From: Candidatus Sigynarchaeum calidifontis
GTDB lineage: Archaea; Asgardarchaeota; Lokiarchaeia; Sigyniarchaeales; Sigyniarchaeaceae
Reading direction: 5' to 3'
Assembly (NCBI GenBank): GCA_030587475.2
Contig: JAUQYZ020000014.1
Span: forward strand, 1 to 17,247
DNA: 17,247 bases
Below, in pieces: positions 1 to 17,247 of the stretch (within the stretch, counting starts at the first letter, position 1; each line of letters begins with the position of its first letter). The translations under genes were made by a program, and so were the position numbers. Below the pieces are notes generated by a model, which did no database searches, had not been told where the DNA came from, and was given only the letters and a program-made list of their open reading frames with translations.

Positions 1-75
1 TTTGGTATTGACATTTCAGAACACAAGACGTTCGCCTACCCGGAGGAGATGATGGAAAAAGGGATTTTCAATTGA
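1..75 (+). CDS. 3' end of a CDS entering from the left edge (…FGIDISEHKTFAYPEEMMEKGIFN*), product unknown
   Basis: Frame 1 is open from base 1 to TGA at 73-75. The stop overlaps the GAGGTGA ribosome-binding motif of the next ORF, as in operon coupling. Confidence 0.55.
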   Translation, partial: FGIDISEHKTFAYPEEMMEKGIFN

Positions 76-85
76 GGTGAATCGG

Positions 86-322
86 ATGGTTCCCGACGAA
101 ACAATTGATTGCGAGCGAGAAAGGCGGGAAAAACTCGAACAAGAGATCTCGCGGCAGAGGGAATTCGTGCGGCAGCAATCTGTATCGCCTCCTTTGCCGA
201 GCACGGGCGATGCCCGATACGATCAACTCGTCCGTGAAATGGCTCGCATGCAGAAATGCATCGATGACCTCTGCCGGGATGTCAGGACATTGAAGATGCG
301 AAACGAGAGAAAATGGGTATAG
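86..322 (+). CDS. Small coiled-coil-like hypothetical protein (78 aa)
   Basis: ATG at 86 follows the SD-like GAGGTGA (74-80). Charged helical segments (ERERREKLEQEISRQRE; YDQLVREMARMQKCIDDLCRDVRTLK). TAG stop followed by a T-rich tract. Confidence 0.65.
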   Translation: MVPDETIDCERERREKLEQEISRQREFVRQQSVSPPLPSTGDARYDQLVREMARMQKCIDDLCRDVRTLKMRNERKWV

Positions 323-327
323 CATCA

Positions 328-364
328 CGCGAATTCTCGCGAGGATTCCTCTTTCATTTTTTTA
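328..364 (+). terminator. Probable intrinsic terminator (short inverted repeats followed by oligo-T)
   Basis: cgcgaattctcgcg and aggattcct followed by ctttcatttttttta directly after the stop at 322. Oligo-T tracts are the usual archaeal terminator signal. Confidence 0.45.
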
Positions 365-578
365 CCGTTCGCCCCGATATAACGTGCCATCATTGCCCAG
401 AACCGCCCCGCGCGCGTGGCGACGGGGCACGCGTGCAGCGAACAACCGATAACACGAAGTAACCATACATCGCGATACATTCTATCCGATAAGAGCCCGT
501 CAACTCACGAGGAATCTGGCGTGGCTACCCCGTGATGTTTAAAACGAATGAGGAGCATCATCCTCATTGTGCGTAGTC

Positions 579-1826
579 ATGGATCTCCAGACGACTTACT
601 CGAAGGACTCGTCGACATCGTTCGACACGTTTAAGGCAGCCTACGAGTACTTCGGTCGCGTTCTATCCGGCGTAGAAAAGGTGCGCGTGCACCTCGACTC
701 GATCCCGGGCATGCCATGGCGACCCTTGTTCATTCCCATCTTCTCGCGGCAGAAAAATGGCGGGACGATCGTCGCCGAGGCACGCCTTATGATCAAGCAA
801 GACATGCGGTTCGGTTTCGACCGCCTGGTGCTACAATCGGTCGTCGCGGCGCGGCTCTTCAACGACGGGGAGCGGTTTCGCGTTAACGTGCTGGTCGAGG
901 GCAAGTGGGATCCGTCTTACTGGGGGCCAGACGACTCGAGACGCATGCAAGAATTGCACGATTCACTCACCGCCATCGCCATCGAACCGCCGACGCTCGA
1001 GGAAGGCGGTGCGATGCCCACGTCCATGCTGATCTTGTCGCAAGCGCTCTCCAGGCGGCGAAACGTGGTCGTGAGCCTCGTGCACTTGAAGGACAGCCTA
1101 TACTGCGTCTCTGCCAACACGGCATGGCGGCGATCCAGGGGCAAGGATCCAGAAATCATCCTCTACTATGACGCCGCGGAAGGCAAGGTCGGGACCCAGT
1201 TTCTCAAGCGATCGCACGTGGACGCGTTGTGCAAGGCAGCCAAGGACATCCAAAACGTGGACCTCGATCTGGCCGAGAAAATCGAGAAACTCAAGGAGGA
1301 GCGGGTCATCGAGCAAACCAACAAGGTTTATGCAGCACGGGACACGGCGGCCGCGATGGCCTTCCAATCGGGCTACATCATGAGCGAGGTGGATCCCATG
1401 TTCATGTACGCCGCCGTGCAAGGCCTCGATTCGTTCGGGTCATCGATCCGGGCTGCTGGCGGCTCGTTGCGGTTCGATAACGTGACCATTACAGGCTCCG
1501 GACGTGCAGGTGGAGGGATCGGTGCCGATCTTGGCGGGCTTTTCAGCGGTGGCAGTGGTTCGGACGATGATGCAATCCTCATCATAATCATCATCGTTGC
1601 CGTGGTCGTGTTCCTCGTGACAGCTGGCCTCGTCATCTGGGGCATCCAGAAGGCCATGACGAGGGCGGAGAAGGGCGACGTGTCGATGACCTATTATATC
1701 GGCAAGAAGGTTCCCGCCGCGAAACTAGGTAAAAAGAAGGGCACGAGCAAGGCCAGCAAGGAGGAAAGCACGATTCGCAGGTATCGAACGCCGAAGATCT
1801 ACGCCGATGACATGAAAGCAAAATAA
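579..1826 (+). CDS. Hypothetical single-pass membrane protein with a C-proximal TM helix and Lys-rich tail
   Basis: Long ORF with host-like codon use; first ATG at 579. Contains a short coiled coil (DLAEKIEKLKEERVIEQ), a Gly-rich linker, a hydrophobic run (AILIIIIIVAVVVFLVTAGLVIWGI) and a basic tail. No N-terminal signal peptide is evident. Confidence 0.8.
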   Translation: MDLQTTYSKDSSTSFDTFKAAYEYFGRVLSGVEKVRVHLDSIPGMPWRPLFIPIFSRQKNGGTIVAEARLMIKQDMRFGFDRLVLQSVVAARLFNDGERFRVNVLVEGKWDPSYWGPDDSRRMQELHDSLTAIAIEPPTLEEGGAMPTSMLILSQALSRRRNVVVSLVHLKDSLYCVSANTAWRRSRGKDPEIILYYDAAEGKVGTQFLKRSHVDALCKAAKDIQNVDLDLAEKIEKLKEERVIEQTNKVYAARDTAAAMAFQSGYIMSEVDPMFMYAAVQGLDSFGSSIRAAGGSLRFDNVTITGSGRAGGGIGADLGGLFSGGSGSDDDAILIIIIIVAVVVFLVTAGLVIWGIQKAMTRAEKGDVSMTYYIGKKVPAAKLGKKKGTSKASKEESTIRRYRTPKIYADDMKAK

Positions 1827-1961
1827 TCGTGATGGCGCGGCGACGCCAGTGCACGTTCGCGCCCATCTGGCCGCGGATCCCTCATATATATCCTGAACAC
1901 GTATAATGCATTCGAGGGACGGGTGCCTTGCATCTCGGAACACGGAAGATTTGATGATATC

Positions 1962-2528
1962 ATGAACTCTAAACGAGGTGTACCGCGCAACCGCGGCGCG
2001 CGACATCGACCGATGGTGGCAGGGCAACACGGGCAAAAAAACGAACTCTCATCCGGCCAGGGCAGTGAAACGATCGATGATGCCCCGGCCATCGACTGGC
2101 TCTTCGATGAACATGTACCCGCCGACCAGCAACAAGGGGGAGACAAGCACGATAGCGAGCCACCAATCGCTGGTACAAGACCGCAACCCGGACAGATGCC
2201 ATCGGCTTCCGCCGCGAGCCCATCGCGGGAGGGGCCGGGTGTCCTCCGGGTCGTGCCATCAGAATCGCCCCGGGATAGAATCTTCATCCCGATCGGCAAG
2301 GAACACCCGCCCTCGCTCGTGCTCAAGTGTACCACGTGCAACTTGACCAAGATTATTGCCCACCCGTCGAACGAGCTCGTGTACGTCTGCAACAAATGCA
2401 AACACCCGTTCCACGTGGTCACCGAGTGCCCCGCTTGCGGGAACAAGCTGGTGCTCACGCAAGACGAGTACCATGCCACGTCCACCAGAAAGCACTGCCC
2501 AGTGTGCCTGGAACCTACCACGGAATGA
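1962..2528 (+). CDS. Double zinc-ribbon protein with a disordered N-terminus
   Basis: Four CxxC pairs (CTTC, CNKC, CPAC, CPVC) in the last ~70 aa. Start is uncertain (ATG 1962 or 2013). AT-rich tatata near 1885-1890 upstream. Confidence 0.75.
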   Translation: MNSKRGVPRNRGARHRPMVAGQHGQKNELSSGQGSETIDDAPAIDWLFDEHVPADQQQGGDKHDSEPPIAGTRPQPGQMPSASAASPSREGPGVLRVVPSESPRDRIFIPIGKEHPPSLVLKCTTCNLTKIIAHPSNELVYVCNKCKHPFHVVTECPACGNKLVLTQDEYHATSTRKHCPVCLEPTTE

Positions 2529-2551
2529 GTGAAAATAAGGAATGGGGAGAT

Positions 2552-3787
2552 CTATTTTTTCTTGAGGCCTTTCTTGATGTTGAACGCCATGCGGGACTGG
2601 AGCCCGTGGATCTCGATGAACCCAGCGCTTGCTTTCTGGTCGTACGTGGAGCCAATCTCGTACGTGGCCAGCTTGTAGCTGTACAAGGCATTCGGCGAGT
2701 CCCGCGCGACCGCTCGGGCGCTGCCCTTGAGGAGCAAGACCTTGACCCAGCCCGTGACGCGATTGTTAACCTCGTTTATGAACGCGTCAAGATCGTCCTT
2801 CAAGGGATCGACCCACAAGCCCTCGTAGACGAGTTCTGTCCACCGCTGGTCTACGAAGGTCTTGAACGAATTTTCATGCTTCGTGCACACATACTTCTCC
2901 AGATCCTTGTGGGCGGCGATGAGCGTGACCGCCGCTGGGCACTCGTAGGTTTCTCGCGACTTGAGACCGACCGTGCGGTCCTCCATGTGCTCGAGCCGGC
3001 CGACGCCGTTGCGGGCGGCGATCTTGTGGACCTCCTCGATGACCTTTACCGTGCTCATGACCTTGTCGTTGACGCTCACGGGAACGCCTTTATCGAAGCC
3101 AATCTTCACGACCTCGCCCGCGTCGGGCGCCTTGGCAGGGTTCACCGTCCACACGCACGCGTCCTCGGGGGGAATCTCTTCAGGGTGCTCGAGGATGTCG
3201 CACTCGCACGAGCGGCCGAACAAGTTTTCATCGGTGCTGTATTTCTTGTTGGCACTTGGAATCGGGATCCCGTGCTTCTTGGCATACTCGACCTCCTCGG
3301 CGCGGGATTTCATCTCCCAGTCGACGAGGGGCTGCAATACCTTGATGTCGGGCTTGAGCGCCTTGGCCGTGACGTTGATGCGCACTTGATCATTCCCTTT
3401 ACCCGTGCAGCCGTGGGCGATCGCGTCCGCGCCCTCTTTCTCGGCGATCAAGATGGCGTGCTTCGCGAGCAGCGGTCTGCCGATAGCCGTGCTGAGAGGA
3501 TAGATGCCCTGGTAAAGTCCGTTGGCCTTGATCGTGGGAACGATGTATTCATCCGTGAACTCATCCTTGAGATCGACCGTGTAGTGTTTCTCCACGCCGA
3601 GCTTGTATGCCTTCTCTTCGATGGCCTTGAAGCTCCCCTTGTCGCCAAGTTCTTGTCCAAGATCGGCCGTGAAGCTGATCACCTTGGCCTTGTACGTGTC
3701 TTGCAGCCATTTGAGCATGCACGACGTGTCGAGCCCTCCGGAATACATGAGGACGACCTTCTTGATCGCGCCAGCTTTGCTTGACAT
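2552..3787 (-). CDS. argG: Argininosuccinate synthase
   Basis: Signature motifs YSGGLDTS, HGCTGKGNDQVR, YSTDENLFGRS and GLKSRETYECPAA. 411 aa from ATG 3787 (MSSKAGAIKKVVLMY). Confidence 0.97.
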   Translation of the reverse strand: MSSKAGAIKKVVLMYSGGLDTSCMLKWLQDTYKAKVISFTADLGQELGDKGSFKAIEEKAYKLGVEKHYTVDLKDEFTDEYIVPTIKANGLYQGIYPLSTAIGRPLLAKHAILIAEKEGADAIAHGCTGKGNDQVRINVTAKALKPDIKVLQPLVDWEMKSRAEEVEYAKKHGIPIPSANKKYSTDENLFGRSCECDILEHPEEIPPEDACVWTVNPAKAPDAGEVVKIGFDKGVPVSVNDKVMSTVKVIEEVHKIAARNGVGRLEHMEDRTVGLKSRETYECPAAVTLIAAHKDLEKYVCTKHENSFKTFVDQRWTELVYEGLWVDPLKDDLDAFINEVNNRVTGWVKVLLLKGSARAVARDSPNALYSYKLATYEIGSTYDQKASAGFIEIHGLQSRMAFNIKKGLKKK

Positions 3788-3817
3788 GATAATCCCTACG
3801 CGAGAGAACGCGCCAGG

Positions 3818-3841
3818 TAAAAAAAGGATGGGGAGAAAAAA
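3818..3841 (-). terminator. Possible oligo-T terminator after the ABC permease
   Basis: The minus strand reads ttttttctccccatcctttttttt just after the permease stop. Confidence 0.35.
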
Positions 3842-3846
3842 CGTGG

Positions 3847-4989
3847 TCACTTGTTACCGAGCTTCTTGTAGAGCAAGACGCCCGCCAGGAACAAGCCCGC
3901 GCTGGTGATGCCCAGGATGGCCATGTCGAGCAACACGGTCGAGCTTCCCACCGGTGCCCCGCGCAAGAAGAGCGAGGTCACGGCGTCGGTGAAGTAATAG
4001 CTCGGCACGAACCGCCCGATGTCCGATGGCACCGGGACGAACGTGCCCAGGAACATCAAGGGGAGGATGAACACGAACGATAGCCCGGTCGCCATGCCCG
4101 CGTTCCTGGAAAGCGTGGCCGTTATCAACCCGCAGCCCACCGCGCATAGCGAGAACACCATGGACATGGCAAAAACCATGAAGTACGCGTCGATGCCGAC
4201 GCCGGGGCGGAAACCTACCGCGGTGGAGATGCCGAGAATGACCCCGGCTTGCATCGCGGCAAGCACGATGTTCGATACTATCTGGCTGCCGATCACGTCC
4301 CCGGCCGTCGCAGGCGTGACGTTGATGCGCTTGAGCAAGCCCTTCTCCTTTTGCTCGACGAAGGTCTCGGCGACGATCATGATCAAGAAGATGCCGGCGA
4401 ACGCGTACAAGCCAGGTGCCATGTAATCGAACTGGCTTCGCTTGTCTGCTGACACGAGCGATGGCGAGTTTAAATTAACCGGGAGTGAAGTCCCACTTGC
4501 CCCGGGCATGAGGGTCTCGAGCAAGACTTGGTAGAGGATAGGTGGTAGTGCCTGGGTGATGATCATGGATCCCGAGTCCAGTGCTAATACCAGGGACGTG
4601 TTCGTCCACGATGCCGGGTCTGACGGGTCGTCCACGAACGACTGGCAAGCATCTCCGAAATTCGCGGGGATCACGAGCATGGCATCGATCTTTCCCTCGG
4701 CCAGGTCACGCCGCGCGCTCGTCACGTCCGGATAAGGCACCACGTTGAGCATCGCGTTCGCGTCGATGCTTGCCGTGAATTCGCTTGCCCACGTGTAAGC
4801 GGTCGCGTCATCATCGATCACGCCGACATCGTATATCGATTCCATCCCGGTCCCGATCGCGCCAAAGGCGAGGCCGAACGCGAGGGTGAGCACGAGGGGA
4901 AAGATGATGACCATGAATAGCATCGCGGGGTTCCTGAACGTGCTCTTCATGTCCTTCTTGACGAGCGCGTATAGTCGCTTGACGTTCAT
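3847..4989 (-). CDS. ABC-2 type exporter permease
   Basis: Starts MNVKRLYALVKKDMKSTFRNP. One N-terminal TM, a large extracytoplasmic loop, then DYMAPG, EQKEKGLLKRINVTP and about 5 further TMs, including PSYYFTDA. The SD GGAGGAGGT lies in the ATPase 3' end. The track's 5220 start is an upstream extension. Confidence 0.92.
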   Translation of the reverse strand: MNVKRLYALVKKDMKSTFRNPAMLFMVIIFPLVLTLAFGLAFGAIGTGMESIYDVGVIDDDATAYTWASEFTASIDANAMLNVVPYPDVTSARRDLAEGKIDAMLVIPANFGDACQSFVDDPSDPASWTNTSLVLALDSGSMIITQALPPILYQVLLETLMPGASGTSLPVNLNSPSLVSADKRSQFDYMAPGLYAFAGIFLIMIVAETFVEQKEKGLLKRINVTPATAGDVIGSQIVSNIVLAAMQAGVILGISTAVGFRPGVGIDAYFMVFAMSMVFSLCAVGCGLITATLSRNAGMATGLSFVFILPLMFLGTFVPVPSDIGRFVPSYYFTDAVTSLFLRGAPVGSSTVLLDMAILGITSAGLFLAGVLLYKKLGNK

Positions 4990-4994
4990 CGTTG

Positions 4995-5768
4995 TCAGAC
5001 CTCCTCCTTGCGCATGTCCCGTCCCGTCAGCTTGATGAACACGTCCTCGAAGCACGTGCAGCCGTTGGCCGCCATCAGCTGTGCCGGCGAGCCGAGCGCG
5101 ATGAGCTTGCCCCGGTCGATGATCCCGATCCGGTCGGCCAGGTGCTCGGCCTCCTCCATGTAGTGCGTCGTGAGCACGATCGTCTTTCCCCGGGCCTTGA
5201 GCCCCTTCAAGTACGCCCATATCGCCCGCCGGCTCTGGGGGTCCATGGCCACCGTGGGCTCGTCGAGGAACAGGAAGGCCGGGTCGTTCACGAGGGCCAT
5301 GGCGATGCTGACCCGCTTGTTCAGCCCGCCGCTGTATTTTTGGGCGAGACGAGACGCGTGTTCATCCAGGAAAAGTTTGCCAAGGATCGCGGCGACATTT
5401 TTCTCGAGTGCTGTTCCTGAAAGGCCGTGCAGCTCGCCGAACAGCTCGACGTTCTCCTTTCCCGTGAGATAGGGGAAGATCGAACTTTCCTGGGGACATA
5501 CCCCGATCACGTGTTTGATCTTGTCCATTTCCCGTTGGACGTCGAACCCGCCGATGCTCGCGCTGCCACTCGTTGGTTCCAGCAAGCCACACAGCACCTT
5601 GATCGTCGTGGTCTTGCCGGCACCGTTCGGGCCGAGCAACGCGAATAACTCGCCCTTTTGGATGGTCAAGTTCAAGTGATCAACGGCCAAGACGTCGCCG
5701 TACCGCTTCACGAGGCCGTCGATCACGATGCCCCCCGGGCCAGTGTTTTCTTGTCCGTGAGTAACCAT
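4995..5768 (-). CDS. ABC transporter ATP-binding subunit (DrrA/CcmA-like exporter ATPase)
   Basis: Walker A GPNGAGKTT, Q-loop VCPQE, signature YSGG, Walker B FLFLDEPT and H-loop TTHYMEEA. Start could be 5768, 5780 or 5783. Confidence 0.95.
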   Translation of the reverse strand: MVTHGQENTGPGGIVIDGLVKRYGDVLAVDHLNLTIQKGELFALLGPNGAGKTTTIKVLCGLLEPTSGSASIGGFDVQREMDKIKHVIGVCPQESSIFPYLTGKENVELFGELHGLSGTALEKNVAAILGKLFLDEHASRLAQKYSGGLNKRVSIAMALVNDPAFLFLDEPTVAMDPQSRRAIWAYLKGLKARGKTIVLTTHYMEEAEHLADRIGIIDRGKLIALGSPAQLMAANGCTCFEDVFIKLTGRDMRKEEV

Positions 5769-5932
5769 TTCACGTGCCATCATGAAATTCACGCTCTGCG
5801 GTCTATGTCTATCCCGCCCTTCATTTAGGATGTCGAGGCCAAGCATTATCACCGACCATGAAAGGTTCGGTTGGAGGGCGTGAAGAGGGCCTTGTATCGA
5901 TCTTTTTTATCGCCTCGCAGCTTCAATAGCAC

Positions 5933-7264
5933 ATGCCCACGCGTTCCACGCATTCCAAGCTCGATGACAAGACAAGGAACAAGATCGCCGCCGAAATCGA
6001 GTACCGGCCGATCAAGATTGATGAACTGGAACAAATGGGCAAAGTCTTCAACATCGCCTTCCATTCAACTTCCAATCCCAAGGATTATGGCAATCGGTTC
6101 AAGAACTGCACTGAACCGGTTTTGGAGCGCCAGGTCGTCGCCGTGCACGAGGGAAAGGTGATTGCCGGTATCCGCGCGGACTACAAGCCGCTTTATTTCA
6201 ACGACGGCCCCGGGGGCAAGATGGCCAGGCATGAATGCGGCGAGATCAATGACGTGGCCACGCTTCCGTATTACCGCGGCATGGGCATCTCGCGGCGCCT
6301 CATCAACATGGCGATCGATTACATGGATCGCCAGGGTTGGGACCTTTCTGTATTACAAGCAGACCCGAAGTACTATGCCAAGGACCTGTACGAGTCGGTT
6401 GGTTTCAAGACGCTACCGAGCACGGGCGACATTTTTACAGTAGCTTTCGGCAGCTGGCGGGCCAGGTTCTCGTGGTACGGGCCACTGGCGCTGCTCTTCC
6501 CCTTGCTCCCGCCGATCGCCCGTCGCGTCGCTCCAAAGCCCCCAGCATTTTGCATGGACTTGATCCGAACCCCGAACCCTCGCGCCACGATTCCACAAGG
6601 CACCGCTTCGCCGGAAGCAAAGCCTTCCGTAGTACGCGTGACCGGCCAGATCGCCGCCTCGGATCCGTGGGTGCTTCGCTGGCGTGAATGCATGCACGTG
6701 ATGAAACAGCAAGTCCAGGGCTTGCACGATGCCCTCTTGCACGAGTTGTGCTTGGAACATGACCTCAACGAGCCGGCCCCGGCACGAATAAAAAAGTGGG
6801 TCGCGAGGACCAAGGCGGGAAAGGCATTTCTCGCCGAGACCGGCGGTCTCAGGGGCTATGCTCTCCTCCTCGAGCCGGCCCCGGGACGGCCACACTTGAC
6901 GGCCATCCCGTCACCGGAGGTGCCCGCGGCAAGCATCGTGGGTGGCGCGCGGTTCAAGGTGGAGCACTTCCAACGTGGCCGGCTGGGATTCACGCTTCCC
7001 ATGATCGACGCGTGCTGGGTGCTCCCGGAATATCAAGGACGTGGTTGGGGCAAGTTACTCGCCGGGCAAGTGAAGGCGTGGCTGGGACGGGTATTCCCGA
7101 TCATCGTGTGCCGGGCCGCGTCGGGCAACGTCCCCTTCCGAAAGGTGCTGCTGGGCGCCGGGTTCCACGAAATAGCCGGCGGGATAACCATGGTTCGACC
7201 AGGGAAGAACAAGGAACTTTACGACAAGCTGGCACGTGCCGTGGAGCCATGGGTGTTGTATTGA
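5933..7264 (+). CDS. Tandem GNAT N-acetyltransferase (two GNAT domains)
   Basis: Two acetyl-CoA-binding motif A copies: VATLPYYRGMGISRRL (with LYESVGF) and WVLPEYQGRGWGKLL (with LLGAGF). Confidence 0.85.
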   Translation: MPTRSTHSKLDDKTRNKIAAEIEYRPIKIDELEQMGKVFNIAFHSTSNPKDYGNRFKNCTEPVLERQVVAVHEGKVIAGIRADYKPLYFNDGPGGKMARHECGEINDVATLPYYRGMGISRRLINMAIDYMDRQGWDLSVLQADPKYYAKDLYESVGFKTLPSTGDIFTVAFGSWRARFSWYGPLALLFPLLPPIARRVAPKPPAFCMDLIRTPNPRATIPQGTASPEAKPSVVRVTGQIAASDPWVLRWRECMHVMKQQVQGLHDALLHELCLEHDLNEPAPARIKKWVARTKAGKAFLAETGGLRGYALLLEPAPGRPHLTAIPSPEVPAASIVGGARFKVEHFQRGRLGFTLPMIDACWVLPEYQGRGWGKLLAGQVKAWLGRVFPIIVCRAASGNVPFRKVLLGAGFHEIAGGITMVRPGKNKELYDKLARAVEPWVLY

Positions 7265-7282
7265 AAGGATATTAAAAAGGGT

Positions 7283-9538
7283 TCATAGCCGGCCGAAGCG
7301 AAGCCATTTCTCGAATTGCCTGCTCAAGATCTCCATCTCTGGCCCTGAGATCTCGGACACGATCACTTGCGCCTTGTCGCTGTCATATTTTATTATGAAG
7401 TCGTTATCTACCGCCGTGATGAAGTCGGCGACGGTCTGCGTGTCGATGTCCTTGAGTATCTTGCAGAAATCCGCGATCTTGTACGTTTTCGGGACGCTGC
7501 ACGCCTTCTCGAACGCGAGCAATCGCATGTACACGAGGCTCGATTCGGTCGCTGCCTGGGCCTTGTGCCGCTCCTCCTCCCGCTTGATGTCCTCCTCCGT
7601 CTTTTTCTCGACCTTGGTCGATATCTGGCTCAGCTTGATGGCAGGCTTGGCCACGCCGTTCTCCGCCGCGTCGATAGCGGCGGGCTTGGGGGCGACGGCG
7701 GGTATCCGCGGTATCGGGGCAGCCACCTGGGCCGGGGGAACACCTGGCGCGGCGAGATCGAGGCCGGTATCGAGGAATTTATCGAGATCGAACTCGCCAC
7801 CCATGGTCTGCTCGATTTGCTGGTCGATCGAGGCGAACAAGCCCACCGCGGCCGCCGAGGGTTTTACTACCGGTGCGACGGGGGGCTTGGTTGGCGGCCC
7901 GGGAACAGCGAAAGACGAGGCCGGGGCCACCGGGGGTTTCATTCCTGCCGGCTTGGTCACGGGTTGCGCCGGAACTGCCACGGGCGGTTTTATTGCTGGC
8001 TTCATGCCTCCTGCTGGTTTCACTGGCGGATGCACTGGCGCGGGCACCGGGGCCGGAACCGTGACCGGGGGTTTCATCGCGACGACCGGTTGCACGGGGG
8101 GTGACACCGGGGGCTTCATGCCACCCGCGGGTTTCACCGGCGGATTGGGGCCAGGCGCTGTCGCGATGGGAACGACGGGAGCAGGCGCGGGAACCGTTGG
8201 CGCCGCGGGGATGGGAGCAACCGGAGCTGGTGCCGGCGCGGGTTCTTTCACCGGAGACACCTCGACTCCCAGCTGTTCTAAGAACGCGATTTGCTCGTCA
8301 TCGGGCAAGTTCATGAGCTCCTGCTTCAGCATGTCCTTTTTCTCTTGCGGCCACGCGAGGCTGCTCAGAACGTTGTCAAGTGCAGAGAGGAGCTGTTGCA
8401 AACGACTGCCGGGTGCTTGGCCAGGCATCGGAATGCCGGGGGCCGCTTGCACCATGGGCTCGTTGACAGGAACCGGAGGGACGTACTTGGGTGCCGGGGC
8501 CTCGATGGTCTGGAACGCTGACGGGACAGGAGCAGATGGCGCCGGCGGCTTCATACCAGGCGGTTTCATAACCGGCCCACCCGCAGGTTTTACCGGGGGC
8601 TTCATTCCCACGGGTTTCATGACCGGCCCGCCCGCGGGCTTCTGCAAGGGTTTCATGCCAGCAGGTTTCATGGCCGGCGCGCTTTGCTGCTCCGCGGCCT
8701 CGACCGTCTGGAATGCCGGCTTTATGACCGGCGCCGGGGGCGGTGCCGGGGCCTCGACTTTCTGGAACGCTGGCGCGGGTGGATCCGGAGGAGGCGTGGA
8801 AAATTCAGAGATCGTAGACATTTCTTCAGCGCCTGGCGAAGCTTGCGGCCCATCGGAAGTGGGCGGAGTCACGGGGGGAAGATCGGGCAGCGCCTCGAGC
8901 TCGGGCAACTCGGCAGGGAGTGCCTCTGCGGCGGGGACAGCTGGCGCTGGAGCCGGGGGTTTCGCTCCCGCGGGCTTGATAACGGGTCCTCCCGCCGGTT
9001 TGGGAGCGGGCTTCGTTACAGGACCGCCCGCGGGGGAAGGAGCAGGTTTCGGAGCCGGTTTCGCCGCGGGCTTGGTTGCTACTTGTTCCGCCGCCATCGT
9101 GGATTGGAATTGCTGTGCCTGGTACTGTTGCTTCTCCTTCATTATTTGCATGTAAGATTTTTTTTCTTGAGGCGGTTTAGATCCCGATTCGGAATCCGCT
9201 ATCGCGAAGCCGGTTCGCTGTATCGTGGCAGGCGAGCTGGAGAGTCCTGGTGAGACGTAAGAATCGGACGAGAAGCCGCCGGATGCCGGCTTCGCCATTT
9301 GCCCGGGGGATGCCGCGACTGCCGGTTCGCGCGCGGGTGCGGTTTCGGGCGGGGCATCGGTGCCCCCGGAAACGGGGGGCGGGTTATCCATGTCCTCCTT
9401 CGAGAAGGATTTCCTGCACTTCTTGCACGTGTATTTCTTGTGATAGATGGGGCGCGGAACGAAGGAAATCGGAGGCTTGCTTCGATCCTCTTCCTCTTTC
9501 AAGTCGAAAGAGCCGCAGTAAATGCATTTGTTAGGCAT
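7283..9538 (-). CDS. Zn-ribbon + Pro/Ala/Lys-rich low-complexity repeat protein with internal helical and C-terminal globular domains (751 aa)
   Basis: ATG at 9538 follows GGAG. N-terminal CIYC…CKKC; about 550 aa of Pro-rich repeats interrupted by a ~45-aa helical island; ~85-aa ordered C-terminal domain. Ordered termini and codon use favour this strand over the antisense ORF. Confidence 0.88.
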   Translation of the reverse strand: MPNKCIYCGSFDLKEEEDRSKPPISFVPRPIYHKKYTCKKCRKSFSKEDMDNPPPVSGGTDAPPETAPAREPAVAASPGQMAKPASGGFSSDSYVSPGLSSSPATIQRTGFAIADSESGSKPPQEKKSYMQIMKEKQQYQAQQFQSTMAAEQVATKPAAKPAPKPAPSPAGGPVTKPAPKPAGGPVIKPAGAKPPAPAPAVPAAEALPAELPELEALPDLPPVTPPTSDGPQASPGAEEMSTISEFSTPPPDPPAPAFQKVEAPAPPPAPVIKPAFQTVEAAEQQSAPAMKPAGMKPLQKPAGGPVMKPVGMKPPVKPAGGPVMKPPGMKPPAPSAPVPSAFQTIEAPAPKYVPPVPVNEPMVQAAPGIPMPGQAPGSRLQQLLSALDNVLSSLAWPQEKKDMLKQELMNLPDDEQIAFLEQLGVEVSPVKEPAPAPAPVAPIPAAPTVPAPAPVVPIATAPGPNPPVKPAGGMKPPVSPPVQPVVAMKPPVTVPAPVPAPVHPPVKPAGGMKPAIKPPVAVPAQPVTKPAGMKPPVAPASSFAVPGPPTKPPVAPVVKPSAAAVGLFASIDQQIEQTMGGEFDLDKFLDTGLDLAAPGVPPAQVAAPIPRIPAVAPKPAAIDAAENGVAKPAIKLSQISTKVEKKTEEDIKREEERHKAQAATESSLVYMRLLAFEKACSVPKTYKIADFCKILKDIDTQTVADFITAVDNDFIIKYDSDKAQVIVSEISGPEMEILSRQFEKWLRFGRL

Positions 9539-9638
9539 TGGAGCATCTCCAATGATGTCCACATTTTCCTATAGATCCTGAAAGATATTGGCACGAGCTG
9601 CTCGAGCACCTGGCAATTTCCTACGCTCGCGTTGGAAC

Positions 9639-9695
9639 TCGAACCGATCTATCTTATTCCTATGATAGATCGAACGATCTACAGATTTAAAAGTT
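9639..9695 (-). promoter_or_regulatory. Putative promoter (TTTTAAA box) with downstream operator-like CGATCTA repeats
   Basis: Minus-strand TTTTAAAT at 9685-9692. CGATCTA occurs at 9645-9651 (+), 9666-9672 (-) and 9675-9681 (+), forming 9-bp and 7-bp inverted repeats. Confidence 0.45.
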
Positions 9696-9846
9696 CATTT
9701 GGAAAGGAATATCGCTTATAACCGTGGCAAAAACGAGTTTCGCAAACACGCGTGCTTTTTGTCGCAAGTTCCAATGCTGCAATCGTGTCACCGAGCTTAG
9801 GCATGTAATACTAACCAGGACACGAATACCCGCATGCCCCGGGAGA

Positions 9847-11115
9847 TCATTTGCCACGGGGTAGAAGGACGAGGGAATTGTTAAGGATCGTTTCTACCTT
9901 CTCGTAGGCTGCGATGACTTCGGTCTGCGACGCGAGGCTTGACCGCTGGATCTGGGTCAAGCTCTCGATCAGTCCCGCCGCGAGGGTGGCCGCATCGCCG
10001 TTTAACCGCGAAAACGCTTCCTTGCTCTCGTGAACGAGCATCATCAGGACCACGCGCGTTTGCATGATGTTCCCTTGCTGGTTCTTGAGGATCAAGTGCA
10101 CGATGGACAAGATCTCGGCGATGAAAGTTGCAAGATGCTCGGGCGCGGATAACTCGTGCAGCTGGTTCAGAAAAGACGAGGTAAAAGTCTTCACGGCCCA
10201 ATGGTACGCGTACCGGCTATTGGACCTGAGCATCCCGACAAGCAAGTCCTTGTAATCCTTCGTGAAGATGTGGGGAGAAGCATGCTCCAGGACCTTCAAG
10301 ATCTTCTGGATCTTGAGATGTATGATGCGATCCGGGTTCTCTAGTTCCTTGATGACGAGGGGAACGAGCCTTTTAGCGAAACGGGGTTCGGCCTCGCTGA
10401 AGTCCGCGAGGAGAGAGAGCACTTGCAATTTCAAGAGTGCATTATCCGTGATCTCGAGGTTGGATAGCAGCACGGCGAATAGCTCGTCCTTGACGGCGTG
10501 CAAGAGATCCAGCAGTGCCTTGTACGCGACTGCTTTCACGGTATCGTCATCATCGACCAACCGGTTAACGAGGGCCGGGACGAGATCGATGACGGCGGGG
10601 AAATATATCTTGCCGAGCTTGCTGATGCGCCACACGGCCGCTTGCCTGTCCGCCGCGCCGTGCAAAGACAGCTTTGACGCTTGAAGATATGCGACGTCGG
10701 CGATCCCGCGCTGCAAGAAATCACGCACCTGGCCGGAATCCTTGCTGATTCTCTCTAACGCCTTCAGCGCGTGGAATTCGAGGACGGGTTCGATGTCAGA
10801 TCTCAGCAAGATCAGGATGAATGGATAGATGAGATCCCGGGAGAATACCGGGGAGATGGCACCAATTTCCCCGAGATAATGGATGCCTTGCACGCGATTG
10901 TCGATATCCTTGTCCACGAGCGCCTTCATGAGCAATTTCATGATGGACAAGGCGAGTCTTGGCTTTTGAAGGGCGATCTCCCCGAGAAACTGGTAGGCGA
11001 GCCGGCGCTCCTCGCTATCTTGCGAGAAATACAGCCTCGAGAGGTTGTCGCCCACGCTTTCCTCGTGATCGCTCGTAACTCCCTCACCTCGGCCGCTGGT
11101 GGTTCTTGTTAGCAC
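9847..11115 (-). CDS. HEAT/ARM-repeat alpha-solenoid protein
   Basis: Repeated HEAT-like units: LLMKALVDKDIDNRVQGIHYLGEI, LVPALVNRLVDDDDTVKAVAYKALLDL, LVPLVIKELENPDRIIHLKIQKIL and LLVGMLRSNSRYAYHWAVKTF. GTG start is uncertain. Confidence 0.85.
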   Translation of the reverse strand: MLTRTTSGRGEGVTSDHEESVGDNLSRLYFSQDSEERRLAYQFLGEIALQKPRLALSIMKLLMKALVDKDIDNRVQGIHYLGEIGAISPVFSRDLIYPFILILLRSDIEPVLEFHALKALERISKDSGQVRDFLQRGIADVAYLQASKLSLHGAADRQAAVWRISKLGKIYFPAVIDLVPALVNRLVDDDDTVKAVAYKALLDLLHAVKDELFAVLLSNLEITDNALLKLQVLSLLADFSEAEPRFAKRLVPLVIKELENPDRIIHLKIQKILKVLEHASPHIFTKDYKDLLVGMLRSNSRYAYHWAVKTFTSSFLNQLHELSAPEHLATFIAEILSIVHLILKNQQGNIMQTRVVLMMLVHESKEAFSRLNGDAATLAAGLIESLTQIQRSSLASQTEVIAAYEKVETILNNSLVLLPRGK

Positions 11116-11263
11116 CCGCGGTCATTTCAACTAGCACATGTACCCGTCTATTATTAATTAGCTCCTTCTCACGAGGGGGGGAAATTGGTATCACGGTGGC
11201 ATCCCACGGATACACTACGACTCATCCGTAAATATAGTCATTCGGTGCGAGGGAAACGAGCGT

Positions 11264-11761
11264 TCACGATCTCGTGATCTCCACCTCGCAGCACGGATCG
11301 CCCTTTGGAATCAGCTGCTTCTGCACGATCTCGAATTTCATGCCGGGGAACGCCCCCCGGAGCAACCCGCTGATGCTCGCCTTCGTGACCTTGTAACACG
11401 GCGCGGTCTCGCTGGTCCACTTCTTGCTCACCATCTTCCACACCTCGCAGTCAATCGTGCGGAAAATGGCCTTGTCATTGCCATCAATGATGAGTTCAGC
11501 CTTCACGTTCATGACCGTGTTCTGCACTTTCATCACGAGGGGAAGATCATTTGGAAATTCGCCCCGGAGCTTGAATGTCACGGCGATCCTCTTGCCGAGG
11601 CGCTCCGAAAACAATTCCCATGCCTTGATGTCCAGCTCCGTTGCGGCATCTACCCCGTATTTTTCGGCAGATGCGAGGAACCACGCCCCGTCCAGCCTGA
11701 GGAACGCGTAGATTGCCAGGTCGAGGAGGATGTCCTTGTCGATCTCTGGTGTTTCTTTCAA
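11264..11761 (-). CDS. DUF6125 / V4R-HNOX-clan small-ligand-binding protein
   Basis: N-terminal DGAWF…EKYGVDAATELDIKAW pattern and V4R-like Cys arrangement (DC…PC…GDPCCE). TTG start. Confidence 0.75.
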   Translation of the reverse strand: MKETPEIDKDILLDLAIYAFLRLDGAWFLASAEKYGVDAATELDIKAWELFSERLGKRIAVTFKLRGEFPNDLPLVMKVQNTVMNVKAELIIDGNDKAIFRTIDCEVWKMVSKKWTSETAPCYKVTKASISGLLRGAFPGMKFEIVQKQLIPKGDPCCEVEITRS

Positions 11762-11792
11762 GCGAGGTCACGTTATCAGCGTTCGTTTCGGT

Positions 11793-12953
11793 TCAAGATC
11801 CAAAGAATAGCAGGTAATCCAGGACCATCGAGGCCACGTTGACGCCGAGGTTTTGCTCGAAGCCCTTGAACCCGGGCGTGCTGTTAACTTCCAGGATGTA
11901 GTCACGCCCGTCGAGGCCCCGGACGAGATCAACCCCGCAGAATACCTGGCCCATCGCCTTGGCCGCGTTCAACACGAGCAAGCGCTCGGCTTCATCGAGG
12001 ACATCCCTGGTTCCTGAAGCGCCCTTGCTGATGTTGTAGATCCAGCTCTCCGTGTCGAGCGTGGCGGACCGGCGTTCGGTGCCGAGTATCAAGTCTCCCA
12101 GCACGAGGACCCGCTTGTCATATCCCTTGTTCTCGATGAATTCTTGCAGCAAAAGCACGCCATCGCCGTACCACCACTTGTACTTCCCGAGGATGTCCAG
12201 GACGCGTGCTTCAGGAGCGCCACGAGGTATCTTCCCGACGCCCCAGCCGCCACCCTTTGCCAGCGGCTTGATCACGACATCTTTGCCTTGCTGGTGCATT
12301 TTCTTCACGAACCCGGCACCCTCGCTGATGCTCGCGGTCACGAGAGTCTCCGGGGTGGCGATGCCGTTGCGCGTGAAGGTGATAAGGTTCGCCAGCTTCG
12401 ACCGAGCTGCCGTGTCTGCGAGACGGGTCGGGAATACCGGGCATCGCGCCTCGATGGCCTCGATGGCCGCGGCCTTGAGCAAGAACATGGGAGCCGAGTC
12501 CGATTCGAGCGGCTCGGGGTTGGTCAAGATAGCACACCTGTACGAGGGATCCGCCGGGAAGCCGGCGAGTCCCGCCGAGCCGAGCGATATTTGATCGAGC
12601 CAGTACTCGTCCCATTGGATGCCCTTTCTCGCAAGTTCCTCCTTGTACCGCTTGAGGGAGTGGCCCTCGTCCTCGCGACCGTTGATGAACGCGATCCGCT
12701 CGCGCGTGGCGTTTAATGCCGACTGCTTGGCCGCGTTCTTATTCACGAACGTCCAGTTCTTCCCCTCGAGGCGCGCTTCCAGCAGATCGAGCACGGCCTT
12801 CACGCCCGGGGATCCTTCGGGCAAGTAATGCCTTGCGATCGCCTCCAGATCGGCCACGGGCACGGTGTCAGGATCCAGGCAAAACAAGTGCTTGCACAAG
12901 GAAACCTGGGCGGGATCCTCGAGGGATGCGACGGGATACGGACATTTGACCAT
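11793..12953 (-). CDS. RimK/LysX/CofF-family ATP-grasp ligase with N-terminal extension
   Basis: Motifs GIATPETLV, VVIKPLAKGGGWGV, LLQEFIE, DKRVLV, WIYNISKGA, CGVDLV and YILEVNSTPGF. The substrate cannot be assigned by eye. Confidence 0.88.
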   Translation of the reverse strand: MVKCPYPVASLEDPAQVSLCKHLFCLDPDTVPVADLEAIARHYLPEGSPGVKAVLDLLEARLEGKNWTFVNKNAAKQSALNATRERIAFINGREDEGHSLKRYKEELARKGIQWDEYWLDQISLGSAGLAGFPADPSYRCAILTNPEPLESDSAPMFLLKAAAIEAIEARCPVFPTRLADTAARSKLANLITFTRNGIATPETLVTASISEGAGFVKKMHQQGKDVVIKPLAKGGGWGVGKIPRGAPEARVLDILGKYKWWYGDGVLLLQEFIENKGYDKRVLVLGDLILGTERRSATLDTESWIYNISKGASGTRDVLDEAERLLVLNAAKAMGQVFCGVDLVRGLDGRDYILEVNSTPGFKGFEQNLGVNVASMVLDYLLFFGS

Positions 12954-12974
12954 GGTCAGCTCACCATTCGCAAG

Positions 12975-13005
12975 ACGAGATTATTAACAATAATGGTTAA
13001 AAATC
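12975..13005. promoter_or_regulatory. AT-rich divergent promoter region between the ATP-grasp gene and dapA
   Basis: ttattaacaataatggttaaaaat lies in an ~80-bp gap between divergent starts in a GC-rich genome. Confidence 0.4.
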
Positions 13006-13035
13006 GCTCAAAGGATCATAAGACAAAAGACTCCA

Positions 13036-13983
13036 ATGGGAAGGAAACGACCAATGGACAATTTCCTCAAGGGAACATGGACTGCCTTGATTACCCCTTT
13101 CAAGGCCGACCTTTCCGTCGACTACGAGGGGTTCAAGAAGCTGCTCGACTTCCAGATGCAGAACGGCGTGACGGGGCTCGTCCCGTGCGGGACCACCGGC
13201 GAGTCCGCGACCATGAGCCATGAAACCCACCGCGATGTCATCAAGTTCGTCGCGGAATACGTGAAGGAGAATGCGGGCAAGTTTGACCGCCACTTCGGCA
13301 AGGACTTGTTCCTCATGCCCGGGACCGGTTCCAACGCGACGGACGAGGCCATCGAGCTCACCAAGTTCGCGGAGAGTGTTGGTGCCCATGCCACGCTGCA
13401 CGTGATCCCGTACTACAACAAGCCGACGCAAGAAGGCTTGAAACTCCATTTCAAGCTGATCCTCGACGAGACCAGGGTGCCCGTCGTCATTTACAACATC
13501 CCGGGGCGCACGAGCCGGAACCTGGAAGTCGCCACGATGTTGGAAATCGCCAAGAACCCGCGAGTCATCGGCATCAAGGAGGCCAGCGGCGACATCACCC
13601 AGATCATCAAGACAATATACAAGACCCGCGGCACCGACTTTTCGGTCTTGTCAGGCGACGACAACTTGACCTACGTCTACATGGCCCTGGGAGGCAAGGG
13701 CGTCGTGTCGGTCGCGTCGAACGTCATTCCCCGCGAGGTGAGCGACTTCACGACCACCATGCTCAAGGGGGATTTCAAGACGGGGCTCGAATTGCACTGG
13801 AAGATGCTTGAATTCTTCGAGGCGCTGTTTATCGAGACGAATCCCGGGCCGGTGAAGTACATGGCGTCGGTCATGGGCCTGCCCGCGGGGCCGATGCGGC
13901 CGCCCATGTGCTTGCCGACAGCCGAGAACCAGGAGAAGATCAAGAAGGCCATGAAAGCGTATGGCTTGATCAAGGAAAAATGA
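13036..13983 (+). CDS. dapA: 4-hydroxy-tetrahydrodipicolinate synthase
   Basis: Motifs GTTGES, PYYNKP, YNIPGRT, the Schiff-base Lys in GIKEASGD, SGDD and ETNPGPVK. Alternative start at 13054. Confidence 0.95.
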   Translation: MGRKRPMDNFLKGTWTALITPFKADLSVDYEGFKKLLDFQMQNGVTGLVPCGTTGESATMSHETHRDVIKFVAEYVKENAGKFDRHFGKDLFLMPGTGSNATDEAIELTKFAESVGAHATLHVIPYYNKPTQEGLKLHFKLILDETRVPVVIYNIPGRTSRNLEVATMLEIAKNPRVIGIKEASGDITQIIKTIYKTRGTDFSVLSGDDNLTYVYMALGGKGVVSVASNVIPREVSDFTTTMLKGDFKTGLELHWKMLEFFEALFIETNPGPVKYMASVMGLPAGPMRPPMCLPTAENQEKIKKAMKAYGLIKEK

Positions 13984-14032
13984 AAAAAAGGAACACACGT
14001 GAATCTTCTTTCTCGCATTTTTTCTTGTTCTA
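13976..14032. terminator. Bidirectional oligo-T terminator region between convergent genes
   Basis: A-runs at 13976-13989 (T-runs on the minus strand) and cttctttctcgcattttttcttg on the plus strand. Confidence 0.45.
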
Positions 14033-14035
14033 TTG

Positions 14036-14674
14036 TCAAATCCAACCGATGGGAATGAAAACGAGAACGAGCGCGAGGTCGACGAGCAAGATCGTGCCCG
14101 TGATCGTCGCGCTCGTTTTCATGCTGCCCGCGTCGTAGACAACAAACGCGACCACCCAGAACGGGAGGTAGCCGACGAGGAAGATGAGCCACGGCGCCGA
14201 GAGATTCCAGAACGGGTAGTCCCACGTGAGCGCGCCCGCGAGGTTCAGGAATATCTCCACGACGACGCACAAGATCGCCATGAAAACGGCGATCACGGGG
14301 CGGTTCGGGAGCTTCCCGAAGATCTTGGCGTTCTTGTCCTTGGGTATCATCTTGGTCGAAACGATACCCATGATGGCGAACATGAACGTCGTCTCGATGT
14401 TGAGACCGATGAGGATGAGGTAGGCCGTGCCGCCGGGCTCCACCCAAACGGCAGAGTAATTCGTGAAGTGGAACACGAGCGAGTTCCATATCTCGTTGAA
14501 GAGATCAAGACCCCAGAACGACACGGCGGCCATGATGCCCTTCCAGTTCCGTTTCTCCGCCTCGACCGCGTACACGTAGATGACGACGAGCAAGAGGGGA
14601 ACCACGTACCATTGGAAGTTATCGGGGATGCGCAAGATGGCCAAGGCTTCTTGGGCATTGGGAGTCGGTGCCAT
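14036..14674 (-). CDS. Conserved-type hypothetical polytopic membrane protein (~6 TM, 212 aa)
   Basis: Starts MAPTPNAQEALAILR at 14674. Multiple hydrophobic helices, with DLFNEIWNS and LIGLNIE motifs carrying intramembrane acidic residues. Confidence 0.85.
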   Translation of the reverse strand: MAPTPNAQEALAILRIPDNFQWYVVPLLLVVIYVYAVEAEKRNWKGIMAAVSFWGLDLFNEIWNSLVFHFTNYSAVWVEPGGTAYLILIGLNIETTFMFAIMGIVSTKMIPKDKNAKIFGKLPNRPVIAVFMAILCVVVEIFLNLAGALTWDYPFWNLSAPWLIFLVGYLPFWVVAFVVYDAGSMKTSATITGTILLVDLALVLVFIPIGWI

Positions 14675-14993
14675 GCCGTGACCTTCCGCTGGCGAGGATT
14701 TGAACCTACCGCACCCGCGATCGCATGCAGTCATCCCTATCCGCGCGGATGATTGCTGCAACCTCCTTTTTTGGCACGTTTTTTAATACCGCCTTTGCAT
14801 GCTCGAGATTGGCAGCGATTTGCTTCTCGTTTCTTTCGCACCCGGCATCCAAGAGAATTCACCTTGATTAGATTGATGAATCGAAATGATCGAGACATGA
14901 ACCTTGCGATTGCCGTGGATGAATGAAAATAAACCAAGAATACACGAGATGTTCATTCACGATGCAACAATTTCAATAATTTTCATGATCGGG

Positions 14994-15003
14994 AAAAAAA
15001 AAA
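14994..15003 (-). terminator. T10 terminator immediately after the tRNA-Cys CCA
   Basis: A10 on the plus strand abuts the encoded CCA. Confidence 0.7.
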
Positions 15004-15111
15004 TGGAGCCGGGGGTGGGAGTTGAACCCACGTGAACCAAATCTGCAGTCTGGCGCACGGCCATTGCACGGCCTCTATGCAAAAGCATAGGGACCGCTAT
15101 GCGACCCCGAC
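15004..15111 (-). tRNA. trnC: tRNA-Cys(GCA), CCA encoded, with a 33-nt intron at position 15/16
   Basis: Acceptor GTCGGGG/CCCCGGC; U73 discriminator (Cys identity); T-arm GTGGG-TTCAACT-CCCAC; anticodon arm CCAGA-CT GCA GA-TTTGG. Removing 15064-15096 gives a 75-nt cloverleaf with D-arm GCA-TAGTGGCCG-TGC and a G15:C48 pair. Confidence 0.93.
15064..15096 (-). other. tRNA intron (33 nt) with a bulge-helix-bulge splice motif
   Basis: Outer helix GGUC/GGCC; central 4-bp helix GCAU/GUGC; 3-nt bulges AG^C and AA^U; inner hairpin GGUC-C-CUAUGC UUUU GCAUAG-A-GGCC. Confidence 0.85.
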
Positions 15112-15255
15112 GATGGTTTTCACGTGCTTTCCGGAAATACTAGTGCAAGTTTCGCGGATTTGCACGAAGAATGAATGAAAATTTAGACTTAAATTTAGCC
15201 CGCGCGATGGATACATGATGGCCACGCCACGGGATCGAGGCGGGTCGGGAACGAC

Positions 15256-15690
15256 ATGAAAAAGGATATCGCCGATTTAATCGCCACGATGGACCGATGG
15301 CTCGCCGGGCTCGACGATGTCCGGTTCTCGTGCGATGGAGACACGGCGACACGGGTTCGCCGCGAGATCGTGCTACGAGCGATCATGGTAGGCGTTGCCA
15401 TCGAAGCGCGCGTGCTCGATACAAGCCAGGTCCACGATGCTTCGTCATTGATCATCGACCGTCTCGATGAATCGATTGAAAAAATATACCCGGCCGCCGT
15501 TTTGTTCCCGTTAACGAAAAATAAAGCCCTTGACACGTATTGCAAATTGTCCGAAGAAAACTTGACCACGCTCACCAATTGCATCAACCGCGTCATTGGC
15601 AATTTGCACGAAACGGTCGCGCGCGCGCCCGAGGCGGACGTGGCTGGCCTGTTTTACGAGCGGCACGTGGCAACCGGCAAGCCTTTATAA
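15256..15690 (+). CDS. Hypothetical protein, possibly a truncated N-terminal part of an N6-adenine DNA methyltransferase / R-M protein
   Basis: 144-aa helical ORF with host-like GC. It ends just after DVAGLFYERHV, which resembles the D-x-x-G-x-x-YE motif preceding G-x-(F/Y)-(Y/F)-T-P in type I/IIG MTases. Those downstream motifs are absent. Confidence 0.55.
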   Translation: MKKDIADLIATMDRWLAGLDDVRFSCDGDTATRVRREIVLRAIMVGVAIEARVLDTSQVHDASSLIIDRLDESIEKIYPAAVLFPLTKNKALDTYCKLSEENLTTLTNCINRVIGNLHETVARAPEADVAGLFYERHVATGKPL

Positions 15691-15696
15691 GGCTTG
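15678..15696. repeat. 8-bp perfect inverted repeat CAAGCCTT-tat-AAGGCTTG
   Basis: Read directly. It spans the TAA stop (15688-15690) close to the compositional boundary. Confidence 0.85.
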
Positions 15697-15815
15697 TTCG
15701 ACAAGCGCCCAGACTTGCAAGTGAGACTTGGCAGCAATGGGTGAAGCGATGCATGTATTCGGAGGACGGATCTTCGTTAGGCAACCTTAGGGTGGAGGAA
15801 TTCCATGGTTATACC

Positions 15816-15927
15816 GCGGCATCACTAATGGCGGAGTATTGGTGCGTGAGGGGCTTTTCAACGACTACCATGTTAGATCAACCTCACGAGCGGCATCACT
15901 AATGGCGGAGTATTGGTGCGTGAGGGG
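15816..15927. repeat. Perfect 38-bp direct repeat x2 with a 36-bp spacer
   Basis: GCGGCATCACTAATGGCGGAGTATTGGTGCGTGAGGGG occurs at 15816-15853 and 15890-15927. The spacer is cttttcaacgactaccatgttagatcaacctcacga. Confidence 0.95.
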
Positions 15928-17247
15928 GGAGAGTCATGTGGGTTATATCTACTTATTTGAGCCCAGCCATTCTATCGATAATCCAGAACTTGATATGCTC
16001 ACGCAATCATACTTGGACCTCGCTTTCGATGTTTTTAGGGCTGCGCATAATATTGGGACCGGATTCGTGGTTAACCCACGCCATCCAGTAGTATTCTCCG
16101 GAGCCATAATGAAAGATGCCTTAACATACTTGGTCAGAGCGAAAGATGTTGTACTTTCGGAAACTTCTACCAATATACCCGTCGGTTCTCTCCCTTTCGG
16201 CTACCCCGTGCAGCGATATGTTCTGGGAAAGGGCGTGTACTTGCATAATATCGAGATAGGGATGAATATTCGTGATGAACTTATCCGCGTGCTGATACCT
16301 TCGGACTCACATAATCCCACATTACCTGTGCCATCTATATGGGCAGGGAATCTTTTGGAGTACCAAATCACAGATGGCCTTGATGCAGTTCGAATTATTA
16401 CGAAAATGAAGTTGCTCATGATTTCGCAAGGATTTGACTTCATTAGGTGGGGCAATATGGATTTCGTGGTTTTCCCCGATGCTGAATGGATTCCCGAGCA
16501 TCTGAGAGGGATTACACTACAGTGGGAGCATGGGAAAGGCTTGAGCGCGTCCGACTTTGAAGGTGTTCGAGGATTCTTGACTACATTGATGGTGATTTCC
16601 GATTTGTTCGTATTGAAGCAAGATATGAAGAAAAAGGCTAACTTCATCGGGCCACAATTAGGGGTCGTCTTACAATCTTCTGCACATCCTGAAATGGCTT
16701 TTAGTAATCAAGGATTGAATCTCGTTTATGGTTTAATGCAGAGACGGAATTATGTTTCGATTGTTCCTGGATCGTTAGTGGATACCAATGCCGAGACTAG
16801 TTGCCGGTTTGTGCTTAATTACAGACAGATGCTGACATCAAGGATTAATAATCTTGGAGATTTACCACCTATTGCGAATATCTTCTTGGATATGAGTTAT
16901 GACAAGACTTCAAAGATCGTGACCGTTTCTACAGCGATTGCCGGTATAACCGTACGGCTAGGTACCTATCACGATATGGGGCTTGTGGAAGAGCACTTGA
17001 TGAAATTCTTTGACTCTCTTCAAACCCATGGACATCTAGATTTCCGACCGATTACCTTCGGTTTCGATGCAGTTTCGAGACAATTTATCTTCGATATAGA
17101 ATCTGTAAGGATTCCAGGTTTGCACATGACTGGACGTGTAGATCTCGCAACAGGCCGGATTTCAGTAGGTTCATTGATTAACAATGGTGCCCCCGTCGCA
17201 TGCTCGTTCAGCGTGGCGGCGACTACAAAAGCCTTCACAGTTGAGGA
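15902..17247 (+). CDS. Long low-GC hypothetical protein, incomplete at the right edge (missing from the ORF track)
   Basis: Manual translation shows the frame is stop-free from 15791 to the window end. From ATG 15902 it reads MAEYWCVRGESHVGYIYLFEPSHSIDNPELDMLTQSYLDLAF…FSVAATTKAFTVE (448 codons). The true start is unclear and the 5' end may be disrupted. Confidence 0.8.
   Translation, partial: MAEYWCVRGESHVGYIYLFEPSHSIDNPELDMLTQSYLDLAFDVFRAAHNIGTGFVVNPRHPVVFSGAIMKDALTYLVRAKDVVLSETSTNIPVGSLPFGYPVQRYVLGKGVYLHNIEIGMNIRDELIRVLIPSDSHNPTLPVPSIWAGNLLEYQITDGLDAVRIITKMKLLMISQGFDFIRWGNMDFVVFPDAEWIPEHLRGITLQWEHGKGLSASDFEGVRGFLTTLMVISDLFVLKQDMKKKANFIGPQLGVVLQSSAHPEMAFSNQGLNLVYGLMQRRNYVSIVPGSLVDTNAETSCRFVLNYRQMLTSRINNLGDLPPIANIFLDMSYDKTSKIVTVSTAIAGITVRLGTYHDMGLVEEHLMKFFDSLQTHGHLDFRPITFGFDAVSRQFIFDIESVRIPGLHMTGRVDLATGRISVGSLINNGAPVACSFSVAATTKAFTVE

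Follow-up and report, generated by a model that had tools for sequence, protein, structure and literature searches.

The window analysed here, the whole stretch of 17,247 nt, carries on its minus strand (15111..15004) a 108-nt tRNA-Cys(GCA) gene in which 33 nucleotides at a BHB motif separate tRNA positions 15 and 16. On the joint reading of the evidence, this locus is very probably (probability of about 0.88) a real and functional tRNA-Cys(GCA) gene with a BHB intron at 15/16 that would be spliced by the host EndA. A preliminary description had proposed the 33 extra nucleotides at this position, and they were recovered by a BHB scan and by ARAGORN run on the spliced product. For annotation, the genome gains its canonical tRNA-Cys, which is missed or mislabelled by ARAGORN and Rfam, the two finders run. 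The locus also provides a clean, comparatively dated case in which one sub-lineage of Asgard archaea gained a non-canonical intron and its sisters are intronless.

The features of the locus all lie on the minus strand and are given in window coordinates. The precursor gene (15004..15111) includes an encoded CCA at 15004-15006 and is followed directly by a run of 10 T (14994..15003) that likely acts as an archaeal transcription stop. The 5' exon (15097..15111, tRNA nt 1-15) supplies the acceptor 5' strand, U8 and C9, the D-stem 5' strand GCAU, and A14 and G15. The 3' exon (15004..15063, tRNA nt 16-76) supplies the remaining D-arm, the anticodon arm, the variable loop UUCAC, the T-arm, the acceptor 3' strand, U73 and the CCA. 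Between them lies the 33-nt intron (15064..15096, gene nt 16-48), and the gene order around it reads GCAU AG, 33 nt, U GGCC GUGC. The acceptor stem is GUCGGGG/CCCCGGC with a U2:G71 wobble, the anticodon arm, preceded by G26, is CCAGA-CUGCAGA-UUUGG, and the T-arm is GUGGG-UUCAACU-CCCAC. The GCA anticodon (15044..15046), the G37 of the anticodon loop, the U73 discriminator and a standard class I cloverleaf place the gene among tRNA-Cys genes.

The motif at the exon-intron borders is a strict hBHBh'. A central helix of 4 bp separates two 3-nt bulges, which lie on opposite strands, and helices of 4 bp flank them on either side; a complete BHB with flanking helices had been proposed in the preliminary description. 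In the central helix, the exon strand G10-U13 (15099..15102) pairs with the intron strand GUGC (gene nt 43-46; 15066..15069). The 5' bulge, A14 G15^C16 (15096..15098), has its predicted cut after G15, and the 3' bulge, A47 A48^U49 (15063..15065), has its predicted cut after A48. Outer helix h joins G6 G7 U8 C9 (15103..15106) to GGCC (gene nt 50-53; 15059..15062). Helix h' is formed by G17-C20 with G39-C42 and continues, past one C.A mismatch, into a 6-bp CUAUGC/GCAUAG stem, so that the intron hairpin (15070..15095) comprises GGUC/GGCC, the mismatch and CUAUGC-UUUU-GCAUAG. Each flanking helix is required to have at least 2 bp; h has 4 bp and h' has 4 bp plus 6 bp. The geometry is identical to that of the canonical archaeal 37/38 BHB intron, shifted by 22 nt: in both, the intron 3' end is paired with four exon nucleotides upstream, and each 3-nt bulge is cut behind its second nucleotide. 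The strands used are different. On the exon side, the central helix is supplied by the D-stem 5' strand here and by anticodon-loop nt 32-35 in the canonical case, whereas helix h involves nt 6-9 here and the anticodon stem there.

A BHB scanner of our own, which uses the canonical geometry h-H-B-h'...h'-H-B-h with a cut after the second bulge nucleotide, was run on the 4.99-Mb genome. Among the 95,816 candidates of this strict scan, 8, the tRNA-Cys locus included, gave a junction-spanning ARAGORN tRNA after in-silico splicing. Removal of gene nt 16-48 leaves a 75-nt product that ARAGORN calls as tRNA-Cys(GCA). In agreement with the earlier proposal that splicing restores a normal D-arm, this product has the D-loop AGUGGCC, with G15 and G18G19, as well as C48. 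The unspliced gene, by comparison, escapes standard finders, as had been anticipated. Default ARAGORN makes no tRNA call in the window, and its intron mode (-i) miscalls the same coordinates as tRNA-Ser(AGA). In the window, Rfam at its gathering threshold returns no tRNA, and permissive Rfam returns spurious partial matches only. In a whole-genome scan with the Rfam tRNA model, the unspliced gene reaches 23 bits, below the 29-bit cut-off, and this score uses a D-arm copy internal to the intron. A custom tRNA-Cys covariance model, built from three tRNA-Cys sequences, gives 83.5 bits over 15007-15111, whereas the highest-scoring non-Cys tRNAs of this genome reach ~51 bits.

The MFE fold of the precursor (-49.0 kcal/mol) is without the BHB. 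The BHB-constrained fold lies 3.8 kcal/mol above it (-45.2 kcal/mol) and retains acceptor pairs 1-5, the anticodon arm and the T-arm. The preliminary description held that the precursor must unfold both the D-stem and part of the acceptor stem to form the BHB. Opening of the D-stem stands, but that of the acceptor stem does not: a 2-bp h helix (C9-G50, U8-G51) is possible with an intact acceptor stem and suffices, and melting of acceptor pairs 6-7 is therefore optional.

Excision by another path would change the splice product, and was judged highly improbable. The 33 nucleotides could leave in two pieces of 22 and 11 nt, with the middle D-arm copy retained and A16 in place of U16, or through an alternative BHB at gene nt 38-59. 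Direct repeats (GCAUAG twice and GGCCGUGC twice) would let the two-piece path yield a valid tRNA that differs at nt 16 only and that would match the D-arm of intronless relatives. However, two-piece excision was rejected: the 22-nt and 11-nt pieces allow 7 + 9 registers, and a BHB is absent from all of them. In the related contig L201, described below, the GGCC repeat is absent and only a single 15/16 intron works. The alternative motif (15053-15074) has H=4, h=3 with weak U-A/U-G pairs and h'=6, and it consists of the intronic D-arm copy paired with the exon D-stem 3' strand. Excision of nt 38-59 deletes that 3' strand and leaves no plausible tRNA. Cutting there would thus destroy the tRNA, and the motif represents a possible mis-splicing hazard created by the duplication. 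A single 33-nt intron at 15/16 is the reading retained here.

The predicted junction is carried by intronless orthologues. In G001, a genome of the same genus, the syntenic tRNA-Cys gene lacks an intron and reads GCUUAG-U-GGCCGAGC, exactly the D-arm predicted after joining, with a compensatory change at pair 12:23. In the MAG GCA_012798355.1 (L206-208), where the locus is ~76% identical to the window, the syntenic gene is likewise intronless; its exons differ from those of the window at nt 16 and by an additional U in the variable loop, and are otherwise the same. Alignment to an intronless orthologue, with no input from the motif, also puts the 33 inserted nucleotides behind nt 15.

An intron at the same site, such as the preliminary description had proposed to look for in related genomes, was found in a JGI metagenome contig (Ga0172365_10006920, L201). 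Over 5.9 kb, this contig shares 83.8% identity with the window, and it is 99.7% identical to contigs carrying a DHDPS named Ca. Sigynarchaeum springense. Its tRNA-Cys gene has a diverged 30-nt intron at 15/16 with the BHB kept, and the in-silico spliced product is also a tRNA-Cys. The exons are identical at 73/75 positions and the intron at about two thirds of its positions. Relative to the window, G10-C46 becomes G-U (the intron strand reads GUGU, with pairing kept), G17-C42 becomes A-U through changes on both sides, U19-G40 becomes U-A, and a U.U mismatch replaces one pair. In outer h', GGUC/GGCC has given way to AUU/AUU, whereas the CUAUGC/GCAUAG stem core is retained. In these two sequences, the window and L201, motif and position are conserved with pair-preserving changes. 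The pairs were analysed by hand from the sequences; MAFFT is misleading across the intron because the intronic D-arm copy became aligned to the D-arms of relatives. Exons that are more constrained than the intron, together with a kept BHB, are the pattern expected for a spliced functional gene.

The L201 intron also bears on the quality of the assembly. The genome is a MAG (269 contigs, 4.99 Mb, 89% complete, 5% contamination) and the insert contains short repeats, features that could raise the suspicion of an assembly artefact. This explanation is barely credible: the homologous intron at the same site of L201 comes from an independent metagenome, two further assemblies are 99.7% identical to L201 over shared stretches upstream of the tRNA, and repeats of 6-8 nt do not create assembly errors.

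The preliminary description left it to be checked whether this is the only tRNA-Cys gene of the genome, and it is not. A second tRNA-Cys(GCA)-like gene of 83 nt (50.8 bits with Rfam) is located at C266:3184-3266 on the minus strand (L186/L189), so the window locus is not demonstrably essential. This gene has a 3-bp D-stem, a long variable arm, an unusual T-loop UGCAAGU with G at position 55, U73 and G37, and no encoded CCA. Its existence allows for the window gene to be dead, with an unspliced 33-nt insertion, and for cysteine to be decoded by the long-variable-arm tRNA-Cys(GCA) of C266. Such an outcome is considered very unlikely. The insertion falls within a perfect BHB, and the other tRNA features, the CCA and the terminator are intact. 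In addition, two lineages at ~16% divergence have kept the interrupted gene, and between them the exons are 97% identical and the intron is far less similar. Finally, the C266-type gene coexists with a canonical tRNA-Cys in G001, G002, G018 and many other genomes, which makes it an addition and not a replacement. These observations favour a functional, spliced gene in the window. Across the order, blast finds the C266-type gene in 44 of 101 genomes, alongside canonical tRNA-Cys; its relatives include L190-L200, L162 and L163. In the SepRS/tRNA-Cys literature consulted (PMC5424206), no description of this type of gene was found.

Upstream of the window gene, by 71-95 nt, lies a conserved element, GCGCGGGCTAAATTTAAGT (15187..15205), whose putative role is that of a BRE/TATA-like promoter. 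The element is common to L201, L204 and L206, and the G001 version has one mismatch (GCGCTGGC...). It is present upstream of tRNA-Cys in all relatives examined, including L002, and L206 has it as a tandem duplicate. The spacing between element and gene ranges from ~35 to 90 nt, which implies 5' leaders of differing length if the element sets the start of transcription. Antisense pairing between leader and tRNA was considered and rejected, as the 64-nt upstream leader folds on itself and not on the tRNA. In both L201 and L116, the DNA past the tRNA-Cys upstream region runs into sequence homologous to contig C169 (~12.5-15.2 kb) of the window's genome. This arrangement suggests that contigs C127 and C169 are genome neighbours or that a rearrangement occurred.

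The host is an Asgard archaeon, as indicated by a eukaryote-like actin (436 bits), ESCRT-II EAP30 and a DHDPS with 89% identity to the Ca. Sigynarchaeum springense protein. The other closest named homologues of the DHDPS are from Lokiarchaeota MAGs, and a genome-contig search with the neighbouring DHDPS returned only distant bacterial and archaeal homologues (at most 46%). A strict BHB would be open to cleavage by any EndA type. Three ORFs of the host genome have an EndA domain (PF01974 matches). The alpha-like ORF, on contig C178, passes TIGR00324 (75.6 against a cut-off of 59.6) and has its closest counterparts in the alpha subunits of S. tokodaii and A. pernix; it carries the Tyr/His motif and matches without gaps through the N-terminal YGKPIGI-KP stretch. 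A second paralogue, the candidate beta subunit on contig C230, lacks the His and weakly matches the beta-subunit model. This set fits the (alpha-beta)2 type with a broad-specificity loop, which is the type inferred for Asgard EndA by sequence analysis (PMC5829648).

In the proposed pathway, the D-stem 5' strand G10-U13 of the precursor would pair with the intron 3' end, displacing its normal partner and creating the BHB. Cuts after G15 and after intron nt 33 are expected from the host's heteromeric EndA of crenarchaeal type, and an RtcB-type ligase would join the exons, upon which the D-arm could form. G15 would then lie at the ligated junction. On contig C181, the genome encodes TgtA (ArcTGT, tRNA guanosine(15) transglycosylase; 467 bits, above the 350-bit cut-off), which makes this junction nucleotide a plausible archaeosine site that ArcTGT would modify. 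The idea in the preliminary description that G15 modification depends on splicing is speculative. We infer cleavage, ligation and the order of modification; gene, motif, junction and conservation are themselves read in the sequence. With the junction nucleotide at the candidate archaeosine site, the locus offers a natural means of testing whether ArcTGT acts ahead of splicing or afterwards.

The custom covariance model was also searched in 101 genomes of the order, including that of the window (G000). The recovered tRNA-Cys genes fall into six classes, and most genomes are intronless. Introns occur at about 22/23 in two genera, at 37/38 in several genomes, in the variable region in G002 and G048, and in the T-loop in G003, G088 and G083, as well as in L204. 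Nearly every neighbouring lineage has its tRNA-Cys intron at a different position. Among the 101 genomes, the 15/16 intron is found in G000 only, and it is lacking in L204 (80% identical to the window), L206 (76%) and G001. With L201 added, the intron marks one small clade, as judged from these genes, made up of G000 and a S. springense-like lineage. Its presence in these two and not in L204, L206 or G001 points to a single gain in their common ancestor.

The novelty of the splice site itself is modest and had been overrated, because a 15/16 intron is also present in a tRNA-Lys(UUU) gene of the same genome and D-arm introns have been published for Asgard archaea. The tRNA-Lys(UUU) gene (C162, ~11103-11238, plus strand, reaching the contig end; L187) contains a 32-nt intron in which GAGC pairs with exon GCUC, and a second intron follows the anticodon loop. 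The two 15/16 introns share splice position, similar length, pairing logic and the end ...GC AA. Beyond this constrained 3' end, however, the Lys intron has no detectable homology to the Cys intron, and it holds no copy of a host arm. In Atabeyarchaeia and Freyarchaeia, 92-95% of tRNA genes have introns, often at non-canonical positions (Valentin-Alvarado et al. 2024, PMC11291895), and Supplementary Data 4 of that study lists introns starting at gene nt 16-18, including a tRNA-Ser(GCT) of Atabeyarchaeia at nt 16. D-arm insertions are the class that tRNAscan-SE most often misses in Asgard genomes (Goswami et al. 2026 preprint, 10.64898/2026.10.13.758758). The tRNA-Cys intron resembles these published cases in its Asgard host, in being a short intron at a D-arm BHB (33 nt, with a median of ~22-23 nt in the published cases), in being missed by annotators (here ARAGORN and Rfam) and in its lineage-specific gain with intronless close relatives. 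It differs in its isotype and in its Sigynarchaeum-like lineage, of an order that includes Lokiarchaeia-type genomes.

Outside the Asgard archaea, the tRNA-Cys intron resembles the D-loop introns of M. kandleri and A. pernix, with which it shares a location within the D-loop, a heteromeric EndA and a D-arm tertiary core that is barred before splicing. Those introns occupy other D-loop positions, whereas the one described here is immediately 3' of the archaeosine site. The 20b/21 intron of M. kandleri has a relaxed HBh' motif, in contrast to the strict hBHBh' at 15/16. For Thermoproteales, the intron positions named in the reviews consulted include 20/21, 22/23 and 25/26.

The intron of tRNA-Cys is composed largely of sequence that matches the D-arm of its own tRNA. 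It consists of C, an inverted copy (11 nt), UUUU, a direct copy (15 nt) and AA. The direct copy, GCAUAGAGGCCGUGC (15066..15080; gene nt 32-46, intron nt 17-31), matches the spliced D-arm at 14/15 positions and the D-arms of the intronless L206-208 and G002 at 15/15, whereas the BHB requires only its last four nucleotides. The inverted copy (intron nt 2-12) matches the 5' part of the same D-arm at 9/11 positions. In a Smith-Waterman comparison, the intron scores 13 against its own mature tRNA, relative to a shuffle mean of 6.3 (1/1,001, the minimum for 1,000 shuffles) and to 8 for the best non-host tRNA. A score of 13 was reached by 8 of 5,000 shuffles in which the BHB strand was fixed, and an in-register match of at least 10/11 by 1 of 200,000. 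The copy has A at position 16, which is the outgroup state. In both intron-bearing lineages, the exon has U16 and the intron has GCAUAG-A, a combination that argues for a copy as old as the intron itself and against a recent conversion.

These matches raise the tentative proposal, to which slightly less than an even chance is given, that the intron was born by a local self-duplication in which the D-arm of this very tRNA was partly copied and the original D-arm became intronic. In such an event, the original D-arm GCAUAG-A-GGCCGUGC, unchanged in intronless relatives, would have become trapped within the intron, next to an inverted copy of its 5' half and the UUUU loop. The flanking partial copies would have become the exon ends, GCAUAG upstream and GGCCGUGC downstream. 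As the strands of the D-stem are mutually complementary, the duplication would yield the BHB central helix and the h' hairpin almost free. An intron made largely of host D-arm copies appears in neither PMC11291895 nor 10.64898/2026.10.13.758758, and this composition, as read from the sequence, is new relative to the published Asgard D-arm introns. If true, self-duplication would offer a concrete sequence-level route for the birth of a BHB intron in Asgard archaea, a question left open by the 2026 census. The self-copy content also leads to the testable idea that introns may arise without mobile elements or reverse transcription.

Other routes of intron gain have been put forward. Transposition has been proposed for Thermoproteales (Fujishima et al. 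2010, as reviewed in PMC4090602). For the tRNA-Cys intron it was rejected: blastn-short against the genome gave chance matches only, of at most 13 nt, and no second copy, unlike the transposed families of Thermoproteales, in which similar introns occur in other tRNA genes. A separate proposal of intron gain is based on direct repeats near the splice sites at intron borders (Rogers & Bendich 2025, PMC11782384). The repeats observed here are of another kind than short target-site duplications at the flanks: they comprise a full internal copy of the D-arm and an inverted one.

Self-copy content was also examined in four other introns that differ between G000 and G001. In tRNA-Ser(GCU) of G000 (C205, ~44595-44708, minus strand), a 31-nt insert in the variable-arm region that is absent in G001 (L172) contains CUGCGAGGcUU, a near copy of the downstream exon sequence CUGCGAGGgUU (T-arm 5' half), with marginal significance (p ~0.03). 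No significant self-copy was found in the 28-nt D-loop intron of Asp(GUC), present in G000 only (C115, ~6711-6811, minus strand, compared with G001 L170), in the 30-nt D-loop intron of Ala(GGC), present in G001 only (L171, compared with G000 C248), or in the 30-nt 37/38 intron of Gln(UUG), present in G001 only (L176, compared with G000 C251). The remaining tRNA-Cys insertions that were scored in the order represent about a dozen independent intron types, and self-copy content was not conspicuous in any of them. Self-duplication thus appears to be one route of intron birth and not the general one.

Both genomes of the genus also contain dense arrays of ~11-19 intronless tRNA genes of many isotypes, located at C212:11601-17719 and C82:46-1816 in G000 and at C193:3668-8376 in G001, and there is no Cys among the ARAGORN-called tRNAs of the two G000 arrays. 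These arrays contrast with the dispersed genes that bear introns. For tRNA-Phe(GAA), both arrangements are seen in G000: the gene in the C212 array is intronless, whereas that at C78:14626-14735 (plus strand, L188) is interrupted by a D-arm insert of ~35 nt, for which our own scanner detects only a weak BHB.
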